Below are positions 1 to 64,000 of a stretch of DNA of 64,000 nucleotides, one piece after another. A model generated the notes under the pieces. The model was not told the DNA's origin, did not search any database, and saw only the letters and a program-made list of their open reading frames with translations. The position numbers and the translations under genes were made by a program. Origin of the DNA: Firmicutes bacterium CAG:321_26_22 (lineage in GTDB: Bacteria > Bacillota_I > Bacilli_A > RF39 > UBA660); assembly GCA_001916775.1 (NCBI GenBank), contig MNTB01000034.1, forward strand, positions 3,478 through 67,477. Reading direction: 5' to 3'. The stretch's first letter is position 1. Each line of letters opens with the position of its first letter.

Positions 1-588
1 TAATAAATTTCTTTCTTTTAGAACATTTTTTAAAGTATTAAATACTTCCGAACCCATTCTTAGGTTTTCATGGTATTCTTCTTTATTTGGTACTATCATA
101 AATTCTTGGAAGTCTAGATTATTACTAGCATGAACTCCGCCATTTAAGATATTCATCATACATTTTGGCATACCGTATTCTTTTCCTAAGTATTCATATA
201 ATTCTAAACCTTTATATTTAGCAGCAGCTTTTAGATTAGCTAGTGAAACTCCTAATATGGCATTAGCTCCTAGTACTTCTTTGTTTTCAGTACCATCTTT
301 TTCTAACATGATTCTATCTATTTCTTCTTGATTTAATGAATCTTTTCCTATTAATAATGGTTTTATAATATTATTAACATTGTTTATGGCTTTTAATACA
401 CCTTTACCATGATATCTATTTTTATCATTATCCCTTAGTTCTAATGCTTCATTCTTACCAGTAGATGCTCCACTTGGTACTGATGCTACTGCTTTTATTC
501 CTGATTCTAGTGTTAATTCTACTTCTACGGTAGGATTGCCTCTGGAATCTAATATTTCTCTTGCATATATATTTTTTATTTTACTCAT
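1..588 (-). CDS. eno: enolase (phosphopyruvate hydratase), N-terminal part; gene continues beyond window start
   Basis: Manual translation of the reverse strand gives [25 protein letters not shown]...[14 protein letters not shown]..., the canonical enolase N-terminus. GGAGG RBS upstream of ATG at 586-588. Confidence 0.85.
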
Positions 589-666
589 ATTTAGCCTCCA
601 TATTAATTATAAAATATTATAGAGAAAAAATCAAGGTAAAAGAAAAAATAGAACACTTTGGTTCTA

Positions 667-918
667 TTAGTATGAGTCAACATTTATTTTAACTAATTTA
701 TTGTTCATATTGAATGAAGCTGCTTGTACTATAGTTCTGATGGAATTTATTGTCTTGCCACCATGACCTATTACTTTTGGCATATCTTCTGATGATACCA
801 TTACTTCAATTAGAATGGTGTTATCTTCATCGGACTCAAATTCTTTTACTGATACTGATTCGGAATCTTTTACTAGTTTTTTTATTATTAACTCTGTAAG
901 TTCTACTAAATTATTCAT
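667..918 (-). CDS. KH-domain RNA-binding protein (YlqC/UPF0109-like)
   Basis: 83 aa, GHGGKTINSIR KH-type motif. Immediately downstream of rpsP as in Firmicutes rpsP-ylqC operons; start overlaps the rpsP stop. Confidence 0.7.
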   Translation of the reverse strand: MNNLVELTELIIKKLVKDSESVSVKEFESDEDNTILIEVMVSSEDMPKVIGHGGKTINSIRTIVQAASFNMNNKLVKINVDSY

Positions 919-1190
919 TATTTACCTTGCTTTAAATTATGGTATTTTTCCATAATTCCTGCTTTACTAAATAAATTTTTAACTGTATCAGTAGGTATTG
1001 CACCATTGTTAAGCCATTTAATTGCAGATTCTTCATTTAATTTAATTTCTGCTGGTGTTGTTAATGGATTATAAGTACCGATTGTATCGATAAATCTTCC
1101 ATCTCTTGGACTTCTAGAGTCTGCTACTACTACACGGTAGAAAGGTGCTTTCTTTGCTCCCATTCTTTTTAATCTAATTTTAACTGCCAT
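918..1190 (-). CDS. rpsP: 30S ribosomal protein S16
   Basis: [34 protein letters not shown] is the canonical S16 N-terminus. Confidence 0.9.
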
Positions 1191-1214
1191 ATTTATCCCT
1201 CGCTTTCTTTATGT

Positions 1215-1243
1215 ATTTTATCACAAAAAAAATATACTGTCAA
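1215..1243 (-). promoter_or_regulatory. sigma-A-type promoter for rpsP (TTGACA-17-TAAAAT on minus strand)
   Basis: rc of 1238-1243 is TTGACA and rc of 1215-1220 is TAAAAT, with a 17-nt spacer. GAGGG RBS before the rpsP ATG. Confidence 0.5.
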
Positions 1244-1279
1244 CTATTTTTTGTTACAGTATATGTTTATTTTATATAT

Positions 1280-1897
1280 TTATGATAATGTTGCTTGTAG
1301 TTTATCTGATGGCGATCCTACTAATTCAAAACCTATAGCTCCATTAAATGTTTTGGAATAGTCTGACGACTGATCACTATTAGTATCAGATAGCCATATT
1401 GCTAAATAGTATGTTTTTGTTCCTGTACTTGTTATAGATACTTGGGTAGTTCCTTTTTTGAAATATACTAAATCATTAGCAGTCTTTGATATGGTCATGA
1501 CATCTGTTATAGCATTATAACTTGAATCAAATATTTGATACTTTAAATTAGTTGTAGTATAAGTAGTGGTATTTGTTTTGACATAACCATATAGATTTTC
1601 TGAAGCATTGGTATTTGTTAATGTTATTGTATATAGGGAACATACTTCATAATTATTTTTATCTATACATTTATTACTACTTTTGGTTATGGCTGTTTTT
1701 ATTTTACTATCTTGTAATGGTACTAAGTTAGTTGAAGACTTTGTAGTAGTTAAATTTAATGTTGATACTATACCTTTTTCTATTTCTCCAGTGAATGTTT
1801 TGGTATCTTGAGATACATAATAGGCATATGTTGCTCCGAATGTTAGAGCACTAATTATTAAGACGGCCATTACTGATATATATATTTTGTTTTTCAT
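1280..1897 (-). CDS. secreted protein with SipW-cognate class signal peptide (TasA/camelysin-like)
   Basis: N-terminal TM segment followed by FGATYAYYVSQDT, resembling the GGT.AYF[ST]D SipW-cognate motif. Thr/Ser-rich mature part. Confidence 0.55.
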   Translation of the reverse strand: MKNKIYISVMAVLIISALTFGATYAYYVSQDTKTFTGEIEKGIVSTLNLTTTKSSTNLVPLQDSKIKTAITKSSNKCIDKNNYEVCSLYTITLTNTNASENLYGYVKTNTTTYTTTNLKYQIFDSSYNAITDVMTISKTANDLVYFKKGTTQVSITSTGTKTYYLAIWLSDTNSDQSSDYSKTFNGAIGFELVGSPSDKLQATLS

Positions 1898-1908
1898 TTT
1901 TTGACCTC

Positions 1909-2589
1909 CTATACGCCAATGGATGAATTACTATCTGATGCTGATTTTTTTCCATCAACACTAGCTGTAAGTCTTCCACCTTCAGAAGTTCTATATGTTA
2001 CATCAGCAGTAAATACTTCTCCTGCATCTGTTTCATCTTGTTCTTTATTGTTGTCTGTAAGCCATATTAATAATATGAATTTTTTTGATGGATAAATACC
2101 ATCTGTTGCTTTTGCTAAAGAAAATTTATTTCCTAATGTTAATCCTGATGGTTTATCTTTATCTATATGGGTTGTATCTACATATGTATTTCCATCTTCA
2201 TCTAATACCATATAACTTAAGTTTTCGATGGTTCCCAAATTGAAATCTATTGTGCCTTCTACTTCTGTTTTTTCTTCATAGTTGAATACTTCTAATCCAT
2301 ATGCAAGGCAAGCTCCACTACCTAGGTCATCTTTACAACGTTGATTATAAGCTCTAGTTATGTATTCGTCTTTTAATGGAATTAATTCATGTCCAGTATA
2401 TAATGGTGAAACTCCTAATCCTAGTACGACTTTTCCTGATTTGACTGCTAAGGCATCTATTTTACTCATAGTAGATAATGTGAAATAAGAAAGTGTTCCT
2501 CCTATTAAAAGAATTATCATACTTAGAACGGTTGTTACTAATAAAAACTTATTTATCTTATTACTATTATTTTCTTTCATATTTACCAT
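1909..2589 (-). CDS. secreted protein with SipW-cognate class signal peptide (TasA/camelysin-like)
   Basis: Signal region ...IILLIGGTLSYFTLSTMSK contains a textbook GGTLSYF SipW-cognate motif. Tandem with 1280..1897. Confidence 0.6.
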   Translation of the reverse strand: MVNMKENNSNKINKFLLVTTVLSMIILLIGGTLSYFTLSTMSKIDALAVKSGKVVLGLGVSPLYTGHELIPLKDEYITRAYNQRCKDDLGSGACLAYGLEVFNYEEKTEVEGTIDFNLGTIENLSYMVLDEDGNTYVDTTHIDKDKPSGLTLGNKFSLAKATDGIYPSKKFILLIWLTDNNKEQDETDAGEVFTADVTYRTSEGGRLTASVDGKKSASDSNSSIGV

Positions 2590-2667
2590 TCCTTACTATT
2601 ATAATAATACCAAATTATTAGTAGTTTTTCAAGTATTTTTATATGTTTAATTTAAATTTTTATACCT

Positions 2668-2722
2668 TTCATGAAATGCCTAAGTCATTTCATGTCATTA
2701 CTAGCCTATTCTATAGTCTAGT
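2668..2722. repeat. dispersed intergenic element, type 'CATGAAATG hairpin + CTAGCCT..AGTCTA hairpin' (copy 1 of 3)
   Basis: ttcatgaaatgcctaagtcatttcatgtc...ctagcctattctatagtctag. Near-identical architecture at 27180 and 51192. Confidence 0.6.
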
Positions 2723-2851
2723 AATGAATAACTATAAGATATTATATTCATGGTGAAATACTTTCTAACTTAGATAATTCCAAATAAAAAGAAAGATAAC
2801 TAGTATCTTTATAGTTAGAATATCTTGGTAATATTTTATATAATTTTTTTA

Positions 2852-2887
2852 TGATAGAGACTATTATATAGGCTCTATCATACCGCG
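2852..2887. repeat. dispersed intergenic hairpin element TGATAGAG-ACTATTATATAGG-CTCTATCA(TACCGCG)
   Basis: Inverted near-identical copy at 13706-13740 (tgatagTgactattatataggctctatca). Related copies at 6360, 42185, 56863. Confidence 0.6.
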
Positions 2888-2934
2888 TAAAACATAAACT
2901 TGTTTATGGTTGAAGTGGCAAAAAAAGAATAAAT

Positions 2935-3144
2935 TTACATAAACTTATTCATTTGTTTCATCATTTGATTTACTTGTTTTTGAGATGGTGTCCTTCCCAT
3001 CTGACTCATCATAGTCTTAATCATTTGCTCATTAATAGGAGGATTCTTTTTTAATTCTTTTTTCATTAATTTTCTAGCTACTAGAAAACCAATAACTAAT
3101 CCTACTACTAAACCTATTACTATATATAATATATCCCAAAGCAT
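2935..3144 (-). CDS. yneF: UPF0154 family membrane protein (YneF-like)
   Basis: [25 protein letters not shown]...[31 protein letters not shown] matches the conserved UPF0154/YneF sequence. Confidence 0.8.
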
Positions 3145-3165
3145 ATTATTCTCTCCTCTCTATAG

Positions 3166-3603
3166 TTATTGTACTATTAAATTATTATTTTGTAAAGAAT
3201 TTAATTTAGATAGCCAAAAATAATCCATATTTTTAAAATCACAGACAAATAAATTGTTATTATAATTATTTATATCATTAAAGAAAATACTATAGTTATT
3301 TTCTGTTTCTATCTTAATATTATAATTATTTATTCTTAAAATACTCTTATCAGTTGTATTTAAATAATGAATATTATCTTTTCTCTTATATCCATATTTA
3401 TATTTATATTCATTATAAATATATTCATTTAACATTATCTTATTAAAAGGATTTGCTATTTCTTCTAATACATGATAGGCTTTAATACTATTATAATCTC
3501 TAGAATAATATATTTCCTCAAATATTTTATACATCTTAAAAGGTTTATCTTTATACATATAACTATAATATTTATTAACATTAAAAATATAGTATGTTCT
3601 CAT
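3166..3603 (-). CDS. hypothetical Tyr/Asn-rich protein
   Basis: 145-aa ORF with strong low-complexity Y/N/K composition; no recognisable motif. Confidence 0.35.
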   Translation of the reverse strand: MRTYYIFNVNKYYSYMYKDKPFKMYKIFEEIYYSRDYNSIKAYHVLEEIANPFNKIMLNEYIYNEYKYKYGYKRKDNIHYLNTTDKSILRINNYNIKIETENNYSIFFNDINNYNNNLFVCDFKNMDYFWLSKLNSLQNNNLIVQ

Positions 3604-3653
3604 TTATATCACCATAAATAAAATATCATACTATATTTATTTATTTTGTCGAA

Positions 3654-5654
3654 TTATAAATTATTCTTTATTTTTATTACTAAATCAGTCATATCTAATT
3701 CAAAGAAATTTAATACTTCTTTTTCACTACCACTCTTACCAAAGGTTGGTATGTTAACAAAATCTTCATCAGATGAGATAAAGCGATACCAATTGGCATC
3801 ATTTGATAATTCTATAACCATACGACGATATCCTGTTGGTAAGACCTGCTCCTGATAATCTTTGTCTTGTTTTAGGAATAAATTCATATTGGGCATTGAT
3901 ACTACTCTGGCTTCAATATAATTCTTTAGTAATTCTTCTTTTATATTAACCGCTAATTCTACTTCACTACCTGTTGCTATTATTACTAAATCTAATCTTG
4001 TTCTTACTTCGCTAATTACGTAACCACCACGCGCTACTTTATTTGGATTAGTGTATTTCATTGTGTTGTTATGACCACGAGGTAATATTAAGGCTGATGG
4101 TTTACCTTCTCTTAGAATATTTGTCCAAGAACCCATTAGTTCTTTATAATCAGCAGGTCTATATACTGATAAATTAGGTATACTTCTTAAGGCTCCTAGT
4201 TGTTCTACTGGCTCGTGAGTTGGTCCATCCTCTCCTACTCTAACACTATCATGAGTAAAGATATATGTTACTGGTAAGTTCATCATGGCACTCATTCTAA
4301 TAGATGGTTTCATATAATCAGAAAAGGCTAAGAATGTACTTCCATAACTACGAATATTAGTTAAGGCTAAACCATTTAAGACCGCTCCCATAAGATTCTC
4401 TCTAACACCAAAGTTAATATTACGACCAGAATAATCATCTACTGAAAACTCATTCTTTCCTTTTAGATATGTCTTAGTACTACAGAATAAATCAGCTGAA
4501 CCTCCCATAAAGTTTGGTATAAAGGTACTAATAACATTCATTATTTGATAATTTATATCACGCATTGCTTTATCTTCAAATATCTTACTAGTATCAATAA
4601 CTGCTGCTATATCAAGAGATATTTTTTCATTTTCTATTACTAAATTTATTTTATCTCTTTCACTATCAGTAGCATTAGCTATATACATTTCATATTCAGA
4701 ATACCAATTGCGATAATAATCTTCAGTTCCATCTTTAATAAACTTCATAGCATTATTTCTGTCATTTTCACTATAGGTAAAGGCTGGTCCTCCTTTTAAT
4801 TTTGTTCTTATTTCTTCTAAGTCTTCTTTTTCTAAATTAGAATGAATACGATTAGTTCCTTCATACTTAGAATATATACCTAGGGTTGTTTTTATTTCTA
4901 TTAATACTGGTTTCTTACTCTTTTTGGCTTTTTCGATAGCATTAGATATTTCACCAATATTTTCGCCATCTTTTACTTTAATTACTTCCCAGTTCATTGA
5001 AGCAAATCTATCAGGAATATTTTCATACATAGCTTTATCTAAATCACCATCAGCAGTTACACCATTGGAGTCATATAGAACAATTAAATTATCTAAGCCT
5101 AGATTGCCCGCTAGGGAAGCTGCTTCATAAGATATTCCTTCCATTAGGTCACCATCAGATACTAAGGTATATATCTTATAGTCAAAGACAATGTTTTTCT
5201 TTTTATTAAAGGTGCTTTCTAAATATTTTTCACCAATAGCTAATCCTACTGATGTAGCAAAGCCTTCTCCTAATGGACCTGTTGTTACTTCAATACGATT
5301 GTTTAAATTATATTCAGGATGACCAGTACACTGAGAATTTATTTTACGAAAGTTTTTTAATTCTTCTAGATTAAATTCATCTAATAAATAATATAATGTA
5401 CTATATAATAAGGCTGAACCATGACCTGCACTTAATACAAATCTATCTCTATTACACCATGCTTTTCTTTCTAAATCAAATTTTAGGTGATATGCAAATA
5501 GTGTATATAGTGTGGGAGCAGCATCTAGAGCTATTCCTGGATGACCAGATCCCGCTGCATTTATCATATCTAATGCTAATAATCTTATATCATTTACAAT
5601 TCTTTTTTCATTTAGTTTCATATTTCTACCTACCTTATAATTTAATTCTATCAT
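3654..5654 (-). CDS. tkt: transketolase
   Basis: LDMINAAGSGHPG TPP-binding motif and a 666-aa length typical of Tkt. The true start may be the internal MKLNEK. Confidence 0.9.
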   Translation of the reverse strand: MIELNYKVGRNMKLNEKRIVNDIRLLALDMINAAGSGHPGIALDAAPTLYTLFAYHLKFDLERKAWCNRDRFVLSAGHGSALLYSTLYYLLDEFNLEELKNFRKINSQCTGHPEYNLNNRIEVTTGPLGEGFATSVGLAIGEKYLESTFNKKKNIVFDYKIYTLVSDGDLMEGISYEAASLAGNLGLDNLIVLYDSNGVTADGDLDKAMYENIPDRFASMNWEVIKVKDGENIGEISNAIEKAKKSKKPVLIEIKTTLGIYSKYEGTNRIHSNLEKEDLEEIRTKLKGGPAFTYSENDRNNAMKFIKDGTEDYYRNWYSEYEMYIANATDSERDKINLVIENEKISLDIAAVIDTSKIFEDKAMRDINYQIMNVISTFIPNFMGGSADLFCSTKTYLKGKNEFSVDDYSGRNINFGVRENLMGAVLNGLALTNIRSYGSTFLAFSDYMKPSIRMSAMMNLPVTYIFTHDSVRVGEDGPTHEPVEQLGALRSIPNLSVYRPADYKELMGSWTNILREGKPSALILPRGHNNTMKYTNPNKVARGGYVISEVRTRLDLVIIATGSEVELAVNIKEELLKNYIEARVVSMPNMNLFLKQDKDYQEQVLPTGYRRMVIELSNDANWYRFISSDEDFVNIPTFGKSGSEKEVLNFFELDMTDLVIKIKNNL

Positions 5655-5721
5655 AATTTAGTGAAAAATAAAAGAAGAAATATTATTTTCTCCTTTAGTT
5701 ATGGGTTTTTATGTAAACTAT

Positions 5722-6306
5722 TTAATTGACTTCGAGTAATTTTTTTATTTTTAAGAAGAATGATTCTTTTTCGTCTTTCTTTGTTACTTCTAGTAATTTT
5801 TTAAATAATCTTATTTCATCCTTTTTAAAAACTACTTCTTTAGAACCTACTTCAATTAATCTTATTACTTCTTCTATTTTATACCATCTTACAAAACTTA
5901 ATTCTTCCTTTTGAATTGTAAAGTCTTCAGCCTTTTGATTACATATTACATAATATGGATACATATAATGATTGTTATATTTTTCCTCGACTAAATACTT
6001 ATCACAAAGTGGATGAAGATCTTCTTTTTTTATTTTTAATCCTACTTCTTCTTTAGTTTCTCTTACAGCACATGTTAATATATCTTCACGATATGATTGA
6101 TGGCCAGCGATTACTCCTAATTTATTAGGACAAAATCTTCGATTCTTACTTCTTCTTTGAAGTAATACTTCTCCTTTATCATTTATGATATATATAGTTA
6201 CTTCATTATGTAATTTACCTCTATTATGTAATTCTTCTCTTTCTATTATTTCATTAGTATCATTTCCTAGTTTATCTACTACCCTTAATAATTCCATTCT
6301 TATCAC
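5722..6306 (-). CDS. NUDIX hydrolase
   Basis: Nudix box GHQSYREDILTCAVRETKEEVGL (GX5EX7REUXEEXGU). Confidence 0.75.
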   Translation of the reverse strand: MIRMELLRVVDKLGNDTNEIIEREELHNRGKLHNEVTIYIINDKGEVLLQRRSKNRRFCPNKLGVIAGHQSYREDILTCAVRETKEEVGLKIKKEDLHPLCDKYLVEEKYNNHYMYPYYVICNQKAEDFTIQKEELSFVRWYKIEEVIRLIEVGSKEVVFKKDEIRLFKKLLEVTKKDEKESFFLKIKKLLEVN

Positions 6307-6359
6307 CTACATTACTCTTATAGTATATCATACTTTTGATATTTTTTACATAGTTTTAA

Positions 6360-6424
6360 TCATAGAGACTATACTTAGGCTCTATGATTCCTAATGAAGA
6401 CTTATGTTATAAGGCTTCATAGGC
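6360..6424. repeat. dispersed intergenic element (TCATAGAG..CTCTATGA hairpin + TAAGGCTTCATAGG tail)
   Basis: Shares modules with 42185-42246 (AAGGCTTCATAGG identical) and 56863-56926. Confidence 0.55.
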
Positions 6425-6453
6425 AAAAAAGAAAGAACTCTTATTTATTAATT

Positions 6454-7713
6454 GTACGTTTGTAAATGATGTGAAACAATATTTTTTGTAAAAATGACTC
6501 AATTTGATTATTGGGTTGTTTTTTTCTTTGCTACTATATAAATAACACAGAAATGAATTTAGTCAATGATTAACGTTAGTTAAATTTATTTTGCATTGAC
6601 TAAAGAAATGAATGTGTTATGCTGTACAAGCAAAGAAACAATTAATTCTTTTCTTTTTTCTAATGGCGTTAAATAATTTAAACAAGCCATTGGTATTTTA
6701 TTACTTCTTTCTAAATATGCTTTTCCTTTTTCTCTTAAGTCTTCTAAATTATTAATTATTAATGTATTGTAAAACCTCTCGTTATCATTTCTGTGACTTC
6801 TTTCTACTTTTCCATTATGTCTTGGAGTTCTTGGTCTTATTTTGTGATGATCTATATCCAACTTTAAGCACAAATCATCTAAAGGATGTAGCTTTTTCAT
6901 TTTGCTTTGATTCCAAGTAAACTCTGTACCATTATCAGTTTGTATTTCTGAAGGTTTATATTCAAAATAAGAAATACATCTTTTTACAAAATCTACGGTA
7001 TTGGCAGGAGTATGTTCATCATACCAATATAAAAACCTTTCCCTTGTTGCTTCATCAATGCATGTATATTGATAATATTTCTTATCTAACGGTACTTTGT
7101 CACTTAAGCATATAGAAGGAACATATTTAACATCTATTTGCCATTTTTCACCAAGCATACTAGGTGTAAAATACTTTTTAGGAATATATTTAGAAGTTCC
7201 AGTAATATTAATTTGTTTATAGTAACCTAATTTTCTCATTACTCTATATAAGCTACCAATGTTTCTTTTATATCCTTTATTTATTCTTAATTTATACCAT
7301 ATTTCGCCAAGAGTAAGATTATCATTTTTATGTCTCTTTAACAAATCTTTTATCCATTTTATTTCTTCCTTTGTATGAGCATTAGGATGCGGAGAGTGCG
7401 GTCTATGCGATTTATCCATAAGAGATTCTAATGTACCATCATAAGCTTTATTCCATCTATATAAAGATGTTCTGGAAATATGATATTTTCTTAGCACATA
7501 ACTAATTGAATTTCCATTTCTATAAGTTTTTACAGCATTTTCACGAGTTTTAATATCGTGTGGCAAATATCTTTTGCTTTTTTCTTTATTTTCATTTATA
7601 ATATTCATAGTGATTCAAGTCCTTTCAAAATAATATTTTTGGTTCAACTCAATATTATACAACTTGAATCACTTTTTTTGTATAGAAATGTTTCGCATCA
7701 ATTGTAACACAAC
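6454..7713 (-). mobile_element. Insertion sequence (IS481 / ISNCY-IS1202-like) with ~27-bp imperfect terminal inverted repeats, flanked by a 27-bp direct repeat
   Basis: Single DDE transposase ORF. Imperfect IRs GTACGTTTGTAAATGATGTGAAACAAT (6454-6480) versus rc of 7687-7713 GTTGTGTTACAATTGATGCGAAACATT (18/27 matches). Direct repeat AAAAGAAAGAACTCTTATTTATTAATT at 6427-6453 and 7714-7740. Confidence 0.75.
6586..7608 (-). CDS. DDE transposase (rve integrase core; IS481/IS1202-group-like) with N-terminal HTH
   Basis: KWQIDVKYV (D), IQTDNGTEFT (D), RPRTPRHNGKVERSHRN (E) form an integrase-core DDE triad. N-terminal HTH (YVLRKYHISRTSLYRW). Confidence 0.8.
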   Translation of the reverse strand: MNIINENKEKSKRYLPHDIKTRENAVKTYRNGNSISYVLRKYHISRTSLYRWNKAYDGTLESLMDKSHRPHSPHPNAHTKEEIKWIKDLLKRHKNDNLTLGEIWYKLRINKGYKRNIGSLYRVMRKLGYYKQINITGTSKYIPKKYFTPSMLGEKWQIDVKYVPSICLSDKVPLDKKYYQYTCIDEATRERFLYWYDEHTPANTVDFVKRCISYFEYKPSEIQTDNGTEFTWNQSKMKKLHPLDDLCLKLDIDHHKIRPRTPRHNGKVERSHRNDNERFYNTLIINNLEDLREKGKAYLERSNKIPMACLNYLTPLEKRKELIVSLLVQHNTFISLVNAK

Positions 7714-7727
7714 AAAAGAAAGAACTC

Positions 7728-9125
7728 TTATTTATTAATTTTATAAGTAGTTCCTTCTCTTGTATCAATTAATTCTATACCTTTAGTTAATAGTTCATCT
7801 CTAATAGCATCTGATAAAGCATAATCTTTATTTTGTTTAGCTATTTTTCTTTCTTCTATTTTATCTTGAATATATTTTTCTAGTTCTGAATCTATATTAT
7901 TATCTTCTTTAATTAAGTCAAGGCTTAATATTTTATCAAAGTCTTCAATTAAATATCTTTTTGTAGTACCATTTACGGTATCATCTTTTATTAAATCATA
8001 TAGTATTGTTATACTATTAGCGGTATTTAAGTCATTAGATAATTCTTCTTTAAATCTATCTTGATATTCTTTTACTTTATCTTCTTGGAGACTACCTTCT
8101 TCTTTAATTAAAGATATCTTATTTATTAATTTATTATATTGATTTTGTACTTGTTCTAAAACAGAATATGAGAAGACTAATTGTTTACGATAATGACTTA
8201 ATAAACACATAAATCTAAAGGCTAATGGATTATAACCATTTTCTTTTAAAACACTTACTGATAAGACTGCTCCTTTACTCTTACTCATTTTACCTGATTC
8301 ATCCATAAGATGTTCATTATGAAACCAATAATTACACCATTTATGTCCTAGATATGCTTCACTTTGAGCTATTTCATTAGTATGATGTGGGAAGATATTA
8401 TCTACTCCTCCACCATGAATATCAAGATGTTCACCAAGATATTTTAAACTAATTCCGGTACATTCTATATGCCAACCGGGATAACCTACTCCAAATGGTG
8501 AATCCCATTTTAAATCTTGATCTTCAAACTTACTCTTAGTAAACCATAGGGCAAAGTCCGCTTGATTTCTCTTATTATCATCAAAGTCTACTCCTTCACG
8601 AACTCCAACGACCATATCATCTTCTTTATGGTTAGTTAATTTATAGTAATCTTCTAATTTACTTACATCAAAGTAAACATTACCTCCGGCTTCATAAGCA
8701 TAACCATCCTCTAGTAACTTGGATATTATTTTAATATATTCATCAATATTATCGGTAGCAGGACTTACTACATCTGGTCTACGACAATTTAACATATCAA
8801 AATCTTTAAAGAAAGCATCAGTATAAAATTTGGCTATATCCATAACTGATTTATGTTCTTTCTTAGCACTAGCTACCATTTTATCTTCACCAGAGTCAGA
8901 GTCACTCTTTAAATGTCCAACATCAGTAATATTCATTACTCTTTTTACATCATAGCCTAAATATCTTAAGGTCTTATCTAAAATATCATGACCTATATAA
9001 TTACGCATATTACCTATATGAGCATAATGATATACTGTTGGGCCACATGTATAGAAACCTACTTTATTACCTTCATATGGTATAAATTCTTCTTTTTGTC
9101 TTGTTAATGTGTTATATAATTTCAT
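7728..9125 (-). CDS. cysS: cysteine--tRNA ligase
   Basis: Class I aaRS HIGH-like (HIGN) and KMSKS (GKMSKSKG) motifs; 465 aa. The zinc-binding Cys context is typical of CysRS. Confidence 0.92.
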   Translation of the reverse strand: MKLYNTLTRQKEEFIPYEGNKVGFYTCGPTVYHYAHIGNMRNYIGHDILDKTLRYLGYDVKRVMNITDVGHLKSDSDSGEDKMVASAKKEHKSVMDIAKFYTDAFFKDFDMLNCRRPDVVSPATDNIDEYIKIISKLLEDGYAYEAGGNVYFDVSKLEDYYKLTNHKEDDMVVGVREGVDFDDNKRNQADFALWFTKSKFEDQDLKWDSPFGVGYPGWHIECTGISLKYLGEHLDIHGGGVDNIFPHHTNEIAQSEAYLGHKWCNYWFHNEHLMDESGKMSKSKGAVLSVSVLKENGYNPLAFRFMCLLSHYRKQLVFSYSVLEQVQNQYNKLINKISLIKEEGSLQEDKVKEYQDRFKEELSNDLNTANSITILYDLIKDDTVNGTTKRYLIEDFDKILSLDLIKEDNNIDSELEKYIQDKIEERKIAKQNKDYALSDAIRDELLTKGIELIDTREGTTYKINK

Positions 9126-9159
9126 TTTAATCCTCCTAATTATTATATTTTTATTTATT

Positions 9160-9191
9160 ATATAAAAGAACTTATCTATTATGATAAGTCC
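9160..9191 (-). terminator. intrinsic terminator in cysS leader (GGACUUAUC-AUAAUA-GAUAAGUUC-UUUUAU)
   Basis: 9-bp stem (8 WC + 1 GU) followed by a U-run on the minus-strand transcript. Lies between the leader ORF and the cysS RBS (TAGGAGG). Confidence 0.5.
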
Positions 9192-9203
9192 TCTTCGTAT
9201 ACT

Positions 9204-9287
9204 TTATTTATCTTGTAAGCATAAGGAAATAGACCTATCATTTAATAGATCTTGACAACACATTTTATTAGTAGTAAGTCTATTCAT
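9204..9287 (-). CDS. putative cysS leader peptide (27 aa: MNRLTTNKMCCQDLLNDRSISLCLQDK) with tandem Cys codons
   Basis: Small ORF with an AGGAAGAG RBS, downstream of promoter TTGACT-17-TAAAAT (9314-9342) and upstream of the terminator. Contains UGU UGU plus UGC codons; segments for alternative hairpins are present. Confidence 0.35.
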   Translation of the reverse strand: MNRLTTNKMCCQDLLNDRSISLCLQDK

Positions 9288-9313
9288 AGTATCTCTTCCT
9301 TTCTTACAATATT

Positions 9314-9342
9314 ATTTTATAATAAATTATTTATTTAGTCAA
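9314..9342 (-). promoter_or_regulatory. sigma-A-type promoter of the cysS leader (TTGACT-17-TAAAAT)
   Basis: rc of 9337-9342 is TTGACT, rc of 9314-9319 is TAAAAT, spacer 17 nt. Confidence 0.5.
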
Positions 9343-9376
9343 TTATTATTTCTTATTCCTGTTAAATAATTCGTAA

Positions 9377-10228
9377 TTAGTTCTTTTTCTTTATTATTTT
9401 TTTATCTTTATTATAATTATATTTTTGATATAATTCTTTCTTACTATCTAAATCAATCATTGGAGCATCTTTTACTAAAACTACAAAAGCAGATGTAGCA
9501 TAGTTTTCTTTAAATGTTCTATATAGACTTTTTTCTATATAATAATTATCTTCTTCTTCATATTCATTTCCTATATATTTAAATATTATGTTACCAGTAT
9601 ATACTTCAGGATTAGGAAAGGTATAATCTTCATTTAGTTCTTCTTCGGTAATATAATAACCACTTTGATAATTATAATTAGTAAGCATATATCTATCTAG
9701 ATTATAATATTTATCTAGTACTTTTAGTATAGTATCATTATTAATATGTTTTCTTCTTACATAAGATAATATTTTCCATACTGTAAAAGTTGGCATTTTC
9801 TTTAAATGCATATTCTTTTGTCTTTGATACTCTAAAGCATTTATTATATTATTAAATGCTTCTAGGTAGACTTGATTATTCTTTACGGCTTCAATATGTC
9901 TATATAGGTCTGTCTCCTCCAAAGGAAGATCTCCTAGTATAAAGTCTTCATATAATTCTACTATTTCTGGATTAACATCTTTAAATAAATAATATTTATA
10001 TGTACTTTCATTCATGTTTTTAATAACATTTTCAAGACTATCTACTATTTGTTTATTTGTTTTTGTTTTATCATATGGTGACTTTTCGTATTTTCTTTTT
10101 ATTTTTTCTAACTCTTGTTTTCTTTTATTTGGTTTATCCTCCACTATATTAATACACATGGCAAGTATTAATTCTTTATTTTCATATAAATAACTATATC
10201 TTCTTATTAATTCTTCTTTAATGTCCAT
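9377..10228 (-). CDS. hypothetical protein
   Basis: 283-aa ORF, K/E/Y-rich, with no recognisable motif. Confidence 0.4.
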   Translation of the reverse strand: MDIKEELIRRYSYLYENKELILAMCINIVEDKPNKRKQELEKIKRKYEKSPYDKTKTNKQIVDSLENVIKNMNESTYKYYLFKDVNPEIVELYEDFILGDLPLEETDLYRHIEAVKNNQVYLEAFNNIINALEYQRQKNMHLKKMPTFTVWKILSYVRRKHINNDTILKVLDKYYNLDRYMLTNYNYQSGYYITEEELNEDYTFPNPEVYTGNIIFKYIGNEYEEEDNYYIEKSLYRTFKENYATSAFVVLVKDAPMIDLDSKKELYQKYNYNKDKKIIKKKN

Positions 10229-10395
10229 TGCTACCTCCTGGTAATTTATTTTATCATAATATATTAGTTAAGTAAATATTTTACTATAGTTTTCCTACTT
10301 ATATATGATAAATGATGGTATTATTTGCAGACCTTAGGCTGCAAATAACCCTCTAAGACCTAGGCTTAGAGGGATAACAAAAAGATATTATTACT

Positions 10396-11478
10396 TTACT
10401 TATTTTGTAATAATTCATTTAAATATTCATTATCAGAAAAGTAGTTTAGTTTCATTGCTTCTTTTACTTCTTCTAATGTTTTATTGGCTTTATTAGATGC
10501 CTTGGTGGTACCTTCCTTTAAAATATTATATACTTCTTCAATGTTATTAGCATATTTTTTTCTTCTTTCTCTGATAGGAGTTAATTCATCGTTTATTACT
10601 TCAGTTAGGAATTTTTTTATGGTAACATCTCCTATTCCACCTTTTTGATAGGCTTTTTTTAAGGATTCTAAGTTTTGAAACTCTGGATAATACTTTTGAA
10701 AATGGGTATCAGTACAAAAGGCTTCTAAATAAATGAAGAGAATATTGTCTTTAAGTATTCCTGGTTCTTCTACTTTTCTAGATGTTGTTTTTATACTAAA
10801 TATTTTTTCTTTTATTATTTCTTTTTCATCAGATAAATAAATACAATTATTTAACGATTTACTCATCTTAGTATTTCCATCGGTGCCTACAAGTCTTCTT
10901 TGATAAATATTATCAGGTAATATTGATGTACATTCTTGTAAGACATTAGTTTTATATATTCGATTAAATGCTCTTACTATTTCTCTTGTTTGTTCAATCA
11001 TAGGTTCTTGATCATCTCCTACTGGTATTATATTAGCTTTGAAGGCTGTTATATCAGCGGCTTGACTTATTGGATATGCTGTAAAACCTACGGGAATGCT
11101 ATCTTTGAATTTTTTGGCGTTTAATTCACTTTTTACTGTAGGATTTCTAAATAGTCTATTTATTGTTACTAGATTCATGTAATAGTAGGTTAATTCTGTT
11201 AAGGCACTTACTCCTGATTGAACAAAGAATGTTACTTTACTTGGATCTAGGCCTACTGCCAAATAATCAAGCATTACTTCTATTACATTTTTTCTTACTT
11301 TATCTGGATTATCAAAATTATCAGTTAAAGCTTGTGAATCCGCTATCATAATATAAAATTCATCATAATTCCCTTCTTCTTGTAATTTATATCTTCTTTT
11401 TAAAGACCCAACATAATGTCCTATATGTAATCTACCTGTTGGTCTATCTCCTGTTAAAATTATATTTTTCATTTTCAT
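10396..11478 (-). CDS. trpS: tryptophan--tRNA ligase
   Basis: TGDRPTGRLHIGHYVGSL (HIGH) and KMSKS motifs; 360 aa as typical for TrpRS. Confidence 0.92.
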   Translation of the reverse strand: MKMKNIILTGDRPTGRLHIGHYVGSLKRRYKLQEEGNYDEFYIMIADSQALTDNFDNPDKVRKNVIEVMLDYLAVGLDPSKVTFFVQSGVSALTELTYYYMNLVTINRLFRNPTVKSELNAKKFKDSIPVGFTAYPISQAADITAFKANIIPVGDDQEPMIEQTREIVRAFNRIYKTNVLQECTSILPDNIYQRRLVGTDGNTKMSKSLNNCIYLSDEKEIIKEKIFSIKTTSRKVEEPGILKDNILFIYLEAFCTDTHFQKYYPEFQNLESLKKAYQKGGIGDVTIKKFLTEVINDELTPIRERRKKYANNIEEVYNILKEGTTKASNKANKTLEEVKEAMKLNYFSDNEYLNELLQNK

Positions 11479-11563
11479 CTTCCTCTCTTTCTATATTTAT
11501 AAATTATTTAATTAAACACCACCGTTTACTTAATATACTCATAACAACCTCCTATTAAATATA

Positions 11564-11594
11564 CAAAAAAGACCTACCTAATAAAGATAAGTCT
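11564..11594 (-). terminator. intrinsic terminator in trpS leader (AGACUUAUC-UUUAUUA-GGUAGGUCU-UUUUUU)
   Basis: 9-bp stem (7 WC + 2 GU) plus U6 on the minus transcript, positioned between the leader ORF and the trpS RBS. Confidence 0.5.
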
Positions 11595-11624
11595 ATAAAT
11601 TACATTAATAATATTTATATTAAT

Positions 11625-11705
11625 TTAATTCCACGAGTAAATAGACTTATCTTCAAATAAGTCTAGCCAGCTATTTAATTTAACTAAAACTATATTTATT
11701 TTCAT
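11625..11705 (-). CDS. putative trpS leader peptide (26 aa: MKINIVLVKLNSWLDLFEDKSIYSWN) with two Trp codons
   Basis: AGAGGAG RBS 7 nt before the ATG, downstream of promoter TTGACA-17-TAAAAT (11731-11759). Segments 1-4 can form 1:2, 2:3 and 3:4 alternative hairpins. UGG at codons 13 and 25. Confidence 0.4.
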   Translation of the reverse strand: MKINIVLVKLNSWLDLFEDKSIYSWN

Positions 11706-11730
11706 AGTCTATCTCCTCTTTCTTATCTAG

Positions 11731-11759
11731 ATTTTAGTACTTTTTTATTACTTTGTCAA
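11731..11759 (-). promoter_or_regulatory. sigma-A-type promoter of the trpS leader; the same ~29-bp promoter block is repeated at 12848-12873 upstream of the methyltransferase gene
   Basis: TTGACA (rc 11754-11759) - 17 nt - TAAAAT (rc 11731-11736). Block ttttattactttgtcaatatttttatttt is duplicated at 12846-12874. Confidence 0.5.
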
Positions 11760-11842
11760 TATTTTTATTTTATCTTTTGATTTATCTTGTCAATTTCTTT
11801 TTTTAAATGTTACATTGTTAAATAATCTTAACATATTTATGT

Positions 11843-12610
11843 TTACTTTCTAGCATATATTCCATAGTATCTTCTTACTAATCTTATGCCACTAGGATAT
11901 GTATTTCTTTCAATATATTTATTTAATTTTTCTTCATCTAACTTGCTTTGATAGTGATCCTTGATATCACCTTGTTCTTCAGAAAAATCATCAATGATTG
12001 GAACTTTTAAGAGAAAATTATATAAGCTTTCTCTTGTTTTAAAGTATTCTCTAACATGGATTGGTATTAGTTCAACATCTTTGAAACCTGCTGATATGAT
12101 ATTTTCATAATCTATTATACTTATTGGTTTGGTATCTTTGAAAGCTTGACCTTTACCAAAGATTAGTTTCAGTTCATAGCAGTCATATTTATCTACTCCG
12201 TGAACTAGTAAATGACCATCTTCTTTTAGAAAGTAATATATTTGTTTAGCATCTATAGGAGTGTTTCTGGCCACTACTACGTCATAATATTTATCTGGAA
12301 CATCCATTAATAAATTATCCATTACTTTAAAAGTTATATTCTTACGTCCACTTTGTAATAAGTTCTCTTTAGCAGTCTTTATCATTGCTTCTGAATAATC
12401 TGTTCCTAGTATTTCTGAGACTTCGGGAAAATATTTTAATAGTTTTTCTCCACCACCTGTACCTAAGTCTAGTATTCTTGAATTTTTATTTGTTATTTTT
12501 CTTAGAATACTATATAGATCCCAATTTGTTAATTTTTCACTTATTATGTTAAAAGTACTGAAATCCCAATTTTTTATTTCTTCATAATATTTTTGCTCAT
12601 TTATTTTCAT
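11843..12610 (-). CDS. class I SAM-dependent methyltransferase
   Basis: Motif I ILDLGTGGGEKLL and an acidic motif-II region; 255 aa. Confidence 0.75.
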   Translation of the reverse strand: MKINEQKYYEEIKNWDFSTFNIISEKLTNWDLYSILRKITNKNSRILDLGTGGGEKLLKYFPEVSEILGTDYSEAMIKTAKENLLQSGRKNITFKVMDNLLMDVPDKYYDVVVARNTPIDAKQIYYFLKEDGHLLVHGVDKYDCYELKLIFGKGQAFKDTKPISIIDYENIISAGFKDVELIPIHVREYFKTRESLYNFLLKVPIIDDFSEEQGDIKDHYQSKLDEEKLNKYIERNTYPSGIRLVRRYYGIYARK

Positions 12611-12868
12611 ATTTTTTTCTCCATTTTTTAATATTTTTGTGTGATTGTATAATTATATAGAAAAAGAACCTCCTTTCATGAACATACGCAAAAAACAATC
12701 ACAAAAATAATTTTGTATGTTTATTTGCCATTCATGAGGAGATTCTTAAGGCTCTTCATTATTCCTTTAAACTTTATGTTTATCTGGTAGTAAAACGCGA
12801 ATGGACTAATTGAGTTACTACATCTATAATTTAACATAGTTTTTATTACTTTGTCAATATTTTTATTT

Positions 12869-13603
12869 TTAATAATTATCTTTATTGTTTATACTTCTGA
12901 TGTATTTGGGTTTTGGGTTTTTTCTTATTAACATTTTAGCTTGGTTTAGAGTTGTAATTGGTTCTTCTAAATAATTACTAAGACTAGTTCTAAATTGTTT
13001 TAAAAATTCTAGGCAATTAGCATTAGAGGTATACATTTCATTTAGTAATCTACTACTAGTAATGAAGTTATTGAAATAGTTATCTACTAGAAATAGTTTT
13101 AATTCATAATTAAAAGGTAGCATATTTTTATCTAATGATATTTCTTCACTAGTTCCATATTCCATTGTATCTATTATGGCTATTTTACCATTTCTATATA
13201 GAATATTATACATGACATCATACATGGCTACTTTATTGTCTGTAAGTAATTTTATATCTTTAGTACTTTCTTGAATTGCTGTTTCTAAACTATCTAAATT
13301 AATTAATAGTGGATTTCTTTCATATAAGTTTTTGGATTTGACATATGGCATGGTGTATCCTACTATTTCATTTTTTACTATTAATACATCTTTAGGCCAT
13401 ATAAATGTTTTATTATCGATATGACTAAATCTTAGTATTTCTTCTTCTTTATAATCGCTTTTTTCGTAATCGAAATATTCATGAAAGACTTTATATACTA
13501 TTTTATGTTTTTCATCTAAGAAGCACATTCCTTGGGATCCTATTCCTAATGGTTTTAAGTTTTTTAAAAATATATTAAAATGTTCTCTATTTATGAAATT
13601 CAT
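12869..13603 (-). CDS. hypothetical protein, possible protein-kinase-like fold
   Basis: Glycine loop LGIGSQGMCF followed by VYK, then YDVMYNILYRNGKIAIIDTMEY resembling a degenerate catalytic/DFG region. Weak evidence. Confidence 0.35.
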   Translation of the reverse strand: MNFINREHFNIFLKNLKPLGIGSQGMCFLDEKHKIVYKVFHEYFDYEKSDYKEEEILRFSHIDNKTFIWPKDVLIVKNEIVGYTMPYVKSKNLYERNPLLINLDSLETAIQESTKDIKLLTDNKVAMYDVMYNILYRNGKIAIIDTMEYGTSEEISLDKNMLPFNYELKLFLVDNYFNNFITSSRLLNEMYTSNANCLEFLKQFRTSLSNYLEEPITTLNQAKMLIRKNPKPKYIRSINNKDNY

Positions 13604-13680
13604 TATTATTCCCCCCTTTAAGTGATTAGTATTGTAGCATAAAATTTGATAAAATGCAAATTTTGGTTTATCTTTTGCCC

Positions 13681-13740
13681 TTACAGCCTGTAGTCTTTCA
13701 GGGTATGATAGAGCCTATATAATAGTCACTATCATAAAGG
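13681..13740. repeat. dispersed intergenic element (CAGCCTGTAGTC + TGATAGAGCCTATATAATAGTCACTATCA)
   Basis: Inverted copy of the 2852-2887 hairpin. CCTGTAGTC is shared with 23452-23462. Confidence 0.55.
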
Positions 13741-13758
13741 GTTATATAAAAATAAGTA

Positions 13759-15558
13759 CTATTTTAAGTACTTATCTATTATTTCAAATAATTTATCTTT
13801 ACTAATTGGTTTAAGTAAATAGCCGCTGAAGCCATAAGTTAAATATTCTTCATTATATTCGTATTCGTTGTTTCTGGTAAGTAAGATAACATTTGTTTTA
13901 AAGTTTCTAATATCTTTAAATTTCTTCATTATTGTTACACCATCTAATGGGTCCATAACTTCATCAAGTAATATTAAATCATATTTTTCTTTACCTCTAA
14001 TTTTATCTAATGCTTCCTTACCTAAACTAACATAATCTAGTTTAATATTAGTACCTTTAATAAGTTTACTAATGATTTTTTCGGTAGATATATTATCATC
14101 TACTAGTAAGATTTTCTTTTTATCATATACTTCTTCATATTTATCTAATTTTTCATCTGATTCTTTTGCTACTTTTTGATCAAGTACTATTTTCATCGTA
14201 GTACCAGTTCCATATATACTACTAGGAATAATAGTACCACCCATTAAAGTAATTAAAGCTTTAGCATTGTATAAATTATTATTTAAATTAAGAGAATCTT
14301 CATTACGATCATTCTTTTTATTAAATACTTTAATTATATCTTCTGCTTTCATACCAGTACCAGAATCTTCAACAGTAATAATAAGTCTTGCTATATTATT
14401 TTTAATGATAGCATTAACATTAAATTCAATATAACCACTACTAGTGTATTTAACACTATTATCTAAAATAATATCTAACACTTGTTTAAGGCCAACACTA
14501 TCACCATATAAATATTCAGGTATATCACTGGCTATACTAGGACGAAAAGCAATATTTTTAACATTACATTTTTTACTATATACGGTAACTAATTCTTTAA
14601 TAATTAATTTAACATTATACTTATCATTATACACCTTGATACTAGCACTATCAATACTATTTATATCAAGTATTTCATTAGTCATTGTAGTAAACTTAGC
14701 AGTACTACCTTTTATCTCTCTAGCAGCATCATTAATAACTTCAACATCAACCTTTTTATTACTCGTTTCATCTAATATATCATCAGCAGAATAATCAATA
14801 TCTTTAGTAATATTTCTTATTTCATTAGTCATATTATATAAGAACATAGTCTTCTCTTCATTAGCATTATCACTAATTTCTTTTGCTCTATGTACTTCTT
14901 CTAGAATTTTCATATCAGGATTTTCAATTGTATGATACATTAAAAATACAATAAATGTTTCCATTGAAGTCATAAGTAATAATTCAGGATGACTTTTTTG
15001 AATAATAATAACAACAACTCCTAATAACATAAATGCAAAAATTGGTAAATACTTTTTATCTCTAATTTTCTTATAATTTATAATAAGTCTAACTATCCAA
15101 ATAGCAATATACACACTAGAAACAACATACATAACATTTGCACTAGGACCATAAGAATACACAGCTCCTCCTGCATTATGATAATATAATGGTTTTATAA
15201 TTATAACTATTAAAAATATAACGTATAATATTGAAAAACCTTTTATTATCCTATTTATTTTCTTTTTTCTATTTTTACTATCGTCAATTGATATAGCAAA
15301 TATATACACTGAAAACAGAGTAATCCAAGTTAATAAATAAACTATATATCCTTTAGATACTATAACATTAAAAATGGGATATTTATCTATATTTACTATC
15401 GTAAAATAACTACCTATAGCCAAGATTACACCAATTAAATTAGTAATCATTAATTTCTCAAAAATCTTATTTTCAAAAGTAACAAGTCTTTTCCTTGCAA
15501 AATAGACTATATTAAGTAATACACTATAAAATAAACTATATATAGTAAACATATTCAT
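13759..15558 (-). CDS. hybrid sensor histidine kinase/response regulator (multi-TM sensor, HATPase_c, C-terminal receiver); H-box apparently degenerate
   Basis: About 6-7 N-terminal TM helices. G1/G2 boxes (DSGTGM...GTGTT) and a receiver with KILLVDDN, LILLD, LLT, LLKPI. The H-box position reads FLYNMTNEIRN (Asn where His is expected). Confidence 0.7.
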   Translation of the reverse strand: MNMFTIYSLFYSVLLNIVYFARKRLVTFENKIFEKLMITNLIGVILAIGSYFTIVNIDKYPIFNVIVSKGYIVYLLTWITLFSVYIFAISIDDSKNRKKKINRIIKGFSILYVIFLIVIIIKPLYYHNAGGAVYSYGPSANVMYVVSSVYIAIWIVRLIINYKKIRDKKYLPIFAFMLLGVVVIIIQKSHPELLLMTSMETFIVFLMYHTIENPDMKILEEVHRAKEISDNANEEKTMFLYNMTNEIRNITKDIDYSADDILDETSNKKVDVEVINDAAREIKGSTAKFTTMTNEILDINSIDSASIKVYNDKYNVKLIIKELVTVYSKKCNVKNIAFRPSIASDIPEYLYGDSVGLKQVLDIILDNSVKYTSSGYIEFNVNAIIKNNIARLIITVEDSGTGMKAEDIIKVFNKKNDRNEDSLNLNNNLYNAKALITLMGGTIIPSSIYGTGTTMKIVLDQKVAKESDEKLDKYEEVYDKKKILLVDDNISTEKIISKLIKGTNIKLDYVSLGKEALDKIRGKEKYDLILLDEVMDPLDGVTIMKKFKDIRNFKTNVILLTRNNEYEYNEEYLTYGFSGYLLKPISKDKLFEIIDKYLK

Positions 15559-15575
15559 ATTTCATCACAACCTTT

Positions 15576-17456
15576 TTATCTTTTTTTTATTTTTTTCTTT
15601 ACATTTTCTTGAACTTTAACAAAATCTACTTTTCCAACACCAGTAAGTGGTAGTTCTTTTTCAAATGTATATTCATATGGTACATCTCTTTCTGGTAAAT
15701 AAGTTAAACATAGCTCTCTTAATTGTTCTTCAACTACATCTGGAGTTAATTGACAATCTTCTTTTAAAACTACTATTGCCATTGGAAACTCGCCCTGAGT
15801 AGTAGTATTACTAGGAATACCAACAACACAACAATTTTCAACTAAAGGATGCTTTTTTATTATATTTTCCATTTCCATTGGCCATACATTGTGTCCATCT
15901 GGTCTAATAATCATTCTTTTTATACGACCTGATGGAAATAAAACACCATCTTCATTCATGTAACCCCTATCTTTGGTATGTGTCCATATTAAACCATCAC
16001 TATGTTTTATTTGAACTTCAGCAGTTTTTTCTTTATCTTTATAATAACCTAACATTTGAGTAGGACCAGTTATACATATTTCACCATATTCACCATACTT
16101 AAGTTCCTTATCAGTATATTCAACATTATCATCTTTTGGTAATGCAAATATAGAAATAGTATTTTTAGCAAGTGGTACTCCTGCACTACCAACAACATTA
16201 CATTTATTAAGTCTAGTAGAAACACTTGAATTACATTCAGTAAGTCCAAATCCTACTATTACATTTTTATCATAACCATGATTATGTAAAAACTCATTAA
16301 ATTCTTGTTCATTACCCTCTAAGAAATAATCACCACCAGCAGAAATAGATTTAAGAAATTTTGAAAAATTTACTTTTTCCATTCTCTTGTCCTTCATAAG
16401 TGAAGTATAGTGTGTTGGCACTCCAACTATATGGTTTGGTTTATATTTTATAATATAATCAGCAAATTCATCTTGATCAAATTGTGGTATTATAATGTCT
16501 TCAATTCCAAGAGCAGGAGCCATTACTACCCCAAATGACCAACCATAAGCAATAAATCCTGGCATAATATTAAGAAGTGATTGTCCTTTTTTTAATCCTA
16601 AATCAGTATCTTTATATTGTTCAATTAATGCTATAACAGTATCATTAGTTAATTCAACACTCTTAGGAAGACCAGTAGTTCCACCTGTTAACACCATACC
16701 AGCAGGCATATTAGGAGTATATTCTACTTCTTTTGCTACAGTATTTTCTCCAATATTCATAAATGCTTTCCAAGAAACATATAAACCATCGTAACAATCA
16801 AAAGCAATATTAGGTATTGGAAGTCCCTTTTTAGTAAGCATTTCATCTACCTTTTTCTTAAAAATAGGCTTAAATAATGCTGGTACAGAATCGGTATATG
16901 AATTGCATACAACCATTTTAACATTGGTATTTCTAATAATACTATTTATTTTAGGAAAAGCTATATCTAGTGCTATTAAATATTTAGAATTAACTTTGTT
17001 TAAATTTTCTTCTATTCTTTTAGCATTAGTCCTAGGATCTATATTATTAGCAACTGCTCCTATTTTATTTAAAGCATAATTACTAATAATAGTTTCTGGA
17101 AATGTTGGAGAGCATATAGTAACAATGTCTCCTTTTTTTACTCCTAAAGCAGCAAATGAATTAGCAGCCCTATCTACCATATCAAAAAATTTTTTATAAG
17201 TCATTTTAAAGCCATAATATTTAATAGCATTCATTCCCTTATTATATTCATTATTATCTTTAGCATATCTATAAAAAGTCTTCTTTGGTAATTCCTTAGT
17301 GGCGGCCTTCTCAGTATAATATTTAAGCCACGGCTTATCAATTGAAGCAAATCCTGTTATTTCCTTACTTCTTTCTCTATCTAGTTTCATATCACTAGGT
17401 AATGCTGAATACATTGTAAAATTTTTCATAAAACCATCTCCCTCCGATTTTTTCAT
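15576..17456 (-). CDS. AMP-binding (acyl-CoA synthetase / fatty-acid--CoA ligase family) enzyme
   Basis: AMP-binding signature LTGGTTGLPKSV and a C-terminal GRIKRMIIRPDGHNVWP region; 626 aa. 17-nt gap to the hybrid HK gene suggests an operon. Confidence 0.8.
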   Translation of the reverse strand: MKKSEGDGFMKNFTMYSALPSDMKLDRERSKEITGFASIDKPWLKYYTEKAATKELPKKTFYRYAKDNNEYNKGMNAIKYYGFKMTYKKFFDMVDRAANSFAALGVKKGDIVTICSPTFPETIISNYALNKIGAVANNIDPRTNAKRIEENLNKVNSKYLIALDIAFPKINSIIRNTNVKMVVCNSYTDSVPALFKPIFKKKVDEMLTKKGLPIPNIAFDCYDGLYVSWKAFMNIGENTVAKEVEYTPNMPAGMVLTGGTTGLPKSVELTNDTVIALIEQYKDTDLGLKKGQSLLNIMPGFIAYGWSFGVVMAPALGIEDIIIPQFDQDEFADYIIKYKPNHIVGVPTHYTSLMKDKRMEKVNFSKFLKSISAGGDYFLEGNEQEFNEFLHNHGYDKNVIVGFGLTECNSSVSTRLNKCNVVGSAGVPLAKNTISIFALPKDDNVEYTDKELKYGEYGEICITGPTQMLGYYKDKEKTAEVQIKHSDGLIWTHTKDRGYMNEDGVLFPSGRIKRMIIRPDGHNVWPMEMENIIKKHPLVENCCVVGIPSNTTTQGEFPMAIVVLKEDCQLTPDVVEEQLRELCLTYLPERDVPYEYTFEKELPLTGVGKVDFVKVQENVKKKIKKR

Positions 17457-17654
17457 ATTAATTGTATCATAAATTTTAACTTTTTTATAGTACTTTTATA
17501 ACTTTTTTATCTTCTTTTAAATATTTCGTGAACATCACACAATTTAAAATTGCATGCTTCTAACATTGCTATTAGAATTTTCTCCATTTAATAATATCAT
17601 TATTAATGTAAAGAGACATAAACTCGGATAGTTCCTACCCTATATATAATTTAA

Positions 17655-18746
17655 TTAGATAAGTAATAGTTCTATTCCCTTATCTAGTATATTATTCGCA
17701 GCATTATAATCTCTATCATGCATGCTATCGCATCTAGGACATTGCCAAGTTCTTATACTATAATCTTTTATTTTTTTATTTTGATAGCCACAGTTATTGC
17801 ATAACTGACTAGATGGATAATATCTACCTACCTTTATTAACCTTCTTCCGTACCATCTTGCTTTATATTCTAACATATTAATAAACTTAGATATAGATAT
17901 ATCTCCAAGTACTTTGGCTATATTCTTATTTTGAAACATTTCTTTAACATTTAAATCTTCTACTACTATAACTTGGTTTTCGTTTATAATACTAGTACTT
18001 AATTTATGTAAGAAATCATTTCTAACATTATTACATTTATCATATAGTTTATTAATTTTATTTTCTATTTTTTTATAATTATTACTGCCTTTCATTTTTA
18101 AAGAAAGGCTTTTTTGTAATCTGCCTATTTTGTCATAAGTATTCATTAATTTTTTGGGAGCATTATATATGTTATTAGAACTATCATGAACAAAATTACT
18201 AACTCCCATATCTATTCCTACTATGTAACTATTAGTTTCTAACTTTTTAATTTCTTTTCTAACTAATATCATTACTTTATATTTATTATTACTATATTTT
18301 TTTATTGTAGCATTAATAATAGTACCTTCTACTTTTCTATGTACTTTAGTGGGTACTTTGCCTAGTTTAGGTAATTTAATGTAATTATCTAACACTTCTA
18401 TATTATTATTAGTATAATTAGTTTGATAAGATTCTCCTTTGTTCTTCTTTTTAAATCTAGGTTTACTACCTAATTTGTTCATATATCTTTTATAAGCATT
18501 ATCTAAATTATAAATAGCATTAGTAATAGCAAACTTATCTACTTCTTTAAGCCAAGGATATTCTGCTTTTAACTCTCTATTACATATGTTATTATTTGTA
18601 TACTTTGAGCTATAACCATTACTATTAGAATAATCTAAAAAATAATTATAGATAAATCTACAGCATCCAAAAGTTTTAGCAATTAAAACAATTTGTTCTT
18701 CATTAGGATAAATCCTAAAACTATAAGTATACTCCATAAATAACAC
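17655..18746 (-). CDS. tnpB: IS200/IS605 family TnpB (OrfB, RuvC-like RNA-guided endonuclease family)
   Basis: N-terminal OrfB_IS605 region and a C-terminal zinc finger CNNCGYQNKK...CPRCDSMHDRDYNAANNI. Confidence 0.88.
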   Translation of the reverse strand: MLFMEYTYSFRIYPNEEQIVLIAKTFGCCRFIYNYFLDYSNSNGYSSKYTNNNICNRELKAEYPWLKEVDKFAITNAIYNLDNAYKRYMNKLGSKPRFKKKNKGESYQTNYTNNNIEVLDNYIKLPKLGKVPTKVHRKVEGTIINATIKKYSNNKYKVMILVRKEIKKLETNSYIVGIDMGVSNFVHDSSNNIYNAPKKLMNTYDKIGRLQKSLSLKMKGSNNYKKIENKINKLYDKCNNVRNDFLHKLSTSIINENQVIVVEDLNVKEMFQNKNIAKVLGDISISKFINMLEYKARWYGRRLIKVGRYYPSSQLCNNCGYQNKKIKDYSIRTWQCPRCDSMHDRDYNAANNILDKGIELLLI

Positions 18747-19142
18747 CTACTTCCCCTGATTAGAAATATATTCTTTAATATTTTCTTCTAGTGTATCACT
18801 AACAGTGGAAACAAAATAAGAAGGATTCCACATATGTCCACCATATAATTCTTTTTTTAATTCTGGATATAATTTAAATAATAGTCTTGCACTTGTGCCT
18901 TTTAACCTTTTTACAATAGTAGGTATATAATGCTGAGGCTTACAACTAATTAACAAGTGAATATGGTCTAAATCTGTATTAATTTCTATTATTTTAAAAT
19001 CCATTTCTTGAGATAGTAATATAATTATCTCAAAAAGTGAATCTTTTACACTATCAGTTAATATTTTTTTACGATATTTAGTACAAAATACTATATGATA
19101 CTCTATACCATATACATATCCTCTTCCTTTAAAAATAATCAT
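18747..19142 (-). CDS. tnpA: IS200/IS605 family Y1 (HuH) transposase TnpA
   Basis: HuH motif HIHLLIS and the conserved Y in ...RLKGTSARLLFK; 131 aa. Confidence 0.88.
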   Translation of the reverse strand: MIIFKGRGYVYGIEYHIVFCTKYRKKILTDSVKDSLFEIIILLSQEMDFKIIEINTDLDHIHLLISCKPQHYIPTIVKRLKGTSARLLFKLYPELKKELYGGHMWNPSYFVSTVSDTLEENIKEYISNQGK

Positions 19143-19435
19143 ATTATCACCATAATAATCATACCATATGTAAGCGTAAAAGTAAATGCTTTTGGAAGCA
19201 AAAAAGGAAAAATCTAACTCACAAATTAATTCACGAGAGTGCGATTTTTAGTTCTTCAAATAAAGAATTATTATGTTTTTCTTCTATTTCTTTTAATAAT
19301 TCTTCTGTAGTAATTTCTTTCATACAAAAAAACCTCTTTCTATTTAAAAGTACCCTTTCACAAAGTGTCTTTATTTTACCACAAAAGAAAATTTTTTACA
19401 ACAAAAAAAGAATAACACTATGTTATCCTTAATTA

Positions 19436-19687
19436 TTATTCTTCAGTTTTTTTAGAAGCTTTTGCTTTTTTAGGAGCTTTTTCCTCAGTTACTTTAGTTT
19501 CTACTACTTTTTTAGAAGTATCTGCTCCTTTATAAAATCCACATTTTGGACATGCTCTGTGAGGTCTAATTTTAGCACCACAGTTAGTACATTCTACTAG
19601 TCCGTTAGCGGTAATTTTATAATGAGTTCTTCTCATATCTCTTCTAGTTTTACTTACTTTTCTAAATGGAACTGCCATCTTCTTCAC
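19436..19687 (-). CDS. rpmF: 50S ribosomal protein L32 (with C-terminal K/E-rich extension)
   Basis: MAVPFRKVSKTRRDMRRTHYKI...CTNCGAKIRPHRACPKCGFY: L32 signature with a zinc-ribbon. Confidence 0.85.
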   Translation of the reverse strand: MKKMAVPFRKVSKTRRDMRRTHYKITANGLVECTNCGAKIRPHRACPKCGFYKGADTSKKVVETKVTEEKAPKKAKASKKTEE

Positions 19688-19694
19688 TCCTTCC

Positions 19695-20153
19695 CTATAA
19701 TAGATCTTTTAAACTACTTAGTGGATTATTCTCTAATTTAACATCATCTTCACTAATTAGTCTCCAACCATCACCCTCAAGTGTTAAATCTTTATTTTTA
19801 TCATTAACACACTTAAGAGGAATTTCCACAAGAATATTTTGCCATAAATCTTCCGTAATATCAATAGTTTTTTGAAAATTTATTCTTGTTTCATCTATTT
19901 TTTCATCAATACTACTAGTAAAATTATATTCATAGTCCTCTAATGTTATATCATCAGGTAATATCATTGTACCACTAAGAGTACCAGATAATTCATAAGT
20001 ATCATCTATTAACCTATCTAGATATCCATTAAAATGGACATTATTTAATCTTCTAATTGTACTAGTTTTTAATAGTTCGTCATTAATAACAACATCATTA
20101 TCAATAATAATCTTTTTATTATTAACAACAAGATTAAATAATTCAATTACCAT
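19695..20153 (-). CDS. YceD/DUF177 family protein (23S rRNA accumulation protein)
   Basis: 152 aa, acidic, immediately upstream of rpmF as in the conserved yceD-rpmF arrangement. Confidence 0.65.
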   Translation of the reverse strand: MVIELFNLVVNNKKIIIDNDVVINDELLKTSTIRRLNNVHFNGYLDRLIDDTYELSGTLSGTMILPDDITLEDYEYNFTSSIDEKIDETRINFQKTIDITEDLWQNILVEIPLKCVNDKNKDLTLEGDGWRLISEDDVKLENNPLSSLKDLL

Positions 20154-20188
20154 AAAATTTCACCTGCCTAATAATTATATAATATTTT

Positions 20189-21064
20189 TTACAAAATATC
20201 AACCTTTTTCTTGATTTTTCCTTTTTTTATAACGATATTATCTATACTCATGGGATAAACAAAGTTAAAATATCTAAATATTCCTGATGTTTTAGATAGT
20301 TTAGTAATACCTCCACTTATAATTAAATGTGTATTATTTATATCTTTTACTCCTCTAGTATTATCTGCAAATAATCTATTATCCGGAGACATTAGTCCTC
20401 TATTTCCTTTAATAATTTTATCAAGATAATATGGCATCATTCCATTATGCATATGACCGCAAAAGATAAAATTAAAATTTTCAAGTTCATTACTAACATC
20501 TTTATTACTTATGTTAATAGGAGAATGACAAAGTACAATCTTTATTTTATTACTATCCATATTATTAAATAATATTTTATCTTCTTTAATTCTATCTAAT
20601 AATAATTCTCTGGATTCATGTTTATTCTTGTAGTAGTAGTCATAATCTTGTTCTAATAAATATACTATAATTTTATCATCTTCATAATAATTATTATATC
20701 TAGATAAATATATTCCATCTATTTTTGATACTTCTAACCAAAATTCATTATTATCATCTTTTGCCTTTTTATGCTTATTTCTAATGGCTAAATCATGATT
20801 ACCTAGAGTTATAAATACTTTACTTTTTTTACTTACCTTTTCTAAGAATTTTATTAATTTATCTCTCTTATCTATATTATTTACTACATCAGTACTATCT
20901 AATAGATCTCCTGCTATAAAGATATACTCACTATTTTTTAATTTGTTATATATTAAGTCTAGCTTTTTATCATTAAATTTATCTGAAAAATGTAAGTCTC
21001 CAAATAACATCATATTTATATCTTCATTACCCATATTATAATAGTGTTTCTTTATATCTATCAT
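20189..21064 (-). CDS. metallophosphoesterase (calcineurin-like phosphoesterase)
   Basis: Motifs GDLHFS, GDLLD, GNHD, GHMHNG. Confidence 0.75.
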   Translation of the reverse strand: MIDIKKHYYNMGNEDINMMLFGDLHFSDKFNDKKLDLIYNKLKNSEYIFIAGDLLDSTDVVNNIDKRDKLIKFLEKVSKKSKVFITLGNHDLAIRNKHKKAKDDNNEFWLEVSKIDGIYLSRYNNYYEDDKIIVYLLEQDYDYYYKNKHESRELLLDRIKEDKILFNNMDSNKIKIVLCHSPINISNKDVSNELENFNFIFCGHMHNGMMPYYLDKIIKGNRGLMSPDNRLFADNTRGVKDINNTHLIISGGITKLSKTSGIFRYFNFVYPMSIDNIVIKKGKIKKKVDIL

Positions 21065-21091
21065 TTTACCCCTCTAAAAGAAAGATAGTAA

Positions 21092-23323
21092 TTATTCATC
21101 ACTATCATTACTTACTTCTTTCTTTATTAATACTTCTCTTGGTTTAGAACCGTTTTGTGGACCAATAATACCTCTTTCTTCTAGTAAATCTACTATTCTA
21201 GCAGCTCTATTATATCCAATACGATATTTTCTTTGAATAAGAGAAGCGGATATTTTACCAAATTCCATAGCAAAATCTACAATATCATTATATAGTGGAT
21301 CATCATATTCTTCTTTTGATTCATAACCATCATCATACTTAGTATTATCACCATTCTCACTACCACTCTTATCTTCTGTAAGTGAGTGATCATAATTAGC
21401 TTTTTGTTGTGATATTGTATAATCTACTATTTTTTGAAGTTCTTCATCACTTACAAAAGCACCTTGTATTCTAATAGGAACATTCTCACCCATTGGTTTA
21501 AATAACATATCACCTTTACCAAGTAGTTTTTCTGCTCCAGTTTGGTCTAATATTGTTCTAGAATCTATTGATGATGATACAGCAAATGATATTCTAGATG
21601 GAATATTAGCCTTAACAACACCAGTAATAACATCAGTAGAAGGTCTCTGTGTTGCTACGATTAAGTGAATACCAGCTGCTCTAGCCATTTGCGTAATTCT
21701 CATAATTGAATCTTCAACATCTTTAGCGGCTACTAACATAAGATCTGCTAACTCATCAATAATAAATACTATATATGGCATCTTAACATAATCTGTATTA
21801 GTTTCACACATTTTATTATATGCTGTAATGTTTTTACACTTAGTATCTTCAAATACTTGGTATCTTCTTTCCATTTCTACAACAATATTTTTTAAAGCAA
21901 TAGAAGCTTTCTTAGGATCAGTAACAACTGGTGTAAGTAAGTGTGGAACTCCATTATACATTGATAATTCAACCTTTTTAGGGTCAACCATTACTAATTT
22001 TACTTCATCTGGTCTAGCTCTCATAAGAATAGAAGCTATAACGCAGTTAATACATACTGATTTACCACTACCAGTAGCACCTGCTATTAAAAGGTGTGGT
22101 GTTGCATTAATTTCAGCCCATTTAACTGTACCCATGATATCTTTTCCAAGTCCAACCGCAAGAATAGTCTTATCACTAGGAGCAGGTAATTTAGATAATA
22201 TTTCCCTAAATGAAACAGCAGAGTTTACTTTATTAGGAAGTTCTATACCAATAGTACTCTTTCCTGGAATAGGAGCCTGTATTCTAACATCTTTAGCGGC
22301 CAAATTAAGAGCTATTTCTTTCTGAATAGAAAGAAGTTTATTAACTTTAGTACCAGCTTTTAATTCAAGTTCATATTGTGTAACTGATGGTCCAATATGA
22401 CATTCTTTAATCTTACCTGGAATATCAAAATCTGCTAATACTTTTTCTAAAGTTGCAATATTTTGTTTAACTGCTTCAATATTTTCTTTGTCATTACCAG
22501 CTTTAGCTACTTTAAGTAAACTAAGAGGTGGAAGTTTATAATTTAAATTAATTTCCGGTTTTTCCATTACATTATTACCTTCATTACTACTAGTCATTTC
22601 AGTAGCGGATTTTATTGGAATGTCTGGTTCACTAACTACTTCTTTATCACTAACTTTATCTATGTCTTTAGAAGACAATATAATTCTTTTATCTTCTTCT
22701 TCACTATGTTCTTTTTCTTTCTTTTCATGTTTAATCTTAGGTACTTTAATTTTCTTAATTAAATCTATAATACTAGTATTAAATAATAATATTGTACCAA
22801 TAACTATTAAAGTAATAACTACTATCTTAGTACCATCTCTAAATAAACTATAGAATAAATAAGTAAATAAAGCTCCTATCATACCTCCACCACTATTAGA
22901 GATATAATAACTAAAGCTATCTACTAATCCTTTATTTGAAGAAGCATCAAATGCTTTTAATAAATTATCAAAAGTATCTGTAATAATTTTTACTCCTTCT
23001 TGACTATTTAATGTTATATATTTTATATGTAATAATACTAAGAATGAAATAACTATTATATAAAAACCTATCCATCTTAAACTACTAAAATTAGGCATCT
23101 TTCTTTTTAATATTAGATATCCTCCAAGTAATAATAAACCCATTAATAAAAATATATAAATATTTCCTACTAAAAAGATAGCAAATGCTCTAATAAAATT
23201 ACCCGCAGGTCCATATGCTCCAATACCTATAATTGAAGCTAATATTAATATAATACCTATTACTTCATTACTATATTCAAATTTCTTCTTTTCATCATCT
23301 TTTTTCTTTTTTTTCTTAGCCAT
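21092..23323 (-). CDS. ftsK: DNA translocase FtsK/SpoIIIE
   Basis: N-terminal TM domain, Walker A AGATGSGKS and a C-terminal gamma winged-helix; 743 aa. Confidence 0.9.
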   Translation of the reverse strand: MAKKKKKKDDEKKKFEYSNEVIGIILILASIIGIGAYGPAGNFIRAFAIFLVGNIYIFLLMGLLLLGGYLILKRKMPNFSSLRWIGFYIIVISFLVLLHIKYITLNSQEGVKIITDTFDNLLKAFDASSNKGLVDSFSYYISNSGGGMIGALFTYLFYSLFRDGTKIVVITLIVIGTILLFNTSIIDLIKKIKVPKIKHEKKEKEHSEEEDKRIILSSKDIDKVSDKEVVSEPDIPIKSATEMTSSNEGNNVMEKPEINLNYKLPPLSLLKVAKAGNDKENIEAVKQNIATLEKVLADFDIPGKIKECHIGPSVTQYELELKAGTKVNKLLSIQKEIALNLAAKDVRIQAPIPGKSTIGIELPNKVNSAVSFREILSKLPAPSDKTILAVGLGKDIMGTVKWAEINATPHLLIAGATGSGKSVCINCVIASILMRARPDEVKLVMVDPKKVELSMYNGVPHLLTPVVTDPKKASIALKNIVVEMERRYQVFEDTKCKNITAYNKMCETNTDYVKMPYIVFIIDELADLMLVAAKDVEDSIMRITQMARAAGIHLIVATQRPSTDVITGVVKANIPSRISFAVSSSIDSRTILDQTGAEKLLGKGDMLFKPMGENVPIRIQGAFVSDEELQKIVDYTISQQKANYDHSLTEDKSGSENGDNTKYDDGYESKEEYDDPLYNDIVDFAMEFGKISASLIQRKYRIGYNRAARIVDLLEERGIIGPQNGSKPREVLIKKEVSNDSDE

Positions 23324-23409
23324 CTTATCAATCCTCTACTCGTATTAATTATAACATTTCTAGATATAAAAGTAAATGTTTTATAGTTATTTTTATTTTT
23401 TATTATTGC

Positions 23410-23490
23410 CATTAAAGCCTATATATAATAGTCTTTAATGGTTATGAATAGCCTGTAGTCTATTCATAATAAACTATCATATTTGAGGTG
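23410..23490. repeat. dispersed intergenic element (AAAGCCTATATATAATAGTC + GAATAGCCTGTAGTCTATTC + AAACTATCATAT)
   Basis: Shares ATAATAGTC/TAGGCT and CTATCATAT modules with other copies. The GTAGTCTATTCATA module is also present in the cysS leader (9270-9290). Confidence 0.55.
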
Positions 23491-23565
23491 AAGTACTTTC
23501 TAACTATTAAATAACAATATAAAAAGAGCTTTTAGCTCTTTTTAGGAATAATAGCAGTCTGTTAA

Positions 23566-23964
23566 CTATATTAAATTTAATTCTTTTTTTATACTATCCT
23601 GCAATAACTTAGAAAAATTAATACCTTTAGTATCTGCTAGATTTTTTAACCATTCTGGCATTGTTACAGTTGTGTTAACTGTTTTTGAAGAAATTCTCTT
23701 TTCATGTTCAATTGGATCTAATTCAACCATAGTAATAAATTCATTATCTTTTACTTTTATTTTCATATAATCATAAGTTGGTTCTGGAAGATTATCTTTA
23801 TATTCTGGTAACATAGCATATAAAGCATCTTGTGCCATATAATATGCATCATTAAAACCGATACCATAAGTAAATATATTATCAAAATCAATAAATTTTA
23901 CATTATAGGCATCTCCTTCTTTAGAAAATATTGCAGGATAAAAATATTTTTTCATAATTATCAA
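23566..23964 (-). CDS. hicB: HicB-family antitoxin (UPF0150)
   Basis: N-terminus YPAIFSKEGDAYNVKFIDFDNIFTYG (HicB RNase-H-like fold signature). Directly downstream of hicA. Confidence 0.7.
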   Translation of the reverse strand: MIIMKKYFYPAIFSKEGDAYNVKFIDFDNIFTYGIGFNDAYYMAQDALYAMLPEYKDNLPEPTYDYMKIKVKDNEFITMVELDPIEHEKRISSKTVNTTVTMPEWLKNLADTKGINFSKLLQDSIKKELNLI

Positions 23965-23999
23965 ACAACAATCGTAAATAATAGTTTCGAAGACAGAAA

Positions 24000-24185
24000 C
24001 TAAAGCTTAATCCCTGTACTTCTAACTATTTGTGATAAAGTACCTTTAGGAATATCTCCTTTGTGATTAGGAACTATGCAAACTTTGTTAACCTTTTTAA
24101 ACTTCATGTGTGAACCTTTTTGACTAACCAGAACCCAACCATCATTTTCGAGTGCCTTTATCACTTTTTTAACAACTGTCATCAT
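24000..24185 (-). CDS. hicA: HicA-family toxin (mRNA interferase)
   Basis: 61 aa with GSHMKF...VPNHKGDIPKGTLSQIVRSTGI, the HicA dsRBD-like signature with the conserved His. Confidence 0.75.
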   Translation of the reverse strand: MMTVVKKVIKALENDGWVLVSQKGSHMKFKKVNKVCIVPNHKGDIPKGTLSQIVRSTGIKL

Positions 24186-24201
24186 TCCTCCTTTCTAATA
24201 A

Positions 24202-24237
24202 ATTATATCACTTTTTGTGACAAGTGTCAACACTTGT
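24202..24237 (-). promoter_or_regulatory. hicAB promoter (TTGACA-17-TATAAT) overlapped by a 7-bp inverted repeat ACAAGTG-N4-CACTTGT (candidate HicB operator)
   Basis: rc of 24225-24230 is TTGACA and rc of 24202-24207 is TATAAT. Palindrome 24220-24237 spans the -35 element. Confidence 0.45.
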
Positions 24238-24310
24238 TATATTGTATGCTAAATTTAAAAAAATATACTAAAATATAGACAGTATCTAATATTTATAGTA
24301 TAATTATAAA

Positions 24311-24423
24311 GAAATCAAAAGTATTTTTTTGTTACGAGTCTGCCATATGTATAAGATGGTTAGGACTCGACCCGTGTTGGGGCTAGGCCCCGCTTAGAAG
24401 AGCAACCTTATGGTTGTTTTTTT
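24311..24423 (+). ncRNA. candidate small structured RNA (unclassified), GC-rich, with intrinsic terminator
   Basis: Locally GC-rich stretch in an AT-rich genome with nested hairpins CGAGUC..GACUCG, CCAU..AUGG, GGGGC-UAGG-CCCC(GC), and terminator GCAACC-UUAU-GGUUG-U7. Possible -10 TATAAT at 24299-24304. No protein-coding potential. Confidence 0.3.
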
Positions 24424-24445
24424 AATCATTATACTAAAAAGAAAA

Positions 24446-25858
24446 CTATTTATTATAGTCTTCTTTAGTCTTCTCTACAATTTCTTTTAAATATTTACTA
24501 GTATAAGTACAACCACTAATAGTATCTAGATTATCTAGATTATTTTGATTATTAATAATTTTATTTAAATAATCATTACTATATATCATATTAGTATAAG
24601 TTTCATGACTACTAATTACTTCAATATTAGAAATATTATTATTAGTAAAGATAATCTTTAATTTTATACTACCTTTACCAGCATATCCCATACCTTTAAC
24701 TTTATATGTAGTAGTAGTCCCATTCTTAACCTTAGATAATATTTCATAAGTATCATCTAATGGCTTAGTAATTATATTCTTACCTATTACAAAAGAAGAT
24801 ATAATACATAGAAGAATAAAACCAATTAATATAATATTACTTATATTCTTTTTATCATATAATTTAACACTTAATTTATTAATAAATATAGTAATAATAT
24901 TAACTATAAGTATCGATATAAGTACTCCTTCTGGTAAAGGTGTTAAATATCTAATACCCATAGTAATAATACCCATAAGTATACCACTTATTACTTGTCC
25001 TCTTCTTGTAATAGGAGTAGTTACTGGATCAGTAGCCATAAATACTGCTCCAAAAAGTAAGCCACCACTAAGTATATTAAATAGAATAAACCATATACCT
25101 ATACCTTTAGTTAAACAAATAATAATACTAATAATAGTTACACTACCAATATAACTAGTAGGTATTCTCCATTTAATTATTTTTTTATAAGTCAAATATA
25201 TAAAAGCAATAATACAAAGTAAACTACAAGTCTCTCCAATAGCTCCTGGTATATTACCAAATAAAAAGTTAAATAAACTACCATATGGTTTAACTAAATT
25301 ATCATAAGTAACTAAGTATCCACTAGCGGTCATATTAGTAAGAGGAGTAGCACTACTTACTACATCTACTTCATAAGGATTAAGATAACCACCAGTTAGT
25401 GATGAAAAGATAACTGTAATAAATAAACTACCTACTAAAGCAGGATTTAATTTATTTTTACCTAAACCTCCCATTAATACTTTAGATAAACTAGCTATAA
25501 TACTTCCTATTATTACTAACCATATAGGAGTATTAATAGGAATAATAAGTGATAAAAATACCCCAGGTATAATAGCATAACTTTCACTAAATAACTTATA
25601 AAAACTTCTTTTATCCTTCTTAATATAATAATATAAATATTCAGTAACAATACAAAATAAACTAGCTACTGAAGCAAATATAAGTGGTTTAAATACTAAA
25701 TATAAATTACCATAACCTTTTATAATTGGATAAATACCATTCTTATATGTAGAAAATATAATAAATGGAATTAAAACAACTAATATAGTATACATCATAT
25801 TAGAAGTACTATTACTACTCTTTAGAAAGTTACCACTTCTTACTTTAAATTCTTTCAT
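24446..25858 (-). CDS. rnfDG: RnfD-RnfG fusion protein (Rnf/Nqr-type membrane subunit D fused to FMN-binding domain)
   Basis: RnfD motifs GGLGKNKLNPALVGS, FMATDPVTTP, PEGVLISILIVN. C-terminal FMN_bind-like LDTISGCTYTS. Start overlaps the rnfC stop. Confidence 0.7.
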   Translation of the reverse strand: MKEFKVRSGNFLKSSNSTSNMMYTILVVLIPFIIFSTYKNGIYPIIKGYGNLYLVFKPLIFASVASLFCIVTEYLYYYIKKDKRSFYKLFSESYAIIPGVFLSLIIPINTPIWLVIIGSIIASLSKVLMGGLGKNKLNPALVGSLFITVIFSSLTGGYLNPYEVDVVSSATPLTNMTASGYLVTYDNLVKPYGSLFNFLFGNIPGAIGETCSLLCIIAFIYLTYKKIIKWRIPTSYIGSVTIISIIICLTKGIGIWFILFNILSGGLLFGAVFMATDPVTTPITRRGQVISGILMGIITMGIRYLTPLPEGVLISILIVNIITIFINKLSVKLYDKKNISNIILIGFILLCIISSFVIGKNIITKPLDDTYEILSKVKNGTTTTYKVKGMGYAGKGSIKLKIIFTNNNISNIEVISSHETYTNMIYSNDYLNKIINNQNNLDNLDTISGCTYTSKYLKEIVEKTKEDYNK

Positions 25859-27114
25859 TTATGATTCACCTTCTCTTTAGCAATATTAACAAATTCTCTA
25901 ACTTCTATTTTAGAAGGACAAATATAACTACATAATGAGCATCCTATACATTTGTTACATTTAAGTTTCTTTAAATTATCTATATTATCAATATTTTCCA
26001 TAATAAGTACTGGCATAATATTAGCAGGACATACCATCGTACATTTACCACATTTAATACAAGGTAAATTTTTTTCAAAATGATCTTCCATTATAATAAT
26101 AGAAGTAACATCTTTAGTAATAACAACATCATCACAAGGCATACTCTTACCCATCATTGGTCCTCCAACAATAAAGAGAGGATTCTTTATATTTTTATAT
26201 CCATCTAAATTACTAATAATATCACTAGCTAAAGCTCCTATTTTAACTTTAACATTTTTCTTTTTCTTAATACCAGGACCAGTTATAGTAATAACTCTCT
26301 CAGTAAGAGGTCTATTATATTTAAACATTTCATATATAGCATATATAGTAGAAACATTATTAACAATAATACCTTTTTCACTAGGATATTTATCATATTC
26401 TATACCAAGAGTATTTCTAACTACTAGTCTTTCCCAACCATTAGGAAAAGCATCCTCTACTAATCTTAAACTAATATTAGGATAAGTCTTAATATATTTA
26501 TTAAACATTCTAATTGATTTAATATCATTACTTTTAACAGCTATAATAGCTCTAGGTATCTTTACTATTTCTAATATATTATCAATAGCCTCTAATATAG
26601 AATCAGCATAATTAGCCATAACTGCTTTATCACAAGAAACAAATGGTTCACATTCTACACCATTAACAATTAAACATCTAATATTATCCATACTATACTT
26701 TAAAAAAGTAGGATAATCAGCTCCTCCAAGTCCTGATATACCATTATCTCTTAAATCATTAATAAATGTTTCTTTTGTATAACTATTGATATCTTTACTT
26801 TTTAATTTACTTTTCTCATATTTTTCTTTGAAATCATTTTCGACAACAATACATTTTATTTTCTTACCATTACTAATCATTTTATTAGTACCACAAATGG
26901 CATAACCGGATACTGAACTATGTACTGGGAAATTGTTATCTTTATTGATGGCTACAGTCATTCCTTTATAGATGTAGTCTCCCTCTTTTACTAGATACTT
27001 ATATGTTGTACCACTTTTATTTTCTAGTGGTATATAAACAAGTTCTGGTTTAGTATATAATTCTATATTATAATCTATTTTATCATTACTACTAATTCTT
27101 ACTGGTTTATTCAT
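25855..27114 (-). CDS. rnfC: RnfC-like electron transport complex subunit C (SLBB + 2x[4Fe-4S] ferredoxin domains)
   Basis: GISGLGGADYPTFLK (GxGGAxFP-type nucleotide-binding motif) and two CxxCxxCxxxCP clusters (CIKCGKCTMVCP; CNKCIGCSLCSYICP). Confidence 0.75.
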   Translation of the reverse strand: MNKPVRISSNDKIDYNIELYTKPELVYIPLENKSGTTYKYLVKEGDYIYKGMTVAINKDNNFPVHSSVSGYAICGTNKMISNGKKIKCIVVENDFKEKYEKSKLKSKDINSYTKETFINDLRDNGISGLGGADYPTFLKYSMDNIRCLIVNGVECEPFVSCDKAVMANYADSILEAIDNILEIVKIPRAIIAVKSNDIKSIRMFNKYIKTYPNISLRLVEDAFPNGWERLVVRNTLGIEYDKYPSEKGIIVNNVSTIYAIYEMFKYNRPLTERVITITGPGIKKKKNVKVKIGALASDIISNLDGYKNIKNPLFIVGGPMMGKSMPCDDVVITKDVTSIIIMEDHFEKNLPCIKCGKCTMVCPANIMPVLIMENIDNIDNLKKLKCNKCIGCSLCSYICPSKIEVREFVNIAKEKVNHK

Positions 27115-27179
27115 ATCTATTCTCCTCTATAATAATAATATAACATAAAATTATAAAAAAATAAATATATTTTATTTTC

Positions 27180-27262
27180 TTTCATGAAATGCCAAGGTCA
27201 TTTCATGTCTTCTCTAGCCTTATGTTAAGTCTACAGAAGATGTCTCAGTAGACCTATCATAT
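27180..27262. repeat. dispersed intergenic element (CATGAAATG hairpin + CTAGCCTTATGTTAAGTCTAC + GACCTATCATAT), copy 2 of 3
   Basis: ttcatgaaatgccaaggtcatttcatgtc..ctagccttatgttaagtcta..gtagacctatcatat. Confidence 0.6.
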
Positions 27263-27312
27263 ATAAGTTAAAGAGCAAAATGAAAAGAACTAGTTCAAAT
27301 AAACTAATTCTT

Positions 27313-28458
27313 TTATCTAAAAAATGATAAGTATATAATAAATCCAAAATATATAAGAGATAATACAATACCATTTATTTTATTATTATTGTTAGATTTA
27401 TCAGGTACTCCAACTGCCATGGCTACTAATAGGCCTCCTACTAGGCCACCTATATGAGCTGAATTATCTATACCGCTATCTAAGAAACCAACAATTAGGT
27501 TTATTGCTATAACAGGAATTATTGATCTTGTTAATGTTGCTCCTAGATATGGTCTATAGTAATATCCAAAATATAGAAGGGCTCCAAGTAATCCAAATAT
27601 AGCACCAGAAGCTCCAGCACATATGGTGTTGTGATTAAATGCTAATGATAATATGCTTCCTGCTATACCACTTAATATATATATTACTAAGTATTTCCAT
27701 TTACCAAAAACATTTTCTACTTCTTTACCAATTATATATAGTGAATACATATTACATAATAAATGCATAATTCCTATATGTAAAAACATTGAAGTTAATA
27801 GTTTATAATAATCTCCATTTTTTGTTAATGCATCTAAGTTTGCTCCAAATAGGAGTAATGTATAGTTATCAGTAGAGCCATTACCTAGTACATACATTAA
27901 TATAAATACTAATACGCATATAAATATTATACTATAAGTAATAATTGGTTTTTTAAAAGAGAATATTTTTTCTGCTATTTTGCTTTTACTTTCGTTTTGC
28001 TTATTAATATTATCTGTTACTTTTATGAAATATTCTAATCCTTCTTCGTCTCTCTTTGTTTTTTCTACTATATTAGGAAAAGCATTGGTAAGTTTAGGAT
28101 TATTTATATCTTCTTCATTATTAATCATTACATCATCATTACTAAGTAGTTTTTCATCTTCTAAATCAGTATATATATTTAATACTTTTACTTTAAAAGA
28201 TAATGTTTTCTTTTTTACTTGTTTTACAACTCTGCTTAATTTAAATTTATCAAAATCCAATTGTTCTTTATTATGAATATGATGAGATACTATTCTTACT
28301 ATTTTATATTCTTCATTTAAATTTTCTAGCCATATTTCATCATTAATACCATGTATAATCATTGGATTATAGTTTTTTTCTGTAATAAAATAATTTATTA
28401 AACTCATTATTGTTAAATCATCACTTTTGAATACTATTTCTTCCATAATTACCTCCAC
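27313..28458 (-). CDS. rhomboid family intramembrane serine protease with N-terminal cytoplasmic domain
   Basis: GASGAIFGLLGALL (GxSG) and AHIGGLVGGLL (catalytic His) within a C-terminal 6-TM core. Confidence 0.8.
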   Translation of the reverse strand: MEVIMEEIVFKSDDLTIMSLINYFITEKNYNPMIIHGINDEIWLENLNEEYKIVRIVSHHIHNKEQLDFDKFKLSRVVKQVKKKTLSFKVKVLNIYTDLEDEKLLSNDDVMINNEEDINNPKLTNAFPNIVEKTKRDEEGLEYFIKVTDNINKQNESKSKIAEKIFSFKKPIITYSIIFICVLVFILMYVLGNGSTDNYTLLLFGANLDALTKNGDYYKLLTSMFLHIGIMHLLCNMYSLYIIGKEVENVFGKWKYLVIYILSGIAGSILSLAFNHNTICAGASGAIFGLLGALLYFGYYYRPYLGATLTRSIIPVIAINLIVGFLDSGIDNSAHIGGLVGGLLVAMAVGVPDKSNNNNKINGIVLSLIYFGFIIYLSFFR

Positions 28459-28552
28459 ACTATATATTATACTAAAAAAGCCAAAATAAATAAAGTATAT
28501 TTTTCACCTATAAGGTGTTTTTTTATATAATATTGTAGAGAGGAGATTTTAT

Positions 28553-28735
28553 ATGTATAATAGAAGAATGGTTTATCCTTATCGTAATGATAGATTTGTT
28601 GGTAGTTTTGCCGCTCCATTTATATTAGGAGGTATAACTGGAGGATTATTAGCTCCTGCCTTTTATCCTAGACCATATCCATATCCTGTATATTATGGAC
28701 CAAGACCACCATATGGACCATATCCTTACTACTAA
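28553..28735 (+). CDS. small Pro/Tyr/Gly-rich protein (possible spore-coat-like small protein)
   Basis: 60-aa ORF with RBS AGAGGAG and its own terminator (28736-28758). Composition ...YPRPYPYPVYYGPRPPYGPYPYY. Confidence 0.45.
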   Translation: MYNRRMVYPYRNDRFVGSFAAPFILGGITGGLLAPAFYPRPYPYPVYYGPRPPYGPYPYY

Positions 28736-28758
28736 AACACCAAAAAGGGTGTTTTTTT
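28736..28758 (+). terminator. intrinsic terminator AACACC-AAAAAG-GGUGUU-U7
   Basis: Perfect 6-bp stem plus a U-run directly after the stop of the small Pro/Tyr-rich ORF. Confidence 0.55.
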
Positions 28759-28784
28759 ACTTAAATATATGATAAAATAAGATT

Positions 28785-29093
28785 ATGAAGAAATTTAATA
28801 TGATTGATGAAAGTTTTATTTGCGAAAATTGTGGTAAAAAAGTAACTAAATTAGGTTATACTGCTAGAGATCATTGCCCTTTTTGTTTATATTCTAAACA
28901 TCTTGATATTAATCCTGGTGATAGAAGTTGTGAATGTCATGGTTTGATGAAACCTGTTGGTATTGAAAAATATAAAAACAGTTATAAAATTATTTATAAC
29001 TGTACTAAATGTCATCAATTACATAGAAATGTTATGGCAAGTGATGATGATTTTGATATGATAATAAAACTATCTAACGAAGTAAATCACTAA
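28785..29093 (+). CDS. RNHCP-domain (zinc-ribbon) protein
   Basis: ARDHCPFC...CECHGLM...CTKCH resembles the RNHCP Cys/His-rich domain; 102 aa. Confidence 0.55.
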   Translation: MKKFNMIDESFICENCGKKVTKLGYTARDHCPFCLYSKHLDINPGDRSCECHGLMKPVGIEKYKNSYKIIYNCTKCHQLHRNVMASDDDFDMIIKLSNEVNH

Positions 29094-29535
29094 TTATTGG
29101 TAATAGAAATATAAATATTAAAAGAATGACTACAATTAAGATAGCAATTTTAAACTCTGGACCTATCGTAATAGATATGGTCTTTTTTTTAGGTTTATTA
29201 TTTGTTGCTACATAAGTTCTATTTATATTACTAGTACTTACTGTAGTTGTGTAATTGTTTTGATTATTTGGTATTTGTTCATTATTTGTTTGATTTATAT
29301 TATTTGTATTCATGATATTAGTTTGAGGGTTATTAGTAACATTAGTTTGATTAACATTATTTGTTGGTTGAATATTTTGATTTGGTTGATAATTGTCAGC
29401 TGAATTCATTGTTTTTATGTTCATGTTCATTGTGTCATTTATATTAACTGTTGGGTTACTAATAATAGTATTTAAGTTATTAGCAGAAGCTTTATAAACT
29501 TCTACATTTTTATCAGAAGTGTTATTTTCATTCAT
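29074..29535 (-). CDS. hypothetical Asn/Thr-rich protein with C-terminal TM anchor
   Basis: Low-complexity N/T/Q-rich sequence ending in the hydrophobic IAILIVVILLIFIFLLPII. Confidence 0.35.
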   Translation of the reverse strand: MNENNTSDKNVEVYKASANNLNTIISNPTVNINDTMNMNIKTMNSADNYQPNQNIQPTNNVNQTNVTNNPQTNIMNTNNINQTNNEQIPNNQNNYTTTVSTSNINRTYVATNNKPKKKTISITIGPEFKIAILIVVILLIFIFLLPIISDLLR

Positions 29536-29581
29536 ACTATTGCTCCTTTTCTAAGTAAAAGATTTAGGATGTTCCTAAATC

Positions 29582-30667
29582 TTATAGTCTCCAATTGTCA
29601 TTGTTTGGTATATTTTGATTTCCTGTAAAAGGCATTCCATTTTGATTATTCATTTGATTTGAAAAGTTTTGATTAGGCTGCATATTTATATTTGGAATAC
29701 TATTATTCATATTAGGATTAATATTAGGTACTTGTTCCATATTTGGTGTTGGCATTCCTTGATTTACATTTTCCATCATTGGATTTACATTTTGTACTTC
29801 TTGATTTGGTGTTACAGGAATATTTGGTTGAATATTATTATATGTAGGTATATTATTTTCAACCGGTTGTGCACTATTTATTTGTGGGCCAAAACTATTC
29901 ATATTATTTACTTGTGCTTGATTTGTTTCAGGTAATGGCATATTGTTTTGTGGCATTGCTGGTTGTACATTACTATTTAATCCATTATTTAACATCTCAT
30001 TTGGGTTAATGTTATTATTCATTACTTGTGATACTTCTGGTATTGGATTTTGAATAGCAGGAGTTGGTTCTACTACTGGAGTTGGTATATTTGGAGTTAC
30101 TCCTACCATATTATTATTCATATTACTATTTGAATTATTCATAATTGGTGTACTTTGTACTGGTTTTGGTTCAAATGTTGGTGTTTGACTTGATAGTGGA
30201 TTAAAGAAACTATCATTATTTTCATTAGTGTTGGTGGTATTATTTAAACCATTTGGTACACTAGTAACCTCTGGATTTGATGGCATACTATTCATATTAT
30301 TCATCATATTATTATCGATGTTTTGGTTATCCATCATATTATTAAATTGATTGTTCATCATGTTGTTATTCATACTTTGATTATCCATCATGTTATTGAA
30401 TTGATTATTCATCATATTATTATTCATGTTTTGATTAAACATATTATTAGTATTTGGATTATTTATATCAAAATTATTTGGATTCATATTATTCATACCA
30501 TTCATGTTATTTTGATTAACATTGTTGTCTTCAGCGTTAACTTTTGCTCTCATTTTTTTCTTTTTCTTAGTATCTACTAAAAAACCAACTACTGTAATGA
30601 GTAAAATTACTATTACAACTAAAAACCAAATATAATATTCTAACAAAAAATCTACTACTGTTTGCAT
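29582..30667 (-). CDS. hypothetical N-terminally membrane-anchored Asn/Met/Gln-rich low-complexity (prion-like) protein with internal repeats
   Basis: N-terminal TM, poly-K, then N/M/Q/P-rich sequence with repeated NNQFNNMMDNQ.. units encoded by a ~54-bp tandem DNA repeat at 30331-30438. Confidence 0.4.
   Translation of the reverse strand: MQTVVDFLLEYYIWFLVVIVILLITVVGFLVDTKKKKKMRAKVNAEDNNVNQNNMNGMNNMNPNNFDINNPNTNNMFNQNMNNNMMNNQFNNMMDNQSMNNNMMNNQFNNMMDNQNIDNNMMNNMNSMPSNPEVTSVPNGLNNTTNTNENNDSFFNPLSSQTPTFEPKPVQSTPIMNNSNSNMNNNMVGVTPNIPTPVVEPTPAIQNPIPEVSQVMNNNINPNEMLNNGLNSNVQPAMPQNNMPLPETNQAQVNNMNSFGPQINSAQPVENNIPTYNNIQPNIPVTPNQEVQNVNPMMENVNQGMPTPNMEQVPNINPNMNNSIPNINMQPNQNFSNQMNNQNGMPFTGNQNIPNNDNWRL
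30331..30438. repeat. ~54-bp imperfect tandem repeat x2 inside the N/M-rich ORF
   Basis: ccatcatattattaaattgattgttcatcatgttgttattcatactttgattat / ccatcatgttattgaattgattattcatcatattattattcatgttttgatta. Confidence 0.6.
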
Positions 30668-30733
30668 TTTAAATTTCCTCCCTATTTACTCTATATTTAG
30701 AATAGCACATTTTTTTTTAAAAATCAATAAACT

Positions 30734-32437
30734 TTAAAATTTTTCTGCAATATTTTTATCTATAAAACTTAAACTTTTAACTGATAAGTCTAGTGATTCT
30801 TTATATTTTCCTCTTTTGAATAACTCTTCTGCTTTATTAAGGGCTATATCTATTTCCTCATAACTACTTCTATAACGATTACCATAAATTATAATTTTTT
30901 CAGACATACTAGCAATCTTAATCATATCATTAGTCTTATTATATATTTTAAAAACCAAATCTCTAGCAGTATCTACCCTTATATTAAGTATCTTAATAAC
31001 AATTGGTTTTCTATCTAATTCCTTAATAATTTCTCTAATAGCATCTTGAGCCTCAGTAAGTTCAATATAATAACTACTAGGTATTACTGGTATTTTATAA
31101 TCTTTTAGTCTATATTTAGCTTTCTTAAGTAAGTTTTCAATCGTAGCAAGCTGTTCTCTTGCTCTTGTTTCATCATCTTTCATACTAGTAATTGATCTAA
31201 GTTGAAAATCCAAATCATCTTGTAATCTAGATAACTTAAGTGATAAACCATTTAATTCATCTACTAATTTAGAATAAGCAAATGTTTTCATTTTACCCTG
31301 ATCAACTAATATTTTATAATCTTGATTAATTTTTTCTAAATTCTTATTAAGAATACTAAATTTATTAATATCTTCATCAGATAAATTATAATTATATTTA
31401 ATATCATCTATCTGAAGATAAATATCTCTAACAACTTTATTAATATTATCTATCTTATAACTAAAATCTTTAATATTTTGTCTAAATAAATCCTTACATT
31501 CTTTTTCTTTATCAAAATCATTATATAATTCATTAAAATATTCAATAAAAGTTTTTAATTCTATTATAGATTCTCCTAATTCTAATTTCTTTAAATTTTC
31601 CATAATATTATCTATCTTATTTTTTATTTCTTTAATATTATATTCAACATTTAAATAATCAAGTGGATAACCATCTCTTTTCATACGATAATAGTAGGTT
31701 ATAGCTTCATCAATTTTATTTGGTACTAATACAGTAGCCATTAATACTATTGTAGGAATATCTTCAAGTAATTTACCTAATTTAGTTATTTTATCATCAA
31801 GTAAATTTATTTTCTTCTCTACTGATACATAATCATTATTATCCATAGCTTTCTCAAACTTAGCAAATAAATCATCAATATTATCTATTTCTTTTTCTAA
31901 ATAATCCGCTATTACACCATATTCTTTTTTTGATCTTTCAAATTTATTTTGATCTTCACGATATACTATTTTTAATTTAGTAATAAGAGCTCTATTTCTT
32001 TCTTCTGAATTAGTAATTAATTTAACTTCTTCAAGTAAATGATCTGTTTTCTTTTTCAAAGAATTTATTTCTATTTCAATATTTGTAATCTTTTTAACTG
32101 CTTGTTTATAATCTTTTCTATCAATCAAAAAATCAGCTTCTGATATTAAATCAGTAAGTTCAGGTATCTTTTCATCTCTAATTGTAGTAAAAGTATTATC
32201 CCAATCATCTAATTTATTTTTTAAATTATCTGTTTTTATAAGTTCTTTAACTTTAGTTATTTCACTAAGTACAGGTACTCCTATTAAATTATTTTTTCTT
32301 ATATCTAGTTCTTCTATTTCCTTTTTATACTTCTTATTCTGATTTCTTTTTATAATAACAATCGTAACTATAATAAGTATTACAGCCAATATAAAGGCAG
32401 ATATTGTAATTAAAAGAACACTATCCATTAATATCAC
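30734..32437 (-). CDS. ezrA: septation ring formation regulator EzrA
   Basis: Single N-terminal TM followed by a ~540-aa coiled-coil/spectrin-like region; the 567-aa size and architecture are typical of EzrA. Confidence 0.8.
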   Translation of the reverse strand: MILMDSVLLITISAFILAVILIIVTIVIIKRNQNKKYKKEIEELDIRKNNLIGVPVLSEITKVKELIKTDNLKNKLDDWDNTFTTIRDEKIPELTDLISEADFLIDRKDYKQAVKKITNIEIEINSLKKKTDHLLEEVKLITNSEERNRALITKLKIVYREDQNKFERSKKEYGVIADYLEKEIDNIDDLFAKFEKAMDNNDYVSVEKKINLLDDKITKLGKLLEDIPTIVLMATVLVPNKIDEAITYYYRMKRDGYPLDYLNVEYNIKEIKNKIDNIMENLKKLELGESIIELKTFIEYFNELYNDFDKEKECKDLFRQNIKDFSYKIDNINKVVRDIYLQIDDIKYNYNLSDEDINKFSILNKNLEKINQDYKILVDQGKMKTFAYSKLVDELNGLSLKLSRLQDDLDFQLRSITSMKDDETRAREQLATIENLLKKAKYRLKDYKIPVIPSSYYIELTEAQDAIREIIKELDRKPIVIKILNIRVDTARDLVFKIYNKTNDMIKIASMSEKIIIYGNRYRSSYEEIDIALNKAEELFKRGKYKESLDLSVKSLSFIDKNIAEKF

Positions 32438-32579
32438 CTTTCCTACTCATAATATATTCTACCACATTTTTTTATATTTTAAAATTGTTTTTGTAATAAA
32501 AATATTTTTTTTTAAAAAGTGTATATAAAAATCAAATATAAATATTGATATTTTTATAACTTTTTAGTATAATGTATAC

Positions 32580-32682
32580 AGGAAGAGAAATTTATCCATA
32601 ATAAAAATGGGTAACACCTAGTTCCAAAAGGTGTTCTCTCCGTAAGTAGATTACGAAGCACCCCCCTGTGGTGCTTCTTTTG
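32580..32682 (+). ncRNA. candidate type I antitoxin sRNA (convergent to and overlapping the 3' UTR of the small toxin ORF)
   Basis: Promoter TTGATA (32545-32550) - 17 nt - TATAAT (32568-32573). Hairpins AACACC..GGUGUU and CGUAA..UUACG, and terminator GAAGCACC-CCCCUGU-GGUGCUUC-UUUUG ending 2 nt before the toxin stop codon. No ORF. Confidence 0.4.
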
Positions 32683-32683
32683 T

Positions 32684-32761
32684 CTATTTTCTATGCATCA
32701 TATTGCCTATATAGACAATAGTGATAAGAGTAATCCAAGCAAATGCAAGGACTAGTTCCAT
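32684..32761 (-). CDS. candidate type I toxin: 25-aa hydrophobic peptide MELVLAFAWITLITIVYIGNMMHRK
   Basis: GGAGG RBS 9 nt upstream of the ATG. Single predicted TM helix plus a basic C-terminus. Own promoter TTGACT (rc 32903-32908) - 17 nt - TACAAT (rc 32880-32885) with a ~110-nt 5' UTR. 3' UTR fully antisense to the plus-strand sRNA. Confidence 0.4.
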   Translation of the reverse strand: MELVLAFAWITLITIVYIGNMMHRK

Positions 32762-33043
32762 TACTCAAACCTCCAACCCCCTAAGAAGTAAAAAAGTTCT
32801 TTCATCATAGACGTCACCCCTTTCTCTTAGGAATACTAAGAAATTGGAGAGAATACACCATGTAAGTGTTACCTAAATAATTGTACTATAGTTTCACTTA
32901 ATAGTCAATATAATATGGCTATTTATTTTTATTTTATATATACATACAAATGTATATATTACTATCATAAGAAAGGCATTAGACTTTCTTATGATATAAA
33001 AGACCTATAAGAACTTATAACAAAAAACAAGATAAACCTTAGG

Positions 33044-34333
33044 TTATCTTGTCCATTCAAATTCAAAATCAAATATTCTAACAATATCCCCATCTTGAAT
33101 ACCCATTTTTTCTAATTCTTCATCAATACCCATTCTTCTAAGTTTATTAGAGAATCTCTCATATGCTTCTTCAGTATTAAAGTTAGTCATTCTAAATAGT
33201 TTTTCAACAGCATCACCTTTAATAACATAAACATCTTTATCCTTAATAATAGTAAAAGGTTTTTCTTTCTTAAATTTATATAAAACATGACTTTCTACTA
33301 CTTCATCATCATATAAATTAGTATCTTCAATAGATTTAGTAAGTTCAGATAATTTATTAATAACTTCATCTAAACCTTCATTAATTAAAGCAGTAACTTC
33401 AAAGATATTTTTATTTTTAATCTTCTTTTTAAATTCTTCTAAATTCTCTTTAGCCTTATCTCCATCCATCTTATTAGCTATAATAATCTCTTCTTTAGTT
33501 AAAAGTTTAGGACTAAAAGATTCTAATTCTTTTCTAATAGCAACATAATCATCATAAGGATCTCTACCTTCAGTACCAGCCATATCTATAACATGAGCAA
33601 TTATCTTAGTTCTCTCAACATGTTTTAAAAATTTATGTCCTAAACCTACTCCTTCACTAGCTCCTTCAATTAAACCAGGAAGATCCGCTACTACGAAAGT
33701 ATTGTCTTTAGTCTTAACTACTCCTAGATTAGGAGATAAAGTAGTAAAATGATAGTCTGCTATTTTAGGATTAGCATTAGATATCATAGAAAGAATAGTA
33801 CTCTTACCAACCGAAGGCATACCAACTAGTCCAACATCTGCAATCATACGAAGCTCAACTTTAATATTTCTAACTTCACCAGGTTCTCCATTCTCGGCAT
33901 ACGATGGACAAGGATTATTACGAGAAGATAAACTTACATTACCTCTACCTCCTCTACCACCATAAGCAATCGTAGCCATTTCACCATTTCTAGTAAGATC
34001 CGCTATTACAACACCAGTATCAGCATCTTTAACCGTAGTTCCAACTGGTACTTTTACTATTAAATCTTCACTATTACTACCATATTTATTTTTACCTTCA
34101 CCATTTTCCCCATTATTTCCTTTTATTTTCTTTTGATATCTTAAATCTATTAATGTTTTTAATCCTTCATCAGCTTTAAAGATAATGTCAGCTCCTTTAC
34201 CACCATTACCTCCAAATGGTCCCCCCATTGGTACACAAGCTTCTCTTCTATAAGCCATACAACCATTGCCACCATTTCCAGCTTGAACATTAATTAATAC
34301 CTCATCTACAAACATATTATCATCTTCCTTCAT
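33044..34333 (-). CDS. obg: GTPase Obg
   Basis: Obg-fold N-terminus MFVDEV.I.VQAGNGGNGC..YRRE..VP.GGP.GG.GG.G plus G-domain motifs; the likely true start is the internal MFVDE. Confidence 0.9.
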   Translation of the reverse strand: MKEDDNMFVDEVLINVQAGNGGNGCMAYRREACVPMGGPFGGNGGKGADIIFKADEGLKTLIDLRYQKKIKGNNGENGEGKNKYGSNSEDLIVKVPVGTTVKDADTGVVIADLTRNGEMATIAYGGRGGRGNVSLSSRNNPCPSYAENGEPGEVRNIKVELRMIADVGLVGMPSVGKSTILSMISNANPKIADYHFTTLSPNLGVVKTKDNTFVVADLPGLIEGASEGVGLGHKFLKHVERTKIIAHVIDMAGTEGRDPYDDYVAIRKELESFSPKLLTKEEIIIANKMDGDKAKENLEEFKKKIKNKNIFEVTALINEGLDEVINKLSELTKSIEDTNLYDDEVVESHVLYKFKKEKPFTIIKDKDVYVIKGDAVEKLFRMTNFNTEEAYERFSNKLRRMGIDEELEKMGIQDGDIVRIFDFEFEWTR

Positions 34334-34407
34334 ACTTAACTTTGAATATTACTACTAGTACTAATATAATTATTAAAGCTATATAAATACCACTTACCCA
34401 TAATATT

Positions 34408-36723
34408 CTAAGATAATTTATTTTCTTTTTTTCTTTTTTCATTTTTTACCTCTTTTATCTTTATTATTATTTTATCAAATAATTCACTTAAAAAATCAAT
34501 TATATAAGTATCAACAAAGGCAAGTAACAAAATAAAAACAATACTTACTATACCAAATTTTGAAACTAAAAACAAGTCAGGAAGCAAAATTAATAGTTCA
34601 AAAAAGGAAATTGTACAAAATATTAGTAATATTTTACGCCATAAATTAAGTGGTTTACATATTGTATATAAAAGTCTCAACGTAATAAAACCAGTTAATG
34701 TTACTACTACTAAACGATAATTCTCAAAGTTTTTATTAAATATTGTACAAAACATTATTATAATAAAGATATTTAACACAACAGTTATTCCATTAGGCAC
34801 AGCATTTCTAAATACTTTAGCAATAAAATCTTTATCTACTTTATTATAATTAGGTTCTAAAGCTAAAAAGAATGACGGTATACCTACACATACTGAACTA
34901 ATTAAGGATAATTGAATTGGATAAAAAGGATATTCATGAGATAATCCAATTGATAAAAGACATAGCAAAAATGAATATGTTGTCTTTATTAAATACATTG
35001 AAGCTACTCTCTCAATATTATTTACTACTCTTCTACCTTCATTAACAATACTAGGAAGAACACTAAAGTCATCAGTTTTTAAAACAACATCAGATACACT
35101 TCTAGCAGCACTCACTCCACTACCAAGAGCAATACCACAGTCAGCCTCTTTTAAAGCAAGAATATCATTAACACCATCTCCTATCATACCAACAGTATTA
35201 TTTTCTTTCAAAGCCTTAATAACCATTTGTTTCTGCATAGGAGTCATTCTACCAAAGATTGTTTTCTCTTTAACTACTTCTACTAACTCATTATAATCTT
35301 TAGGTAAATCTTTTCCTTCGATATATCTATCATAGCCTTCAAAATCTAATTGTCTTAATATATTAGATACAGTACTAGGATTATCTCCAGATATTATTTT
35401 AATTTCTACTTGTTGTTCTTTAAAATAACGTAAAGTATCTCCAGCATTACTTCTAATATTATCTTTTATTACAATAAAACCAATTACTTCTAATTTATTC
35501 TTTTCTTTAGCTAAAGTAATTATTCTATAACCTTTCTTTACATACTTATCTAGTTCCGGATAATCACTAATACTCTTATCAGTAATATATTCTAAAGCAC
35601 CCAAATAATATTTAACTCCCTCAATTATAGTAATACTACACTTTTTAGCAGAACTAAATGGTATTCTATCTTCTACTTTTAAATTATCTTTAACACCAAA
35701 TTTATTCTTTAAAGCCTTATCAGTAGAATTATTAGCATCATTAGTATTAATATTAGCAATAATATCTTCAATATTATCTTTATCATTTAATTTAATTAAT
35801 TCTACTACTTCCATAGTACCATCAGTAATAGTACCAGTCTTATCTAAACATAATACATCAACACATGATAATATCTCTATACCATGTAACTTCTCTATAA
35901 TAACATTCTTTTTAGCCATCTTAACAACACCTGCCGTTAAAGCAATTGAAGTAAGAAGTACTAATCCCTCTGGTATCATACCAATAATACCCGCTACTGT
36001 CGATAAAATAGCTTCATTATAAGATTGTCCACTATAAAAATATTGACTAACAAATAATAGTATTCCCACTGGTACTATTAAAAAAGTAATTATCTTTAAT
36101 ATCTTATTAATAGTATTTTGTAAATATGAAGAATTATCTTTAATAGAAGTAGCCTCTTTAATTAAATTATTAGCATAATTATTCTTACCAACACTAATTA
36201 CTTTAGCATAAGCACTACCACTAGTAACTATTGAACCAGACATAATCTTATCATCTTTTCTCTTAATAATAGCATCAGATTCCCCAGTAATAACAGATTC
36301 ATCTACTTCTAAACTACTAGACTTCATAACAACCATATCTACTAATGCCGATTCACCACTAGTAAGATAAATAATATCATCCATAACAATCTTTTCTTTA
36401 GGTATCTCTATCTTTTTACCTTCTCTTACTACTGTTACAGTATCTTGATCTGTTACCTTTAATTTTTCTAATATTTTCTTTGATTTAAACTCTTGATATA
36501 TAGCAATAACCGTATTAAATATTACCGTACCAACAAACAAACAATTTTGAAGTGATCCAGTTGTTAATACTAACACTAATAAAGAAATATTTAATATATT
36601 AAATAGTGTTATAGTATTAGATAAAATTATTTGTTTAGTTGTTCTAGTATACTTAACTTTCTCCTCATTACTTAAACCATTATTCTCTCTATATTCTACT
36701 TCTTGTCTATTTAAACCTTCCAT
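34408..36723 (-). CDS. P-type (HAD superfamily) cation-transporting ATPase
   Basis: Phosphorylation motif CLDKTGTITDG and hinge GDGVNDILALKEADCGIALG, with 8-10 TM segments. Confidence 0.85.
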   Translation of the reverse strand: MEGLNRQEVEYRENNGLSNEEKVKYTRTTKQIILSNTITLFNILNISLLVLVLTTGSLQNCLFVGTVIFNTVIAIYQEFKSKKILEKLKVTDQDTVTVVREGKKIEIPKEKIVMDDIIYLTSGESALVDMVVMKSSSLEVDESVITGESDAIIKRKDDKIMSGSIVTSGSAYAKVISVGKNNYANNLIKEATSIKDNSSYLQNTINKILKIITFLIVPVGILLFVSQYFYSGQSYNEAILSTVAGIIGMIPEGLVLLTSIALTAGVVKMAKKNVIIEKLHGIEILSCVDVLCLDKTGTITDGTMEVVELIKLNDKDNIEDIIANINTNDANNSTDKALKNKFGVKDNLKVEDRIPFSSAKKCSITIIEGVKYYLGALEYITDKSISDYPELDKYVKKGYRIITLAKEKNKLEVIGFIVIKDNIRSNAGDTLRYFKEQQVEIKIISGDNPSTVSNILRQLDFEGYDRYIEGKDLPKDYNELVEVVKEKTIFGRMTPMQKQMVIKALKENNTVGMIGDGVNDILALKEADCGIALGSGVSAARSVSDVVLKTDDFSVLPSIVNEGRRVVNNIERVASMYLIKTTYSFLLCLLSIGLSHEYPFYPIQLSLISSVCVGIPSFFLALEPNYNKVDKDFIAKVFRNAVPNGITVVLNIFIIIMFCTIFNKNFENYRLVVVTLTGFITLRLLYTICKPLNLWRKILLIFCTISFFELLILLPDLFLVSKFGIVSIVFILLLAFVDTYIIDFLSELFDKIIIKIKEVKNEKRKKENKLS

Positions 36724-36758
36724 AGTTCCTCCTAGTTAAAAAGGGCTTAATAATGCCC

Positions 36759-37916
36759 TTATTTTCTATAATAATAAACTCCACTATCCATACCAGGAAA
36801 AGCCATAACATTTCTCGGATTAAATGAATAGTTATTAAAGAAAGTAGCATGATGACCACTAGCCATTCCTAAATGTAAATGAGCTCCAAAACTTACACCA
36901 GTATTTCCAACATAACCAATAACATCATCAGTTGTTACTGCTTTACCTTGATACATACCAGAAGCAAAACTATTCATATGCATATAAACAGTAGTATAAT
37001 CTACTCCATTAACATTATGATAAATATAAATAGCATTACCACCTCCAGATATCCAACCAATACGAGCAATAGTTCCTTTAGCAACAGGATATATAGGAGC
37101 ACCATATATATTAGGATGCCATAAATCTATACCATGATGATAACCACCAATATTAGGTCTCTCAAAAGCATACCCAGTATAATTATCACTAACAGTAAGA
37201 TAACTAAGTGGATATCTCCATCCAAAAGATACAGGAGTTGCTAAACAAGAACTAACATCTTGATTTAACTTACAACCCATTTTTTCATAGTAGGCAATCT
37301 CTTTCTTATAATCACGAATATCTTCTTCTATCGTAGATCCTTCTTTATCATAAGATTCAGCATTTGATTTTAAAGTAATCATCTTACTATTTAACTCACT
37401 ACTCTTAGCCTCAAGAGTACCCTGTTTACTAGCAAGTTCTTTCTTTTTATTTTCCAAAGTAGTAATTAACTCTTTTAATTCATCCATTAACTTAGTATTA
37501 TAATCAGTAAGTTGTGATACTACCGAATACCTATATATAAAATCAGTATAAGAATCAGCCTCAAATAAATATTCTAAGTAAACATTTTCTCCATTAGATA
37601 CTTGAAGAAACTTAAGTAACTCATCAGTTTCTTTACTCTTTTCTTCTATTTGCTTTTGACTACTTATAATATCATCTTCTGATTTCTTTATATCACTTTT
37701 TATCTTTGATATACTAGATATAATTGAAGCTATTTCATTATTTACAGCCTTAATCTCATTAGCATTCAACTCTTTCTTATTTTGATTATCTGAGTATTTC
37801 TTTTCCAAAGCCGCTAACTCATTTTTTAATTGCCCAAGTGTTTTAGCTTCTGCTTTATAACTAGGAATAAACACCATAGTCATTATTATAAATATAAATA
37901 ATATTTTTTTCTTCAT
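36759..37916 (-). CDS. secreted coiled-coil M23 family peptidoglycan metalloendopeptidase
   Basis: Signal peptide, ~200-aa coiled-coil, then C-terminal M23/LytM motifs HHGIDL...GNTGVSFGAHLHLG. Confidence 0.75.
   Translation of the reverse strand: MKKKILFIFIIMTMVFIPSYKAEAKTLGQLKNELAALEKKYSDNQNKKELNANEIKAVNNEIASIISSISKIKSDIKKSEDDIISSQKQIEEKSKETDELLKFLQVSNGENVYLEYLFEADSYTDFIYRYSVVSQLTDYNTKLMDELKELITTLENKKKELASKQGTLEAKSSELNSKMITLKSNAESYDKEGSTIEEDIRDYKKEIAYYEKMGCKLNQDVSSCLATPVSFGWRYPLSYLTVSDNYTGYAFERPNIGGYHHGIDLWHPNIYGAPIYPVAKGTIARIGWISGGGNAIYIYHNVNGVDYTTVYMHMNSFASGMYQGKAVTTDDVIGYVGNTGVSFGAHLHLGMASGHHATFFNNYSFNPRNVMAFPGMDSGVYYYRK
37505..37635. repeat. ~130-bp near-identical block shared with 38776-38905 (tandem M23 paralogs)
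   Basis: About 90% nucleotide identity between the two paralog genes over the coiled-coil-encoding block. Confidence 0.6.
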
Positions 37917-37982
37917 CTTATCACATCTTCCTAGAATAATTATATATTAAATGAATATTTTAGTCAATAATTTAATTCTATA

Positions 37983-39188
37983 TTAATATCTCTTTAAATA
38001 ACTACCTGAAGCAAATGGTACTAAATTTCTTGGATTAAAGGAATTAGCATTAAATCTACTAACATCATTACCAGTAGCTACTCCAAAATGTAAGTGACCA
38101 CCACAAGTACAATAATCATAGCCCCCCTTACCAGCATAAGATACAGAACACTGACTAGGATTCATAGCTCCAGTAGTTAATCCACCAGTTAAACCAACAA
38201 CAGTATTAGTATCAACTATATCATCAACATTAACCTTAATTTCTAATAAATGCATATAAACAGTCGTATATGGAACCCCATTAATAGTATGATAAATATA
38301 AACCATATTACCACCACACGAACCTCTTCTTACAATATAAGCAACTCTTCCTTTAGCAGCAGCATATGCATAAGTTCCTTCACTTGCCCCTAAATCTATA
38401 CCACGGTGTGATGTACCACCACAACCAATACAATCAGTTCTAACTACTTGATATTCACTAGTTACCCAAGCACTAGTAAGAGGTAATTTCCAACCACTAG
38501 AGTTAGGAATAGTAACACAAGAATTAATATTTTGATTTAATTTACATCCTTTTGATTCATAATATTTAATATCTTTTTCTTTAGCATCAATATCTTCATC
38601 AATAGTAGTACCCTCTTCTTCTAATTTAGATAAATTAGCCTTCAAAGTAGCAAGTTTAGAAGCTAAGTTATTACTCTGCACTTCAAGTTCTTTTTGCTTA
38701 CTAGCAAGAGTTATTTTACTATCTTCTAATTCTTTAACTAATTTCTTTAAACTTTCCATTAAATTACTATTATACTCAGTAAGTTGTGATACGACTGAAT
38801 ATCTATATATAAAATCAGTATAAGAATCTGCTTCAAATAAATATTCTAAGTAAACATTTTCCCCATTAGATACTTGAAGAAACTTAAGTAATTCATTAGT
38901 CTCTTTATCTTTCTCCTCTATCTCTTTCTCAGAACTACTAATTTTCTCAGTAGCAGCAATAATCTCTTTCTTCGTATTTTCTATTTCAATTTGTGTATTA
39001 TCAATATCTACTCTTAAAGACTTAATTTGACTATCAGTTAAATTCTTATTATTCTCAGTAGCAGCCTTTTTAGCTTTTAAATCTGCTAACTCATTTTTTA
39101 AATCTTGAAGAGTCTTAGCTTCTACCTTATAACTAGGAATAAACATTATAATCATTATTAGAAATATTACTAATATTTTTTTCTTCAT
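37983..39188 (-). CDS. secreted coiled-coil M23 family peptidase paralog with Cys-rich insertions
   Basis: Same signal peptide and coiled-coil block as the 36759..37916 product (identical NELLKFLQVSNGENVYLEYLFEADSYTDFIYRYSVVSQLT). HRGIDL...CTCGGHLHFG with extra Cys clusters. Confidence 0.7.
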   Translation of the reverse strand: MKKKILVIFLIMIIMFIPSYKVEAKTLQDLKNELADLKAKKAATENNKNLTDSQIKSLRVDIDNTQIEIENTKKEIIAATEKISSSEKEIEEKDKETNELLKFLQVSNGENVYLEYLFEADSYTDFIYRYSVVSQLTEYNSNLMESLKKLVKELEDSKITLASKQKELEVQSNNLASKLATLKANLSKLEEEGTTIDEDIDAKEKDIKYYESKGCKLNQNINSCVTIPNSSGWKLPLTSAWVTSEYQVVRTDCIGCGGTSHRGIDLGASEGTYAYAAAKGRVAYIVRRGSCGGNMVYIYHTINGVPYTTVYMHLLEIKVNVDDIVDTNTVVGLTGGLTTGAMNPSQCSVSYAGKGGYDYCTCGGHLHFGVATGNDVSRFNANSFNPRNLVPFASGSYLKRY

Positions 39189-39465
39189 TTAATCACAACT
39201 TTCCTAACATAATTATATATTAAATAATTATTTAGGTCAACAATTAAAAGAGAGTTTACATTTTTTGTAAATTCTCTCTTTTCTTATAAAAAAGTTATCC
39301 TATGCCAATTACCTTTAAACCATTAGTTATCGACCACTTATGACCATCTAGACCCCAAAAGTGATCGATAACTGCCATTTTTCATAATTTTTTATCTTTT
39401 TTAATAATATTATCACATTAAAATATCAACAAATTCGGAATTCAATTCCGAAAATGTATAAAATA

Positions 39466-40554
39466 TTAAGATATATCTTTTACCTCTTTTCTTTTTATAA
39501 AACTAATTATAAATATTAATACTATCGATATATATAATATTATCTTAATATCATTAATAAAATAACCTATTAAACAGAAGATACTTCTAGTAAAACAAAA
39601 AATTATTTCTACTAATACTATATACCCTTTTATATTAGTGTCTTTCTTAATATTATAAATATTTTCTGCTGATACAATTTCAAACATCTTAATACCAAGA
39701 CCTTCAAAGAAACCTATTACTAATATCAAATAATTACTAGTAATATTTAATTTTAATAATAATATTATACAAAACAATATATTTAAGTATTTAAAATATT
39801 TATTATCATCTATCTTTCTAACAAAGAAGTAAATAAATATACAAGCACTAACACCCATTATAGCATTAAATATACCAATATATTCTATCTTATTATTTAT
39901 AAATAAATATAGATATAATGGCTGAAGAGATAAATTAATTACTTTAGCCTGCTCCAAGATAAAGAATAGTAGTTTATTCTTCTCTATTTTTTGATATTTA
40001 ATTATCTTATTATTTTCTTTAATATCTAACTTAAATAAAGGTATTATTGCTACTACTGATAATACAATAACTATTATAGCAAGTACTATTAAAGATAATT
40101 TCTTAGTAACATAACTAACTATAATAGGAGCTACAATTAAACCAATATTACTAAAAATTAAAATACTTCCTATTTCTTTTTTTCTTTCTTTATCCATAGC
40201 CTTAATAGCAAAGTAATGTCTTAAACTATGATAACTATAACAACCTATTCCATATATAATACTAAATATTATTAGATTACTAATAGTTTTATCCATCGTA
40301 GACATAAAATAAAAACTTATACTAAAAATTATACTAGAAAGTATTAATATATATTTAGCATTAATATATTTAGTTAAATAAATAACTATAACACTAATAA
40401 TGCCTCCAACAAAATATAAAATAGTAAAAAATAATAATATTTCTTTTAAAGAATATCCCATTTTATATAATAGTACAGAAGAAAAGACTTCTACTATATT
40501 TCTTGCAATAGTAGATATCATAATAAATAAATTATATTTTTTAATATTTGACAT
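39466..40554 (-). CDS. multi-pass membrane transporter (MFS-like)
   Basis: 362 aa with ~10-12 predicted TM helices and short loops. No soluble domains. Confidence 0.45.
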   Translation of the reverse strand: MSNIKKYNLFIMISTIARNIVEVFSSVLLYKMGYSLKEILLFFTILYFVGGIISVIVIYLTKYINAKYILILSSIIFSISFYFMSTMDKTISNLIIFSIIYGIGCYSYHSLRHYFAIKAMDKERKKEIGSILIFSNIGLIVAPIIVSYVTKKLSLIVLAIIVIVLSVVAIIPLFKLDIKENNKIIKYQKIEKNKLLFFILEQAKVINLSLQPLYLYLFINNKIEYIGIFNAIMGVSACIFIYFFVRKIDDNKYFKYLNILFCIILLLKLNITSNYLILVIGFFEGLGIKMFEIVSAENIYNIKKDTNIKGYIVLVEIIFCFTRSIFCLIGYFINDIKIILYISIVLIFIISFIKRKEVKDIS

Positions 40555-40618
40555 ATAATCACCATTATTATTATGTATTTTTTATATTATATGATACAAT
40601 ATAAAGAGGTGATTTATT

Positions 40619-41548
40619 ATGTTTAAATATACATTAGATAATAAAAGATATCATACACTTAATTACTATCTAAAAAACAAATTTAATGATAAAGTAATAA
40701 AAATAAGTTTAAATGGTAATTTTACTTGTCCTAACATCGATGGTACTAAAGGCTATGGTGGTTGTATATATTGTTCTAAAAGTGGTTCAGGTGAACACGG
40801 AGGTAATCCTAACAAAGATTTAACAACCCAATTTAATGAAGTAAGAGAAGTAATAGAAAAGAAATGGTTTAGTAATAAATATATCGCTTATTTCCAAGCT
40901 CGAACTAATACTTATGCCCCTCTTAATGTATTAAAAGAAAAGTATGAAGAAGTATTAAAGATAGATAATGTTATAGGTTTATTTATTGCTACTAGATGTG
41001 ATGCTATAACCAAGGAAACACTAGATTACTTAGAAGAACTAAATAAAAGAACTTTCTTAGTAATAGAATTAGGCCTTCAAACTATTCATGAAAGTACTTC
41101 TAAATTAATTAATCGTGGTCATACTTTAAAAGAATTTGATGATATGGTCAAAAAATTAAGAGATAGAAATATTAATGTAGTTGTACATATAATTAATGGC
41201 CTACCTTATGAAACTGAAGAAATGATGTTAGATACAGTTAAGCACTTAAATAATCTTGATATTCAAGGTATTAAAATACATATGTTAAATATATGTAAAG
41301 ATACTCCTATTGAAACTTTATATAATAAAGAACACTTTCATATTCTTACTAAAGAAGAGTATATTGATATCGTAATCAAACAATTAGAATTATTAAGAGA
41401 AGAAATAGTTATTCATCGAATTACCTCTGACCCCGATAAAGATTCTCTAATAGAACCTACTTGGTTATTAAAAAAATTCTGTTTACTTAATGATATTGAT
41501 AAAGAAATGAAAAAAAGAGATACTTACCAAGGTAAATACACCAAATAA
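40619..41548 (+). CDS. radical SAM protein, TIGR01212 (YtqA/YhcC-like) family
   Basis: CPNIDGTKGYGGCIYCS cluster motif typical of the TIGR01212 family; 309 aa. Confidence 0.75.
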   Translation: MFKYTLDNKRYHTLNYYLKNKFNDKVIKISLNGNFTCPNIDGTKGYGGCIYCSKSGSGEHGGNPNKDLTTQFNEVREVIEKKWFSNKYIAYFQARTNTYAPLNVLKEKYEEVLKIDNVIGLFIATRCDAITKETLDYLEELNKRTFLVIELGLQTIHESTSKLINRGHTLKEFDDMVKKLRDRNINVVVHIINGLPYETEEMMLDTVKHLNNLDIQGIKIHMLNICKDTPIETLYNKEHFHILTKEEYIDIVIKQLELLREEIVIHRITSDPDKDSLIEPTWLLKKFCLLNDIDKEMKKRDTYQGKYTK

Positions 41549-41571
41549 AAGACTTCACTCGAAGTCTTTTA
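41546..41571. terminator. bidirectional intrinsic terminator AAAGACUUC-ACUC-GAAGUCUUU between convergent genes
   Basis: Perfect 9-bp hairpin flanked by A- and U-runs, between the radical SAM (+) and nitroreductase (-) genes. Confidence 0.55.
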
Positions 41572-42165
41572 TTCATAATATTCTACTATTTCTTCTAAAT
41601 CTTTTCTTGGTCTCATCTTAGGTTCTTGATTAGGATAACCAATAACAAGTGAACTAACTAACTCCATATCATTATGCTTTGTCATATCTAAAATTTCATT
41701 TTCTACAAAATCAGTATCTCCTATCCAAAGAGTACCAAGATTTAATTCAGTACTTCTAAGACACATATTCTCTATAGCAGCTCCTACTGATAAAATATCA
41801 TATCTATCCCACTCATCATCTTTACTTTTTAATATCAATATAAGTACAGGTGCTTCTTTTATTACATTAGCAGTAAAACTAACACTATATAATCGACCAT
41901 CTTTATTTTTATTCTGAGCATATTTAATCATTAAATCTGCTATCTCATTTTTCATCTCAGTACTAACTTTAACAAAATACCAAGGTTGTCTATTTTTAGC
42001 AGATGGTGCTAACCTACCAGCATTTAATATATCCAATATTTGTTCTTTACTTACTTTAACATCTTTATATTTTCTAATACTTCTTCTATCCTCTATTGCT
42101 TTTATTGTATCCATATTTATCCTCCATCTTAAAGAAATTATATTATTTTTATTTAACTTTGTCAA
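41569..42165 (-). CDS. nitroreductase family protein
   Basis: Nitroreductase fold signature RRSIRKY.. and ...GRLAPSAKNRQPW. Confidence 0.75.
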   Translation of the reverse strand: MTKLNKNNIISLRWRINMDTIKAIEDRRSIRKYKDVKVSKEQILDILNAGRLAPSAKNRQPWYFVKVSTEMKNEIADLMIKYAQNKNKDGRLYSVSFTANVIKEAPVLILILKSKDDEWDRYDILSVGAAIENMCLRSTELNLGTLWIGDTDFVENEILDMTKHNDMELVSSLVIGYPNQEPKMRPRKDLEEIVEYYE

Positions 42166-42184
42166 TTACCTAAACTAAATGATT

Positions 42185-42246
42185 AATAGAGAGACTTAAT
42201 TATTTAAGGTTCTCTATTACCTATGAAGACCTAAGGCTTCATAGGA
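42185..42246. repeat. dispersed intergenic element (TAGAGAG..CTCTCTA hairpin + CCTAAGGCTTCATAGG)
   Basis: Module shared with 6360-6424. Confidence 0.5.
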
Positions 42247-42281
42247 TATTAAAAGAACTAGTTTTAACTAGTTCTATATTT

Positions 42282-43322
42282 TTAGAATAATCTTAATATA
42301 TCATTAAAAGTTACATATACCATAAGAAGCATAAGTAGCATAAAGCCTATACTATTTACCATAGCCTCTGTCTTAGCAGGCACAGGTTTTCTTCTTATCT
42401 TTTCAATAATTAAGAATAATACTCTACCACCATCAAAAGCAGGGAATGGAAGTAAGTTAATAACTCCTACATTCATAGATAAGTAAGCAGTCAAATACAT
42501 AATATTTTGAAATCCTTGTTTAGCCTGTGAATCCACTATCAAATAAATACCAACTGGACCAGATAAATCTTTAGCAGATACACCACCAGTAAATAATTGT
42601 TTAATAGTAGTAAGCATTAATTTATATAAACTAACAGTAGCCTCTCCTGCATAAGTAATAGAACTAACAAATCCTCTTCTAACAGTATTATCAATTCCTA
42701 TACCAACAACATAACTCTTATTACCATCTTTATCCTCTATCGTATTAGGTTTTACTATTACAGTTCTCTTATTACCATCTTTATCTTTTAGTACAAAAGA
42801 AATATCATTACCTTTAGAAGAAGCAATATATAATTGTACCTCACTCCAACTAGATACCTTATTACCATCTACTGATAATATCTTATCTCCTTCTCTAATA
42901 CCAGCAGTATAAGCAGGATATTCAGGACTAACATTAGCTATAATTGGTTTAGTAGAAATACTACCATATATTAAAGCCATCACAAATAATAATACAAAAG
43001 CAAAAATAAAGTTAAAGCTTACTCCAGCTATCATAATAATAAATCTTTGCCATACTGGCTTAGTATATAGCATTCTCTTCTTATCTATTTTAGTATTATC
43101 ATCAGCATCTTCTCCCGCTAATGAAACAAATCCTCCTATTGGTATTGCCCTAATACAATATTCAGTCTCTCCACCTTTCTTCTTATGATGTAATAACTTT
43201 GGTCCCATACCTATAGAGAACTCATATACATATACACCAAATAATTTAGAAAAGATAAAATGTCCAAATTCATGAACTAATACAATTCCCCCTAATATTA
43301 ATATAAACCATAATATTGCCAT
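42282..43322 (-). CDS. rseP: RIP metalloprotease RseP/RasP (site-2 protease)
   Basis: HEFGHF (HExxH) in TM1, a PDZ domain, and a C-terminal LLPFPAFDGGRV (LDG motif). Confidence 0.85.
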   Translation of the reverse strand: MAILWFILILGGIVLVHEFGHFIFSKLFGVYVYEFSIGMGPKLLHHKKKGGETEYCIRAIPIGGFVSLAGEDADDNTKIDKKRMLYTKPVWQRFIIMIAGVSFNFIFAFVLLFVMALIYGSISTKPIIANVSPEYPAYTAGIREGDKILSVDGNKVSSWSEVQLYIASSKGNDISFVLKDKDGNKRTVIVKPNTIEDKDGNKSYVVGIGIDNTVRRGFVSSITYAGEATVSLYKLMLTTIKQLFTGGVSAKDLSGPVGIYLIVDSQAKQGFQNIMYLTAYLSMNVGVINLLPFPAFDGGRVLFLIIEKIRRKPVPAKTEAMVNSIGFMLLMLLMVYVTFNDILRLF

Positions 43323-43335
43323 TCATTTTCCTCCT

Positions 43336-44115
43336 TTACAATATATTAAGCATTATTAACATACCAAGTGATACAAATATCACACTATCAAATCTATCTA
43401 ATATACCACCATGTCCTGGTATAATATTAGAATAATCTTTCTTATCAAAATATCTCTTTATAGAACTAAATACTAAGTCTCCACTTTCACTTAAAAATAC
43501 TAATACCAAAGACATAATAATAGTCTTAATAATAGACAAATCTCCTACTAAAGAGTAATAAAACATTGTACCAATAAAACAACCCATAATTCCACCTATT
43601 AAGCATCCTTCTATTGTCTTTTTAGGAGATATATCAGTAAATCTATGTTTACCAATTAACATTCCACTAATATAAGCATACGTATCAGTAATAAAAGCTA
43701 TTACAAATATATATATACCCTTAAATATATCACTACCCATCATATCTATTATATTTAAGAAAGCATATCCTATAAAATATATTATTCCAAATAAATATAA
43801 ACTATCATTTATATTATATCTATCCTTATCGTCATAGAAGATAATAGGTAATATCAAAGATATTAAACTTATACATATTACTACCTTATTATCTAATTTC
43901 AACACTAAATTATTTATCATAAAGAATATCATTAATAAATAACTAATTATCTTTATCAAATCAATCTTTCTCTTTTTATATTTAATATCTATTAATTCTC
44001 TTAAACCTAGTAAAGAAACAACTGTCATAGTAATACTAAAAACAGTATTTCCCAGCAATAAAGAAGTTATTAATATAAATAAAACAATAAAAGCTCCTAA
44101 TAATCTTTTCTTCAT
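43336..44115 (-). CDS. cdsA: phosphatidate cytidylyltransferase
   Basis: C-terminal CTP-transferase signature SPKKTIEG...GHGGILDRFDS. Confidence 0.85.
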   Translation of the reverse strand: MKKRLLGAFIVLFILITSLLLGNTVFSITMTVVSLLGLRELIDIKYKKRKIDLIKIISYLLMIFFMINNLVLKLDNKVVICISLISLILPIIFYDDKDRYNINDSLYLFGIIYFIGYAFLNIIDMMGSDIFKGIYIFVIAFITDTYAYISGMLIGKHRFTDISPKKTIEGCLIGGIMGCFIGTMFYYSLVGDLSIIKTIIMSLVLVFLSESGDLVFSSIKRYFDKKDYSNIIPGHGGILDRFDSVIFVSLGMLIMLNIL

Positions 44116-44123
44116 ACTACCTC

Positions 44124-46028
44124 CTATGCAATTTTATAGTCATCTTCTAATGAAAAAATTACATTCTCTTCAATCCAATTCTTTCTAGGTTCTACAGCAT
44201 CACCCATAAGTACAGATACTCTCTTTTCAGCAAGAGCAGCATCAGATATATTTACTTTTATTAGTTTTCTTTCTTTAGGATCCATAGTAGTTTCCCATAA
44301 CTGATTAGCATTCATTTCACCAAGTCCTTTATATCTTTGAACCTTATAGTTTACTCTACCACTAGTTTCATCTTTTAATTCTTCATTACTCCAAGCATAT
44401 ACATGTTTATTACTATAACTAACCTTATATAAAGGAGGCATTGCTATATATAAATGACCATCTTCAATTAAAGGTTTCATATATCTATAGAAGAAAGTTA
44501 AAAGTAAACACTGAATATGAGCACCATCATCATCAGCATCGGTCATAATAATAACCTTACCATAATTAATATCTTTAACATCAAAATCCGTTCCTACCCC
44601 AGCACCAATTGTATAAATCAAAGTATTAATTTCTTCATTCTTAAAAATTTCTTCCATCCTTGTCTTCTCAGTATTCAATACCTTACCTCTAAGCGGAAGA
44701 ATAGCCTGTGTCTTTCTATCTCTACCCTGTTTAGCACTACCACCAGCAGAATCACCCTCTACAATAAATAACTCTTTTTCCATAGCCTTCTTACTTTGAG
44801 CAGGCGTTAATTTACCAGATAATAATCTTTCAGTCTTTTTATTATCTTTACCTTTTCTTGTTTCTTCTCTTGCCTTTCTAGCAGCTTCTCTAGCTTCTTT
44901 TCCTTTTAAAGCTTTACCAACAATCTTCGTAGCTACAGCTTTATTCTCTTCTAAAAAGAATTTTAACTTTTCAGTAACTATTGCTTCTACTATTGTTCTA
45001 GCAACAGGAGTACCAAGTTTAGCTTTAGTCTGACCCTCAAATTGTAATAAATCTTCTGGTATTTGAACAGATATAATAGCGGTAAGTCCCTCTCTAACAT
45101 CAGAACCATCAAAACTTTTATCTTTCTTTAAGTATCCATTAGTCTTAGCATAATCATTAAGAACTTTCGTAATAGCAGTCTTAAATCCTACTTCATGAGT
45201 ACCACCATCACTAGTTTTAACATCATTAACAAATGAAACAATATTCTCAGCATAACTATCAGTATATTGCATAGCTATTGATACATTTACTTTGTCTTTA
45301 CTAGCACTAAAACATAATGGTTTATGAAGTACCCCTTTATTTTCATTCAAATATTCGCAGAAGGCTTCTAGTCCATTTTCATAATGATATTTTTCACTTC
45401 TACCTTCTATCTCATCTACTACTTCTATAGTTAGACCACTAATTAAAAAAGCACTCTCTTGCATTCTCTCACATATAGTAGAAAAACTAAAAGTTGTTGT
45501 CGAAAATATAGTAGGATCAGGTTTAAATTTAACAGTAGTTCCAGTCCTATTAGTAGTACCTACTTTCTTAAGAGGAACTGCTACCTTACCACCGTCTTCA
45601 AACTTAATATAATATTCTCCGCCATCTCTTCTAGTTACTACCTCCATAACCGAACTTAAAGCATTAACAACTGATCCACCAACACCATGTAAACCTCCAG
45701 ATACTTTATAGCCACCTTCACTAAATTTACCACCAGCATGAAGTACAGTATAAATAACCTCAGGCGTACTCTTACCTGATGAATGCATACCAACAGGAAG
45801 TCCTCTACCTTTATCAGTTACACTAACACTACCATCCTTATGAAGAACTATCTTTAAATGATTACCATAACCATTTAATGCTTCATCAATAGAATTATCT
45901 ACTATTTCCCATACTAAATGATGTAATCCTCTTTTATCAGTAGAACCAATATACATACCAGGTCTCTTTCTAACGGCTTCTAAGCCTTCTAGTATCTTAA
46001 TTGAACTCTCATCATATTTTGCTGTCAT
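44124..46028 (-). CDS. type IIA DNA topoisomerase subunit B (GyrB/ParE family)
   Basis: N-terminus ILEGLEAVRKRPGMYIGST..GLHHLVWEIVDNSIDEA, TOPRIM EGDSAGGS, and PLRGKVLN / PLYK motifs. No adjacent A subunit, so gyrB versus parE cannot be assigned. Confidence 0.85.
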   Translation of the reverse strand: MTAKYDESSIKILEGLEAVRKRPGMYIGSTDKRGLHHLVWEIVDNSIDEALNGYGNHLKIVLHKDGSVSVTDKGRGLPVGMHSSGKSTPEVIYTVLHAGGKFSEGGYKVSGGLHGVGGSVVNALSSVMEVVTRRDGGEYYIKFEDGGKVAVPLKKVGTTNRTGTTVKFKPDPTIFSTTTFSFSTICERMQESAFLISGLTIEVVDEIEGRSEKYHYENGLEAFCEYLNENKGVLHKPLCFSASKDKVNVSIAMQYTDSYAENIVSFVNDVKTSDGGTHEVGFKTAITKVLNDYAKTNGYLKKDKSFDGSDVREGLTAIISVQIPEDLLQFEGQTKAKLGTPVARTIVEAIVTEKLKFFLEENKAVATKIVGKALKGKEAREAARKAREETRKGKDNKKTERLLSGKLTPAQSKKAMEKELFIVEGDSAGGSAKQGRDRKTQAILPLRGKVLNTEKTRMEEIFKNEEINTLIYTIGAGVGTDFDVKDINYGKVIIMTDADDDGAHIQCLLLTFFYRYMKPLIEDGHLYIAMPPLYKVSYSNKHVYAWSNEELKDETSGRVNYKVQRYKGLGEMNANQLWETTMDPKERKLIKVNISDAALAEKRVSVLMGDAVEPRKNWIEENVIFSLEDDYKIA

Positions 46029-46124
46029 TTATATCACTCTCTCTATCAATTCCATATCAATTATACTATAAAATAACATCTCTATCAAGGTATTTGTCAT
46101 TTAATTTGACAAAAAAAAGAACAA

Positions 46125-47477
46125 TTAATTCAAATTGCTCTCTAATATTTCTTTAAACTTTAAACAATCATCAATACTATAATTATTAATTAAACTAATA
46201 GTAACAGCATCATCAATACTAATATTATTACTATTTGTAAAATCTTTTAGTTTGGTAAGCATAGTAGCAAACTTCTTGTAGTCCTCTAATGTATAGATAT
46301 CTTTTTTAGTGGTAGTTTTTTTGTCTTCAGTCTCTTCTTTAATATCTATATTTAATTCTTTTTCTTTAGTATTAGTAATATCTTCTTTAATACTAATAGT
46401 ATTCTCTTTTAATGTGTTGTTTTCTAGTTCTTGTAAAGGTATAGTATTATTTTTTAGATTTTCTTTAGCTTTATTTTTCTTAATAATAACAACATTATCT
46501 TCTTTGACATCATTAACAATATCTTGAAATGATTCAATATTACTATTATTTTTATATTCTTTATATTTATTTTCAAATACTTCTTGAGGATTAACAATAT
46601 CATGAGCATCTATCTCTAGTGTGTTTTCATAATAATTAACTGGTATGTTACCATTTAATATATCATCAAATGTAAGATTGTTATTTGTCTCTTCTACTGT
46701 TTCAATACTTTCTTCTTCTATAACTTTGTTATCTAAAAGATCATTATTAATTGTAGTATCAATTGATGATAAAATTGGTTGTGGTTCTTCTACTACCTCT
46801 ACTGGGGTAATAGTTTGACTAGAAGTAGGTACTTTATTATCATTAGAAACTTCCACTTCATTATTTATTTCACAAGTAATTTTTTCTCTTCTTTTACTTC
46901 CTATTCTATCACATATTACTGATGTTGTATAAACTACTATTAAAGATAGTATCCATAATATAAATAAGCCCATACTAATTTCTAATATAGCTACTAAATT
47001 AATACTAGTATATAAAGAGTTAGGAGTAAAAATATCTATCTTATTTTTAGCAATGATATTTAGAATAATAACTAATAGGATATTATTTAAAATGAAAGTT
47101 ATTCCATTAATAATCTTATATGTTTTATTAAGCATTTTATTAAGTATACTAACAATGAAGGCAATAAACACTATTACCAAAGTACCTATGTATACATAGA
47201 TAGATGGAAAATAAATATTACTAAAGAAAATAGTCATAAAATTATCAAATACTTTAGATAATTCTTTATAATTGATAATAATATCAATACCAATTGTTAA
47301 AAGTAAGGCTAAAATTATTGCTGATATGTATTTTTTGTTATCTATCTTTTTTATTAGATATAAAAATGTAGCAATAACTAGTATTCCAAGTAATACAAAA
47401 ATAACTTTAAAATCTAATATCATATCAAATAATATTTTAAATTTTTCTATTATTGATAAATAAGACATTCTATTCAC
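46125..47477 (-). CDS. hypothetical membrane protein with acidic/Asn-rich C-terminal domain
   Basis: About 5 N-terminal TM helices followed by an E/N/T-rich region. Confidence 0.4.
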   Translation of the reverse strand: MNRMSYLSIIEKFKILFDMILDFKVIFVLLGILVIATFLYLIKKIDNKKYISAIILALLLTIGIDIIINYKELSKVFDNFMTIFFSNIYFPSIYVYIGTLVIVFIAFIVSILNKMLNKTYKIINGITFILNNILLVIILNIIAKNKIDIFTPNSLYTSINLVAILEISMGLFILWILSLIVVYTTSVICDRIGSKRREKITCEINNEVEVSNDNKVPTSSQTITPVEVVEEPQPILSSIDTTINNDLLDNKVIEEESIETVEETNNNLTFDDILNGNIPVNYYENTLEIDAHDIVNPQEVFENKYKEYKNNSNIESFQDIVNDVKEDNVVIIKKNKAKENLKNNTIPLQELENNTLKENTISIKEDITNTKEKELNIDIKEETEDKKTTTKKDIYTLEDYKKFATMLTKLKDFTNSNNISIDDAVTISLINNYSIDDCLKFKEILESNLN

Positions 47478-47491
47478 CCCTTTCTTTTGGT

Positions 47492-48127
47492 TTATTCAAC
47501 ACTAATTAAATATGCAATATATATTGTTTGATGATAATTATCATCCTTAGTACAGGTAATAAGAGTAAGTGTTGTTTTGCTTTTATTTCTTAATATTCTT
47601 ACTCGACCTGTCTTTTCTTCATTATAAATCTTATCAATTTTATAGACATAGTTTTTGTTATTATAATGAATGTTTATAGTATCACCTAATTCTAGTAAAT
47701 ATAAGTTAGCAAAGTAACTATTATTATAATTACCAGAATGGCCTGCGATTATAAGGTTACCACTTTCAGTATCTGGATAATTTGATTCTGGCAATACATA
47801 TAAATTAAATTTAACATTATTAAGGTTAGAATTTTTATTATAAAATCCTTTATATAACCCTATTTTACTAATATCTACTATTCCTAAATATTCTTCATAA
47901 GTATAATTGTCATTCTTTTCTTCTTTTGGTTCTTCACTTTCGTCAGAAGTTATATTGTCTTGATTATTTAAGTTTTCATCCATGTTTATTGATGATAATA
48001 CAAGATTCATCTCACTAAATACAACATCCCTTTTATCTTTTATGTAATCTGAAAGCAAAACGAGAGTTCCACATATGACTAGTATTACTCCCGCTGCTAT
48101 TTGATATTTTAAATTATTTATCTTCAT
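47492..48127 (-). CDS. srtB: class B sortase
   Basis: N-terminal TM anchor, catalytic His (IIAGHSG) and the TLITC Cys motif. 211 aa, a class-B-like size. Confidence 0.75.
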   Translation of the reverse strand: MKINNLKYQIAAGVILVICGTLVLLSDYIKDKRDVVFSEMNLVLSSINMDENLNNQDNITSDESEEPKEEKNDNYTYEEYLGIVDISKIGLYKGFYNKNSNLNNVKFNLYVLPESNYPDTESGNLIIAGHSGNYNNSYFANLYLLELGDTINIHYNNKNYVYKIDKIYNEEKTGRVRILRNKSKTTLTLITCTKDDNYHQTIYIAYLISVE

Positions 48128-49676
48128 TCTTTTTATAATTTTTGTATACTATTACAGAACCTAATCCTATAATAAGTAATCCAATTAAGGATGTTGTAAT
48201 TGTTTTGAATGTTCCTGTACTAGGTACTTCTATCGTTTCAGGTGTATTGTACATAATAACCTTACCATCAACAGTACCATCTTCTTTAACAACGAAAGTA
48301 ATTGTTTCTTTAGATAACTCATATCCTTCTGGAGCTAGAATTTCTGTTAATGTGTATTTTCCTGGTGCAAGTCCTACAATTTTATGAGGCTCTTTTTCTG
48401 ATACCCATGCTTCGATTAAATTACCATCAGCATCTCTAAGTTCAAGATGAGCGCCTTCTAGTTCTTCACCAGTAGTAGCGTCTTGTTTACTAATAACTAC
48501 TATTGGTTTATCTTTTGGTGTGTTTTCCATTTTTACTTTTGTTACACTACCATCATTTTTTACAGTAAATGTAATTGTTTCTGTACTAAGTATATATCCT
48601 TCTGGAGCAATTGTTTCGGTTAGGGTATATTCTCCTGGTACTAAATTTTTAATAACATGAGCTTCTTTTGTACTATCCCATTCATCAACAATTTTACCAG
48701 TAGAATCTTTAACTACTAGATGTGCTCCTTCTAGTTCTTCACCATTAGTAACATCAACTTTAGTTATTTCTACTCTTGTAGTAATATTTACTTTTAATGT
48801 TGTATTATCACTTACATTTTTGTATTCTGGATATAGTGCTCCTGTGTTTTGTACATCAGCATGAGAAGCTTTGTAACCATATGCTTTATTGATTACTCCT
48901 TTAGCAGATACATTAGCCTTGAATTCTGCTGTTAAGCCACTAATACTTGATGTTGGTACTTTTACTAAAAATGTTTCATTAGCAGCAAAGGTACCTTTAA
49001 TGTTACCATTCTTATCTGTTACAATTGTTCCTTTTGGAGCATTGCTTAAACTTACAGTGTAATTACCATCTATTCCTGAAGCTGTTACACCAATATTTGA
49101 ACTAACATAGTATTTACCATCACTTGATAATGTTAAATTACTATTTGAATTATTAATTTTTATTGATGGGTTTGTATAACTATAACTATTAGCACCATTT
49201 ACTAATTTAGCCATAGCTTTTACTACATCATTTGCAGCACCACGATATGTACCATTTTTTAAATCAAAGTTTACAAACTCACTTGAATTTGGTTCTAATA
49301 CATACCAAATAGCAAGTCCTGTTGTATAATAATCTTTGTCTGTGTCGCCAAATATACTTTTATTTGGGTAACCATTTTGCATAATATATGCAACTTTTGG
49401 ACTTATTTCTTTATCTAAAGTGTATGTTTCTATACTAGTAGAAGAAATCATTAATTTTTCTTTTTCTATGCAATATATAATTTTTCCATCAGTGTTCTTT
49501 TTGAATTGCATATTGAAGTTTGTACTTCCTTTTAAATACTTTTGACTATTAATAACATGTAAGTCACTACCTCTTACTTTGTAACTACTTGGAGCAGTAG
49601 TCTCTGCGTTAGCAGTACCGATAAATAACATACTAACTAACATAATTAAACTAAATAAAATTTTTTTTAATTTCAT
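48114..49676 (-). CDS. sortase-anchored cell-surface protein with two CnaB/SpaA-type (prealbumin-like) repeat domains and C-terminal [V]PSTG sorting signal
   Basis: Signal peptide, two ~75-aa repeats (..TNGEELEGAHL..GEYTLTET.APEGY..), and C-terminal EVPSTG + TM + KKNEDK. Overlaps the sortase gene start, suggesting an operon. Confidence 0.7.
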   Translation of the reverse strand: MKLKKILFSLIMLVSMLFIGTANAETTAPSSYKVRGSDLHVINSQKYLKGSTNFNMQFKKNTDGKIIYCIEKEKLMISSTSIETYTLDKEISPKVAYIMQNGYPNKSIFGDTDKDYYTTGLAIWYVLEPNSSEFVNFDLKNGTYRGAANDVVKAMAKLVNGANSYSYTNPSIKINNSNSNLTLSSDGKYYVSSNIGVTASGIDGNYTVSLSNAPKGTIVTDKNGNIKGTFAANETFLVKVPTSSISGLTAEFKANVSAKGVINKAYGYKASHADVQNTGALYPEYKNVSDNTTLKVNITTRVEITKVDVTNGEELEGAHLVVKDSTGKIVDEWDSTKEAHVIKNLVPGEYTLTETIAPEGYILSTETITFTVKNDGSVTKVKMENTPKDKPIVVISKQDATTGEELEGAHLELRDADGNLIEAWVSEKEPHKIVGLAPGKYTLTEILAPEGYELSKETITFVVKEDGTVDGKVIMYNTPETIEVPSTGTFKTITTSLIGLLIIGLGSVIVYKNYKKNEDK

Positions 49677-49794
49677 AACATAAACCTCCCATTGAAATCG
49701 TTATATATACTACCACTTTTTTAAAATATTGTCAATAGATTTAGCCGAAATTTAATACGAACAAATATTCAAAAGAAAAATCCATATACATGGA

Positions 49795-50682
49795 TTACTT
49801 CTTCTTATCAATTATTTCGTTTATTACTGTTCCAAAAGATGCTATTCCGCTCATATCTGATGGAATAATAATCTTAGTAGAACTACCATCTGCTAGTTTC
49901 TCTAAAGCTTCATAACTCTTTAATGTAAGTACTGAAGAATCTGCTTTAGCTTCTTTTAATAATCTAATACCATCAGCCTCAGCTTGTTTCATTTTAAGTA
50001 AGGCTTCGGCTTCTCCTTCAGCCATTTTAATTTGAGCTTCCTTATGAGCTTCAGCTTTTAATATAGCAGATTCTTTTTCTCCTTCTGCTATTAAGATACT
50101 AGATTTCTTTTCTCCCTCTGCTTGAAGAATCTTCTCTCTTCTTTCTCTTTCAGCACGCATTTGTTTTTCCATAGCTTCTTGAATATCTCTAGGTGGAAGT
50201 ATATTTTTTACTTCTACTCTATTTACTTTGATTCCCCATGGATCTGTTGCTTCATCTAAAATGCTTCTCATCTTAGAATTTATAATATCTCTTGAAGTTA
50301 AAGTTTGGTCTAGTTCTAACTCACCGATAATATTTCTAAGTGTAGTAGCAGTTAAATTCTCAATAGCATTTATTGGATCTTCAATACCATAAGTATATAA
50401 CTTAGGATCTGTTATTTGAAAATAAACTACTGTATCTATTTGCATAGTAACATTATCTTTAGTTATAACTGGTTGTGGTGCAAAGTCCTTTACTATTTCT
50501 TTTAAACTTACTTTATTAGATACTCTATCTACAAATGGTATCTTAAAATGTAAACCATTATTCCAAGTAGTTAAATAACTACCAAGTCTTTCTATAACAT
50601 AACTTCTAGCTTGTGGTACTACTTTAATATTTGGTATTATAAATATTACCACTATTACTAATATTGCAATTAATAATTCCAT
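49795..50682 (-). CDS. SPFH/band-7 (stomatin/prohibitin-like) family protein
   Basis: N-terminal TM, an SPFH core, and a C-terminal coiled-coil with repeated EAxxKxAE segments. Confidence 0.8.
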   Translation of the reverse strand: MELLIAILVIVVIFIIPNIKVVPQARSYVIERLGSYLTTWNNGLHFKIPFVDRVSNKVSLKEIVKDFAPQPVITKDNVTMQIDTVVYFQITDPKLYTYGIEDPINAIENLTATTLRNIIGELELDQTLTSRDIINSKMRSILDEATDPWGIKVNRVEVKNILPPRDIQEAMEKQMRAERERREKILQAEGEKKSSILIAEGEKESAILKAEAHKEAQIKMAEGEAEALLKMKQAEADGIRLLKEAKADSSVLTLKSYEALEKLADGSSTKIIIPSDMSGIASFGTVINEIIDKKK

Positions 50683-50683
50683 A

Positions 50684-51109
50684 TTATTTTTCCTCCCATT
50701 TCTTTACTTTTAATTTAACACTATTAATAGATAATACTTTTATATTTTCTCCTTTAGAAATATCAGTATCGGAATAAGCTGACCATTTCTTACCATCTAC
50801 CTTTACTTCTCCTATATCATCTTTAATAATATCTTCAGTTACAATCCCCTTCATTCCTATTATTCTATCAATATTTGTTTTGGTATTATTTACTTTTATT
50901 TTACTATATAACTTCTTACTAATAGGCATAAGTAATACTCCTACTAAAACAAATATAGCAATTTGTATTAATATATTATCTGTAAATAATGAACTTACCA
51001 TAGCAAATAAACTACTTATCACAAACCAAATACTAACTAAATTAGTTGTAGATATTTCTATTATTCCAAGTATTACTGCTAACAAAAGCCATATATAAAA
51101 GTTTTCCAT
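50684..51109 (-). CDS. NfeD family membrane protein (stomatin operon partner)
   Basis: TM N-terminus plus a C-terminal OB-fold-like region. Immediately upstream of the SPFH gene with a 1-nt gap. Confidence 0.75.
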   Translation of the reverse strand: MENFYIWLLLAVILGIIEISTTNLVSIWFVISSLFAMVSSLFTDNILIQIAIFVLVGVLLMPISKKLYSKIKVNNTKTNIDRIIGMKGIVTEDIIKDDIGEVKVDGKKWSAYSDTDISKGENIKVLSINSVKLKVKKWEEK

Positions 51110-51191
51110 TTTACCACCTACTACAAAATATGTCTCATCTAGTTATAGTATAACAAAATATCAAAGTATTTACAATAACATTTATCACCTT

Positions 51192-51277
51192 CCATGAAAA
51201 TCCAAGGTATTTTCATGTCCAATCTAGCCTAATTCTTAGTCTATATTGGAGTCTCTTTGGACCTATCATATTCGCGG
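51192..51277. repeat. dispersed intergenic element (CATGAAAATCC hairpin + CTAGCCTAATTCTTAGTCTAT + GACCTATCATATTCGCGG), copy 3 of 3
   Basis: ccatgaaaatccaaggtattttcatgtcc..ctagcctaattcttagtctat..ggacctatcatattcgcgg. Confidence 0.6.
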
Positions 51278-51296
51278 TTAGTACTATATACTAAAT

Positions 51297-52031
51297 TTAA
51301 CTTGCAAGTCTACTATCACCCGTTTTATAATCTATTATAACACCATCTTCGATATTATAAACAAAGACATTGAACTTTATACCTTCACCATTATCTTCAA
51401 CTGAGTAGGCTTCCATTTCTACTCCTGTTGCTACTATATTATTACCTTCAAATACTGGAGTTACACGATATAAAACATGATTGCCAGTATCTTTGATATA
51501 TTTAGTTACCATATTTTCAAATTGTAACATTCCTTTAGTATTCATACTTCTAGTACAAGTGATTAGATTTTTTTCATTAGCATTTTCTCCAGTTAACTGG
51601 TATCCTATTAAATGACATCTATTATATAAATACTTACCATCTATATGATCATATTTTACAGTATGCCAACCACTTGGTTTTATAGAACCAATAGAACCTC
51701 TCTTTTCAGTAGGCATTAAGTCTTTACTTATATTAGCATAAGCAACACCACATCTACCTAATGAATCAAGTTCACTATATTTTTCAAAACTATTAGTAGT
51801 ATATTCTTCTTCTTTAAAATAAGGAATATTATCATTAACAATAACATAACTATTACCATTATAATCCGTTATATCTTCAATATTAGAACTATTATTACTA
51901 TCACCATTTATTAAACTATATGTATAATTATAAATATCATCTTTACAATAAAATAAAGCTCCTAATAACAAAATTAAAACAATTAATTTACTTCTCTTTT
52001 TCATATTCTTACCTCCATTTAAGTATACCAT
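51297..52031 (-). CDS. secreted DNA/RNA non-specific endonuclease (EndA/NucA-like)
   Basis: Signal peptide, with a ...LGRCGVAYA...NRCHLIGYQLTGENANEKNLITCTRSMN region resembling the Endonuclease_NS_2 RGH-type active site. Confidence 0.5.
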   Translation of the reverse strand: MVYLNGGKNMKKRSKLIVLILLLGALFYCKDDIYNYTYSLINGDSNNSSNIEDITDYNGNSYVIVNDNIPYFKEEEYTTNSFEKYSELDSLGRCGVAYANISKDLMPTEKRGSIGSIKPSGWHTVKYDHIDGKYLYNRCHLIGYQLTGENANEKNLITCTRSMNTKGMLQFENMVTKYIKDTGNHVLYRVTPVFEGNNIVATGVEMEAYSVEDNGEGIKFNVFVYNIEDGVIIDYKTGDSRLAS

Positions 52032-52093
52032 AAATTATATATTTTTTATACTATTTTTTATAAGATAACATATACTTTATCAGGTTGTAAACT

Positions 52094-52627
52094 ATGAATG
52101 AACTATCTAATTCTGTAAAAGTGGTAGGTGTTTATAATAAAATATTAACTTTTCTTACATCAAATATTACTACTGTGAATTTAATTAATGAATTAACTAT
52201 TACTAAAGCAGCAGATAAGCAAAATTGGAGAGATGGATTTTTAACTTATACAATGGCAATAATAAGCAATAAAAATAATACTAATTTTTTTAACTCAGTT
52301 ATTATAGATATAATTGATACAACATTAGTAGATTTTGTAGAAAATAGTATTTCTATTAATAGTAGACCCGCTAGTGGTAGTGAATATTCTTATGATAGTG
52401 ATACTCATATACTTAAAATTAATTTGGAAGAAATAGCAGCTAATACAGATACTATAGTGACCTTTCGTATTAAGAAGAAATATAATAGACAATTCTATTT
52501 AAAGAGTAATTGTATTTTTACTTATAATAATAAAACTATTAATAGTAATACTATTATAGTAAAAAGTTATATGGTTATACCAAGAAACTTTTCATTTGAT
52601 TGTAAGAGTCTTTTTTGGAGATGTTGA
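52094..52627 (+). CDS. hypothetical protein
   Basis: 177-aa ORF, T/N/I-rich, with no recognisable motif. Confidence 0.35.
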   Translation: MNELSNSVKVVGVYNKILTFLTSNITTVNLINELTITKAADKQNWRDGFLTYTMAIISNKNNTNFFNSVIIDIIDTTLVDFVENSISINSRPASGSEYSYDSDTHILKINLEEIAANTDTIVTFRIKKKYNRQFYLKSNCIFTYNNKTINSNTIIVKSYMVIPRNFSFDCKSLFWRC

Positions 52628-52681
52628 TTTTTATTAAATTTTAATTTATTTTTATATAAATATGTGATATAATTTATTTAT

Positions 52682-52758
52682 GTCCTCGTAGCTCAGTAGG
52701 ATAGAGCAATTGCCTCCTAAGCAATAGGTCGCTAGTTCGATTCTAGTCGAGGACGCCA
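52682..52758 (+). tRNA. tRNA-Arg (anticodon CCT), 3' CCA encoded
   Basis: Manual cloverleaf: acceptor GUCCUCG/CGAGGAC, D-arm GCUC-AGUAGGAUA-GAGC, anticodon arm AUUGC-CUCCUAA-GCAAU (anticodon CCU), T-arm GCUAG-UUCGAUU-CUAGU, then GCCA. Followed by an 11-bp terminator hairpin (52763-52795). Confidence 0.85.
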
Positions 52759-52952
52759 TTTTTGATTAATTAGCCTTATAAATACTATTTTTATAAGGCT
52801 TTTTGCTGTTTAAAGAAGAAAAACTACTATGGCATTGAGGAAATGAAGAAAGGTGAACTTGATTTCTTTAAGGCTACTGTTTTAAGTAAAAATTGTGATG
52901 ATCTATTGCATTATGTTTAAAAAAGGGATTATATTTAAATATTATTCATAAT

Positions 52953-53762
52953 TTGGATAGACCATTTAATGAGATGATGTTAGGTCTAGAAAATTGGATT
53001 CCAATATATATAACTGGGCAAATATCACCCTTTTATTTTAAAGATAATATAAATAATATTTTTGAACATTTAACTTATGTATCTGGTGTTGCTGCTTTAA
53101 ATGGTGAATGTATTAAAGGATTTCATGACAATGGTAAGTATTCTTTAACTAATAATAGTAAAGAACTTGACTATTATATGGAAAAGGCACAATTATTACT
53201 AAAAAAAGCTAATTCACTTATGGATATTTATACTAGTGATAATTATAATTACTTTTATACTTTTCTAAAAAAGGATATGGAAACTCATGGTAATAGAAAA
53301 AGATATTTATCTTCTTTACCACTATTTACAATGAGTAATTCTTTACTTATAAAAATATTAAAAAGAAATAATATTGATAATATTATTAAATATAAGCATA
53401 TGGAAGAAAAGAATATTAAAATTATACTTGTTAAAAATACTATTAATGATTATATTTATGTTTATAATAAAAATAATATAATTAATCTTTCATTAGAAAA
53501 TATATTTTTAGATAAATGTATTAGTTATACTTATGATGAATACTTAGAACATTTAAGTCTTACTAAAGACTTTGCTAAGAAAAATAATAATTATAATATT
53601 AATTATCAAACAGATTATATATTTACTAATATATCTATTAATATACTTATTAATAAGTATGTTATATTATCTAAAAATAGTAATCCTAATATTCATTTTG
53701 TTATTAGGCATTCTAAATTAGTTACCGCTATTGAAAATTTTACACCATTAGTTAAAGATTAA
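52953..53762 (+). CDS. hypothetical protein
   Basis: 269-aa ORF with a weak RBS and N/K/Y-rich composition. Confidence 0.35.
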   Translation: MDRPFNEMMLGLENWIPIYITGQISPFYFKDNINNIFEHLTYVSGVAALNGECIKGFHDNGKYSLTNNSKELDYYMEKAQLLLKKANSLMDIYTSDNYNYFYTFLKKDMETHGNRKRYLSSLPLFTMSNSLLIKILKRNNIDNIIKYKHMEEKNIKIILVKNTINDYIYVYNKNNIINLSLENIFLDKCISYTYDEYLEHLSLTKDFAKKNNNYNINYQTDYIFTNISINILINKYVILSKNSNPNIHFVIRHSKLVTAIENFTPLVKD

Positions 53763-53830
53763 TAAATATTTATTTTGATATTGTAATTATTATGTTTTTT
53801 TGGTATATTAAATAATGAAAGGAGTAAGTT

Positions 53831-54385
53831 ATGGAAAATAATATTTTAGCAATGATTTTAGGAGGCTCTATATTTATATTGCTTTTGGTTATAGCATTAT
53901 ATGCAGTTTATGTTATTGGACTTTGGAAGTTATTTAAAAAAGCCGGAAAGCAAGGATGGGAAGCTATTATTCCATTTTATAACACATATGTGCTTGTAGA
54001 AATATCTGGACTTAATTGGTGGTATTTTCTTATTGCTATTTCTGGTACTATTCTTGGTATGTTAAAAATTAATGGTCTTGATTATGTTGCTAATATTGCA
54101 ACCTTAGTAACTAGATTCTTTATCTTCTGGAATATTGGTAAGAAGATGAAACAAAATCATGTTCCAATTGCTATTTTAGGAACTTTATTTGCTCCTGTTA
54201 TGGTCATGATTCTTGGTTTATCTAGTAGTTATCAATTTGATAGCAATATTTCTGTTAGTCCTAATGGACCTTTTGGTGAAGAAAAACAAGGTACTTCTAA
54301 TAATGAAAGATTTTGTTTAGGATGTGGAGTTAAATTAAAACCTAATGCTAAATTTTGTGATAATTGTGGAAAAAAAGTCGATTAG
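53831..54385 (+). CDS. small membrane protein with C-terminal zinc-ribbon (CxxC...CxxC)
   Basis: N-terminal TM, conserved LWKLFKKAGKQGWEAIIPFYNTYVLVEI block, and C-terminal FCLGCG...FCDNCG. Confidence 0.5.
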   Translation: MENNILAMILGGSIFILLLVIALYAVYVIGLWKLFKKAGKQGWEAIIPFYNTYVLVEISGLNWWYFLIAISGTILGMLKINGLDYVANIATLVTRFFIFWNIGKKMKQNHVPIAILGTLFAPVMVMILGLSSSYQFDSNISVSPNGPFGEEKQGTSNNERFCLGCGVKLKPNAKFCDNCGKKVD

Positions 54386-54402
54386 AAATTCTAATCGATT
54401 TT

Positions 54403-54786
54403 TTATTTATATTCTGCTGTTTTACTAAATGCTAATATTGGAAGACATACAATACTAAAGAATACTGTTGCTACTCCAAAGCCTGTAGACTTTCCAAATT
54501 TATGTGCTAACTCAATGTATATTTTAAATAATGCATATATGTTAGCAAATGGTATAAAGAATAGTACTATATACCATAATGGTAATTCTGTGATTTCTAA
54601 TAGTACTATCATATTGTATATTGGTACTATAGAAGCCCATCCTGGTTTACCAGCTTTTTTGAAGATTTTCCACAAACTAACTATTATTAGTATAGAAGCT
54701 AGACTTCCTCCTATTAATGGAAATGTTCCTATTGATGATGTTGTGGATACTCCTGCTGAATAATCATATAAATCATAGTCGTACAT
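54403..54786 (-). CDS. small membrane protein, paralog of the N-terminal domain of the 53831..54385 product
   Basis: Shares LWKIFKKAGKPGWASIVPIYNMIVLLEI with the neighbouring convergent gene. Confidence 0.5.
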   Translation of the reverse strand: MYDYDLYDYSAGVSTTSSIGTFPLIGGSLASILIIVSLWKIFKKAGKPGWASIVPIYNMIVLLEITELPLWYIVLFFIPFANIYALFKIYIELAHKFGKSTGFGVATVFFSIVCLPILAFSKTAEYK

Positions 54787-54879
54787 AAATTCATTTTCCT
54801 CCTTACTTTATGTTCAATTTAAGTATATCATAATAGCAATATTAGAGCAAGAAAAAAAGAAACATTTCTGTTTCTAATT

Positions 54880-55752
54880 TTATGCATTCATTTGTTTTGC
54901 AACTTCGTCAGCAAAGTTTTCTTCTCTTTTTTCCATACCTTCGCCAACTTCGTATCTTACGAAAGATAATACTTTCATATTTTTGCTTTCTACATATTTA
55001 GATACTTTCATTTTGTTTTCTTTTACAAAGCCTTGATCTAATAAACATACTTCTTCATAGAATTTATTTAATCTTCCATTTACAATCATAGGTAATTTAT
55101 TAGCATCTAGTCCTTCATTCTCTGCTTGTTCAGTTAAGATTTCTCTTTCTTTTTCTACTCTTTCAGTAGGTACTGAATCTTTATCTAAATATAGTGGTCT
55201 CATAGCCGCTATTTGCATAGCAACATCTTTTGCTACTTCTTCATCAGTTCCTTCTAAAACTGCTAATGTAACAATTTTTCCACCCATATGTGAATAAGTG
55301 CCAAATACTTGATTATCTTCTTTTTCTACTAGTTCAAATCTTCTAAATGATAATTTTTCTCCAATAGTAGCAGTTTTGTCAATAATAATATTTTCAATAG
55401 TATTACCTTCTACTTCTAATTTCATTACTTCTTCAACTGTTTTTACATTACTACTTAAAATTGCAGTAGCAATTAAATCTACTAATCCAGTAAATTCTGG
55501 ATTTTTAGCAACAAAGTCTGTTTCTGAATTTACTTCAACAATAACAGCTTTATTTCCTTCTACTTTAGCCTTAGCTAATCCTTCAGCAGCAATTCTTGTT
55601 TGCTTTTTAGCAGCTTTAGAAATTCCTTTTTCTCTAAGCCAAGTAATTGCTTCTTCCATATTACCATTTGTTTCAGTAAGAGCTTTTTTACAATCTAGCA
55701 TTCCTGCTCCTGTTGCTTCTCTTAACTCTTTTACCATATTTGCAGTAATCAT
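54880..55752 (-). CDS. tsf: elongation factor Ts
   Basis: N-terminus MITANMVKELREATGAGMLDCKKAL is the canonical EF-Ts UBA-like domain. Confidence 0.9.
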   Translation of the reverse strand: MITANMVKELREATGAGMLDCKKALTETNGNMEEAITWLREKGISKAAKKQTRIAAEGLAKAKVEGNKAVIVEVNSETDFVAKNPEFTGLVDLIATAILSSNVKTVEEVMKLEVEGNTIENIIIDKTATIGEKLSFRRFELVEKEDNQVFGTYSHMGGKIVTLAVLEGTDEEVAKDVAMQIAAMRPLYLDKDSVPTERVEKEREILTEQAENEGLDANKLPMIVNGRLNKFYEEVCLLDQGFVKENKMKVSKYVESKNMKVLSFVRYEVGEGMEKREENFADEVAKQMNA

Positions 55753-55763
55753 AGTATTCCTCC

Positions 55764-56699
55764 TTATTTTAAATTTTCAATTAATTCTTCTTTTTTCATT
55801 TTTGAATAGCCTTTGATTTCTTTTTTCTTAGCTAAATCTCTAAGTTCTGCTACTGTTAAGATATTTAAATCTAATTCTGGCTTTTCTTCTTTGATTTCTT
55901 CTTTTTCAGTAACTTCTTTAGTTTCTTTTACTTCTTTTTTATCTTTTTTAGCAAAAGTTTTTTCTTTAACAGGCTTTTTATCATCTTCACTTACATAATC
56001 AATAATAGTTCCACCATTTGCTTCAATAATAGCATTTGTTAATGAACCAAGTACTACTTTGATACTTCTTACAGCATCATCATTTCCTGGAAGTACATAA
56101 TCTACATCGTCTGGATCACAGTTAGTGTCAATTAGACCAAATACTGGAATACCTAATTTTTTAGCTTCTCTTATTGCATTATATTCTTTAGTTGAATCTA
56201 CAATAATGATTGCTTGTGGTAATTTAGTCATTTCTCTAATACCACATAAGTTTTTATTTAATTTTTCGTATTCTTTCTTAAGTCCTACTACTTCTTTCTT
56301 AGGTAATCTATCAAATGTACCATCTTTTTCCATTTTTTCGATTTCTTCTAGACGATTTACTCTTCTTCTAATAGTTTTGAAGTTTGTTAATGTTCCTCCT
56401 AACCATCTTTCAGTCATGTAATACATGTTACTTCTTTCTGCTTCTTCTTTACATACTTCTTGGGCTTGTTTTTTAGTTCCTACATATAGAACTTTACCTC
56501 CTTCTGCTGCTATTTTATTTAATGCTTCATATGCTTCTTCCATTTTAGCAACAGTTTTTTGTAAGTCAATGATATAAATATCATCTCTAGAGTTATAAAT
56601 ATACTCTTTCATTTTAGGATTCCATCTTTTAGTTTGATGACCAAAGTGAACTCCTGCTTCTAACAAATAGCTCATAGATACTACTGTCATATTAAACAC
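55764..56699 (-). CDS. rpsB: 30S ribosomal protein S2 (with C-terminal K/E-rich extension)
   Basis: [15 protein letters not shown] plus the conserved S2 core; followed by tsf as in the rpsB-tsf operon. Confidence 0.9.
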
Positions 56700-56862
56700 T
56701 CTCCTTTCGTTTTGCTTCCAAATATCTCTTTTTTAATATCCACCTATTAGGCACTGGGATTATTAAATCAATATTTGTGTATATTTTTTGAAAAGCCATT
56801 TATATAGTACCATATTATGCTAAATAAGTAAATATTTTTCATGAATTTTATAACAAAAGTGC

Positions 56863-56926
56863 TATGACAGAGACCTTAGGCTCTGTCATACTCTGAAAGA
56901 CTTATTTTATATAAGGCTGTAAGGGC
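56863..56926. repeat. dispersed intergenic element (TGACAGAG-ACCTTAGG-CTCTGTCA + TATAAGGCTGTAAGGGC)
   Basis: Same hairpin architecture as 2852-2887 and 6360-6424, with a loop containing TAGGC. Confidence 0.55.
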
Positions 56927-56947
56927 AAAAGAAAAAGAGATAACTCT

Positions 56948-57667
56948 CTACTTCTTTAATATAAATGATTTTAATATAATATTATTATTGCCATCTTTTG
57001 TATATGATATTATACCATCACTAGTTTCTTTATCTAGAATATCTGCTAGTCTAGTACTATAAGTAGTTTTAACACTTGCTATATATTCTCCTTTCTTATA
57101 TTCTACTTTATCACTAGTAATCATTGATACATATACACCATTACTACCAGGATGTCTATTATCAAAGTAAACATAATCTTTATCATACTTAGTATTACCC
57201 ATTTTGCCTTTAGTTATTTTAAAATCTTCTCCTAGTAATTCTTTATAGTATTTATTAAATATCTTGTAATCTAAATATGCTAAAGTAAAATCACTAGTAG
57301 GAGTATCTTCAACTACAGACTGGTCTCCTGCTGATAAAACTGTAAAACTATCTATATTATCTTGATAACTTAATATATATTCCATAACAAATAATTGTCT
57401 ATTTTCATATTTTTCTAGGTAATTATAATTATATTTAGGACTATATTTACCATTATCATCTTGACTATCAATACCTTCTTTTACTATTAACCAACCAAGA
57501 GGAGAACCTATTTTAGATAAATGACTATTTATATCTTTTAGTTCTTTTTCTTCATCTATTTCTATTTTATTATCTTCTTTTATTAATATTTTATCTGTTA
57601 CTATGTAACCCGCTACTAAGAAGCATATTATGCCTATTATTATGCAAAAAATATTTAACTTTTTCAT
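56948..57667 (-). CDS. hypothetical membrane-anchored/secreted protein
   Basis: N-terminal signal-anchor MKKLNIFCIIIGIICFLVAG; no motifs. Confidence 0.4.
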   Translation of the reverse strand: MKKLNIFCIIIGIICFLVAGYIVTDKILIKEDNKIEIDEEKELKDINSHLSKIGSPLGWLIVKEGIDSQDDNGKYSPKYNYNYLEKYENRQLFVMEYILSYQDNIDSFTVLSAGDQSVVEDTPTSDFTLAYLDYKIFNKYYKELLGEDFKITKGKMGNTKYDKDYVYFDNRHPGSNGVYVSMITSDKVEYKKGEYIASVKTTYSTRLADILDKETSDGIISYTKDGNNNIILKSFILKK

Positions 57668-57733
57668 TTTTTATCACCTACTATAAGTATAACATATAAT
57701 TAAAAAAAATTAACCTAAATTTGGTTAATTTTA

Positions 57734-58990
57734 TTATTTTATTTTTCTTGCTTCTAAATAGAATCTCTTATCATAACTATGCCCCATAGAGAATGTTTTT
57801 CTTGGTAAGGCACCATCTAATATTACAGTTCTAAATAACTCTTCTTTAGGCATTGCTTCAAATAGAATGGCTACATTATTTTCTTCTTTGCCCATACCTC
57901 TAGTTGTTTCATCGCCATGAATATAATCTAGTTTTCCTTCATGATCTTTTAGGTATTCATCTAAGAACATTTGAATAGAACCTACTGCTATATTAGATTT
58001 GGGATTACTAATATATAATTTTTTATCAAAATCTTTTGTTACCAATTCAAAGTATTCCCCTTTTCCTTCTTCATTGATATCATAATATTTATTTAATTCT
58101 TCAATTAAGTTATTTACATCTGTATTAAATATTACTCTATGTATTGGTTCAAATTCTAAAGCTTCACTATGTAAGTTTACTATTTCTACTAGGGCATATC
58201 TAGCTGGATTATTTAAATATTCTTCTTTGCTCATAGTTTTCTTTAAGTTTTCATAATTTGCTTTAGCGGTTGCTAATGAATGATTTCCATCTCCCATTGC
58301 AAATAGTAGTATTCCTTTATCTTTAACATTATATTTCTTTTCAAAGTAATCTTTATCCATAAGGCCTTCTAATCCTTTTTCAATATCTTTAATTACTTCA
58401 TCAGATAAGTTATAACCTTTAATGTGACCTCCATTTTCCATTAGGTCAAAGTCGTAAACGATATCTTTAGCTGTTACTTTGTTTTTTAAACTTTCGATAA
58501 TATTTTTCTTTTCATCATCTATTAAAATCATTATATGTGGTAATTCTAAGGGAGCATTTTCTCTTACTTTTAGTCTTGGTGGTATTCTTTCAATTACGGT
58601 TTTTTCAGTTGCTCTTATTAGTGTTTGAGAACCTTTTTCATAAGAATAGTCTTCTAAGTCAACCATTCCCATTAATCCTTCTCTTACTTTACCATCACTT
58701 TGTTTTCTTTCTAGATAAATCATAGTATTTGGATATTCTTGGAAAACATTTTCTTTTAAATAGTCTTCCATTGTTAAATTTATCTTTTTGATTCTTTCTT
58801 CAACATTTTCTTCTTCTAAATATAATTCTGGTAAGATTAGATTTAGAGTTGATGGTGAAGAACCTACTATACTCTCTACTTCTTTCCAATATTCTGGTTC
58901 ACTTGTATATTGGTCACAAGCTACTACTGACCATTTGGTCATGTCTACATCTTTTGGTAATAAGATGTTTGCTCTTTTAAATGGTAACAT
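57734..58990 (-). CDS. conserved hypothetical protein (DUF1015-like)
   Basis: 418 aa. The N-terminal pattern M.PFK....LP...V......VVACDQY resembles the DUF1015 N-terminus. Weak, from memory. Confidence 0.4.
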   Translation of the reverse strand: MLPFKRANILLPKDVDMTKWSVVACDQYTSEPEYWKEVESIVGSSPSTLNLILPELYLEEENVEERIKKINLTMEDYLKENVFQEYPNTMIYLERKQSDGKVREGLMGMVDLEDYSYEKGSQTLIRATEKTVIERIPPRLKVRENAPLELPHIMILIDDEKKNIIESLKNKVTAKDIVYDFDLMENGGHIKGYNLSDEVIKDIEKGLEGLMDKDYFEKKYNVKDKGILLFAMGDGNHSLATAKANYENLKKTMSKEEYLNNPARYALVEIVNLHSEALEFEPIHRVIFNTDVNNLIEELNKYYDINEEGKGEYFELVTKDFDKKLYISNPKSNIAVGSIQMFLDEYLKDHEGKLDYIHGDETTRGMGKEENNVAILFEAMPKEELFRTVILDGALPRKTFSMGHSYDKRFYLEARKIK

Positions 58991-59049
58991 TTCTGCACTC
59001 TCCTTTTCTTTAATTATATATTAGCAGATATTTTGTTTATTGTAAATAT

Positions 59050-60507
59050 TTATTTGTTATTTAAGATGTCTTTTATTATTTCTCTTTCATCTAAATGTTC
59101 TCTTACACCTTTTATTTCACGATATGTCTCATGACCTTTTCCTAACAAAAGAATTATGTCTCCTTCTTTTGCATTATCAATAGCATATTTTATAGCATCC
59201 TTACGACTTGGTATTTTTATGTATTTTCCGGATGTTTTCTTTAAGCCTATTTCGATATCATTCATGATATCATTTATATCTTCATATCTAGAATTATCTT
59301 CAGTTACTATGGTAAAGTCTGCTAGTCTTCCGGATATTTCACCCATGTCATAGCGACGTTCTTTACTTCTATTTCCACCACAGCCAAATAAACTTACGAT
59401 TCTTTTTGGATTATATGCTCTCATAGTCTCTAGTATACTTTGCATTGATACTCCATTGTGAGCATAATCTATTATAACACTATATTTACTAGATACTGGT
59501 ACTATTTCTACTCTTCCTTTTACCGCTACTTTTGATAGGGCTTTTTTAATATTTTCTACTTTGCATCCTATTAGATATGTTGTTAAAATAGCACTAGAAG
59601 CATTATAGGCTGAGAATTCTCCTGGTGTATTTACTAGAAAAGTATCTTCTATGATTCCTTTAGTATTCAGTTCTAGTCCTATAAAATGTTCTTTTCTTAA
59701 TAATTTTATATTATCTATTAAAAGATTAGCTTCTTTATTTTTACCAAAGGTATGTATATCACAAGTACTATTTTTTATCATATCTTCATAGTGGATATCA
59801 TCAATGTTTAGTATACCATGTTTGCATTTTTGGAATAATAGGCTTTTACTATAAATATAGTCTTCCATATTCTCATGTTCTCCTTCACCGATATGGTCTT
59901 TGGTTAAGTTAGTAAATACTCCGTAATCAAAGGAAAGGCCCTCTACTCTTCCTACTTTTAAAGCTTGAGATGATACTTCCATAATGGCATATTCTACTTT
60001 ATCATCTACCATTTCTTTTAGATATTTTTGTATATCATAGCTTTCAGGAGTTGTATTTACAGTATCGTAATGAGTGTTTCCGATAAATACTCCCATTGTA
60101 CCTATAACTCCAGTCTTGTGACCATCTTCTTCAAGAATATTCTTAATCATCCATGATGTTGTTGTTTTACCTTTGGTTCCTGTTATTCCTATCATAGTTA
60201 ATTTACTAGCAGGATTATCAAAATAATTTATGGCTAATAATGATAAATTCTTTCTAGTATTTGGTAATTTTACTACAGTTACATCTTCAGGTACTTCAAC
60301 ATCTTTTTCGATAATGATTGTTGTTGCTCCTTTTTCAATAGCGGACTCAATATAATCATGACCATCTACTTGAGTTCCTGATAAGCATATAAAAGCTGAA
60401 CCATTAGTTACTTTTCTGGAATCATAGTATAATCCTGATACTTCGGTATCTAGACTTCCTTTTATTAATTTATAATCAATGTTATTTAATATTTTTTCTA
60501 ATTTCAT
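59050..60507 (-). CDS. murE: UDP-N-acetylmuramoyl-L-alanyl-D-glutamate--2,6-diaminopimelate ligase
   Basis: Mur ligase P-loop ITGTKGKTTT and the MurE-specific DYAHN region. Confidence 0.88.
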   Translation of the reverse strand: MKLEKILNNIDYKLIKGSLDTEVSGLYYDSRKVTNGSAFICLSGTQVDGHDYIESAIEKGATTIIIEKDVEVPEDVTVVKLPNTRKNLSLLAINYFDNPASKLTMIGITGTKGKTTTSWMIKNILEEDGHKTGVIGTMGVFIGNTHYDTVNTTPESYDIQKYLKEMVDDKVEYAIMEVSSQALKVGRVEGLSFDYGVFTNLTKDHIGEGEHENMEDYIYSKSLLFQKCKHGILNIDDIHYEDMIKNSTCDIHTFGKNKEANLLIDNIKLLRKEHFIGLELNTKGIIEDTFLVNTPGEFSAYNASSAILTTYLIGCKVENIKKALSKVAVKGRVEIVPVSSKYSVIIDYAHNGVSMQSILETMRAYNPKRIVSLFGCGGNRSKERRYDMGEISGRLADFTIVTEDNSRYEDINDIMNDIEIGLKKTSGKYIKIPSRKDAIKYAIDNAKEGDIILLLGKGHETYREIKGVREHLDEREIIKDILNNK

Positions 60508-60624
60508 TGTTTCACCTCTCTAATTTATTATATTACTTTTTGGATATTTTTTAAAGTTTTTTATTCCACAGTTTGAAAAGAAATCCACAAAAAAAGAAAG
60601 ATTTCACTTTCTTTAATATTTATT

Positions 60625-61698
60625 TTATTGTTTAACTGTGCTAATCTTTAAGTCAAAGTTAATATTTCCACCTGATGCATTATTTTCACAGTCAACGTCT
60701 TGTCCTTCAACCCACATATAGATTCTTACTTTAGTAATACCTTTAGTTAATGTAAATAATTCTGTATTAGTAGTAAAATCAGCTACTGTAGATTTGGTAG
60801 GAGTTACTGTTGTAAATTTATCTTCATGTTTTGCTTGAGTAGCATCTCCTAATAGGATATCATCTGTTTTTAGAATTGTAGCTTTAATACCAGAGTAAGG
60901 TACTAATTCACCATTTGCTTCAGTAGTAGTAATGCCATATACGTCTTTAGCATTAGCAATACCAGCAGGTGTATGAACATCAAAGTTTGGTTCCCATACT
61001 GTAACAGTTGATGCAGCACCAGCATTTAATTTTTGTATGTCTGCTAATGCAGAACCATCAGTAATATTTCCTAAAGTAACAAAGGCAATTCTAGATGCAT
61101 TCTTAATACCACTATCATTAGCATCTGCACTAGTTACACCAGAATTTGCTTGTAAGTAAATAGGTGTATCTTCGTTAACTTTGAAGAATAAATCAAAAGC
61201 AATAAATTTAGCAGTATCAGCTTCTCCTTCAGTTCTAACATTATCATCCATTTCAGTAGTCTTAGTAGCAGTTAGGATATATTCACCATTATTAGTTACT
61301 GTATCTGATGTTTCAACTACTCCATAGTACATAGGTAGGTAGCCATTTTCATCTGGTACTGCTACTGTTGAAACTGGTTCTAATGCGCCTGGAATTTGGT
61401 TAACAGCGGTTTTATAGTTACCATTACGAGCACCGTTTAAGTCAGCTTTTTGAACTATTGATTTCCATTTTGTTCCGTCAGCAGATATTTGGATACCATT
61501 TTTAGCTTCGATATTTACTTTTAATGTTTCTACTGAAACGTTCTTGTTAGATGTAAACCATGCGTAGGTTGATGTAGCAAGCATTGTTCCAGTTCCTAGC
61601 ATTAGAAGTAATAATATCAACAATCTGTATTTTCTTCTCTTTTGTCTTTCTTTTCTTAATTTTTCTTTTTCTTCTTTAGTAAGAACTTTTTCTTCCAT
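60625..61698 (-). CDS. TasA/camelysin-like secreted protein with SipW-cognate signal peptide
   Basis: Basic N-terminus, TM, then GTMLATSTYAWFTSNKNV (SipW-cognate motif). 357 aa. Downstream in the sipW gene cluster. Confidence 0.6.
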   Translation of the reverse strand: MEEKVLTKEEKEKLRKERQKRRKYRLLILLLLMLGTGTMLATSTYAWFTSNKNVSVETLKVNIEAKNGIQISADGTKWKSIVQKADLNGARNGNYKTAVNQIPGALEPVSTVAVPDENGYLPMYYGVVETSDTVTNNGEYILTATKTTEMDDNVRTEGEADTAKFIAFDLFFKVNEDTPIYLQANSGVTSADANDSGIKNASRIAFVTLGNITDGSALADIQKLNAGAASTVTVWEPNFDVHTPAGIANAKDVYGITTTEANGELVPYSGIKATILKTDDILLGDATQAKHEDKFTTVTPTKSTVADFTTNTELFTLTKGITKVRIYMWVEGQDVDCENNASGGNINFDLKISTVKQ

Positions 61699-61831
61699 TT
61701 TATCACTCCTTTTTATTAAGAATCTGAGAGTACTTCTCTCCTACTATTACTATTTCAGTATATCATACTTCCTTTTTATTTGCAATAGATATTTCGACAT
61801 TTTTTGCATAACTTTTTTGAAGCCTTATTTA

Positions 61832-62428
61832 CTAAGCATTTTTATCTATTATTTGTTTTGATTCTATACATATTGTTACTCCTTCAATGATATCTTGATA
61901 TTCAAAACTATCATATTCTTTAGGAAAAGTAACTACTAAATGATAGATATTTTCTTCATCTTTATCAAAACCAAAGGTTTGCTTAGCGGTTTCTAAAGTT
62001 CTAAAATAGGCTCCATCTTCCCCTGTCTTTTCAATTGTATCTTTAGTTATGATATTAGTACTTGCATTATAGTTATAATTTTCATTCATATATAATTTAT
62101 ATGATAGTGGTAAATTAGTTGTAGTAACTATTTTTAAAGTATACTCTAATTTGGTTTCTAATCTATTTTTACCATCATTATTAGCTACTTTGAAATTATA
62201 TACATATGGTGTATCTGATGGTACTAATTCATCTAATTTTACTTCTTTTTCATAGTAGTCAGTATTTAATATATATAAAGCTGTTTCTATTTTAGAATCT
62301 GAGTCTGTTTTAGAAAATAGTTTAGAGTAGGCTATTGGTATTAATGTTAATACTACGGCGAGTAATATTATAGCTATTGTTAATTTATTAGATTTTAATA
62401 ATTTTCTTCTATCAAACATATACTTCAC
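61832..62428 (-). CDS. hypothetical signal-anchored protein in the sipW cluster (TapA-position)
   Basis: N-terminal TM LTIAIILLAVVLTLIPIAYSKLFS (weak AY.F-like motif). Sits between sipW and the TasA-like gene. Confidence 0.4.
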   Translation of the reverse strand: MKYMFDRRKLLKSNKLTIAIILLAVVLTLIPIAYSKLFSKTDSDSKIETALYILNTDYYEKEVKLDELVPSDTPYVYNFKVANNDGKNRLETKLEYTLKIVTTTNLPLSYKLYMNENYNYNASTNIITKDTIEKTGEDGAYFRTLETAKQTFGFDKDEENIYHLVVTFPKEYDSFEYQDIIEGVTICIESKQIIDKNA

Positions 62429-62989
62429 CTACTTTTTATATATACAATCTGGATCTTCAAACTTATCATCTAAAGATACTACTTTTTTTCTTTTATCTTT
62501 AGGTATATAAGATATACTTAGACTTATTAATATTAATGTTACTACTATTGACACTATTACTTTAGGAGTAGTAAATACTTCTCTTAATACTCCACCTTTT
62601 GGTATTCTAAGTATTACTTTACCTATTACTTTAGATTTATCTATTCTAACATCATCACTATTATTAGAATCTCCTTTAGTAGTAAGAGTATTACCTTCTA
62701 TCTTTATTACTCTATGGGTAATAAAATCTTTACCATCTATATAAGTTATTATATCATTCTTACTAATATTAGAGGTTTTCTTTACTACTATTAAATCTTT
62801 AACATTTAGTGTTGGTTCCATACTTCCACTTACTATTTCAAAGATACTAACTCCTAATACATTTGAATATTCTTTATTTAATACTTTTAGTGATATAAAA
62901 TTATATAATGAAAAAAAAATTAAAACGGTGATTATAAATACTAAGATATCAATAAATACTTGAAATATTTTATTTATATACTTTAACAT
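62429..62989 (-). CDS. sipW: signal peptidase I, SipW (archaeal/ER-type)
   Basis: SGSMEPTL catalytic Ser motif and the conserved His region (ITHRVIKIEGN), with N- and C-terminal TM segments; 186 aa. Confidence 0.85.
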   Translation of the reverse strand: MLKYINKIFQVFIDILVFIITVLIFFSLYNFISLKVLNKEYSNVLGVSIFEIVSGSMEPTLNVKDLIVVKKTSNISKNDIITYIDGKDFITHRVIKIEGNTLTTKGDSNNSDDVRIDKSKVIGKVILRIPKGGVLREVFTTPKVIVSIVVTLILISLSISYIPKDKRKKVVSLDDKFEDPDCIYKK

Positions 62990-63005
62990 TTATATCACCG
63001 CTTTA

Positions 63006-63608
63006 TTATTCATTTTGATATTCTACTACTGGTTCTCCTAGATACTGAATAACAGAAACAGATACTGGTATACTAATAAAATTATCTTTAGTTAAGCCTA
63101 TTTTACTATCTTCTTCATTATTTTCTTCAACATTATTCCATTTTATATATACTCTTATTGTATTTGTTACTTTATTCTTTATTTCTTCTAGAGTTATTAC
63201 TTTACTATAAGTATTTTCTCCTGTTCTAATTAAATTACCACTAGTGGTTTCTTCTATTCTATCTATAGCAAAACTACCATTTACTTTGGTAAAATCAAAG
63301 GTAACACTATATAATATTGATGTATCAGTATCAGTAGGATCTATTAATATATCAAAATATCCTTCTGTACCTGGTGCCATCTTACCATTTTTTACACTAT
63401 CAGAACCTACTATATTAACAGAATTTACTACAAAGTTTTCTCCACTTTTTATATCTGTTCCATTAATTAATACATTCCATTTTGCTATATTTGTATTTGT
63501 ATTCATTATATTTTTACTTTCAAATAGTCCATATGTATCTCTTATTATATATATTGTTATAAATACTAAGATTAATGATACTACTACTAAAATATTTTTA
63601 TTCTTCAT
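63006..63608 (-). CDS. TasA/camelysin-like small secreted protein (SipW-cognate-type signal)
   Basis: N-terminal TM then RDTYGLFESKN (degenerate AYF-type motif). 200 aa. Immediately upstream of sipW. Confidence 0.5.
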   Translation of the reverse strand: MKNKNILVVVSLILVFITIYIIRDTYGLFESKNIMNTNTNIAKWNVLINGTDIKSGENFVVNSVNIVGSDSVKNGKMAPGTEGYFDILIDPTDTDTSILYSVTFDFTKVNGSFAIDRIEETTSGNLIRTGENTYSKVITLEEIKNKVTNTIRVYIKWNNVEENNEEDSKIGLTKDNFISIPVSVSVIQYLGEPVVEYQNE

Positions 63609-64000
63609 CTTTCTCTTCTTTGATTTCTTTTATTTCTTCTTTTTGTTCTACTACTTCTTTTTTATCTTTTTTAGATTTCTTTTTTGGTTCTTCATCTTCA
63701 TCATCATATTTTGATTCTTTTAATTCTTTTATTACAACATATATTTCATAAATAAATAATATTAATATTGGGAATATTATCATAAATAAGAAACCAAATC
63801 TTGATTCTAATATTCCTAGTATAGTGCCTAACTTACTATATGTTTTACTTGTTCTAGCGGTACCTATTACATATTCACTAGATACTGCATGATCACCATC
63901 TACAACAAATGTTGATTCTTCTTTGGTTATTGTTTCTTTTTCTAATACTGTTCCTAAGTTAACTGATACTGTTTGTTTATAATTGTCATAGAAGAATATT
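63598..64000 (-). CDS. partial ORF (C-terminal part): membrane-anchored protein with K/E-rich tail; N-terminus beyond window end
   Basis: Reading frame open from the window end. C-terminal TM FGFLFMIIFPILILFIYEIYVV followed by an acidic/basic tail. Confidence 0.35.
   Translation of the reverse strand, partial: IFFYDNYKQTVSVNLGTVLEKETITKEESTFVVDGDHAVSSEYVIGTARTSKTYSKLGTILGILESRFGFLFMIIFPILILFIYEIYVVIKELKESKYDDEDEEPKKKSKKDKKEVVEQKEEIKEIKEEKDEE

Follow-up and report, generated by a model that had tools for sequence, protein, structure and literature searches.

We found that positions 32528 to 32918 of the window, the 64,000-nucleotide stretch of DNA analysed here, probably hold a chromosomal type I toxin–antitoxin module, one of a previously unannotated family that appears restricted to one clade of uncultured Bacilli from the human gut and that would be a new, gut family among the Gram-positive type I systems with 3′-overlapping RNAs. 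The putative pair consists of a minus-strand gene for a 25-aa hydrophobic peptide and a plus-strand gene for an antisense sRNA overlapping the 3′ end of the peptide mRNA, a reading proposed in the first-pass annotation and now supported by comparison with related sequences. The flanking genes had been named as ezrA and obg, and both identities were confirmed by Pfam matches on the identical genes of metagenome contigs. Gene calling left this position empty on every metagenome contig, in agreement with the expectation that standard annotation would overlook it. The features of the module are the following.

32528–32918: polymorphic cassette of 391 bp, comprising the whole module including both inward-facing promoters
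32545–32573, plus strand: sRNA promoter, TTGATA-17-TATAAT, with 11 of 12 consensus positions
32580–32682, plus strand: candidate antisense sRNA of ~100 nt, fully complementary to the toxin 3′ UTR
32598–32609, minus strand: U-rich tract CATTTTTATTAT following the 3′ hairpin, where the toxin mRNA may end
32610–32641, minus strand: 3′ UTR motif GGAGAGAACACC-loop-GGTGTTACC, which pairs with the 5′ motif
32642–32654: small hairpin P4 of variable sequence, GTAAgtagaTTAC, separating the sRNA core from the terminator
32655–32681, plus strand: sRNA intrinsic terminator, GAAGCACC-loop-GGTGCTTC (hairpin 32655–32677) followed by TTTT
32684–32761, minus strand: toxin ORF of 25 aa, MELVLAFAWITLITIVYIGNMMHRK, a single hydrophobic helix with an acidic residue 2 and a basic tail
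32761–32820, minus strand: upstream ORF with its SD GGGGTGA (32814–32820) and ATGATG...TAA (32808–32761), 15 codons, MMKELFYFLGGWRFE and stop
32770–32781, minus strand: toxin ribosome-binding region GGGGGTTGGAGG, read from the sequence and conserved in the alignment
32846–32873, minus strand: 5′ motif GGTAACACTTACATGGTGTATTCTCTCC at the mRNA 5′ end, inverted repeats I18/I19
32908 to 32880, minus strand: toxin promoter, TTGACT-17-TACAAT, with a putative transcription start near 32873

The search of relatives for a peptide plus antisense arrangement, suggested as a check in the first-pass annotation, returned a conserved pair: 96 distinct near-full-length copies of the cassette were found in other genomes, and an nhmmer profile of the family matched the window at 32537–32912 (E 1e-103). 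A motif-pattern search gave 28 true matches, spread over about 12 related MAGs, one of which has at least nine copies, and the carriers are uncultured human-gut Bacilli MAGs labelled 'Tenericutes' or CAG-302-like. Tandem pairs and triplets with a spacing of ~480 bp were present. Copies stand at orthologous chromosomal sites across species, where they carry different toxin alleles, and paralogous copies have no common flanks beyond ~120 nt. The family is thus lineage-restricted, duplicated, partly in tandem and unannotated, as type I toxin–antitoxin loci often are (PMC2887945, PMC8594479). A blastn search and a motif scan of viral contigs gave no match to plasmids or phages, so a mobile-element origin is unsupported and a classical addiction role is not indicated. 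Several copies are decayed: the toxin is a pseudogene, the 5′ part is deleted, or the −10 box or SD is mutated, with the sRNA intact (L025, L033, L007, L053 and L152), a decay typical of toxin–antitoxin systems.

At the locus itself, the segment 32528–32918 is swapped for a 68-bp filler in metagenome contigs L001–L006, in which Obg is identical, and contigs L007 and L009 carry a diverged copy (79.6 % identity) with the 5′ part missing. Contigs that share this Obg have the cassette in present, absent or replaced form. The 'empty' allele was considered as an insertion site and rejected: the filler proved to be a different repeat and the unit keeps its upstream part, so the alleles look like replacement or deletion and not like a simple insertion. 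The region has a GC content of 0.385 at 32600–32799, against 0.17–0.23 in the flanks, and its promoter-like hexamers are not enriched (8 vs 6.7±2.7 in shuffles). Because every element is conserved in the 96 distinct copies elsewhere, the features of the cassette are not due to chance. The lack of hexamer enrichment, together with the multi-copy and polymorphic nature of the cassette, its tendency to break assemblies and its imperfect 49-nt inverted ends (inverted repeat I1), would also suit a non-coding MITE- or REP-like intergenic repeat whose ORF and hexamers are by-products of AT-richness. We regard that explanation as very improbable, since the toxin frame, start, SD spacing and stop are kept across 50 peptide variants, synonymous changes exceed non-synonymous ones and the RNA helices covary in a strand-specific manner. 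Moreover, the inverted ends simply coincide with the toxin and sRNA promoters, which face inward; the junction with the empty allele shows no target-site duplication, and the paralogues have no flanks in common beyond ~120 nt.

The first element of the proposed toxin–antitoxin pair, the minus-strand hydrophobic ORF with its basic tail, was present as described, and its frame and hydrophobic/basic profile are intact in 87 of the 96 copies, whose 50 distinct variants measure 24–27 aa. The pooled pN/pS was 0.53 and fell to ~0.3 among more diverged pairs. The strong ribosome-binding site noted earlier was located as GGAGG at 32770–32774, 8 nt 5′ of the toxin ATG, and the toxin promoter, of the sigma-A type, was likewise confirmed, a TTGACT-16..18-TAnnnT pattern being found in 73/96 copies, with the −10 box mutated in some. 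With an inferred mRNA of ~275 nt and an ORF of 25 aa, the gene resembles those of type I toxins, whose mRNAs measure 150–400 nt and encode hydrophobic, membrane-type peptides of 20–60 aa (PMC8594479). The peptide, a fusion of upstream ORF and toxin, and 17 peptides of the family were scanned against Pfam and NCBIfam; no relevant family came up, and neither Hok nor Fst was matched. A full-text literature search with four peptide strings returned no paper.

On the opposite strand, the sRNA promoter that had been read from the window was matched by a TTGnnn-16..18-TAnnnT pattern in 86/96 copies. The strong terminator described near the toxin stop was also recovered; it is the sole terminator-like site in the region (0.2 expected), ends 6–7 nt from the CTA of the toxin stop codon, and has its U tract templated by the last Lys/Arg codons of the toxin and the stop codon. 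Its hairpin occurs in nearly all copies, in a few (L037 and L027 among them) in weak or shortened form, and shows compensatory changes in outer and inner pairs. The conserved promoter and terminator point to a gene for an antisense RNA that is complementary to the toxin mRNA over an extended stretch, as expected of a type I system. The predicted fold of the sRNA is more stable than that of shuffled sequences (−36.6 vs −19.1±2.9 kcal/mol, z −6.0) and comprises helices P1 (32580–32589/32634–32641), P2 (32592–32599/32607–32614) and P3 (32615–32633), followed by P4, which varies in sequence among copies and is palindromic in many, and by the terminator. Most copies are predicted to form P2 and P3, and about three-quarters the whole three-helix core. 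P2 covaries (position 4: UG 45, CG 14, GC 26, AU 6, UA 1), and its frequent G·U pairs can form on the sRNA strand alone. MAFFT/RNAalifold recovered P2 and P3 only, because the terminator region was misaligned; the pairs of the terminator, P4 and P2 were therefore counted with anchored scripts.

Conservation is higher in the sRNA core than in the peptide, also in parts outside the search patterns, the first of which fixed the 3′ motif and the second part of the sRNA, which inflates the apparent conservation. The sRNA also contains a C/U-rich segment, of the kind used by Firmicute sRNAs for SD binding. We therefore weighed whether the structured sRNA might be the main product, acting as a trans-acting regulator or protein-binding RNA for which the peptide mRNA is only a cis target or sponge. 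Such a role would account for the high conservation, for the compact three-helix core with its C/U-rich segment and for the toxin-less copies L025 and L033, which keep the sRNA. It nevertheless appears improbable, since the sRNA core showed no excess complementarity over shuffles even to the 5′ translation-initiation region of its own mRNA (z −0.26), and Rfam at gathering thresholds reported only tRNA across the whole window. In addition, a pool of cross-reacting antitoxins with a co-evolving 5′ motif would be expected to show the same high conservation, and orphan antitoxins are common among toxin–antitoxin families. A trans pairing of the core with the initiation region, like that of Fst or SprA1, was rejected for the same lack of complementarity.

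The mRNA of the putative toxin carries a second reading frame. The upstream ORF, which had been overlooked in the first-pass annotation, spans the toxin SD and ends in TAATG, in which its stop codon and the toxin ATG overlap. Its SD and ATG are present in 93/96 copies, and its stop falls within −3 to +10 nt of the toxin start in 68 of the 86 copies measured; neither its peptide sequence nor its frame is conserved. At the other end of the transcript, a hairpin plus U-rich tract had been reported near 32600. The U tract at 32598–32609 was found and is nearly invariant in the family, and the terminator scan made no call there, owing to a hairpin loop of 9 nt and a spacer of 4 nt.

The complementarity between 5′ and 3′ UTR segments noticed in the first reading was confirmed for 32846–32873 and 32610–32641, so that the first 28 nt of the inferred ~275-nt transcript are complementary to its own 3′ UTR. 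The 5′ motif is also a sense-strand copy of the sRNA core, the plus strand at 32610–32641 being P3 plus the 3′ arm of P1, and the CUCUCC in the 5′ motif can double as an anti-SD. The predicted fold of the toxin mRNA is closed by this 5′–3′ helix (−87.9 vs −64.7±4.8 in shuffles, z −4.8), as are the minimum free energy structures of 17 out of 18 folded copies. RNAduplex energies between a copy's own 5′ and 3′ motifs averaged −31.7, against −11.7±3.3 for shuffles, and cognate partners paired better than those from other subfamilies (−32.4 vs −21.9; −33.5 vs −27.0). Of the motif cells, 91 % were paired, compared with 42–54 % with slid partners, and seven cells had changed on both sides (1.7±1.1 in shuffles), a number reached by none of 500 shuffles. 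The 5′ and 3′ motifs thus co-evolve, through few independent events and with two pairs changed on both sides. In terms of sequence, a 5′ motif that is complementary to the 3′ UTR is necessarily identical to the sRNA, so that the pairing cannot be told apart from a mimicry kept for another reason.

The effect of this pairing on translation was evaluated from predicted accessibilities. The toxin SD was buried in both modelled states, with an unpaired probability of 0.00–0.08 in the two subfamilies with enough data, including that of the window. The SD of the upstream ORF was more often unpaired in free than in sRNA-bound mRNA in subfamily B (0.51 vs 0.18, with 27 of 29 copies in that direction) and in the U-tail subfamily (0.34 vs 0.20), and no change was predicted on sRNA binding in the window's own subfamily (0.24 vs 0.22). 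These models suggest that in two of the three subfamilies the 5′–3′ pairing opens the upstream-ORF SD instead of occluding it. Accordingly, of the hok-like interaction that the first-pass annotation had envisaged, the long-range pairing and its mimicry by the sRNA were retained, while the predicted accessibilities in these two subfamilies argue against the occlusion of translation.

A harmless small membrane protein, such as a complex modulator or a stress peptide, tuned by a cis-antisense RNA would also be compatible with an ORF under moderate purifying selection, with stable orthologous chromosomal sites instead of plasmids or phages and with the lack of a toxin family match. We consider this unlikely, although less so than the other two alternatives, because a single-copy function leaves unexplained the at least nine paralogues per genome, the tandem arrays and the rapid diversification of the peptide, as well as the copies that lose the ORF or its promoter yet keep the sRNA. 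Furthermore, the buried SD, the upstream-ORF gate and the antisense RNA form three layers of repression, and such stacking is typical of genes with a dangerous product (PMC11228461).

For the type I toxin–antitoxin module that we favour, we propose the following mechanism. The peptide, once made, would damage the membrane. As the toxin SD is predicted to be always buried, translation would occur only by coupling to the upstream ORF, as with hok and mok. While transcription is under way, the 5′ CUCUCC(U)n anti-SD would pair with the upstream-ORF SD, keeping the nascent mRNA silent; in the finished mRNA, the 3′ UTR could capture the 5′ motif and loosen this lock. The sRNA, as a mimic of the mRNA 5′ end, would outcompete that end for the 3′ UTR and so restore the lock, and the resulting duplex of ~85 bp would be a substrate for RNase III and 3′ exonucleases. 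Since each genome holds many near-identical sRNA cores, these probably cross-protect against all copies. The proposed dual action would be that of bsrG/SR4, in which SR4, by binding at the 3′ end, extends the helix that sequesters the SD and also brings about decay by RNase III, and the degradation route would be that of txpA/RatA, another of the Gram-positive type I systems that overlap at their 3′ ends, with RatA working via RNase III (PMC4147584, PMC6562991).

If this reading is correct, an abundant and unannotated type I toxin–antitoxin-like family is added for a common uncultured lineage of the human gut, whose 25-aa genes are invisible to standard annotation and whose cassettes break metagenome assemblies. 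Neither a hok/mok-style coupling nor a 5′–3′ helix is known to have been described for Gram-positive 3′-overlap systems. The family would offer about 100 natural variants of one design, an upstream-ORF gate, a 5′–3′ helix and a 3′-end antisense RNA that mimics the 5′ end, and they would allow the effect of 3′-end binding on a remote ribosome-binding site to be studied.

Among the known systems, fst/RNAII (par, pAD1) shares with the gut family its convergent transcripts, small hydrophobic toxin and Gram-positive host. The analogy drawn to it in the first-pass annotation fails, however, because the par interaction takes place via 5′ direct repeats, whereas the gut sRNA has no extra complementarity to the 5′ region (z −0.26 as above) and the peptide no Fst match; in addition, the gut terminator hairpin is not common to both RNAs as a terminator, unlike that of fst/RNAII. 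In hok/mok/Sok of plasmid R1, toxin translation depends on an overlapping upstream frame, as is proposed for the gut family, and the two have in common an mRNA 5′–3′ pairing and several control layers of RNA structure (PMC4147584); the upstream ORF has a hok/mok-like geometry in the 93 gut copies mentioned above, with the toxin SD predicted to be buried. Sok binds the mok leader at the 5′ end, whereas the gut antisense RNA is located at the 3′ end, as a mimic of the 5′ end, and the gut 5′–3′ pairing is predicted to loosen the SD lock and not to tighten it as in hok. The gut peptide also stands outside the Hok family and its host is Gram-positive.

The likeness to txpA/RatA and bsrG/SR4 of Bacillus subtilis that had been pointed out was borne out, as the gut genes are convergent and their RNAs overlap at the 3′ ends. 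These systems also have the toxin SD in a G-C-rich helix and an antitoxin that binds far from it, and an SD lock of the bsrG/SR4 type, set by 3′-end binding, is predicted for two gut subfamilies. The B. subtilis toxins differ in being of 38–59 aa and located in prophage-like elements, no upstream ORF is described for either system (PMC6562991), and no sequence similarity to the gut family was detected.

In architecture, the gut family is the same as rli28-RatA/Hol-Tox (BsrH/TxpA-like toxins) of Listeria and Enterococcus plasmids (RF01492 and RF01776; PMC9484302). In permissive Rfam scans, rli28, RatA and SpF10 appeared below threshold and were kept as leads, not as memberships. The rli28 model (RF01492) was spanned in full on the toxin mRNA strand at 20.3 bits (E 4.6), below its gathering threshold of 45, a true member scoring 163 bits. 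RatA (RF01776) matched the 5′ end of the sRNA at 18.1–20.9 bits, over only the first ~23 model positions and below its threshold of 49, in three subfamilies and each time on the expected strand. A homology of the peptides is conjectural, given an hhalign profile–profile probability of 8.8 % between gut and Hol-Tox toxins; none of the 17 gut peptides matched Hol_Tox (PF16935), the family of TxpA, BsrG, BsrE and BsrH, at E≤10, while the control Listeria and Enterococcus toxins gave 1e-9. By eye, the two groups of toxins share the pattern E-(hydrophobic x16)-D-polar-basic. The gut toxins are shorter (24–27 aa) and without the N-terminal S-x-F/Y-E-A-L motif of Hol-Tox toxins, and the gut modules are chromosomal and of high copy number whereas rli28-RatA is plasmid-borne.

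In their organization, the two families agree in that the toxin mRNA and the sRNA converge and have overlapping 3′ ends, and in an sRNA terminator U tract templated by the C-terminal Lys/Arg codons of the toxin. Our comparison also revealed an upstream ORF and a 5′–3′ complementarity in the Listeria/Enterococcus plasmid loci, where rli28 is still listed as an sRNA. In loci L160–L163, the upstream ORF has 10–13 codons, starts at GGGGTGAT-N4-ATG, covers the toxin SD and stops 0–4 nt from the toxin start, its SD–ATG stretch being nearly identical to the GGAGTGATGCTATG of the gut family. Within the RatA overlap, the 3′ UTR of the rli28-RatA mRNA is complementary to the first 40 nt of the same transcript (z −4 to −8). 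We tentatively raise the possibility that upstream-ORF coupling and the 5′–3′ helix are ancestral to a Gram-positive superfamily of 3′-overlap type I systems, comprising rli28-RatA/Hol-Tox and the gut family, in which the antitoxin is a mimic of the 5′ end. If so, an antitoxin that takes the 3′ UTR would re-lock a ribosome-binding site ~200 nt upstream, in addition to causing decay.

The 606-bp gap between obg and ezrA holds a complete cassette, and the toxin ORF, ribosome-binding site, both promoters and plus-strand terminator claimed by the first-pass annotation were all located within it. The layout described there stood as regards these elements, although it had overlooked a 15-codon upstream ORF. 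The features are as follows.

33044–34333, minus strand: obg, flanking the gap
32908..32880, minus strand: putative toxin mRNA promoter, TTGACT-17-TACAAT (hexamer scan)
32761–32808, minus strand: upstream ORF of 15 codons, MMKELFYFLGGWRFE and stop, with SD GGGGTGA
32684–32761, minus strand: candidate toxin ORF, MELVLAFAWITLITIVYIGNMMHRK (ORF reading)
32655–32677, plus strand: putative sRNA terminator hairpin (terminator scan)
32545–32573, plus strand: putative sRNA promoter, TTGATA-17-TATAAT (hexamer scan)
30734–32437, minus strand: ezrA, flanking the gap

A GGAGG lies 8 nt 5′ of the toxin ATG, with which the TAA of the upstream ORF shares bases as TAATG in the window copy. The hairpin at 32655–32677 (plus strand) was the only terminator-like site in the region, against a chance expectation of 0.2, and promoter-like hexamers by themselves were not enriched there (8 vs 6.7±2.7). 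The cassette coincides with a GC island (0.385, compared with 0.17–0.23 in the flanks). Relative to shuffled sequences, fold z-scores were −6.0 for the putative sRNA and −4.8 for the putative toxin mRNA, whose MFE structure is closed by a 5′–3′ helix, in agreement with the long-range complementarity noted earlier. Two neighbouring ORFs were also recorded. One of 40 aa (MKKEKKKINYLRILWVSGIYIALIIILVLVVIFKVKYEGR, 34320–34442, minus strand) has a single transmembrane helix and shares bases with both the end of a P-type ATPase gene and the obg start; gene calling recovered it in 10 of 10 metagenome contigs, and no Pfam hit is recorded for it. The other, of 361 aa (29582–30667, minus strand), lies downstream of ezrA and has an N-terminal hydrophobic segment followed by a low-complexity region extremely rich in Asn, Met, Pro and Gln, with no Pfam family.

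To compare alleles at this site, we used human-gut metagenome contigs with exactly identical Obg protein, which formed two groups. In the first (L001–L006, L008 and L010), a 68-bp filler replaces window positions 32528–32918, while the second (L007 and L009) carries a cassette copy 79.6% identical to that of the window. The latter encodes a different 25-aa ORF, MDYVVALAMIIFFFIVYIDNRKNRR, with an unchanged RBS/TAATG junction, compensatory changes in the terminator hairpin and an almost identical 3′ motif (the toxin 3′ UTR segment at 32610–32641 in the window), and it lacks the 5′ UTR. Several metagenome contigs terminate within the locus, as expected of repeated or polymorphic sequence. The cassette is a discrete, variable unit. 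The filler of the 'empty' alleles (L001, 4415–4482) is a two-hairpin repeat (...CTAGTAATGACATGAAATGACCTAGGCATTTCATGAAAGG) without an Rfam match; three more copies occur in the window (2665–2731, 27179–27233 and 51188–51243), each preceding a gene on the minus strand (an unknown ORF of 226 aa, an RnfC-like and an NfeD-like gene, respectively), and it could represent a leader, an insulator or a further small repeat family.

A first search, scanning the 3′ motif against one genome per species, gave 28 true matches, spread over roughly twelve related MAGs and with at least nine copies in one genome. These MAGs go under the labels 'uncultured Tenericutes' or 'uncultured Bacilli', together with Clostridium sp. 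CAG:302; the 64-kb window contains a single copy. A second pattern run against metagenomes gave at least 120 loci, and most named samples among the matches listed were human gut. With nhmmer we recovered 113 near-full-length copies, 96 of them distinct; the homologous peptide-plus-antisense arrangements suggested for searching in relatives were indeed found. No cassette was found in the plasmids, phages and viral contigs searched. Flanking sequences place copies at orthologous chromosomal sites across species, with differing toxin alleles, and the flank common to paralogous copies extends only ~120 nt past the unit. Complete modules also occurred two or three in tandem, at a spacing of ~480 bp (L041, 7435–8415; L087, 3818–4810; L031, 3545–4380; L016, 4210–5834), with adjacent toxins identical or slightly different.

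The family alignments showed a common anatomy. Of the 96 copies, 73 show a recognisable toxin promoter pattern, and the mRNA start carries the 5′ motif (32846–32873 in the window). The upstream ORF follows, with its SD (GGAGTGA or GGGGTGA) and ATG in 93/96 copies; neither its peptide nor its frame is conserved across the family, of the 86 copies measured, 68 have the stop of this ORF −3 to +10 nt from the toxin start, and in about 15 copies it continues in the +1 frame. Next come a G-rich toxin SD and the toxin ORF of 24–27 aa (50 distinct sequences, intact in 87/96 copies, pooled pN/pS 0.53). The sRNA terminator, read on the opposite strand from an A-run plus a hairpin with compensatory changes, is followed by a short hairpin of variable sequence, after which comes the 3′ motif, and the sRNA promoter is recognisable in 86/96 copies. 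Decayed copies lacking the toxin ORF, its 5′ region, −10 box or SD retain the sRNA (L025, L033, L007, L053/L087 and L152-type). As a separate observation, the toxin −10 box is changed to TAGGAGAG or TAGGGGAG in L012, L037, L039, L017, L021, L152, L084 and L049, and in some of these the toxin SD is weakened as well (GGTGG) and the 5′ motif has a mismatch; with ORF and sRNA intact, these copies look silenced at the expression level.

In the putative sRNA, helices P2 and P3 and the terminator fold in most copies, and P1 closes the three-helix core in about three quarters. P2 covaries across the family, with U.G (45 copies), C-G (14), G-C (26), A-U (6) and U-A (1) at position 4, and C-G (58) and U.G (30) at position 5. 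On the other strand these common U.G pairs would become A.C mismatches, so P2 is selected on the plus (sRNA) strand, and this strand-specific pairing is the best in-silico evidence that the putative sRNA is a real structured transcript. The core (32579–32641, plus strand) also gave an end-to-end alignment to the Rfam model for the Streptococcus sRNA SpF10 (RF02427), whose three-helix layout it shares, but it scored just 19 bits where the gathering score is 60.

Pairing of each 5′ segment with its own 3′ motif gave a mean of −31.7 kcal/mol, compared with −11.7±3.3 for shuffles. In subfamily B (toxin MELVIAYALTILVTIA(V/L)IVLG(N/S)HRK, metagenome set), the 3′ change GGAGAGA to GAAGAGA is matched by 5′ UCUCUCC to UCUCUUC, and an extra U in 5′ GGUUAA stands opposite a C-to-G/A change in 3′ UUA(G/A)CC; L102 and L095 have A-to-G in the 5′ motif opposite U-to-C in the 3′ motif. 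Cognate combinations were more stable than non-cognate ones (−32.4 vs −21.9; −33.5 vs −27.0). In a formal count over 42 non-redundant copies, 91% of cells were paired, compared with 42–54% for slid partners, and both sides changed in seven cells against 1.7±1.1 in shuffles (0/500 reached seven), representing few independent events. That many C-to-U changes are tolerated opposite G argues for selection at the RNA level. The 5′-motif signal may reflect pairing with the 3′ UTR or identity to the sRNA, which covariation cannot separate.

We infer each step of the mechanism from these predictions. In the predictions, the toxin SD is paired nearly all the time (unpaired probability 0.00–0.08, 3′ UTR free or not, in the two subfamilies with enough data), so entry of toxin translation through the upstream ORF, as in mok and hok, is the likely route. 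At its CUCUCC(U)n end, the 5′ motif would have two alternative partners, the 3′ UTR and the SD of the upstream ORF. With the 3′ UTR blocked, as it would be by the sRNA, this SD was predicted to become less accessible in subfamily B (0.51 to 0.18; 27/29 copies) and in the U-tail subfamily (0.34 to 0.20), suggesting that sRNA occupancy would re-lock it in both; in the window's subfamily its accessibility was unchanged (0.24 free vs 0.22 blocked). Direct Fst- or SprA1-like pairing of the sRNA with the mRNA 5′ region was unsupported (z −0.26), and the fst/RNAII likeness drawn initially was dropped.

Among known systems, the re-locking predicted in these two subfamilies resembles the logic shown by experiment for bsrG/SR4, and RNase III-dependent decay of a 3′ duplex has been shown for txpA/RatA (PMC4147584, PMC6562991). 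In the reviews consulted, leader-peptide coupling is described only for E. coli hok and ldrD, and for none of the B. subtilis systems (PMC6562991). Pfam and NCBIfam models matched none of 17 family peptides, and no Rfam family reached threshold for the window cassette; the best sub-threshold hits were rli28 on the toxin mRNA strand (20.3 bits) and, in three subfamilies, RatA on the sRNA 5′ end (18–21 bits). The rli28 RNA of Listeria plasmids corresponds to the 5′ portion of a BsrH-like toxin mRNA facing RatA (PMC9484302). We compared such loci from Listeria innocua pLI100 (L160, 498–826; rli28 and RatA both at threshold), Enterococcus faecalis and E. mundtii plasmids (L161, L162) and an L. monocytogenes plasmid (L163). 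They carry an upstream ORF of 10–13 codons (SD GGGGTGAT-N4-ATG) with its stop 0–4 nt from the toxin start, and the first 40 nt of the mRNA are complementary to its own 3′ UTR within the RatA overlap (z −4 to −8); neither feature was found described in the literature reviewed, and rli28 continues to be listed as an sRNA. The toxins of these loci belong to Hol_Tox. The gut peptides do not, and comparing the gut toxins with Hol-Tox profile to profile gave a negative result (probability 8.8%). Membership of the gut family in the Hol-Tox, RatA or rli28 sequence families is not demonstrable. Taken together, comparative evidence supports the cassette as a candidate type I toxin–antitoxin locus, as originally proposed, with the upstream ORF added and Fst-like pairing removed. 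It is valuable chiefly because it is abundant in uncultured gut bacteria and offers a natural-variant series of one shared regulatory design, an upstream ORF plus a 5′–3′ helix. Judged by its sequence, the cassette family is a new family of a known kind, which would work like the Gram-positive 3′-overlap systems and may be distantly related to them.
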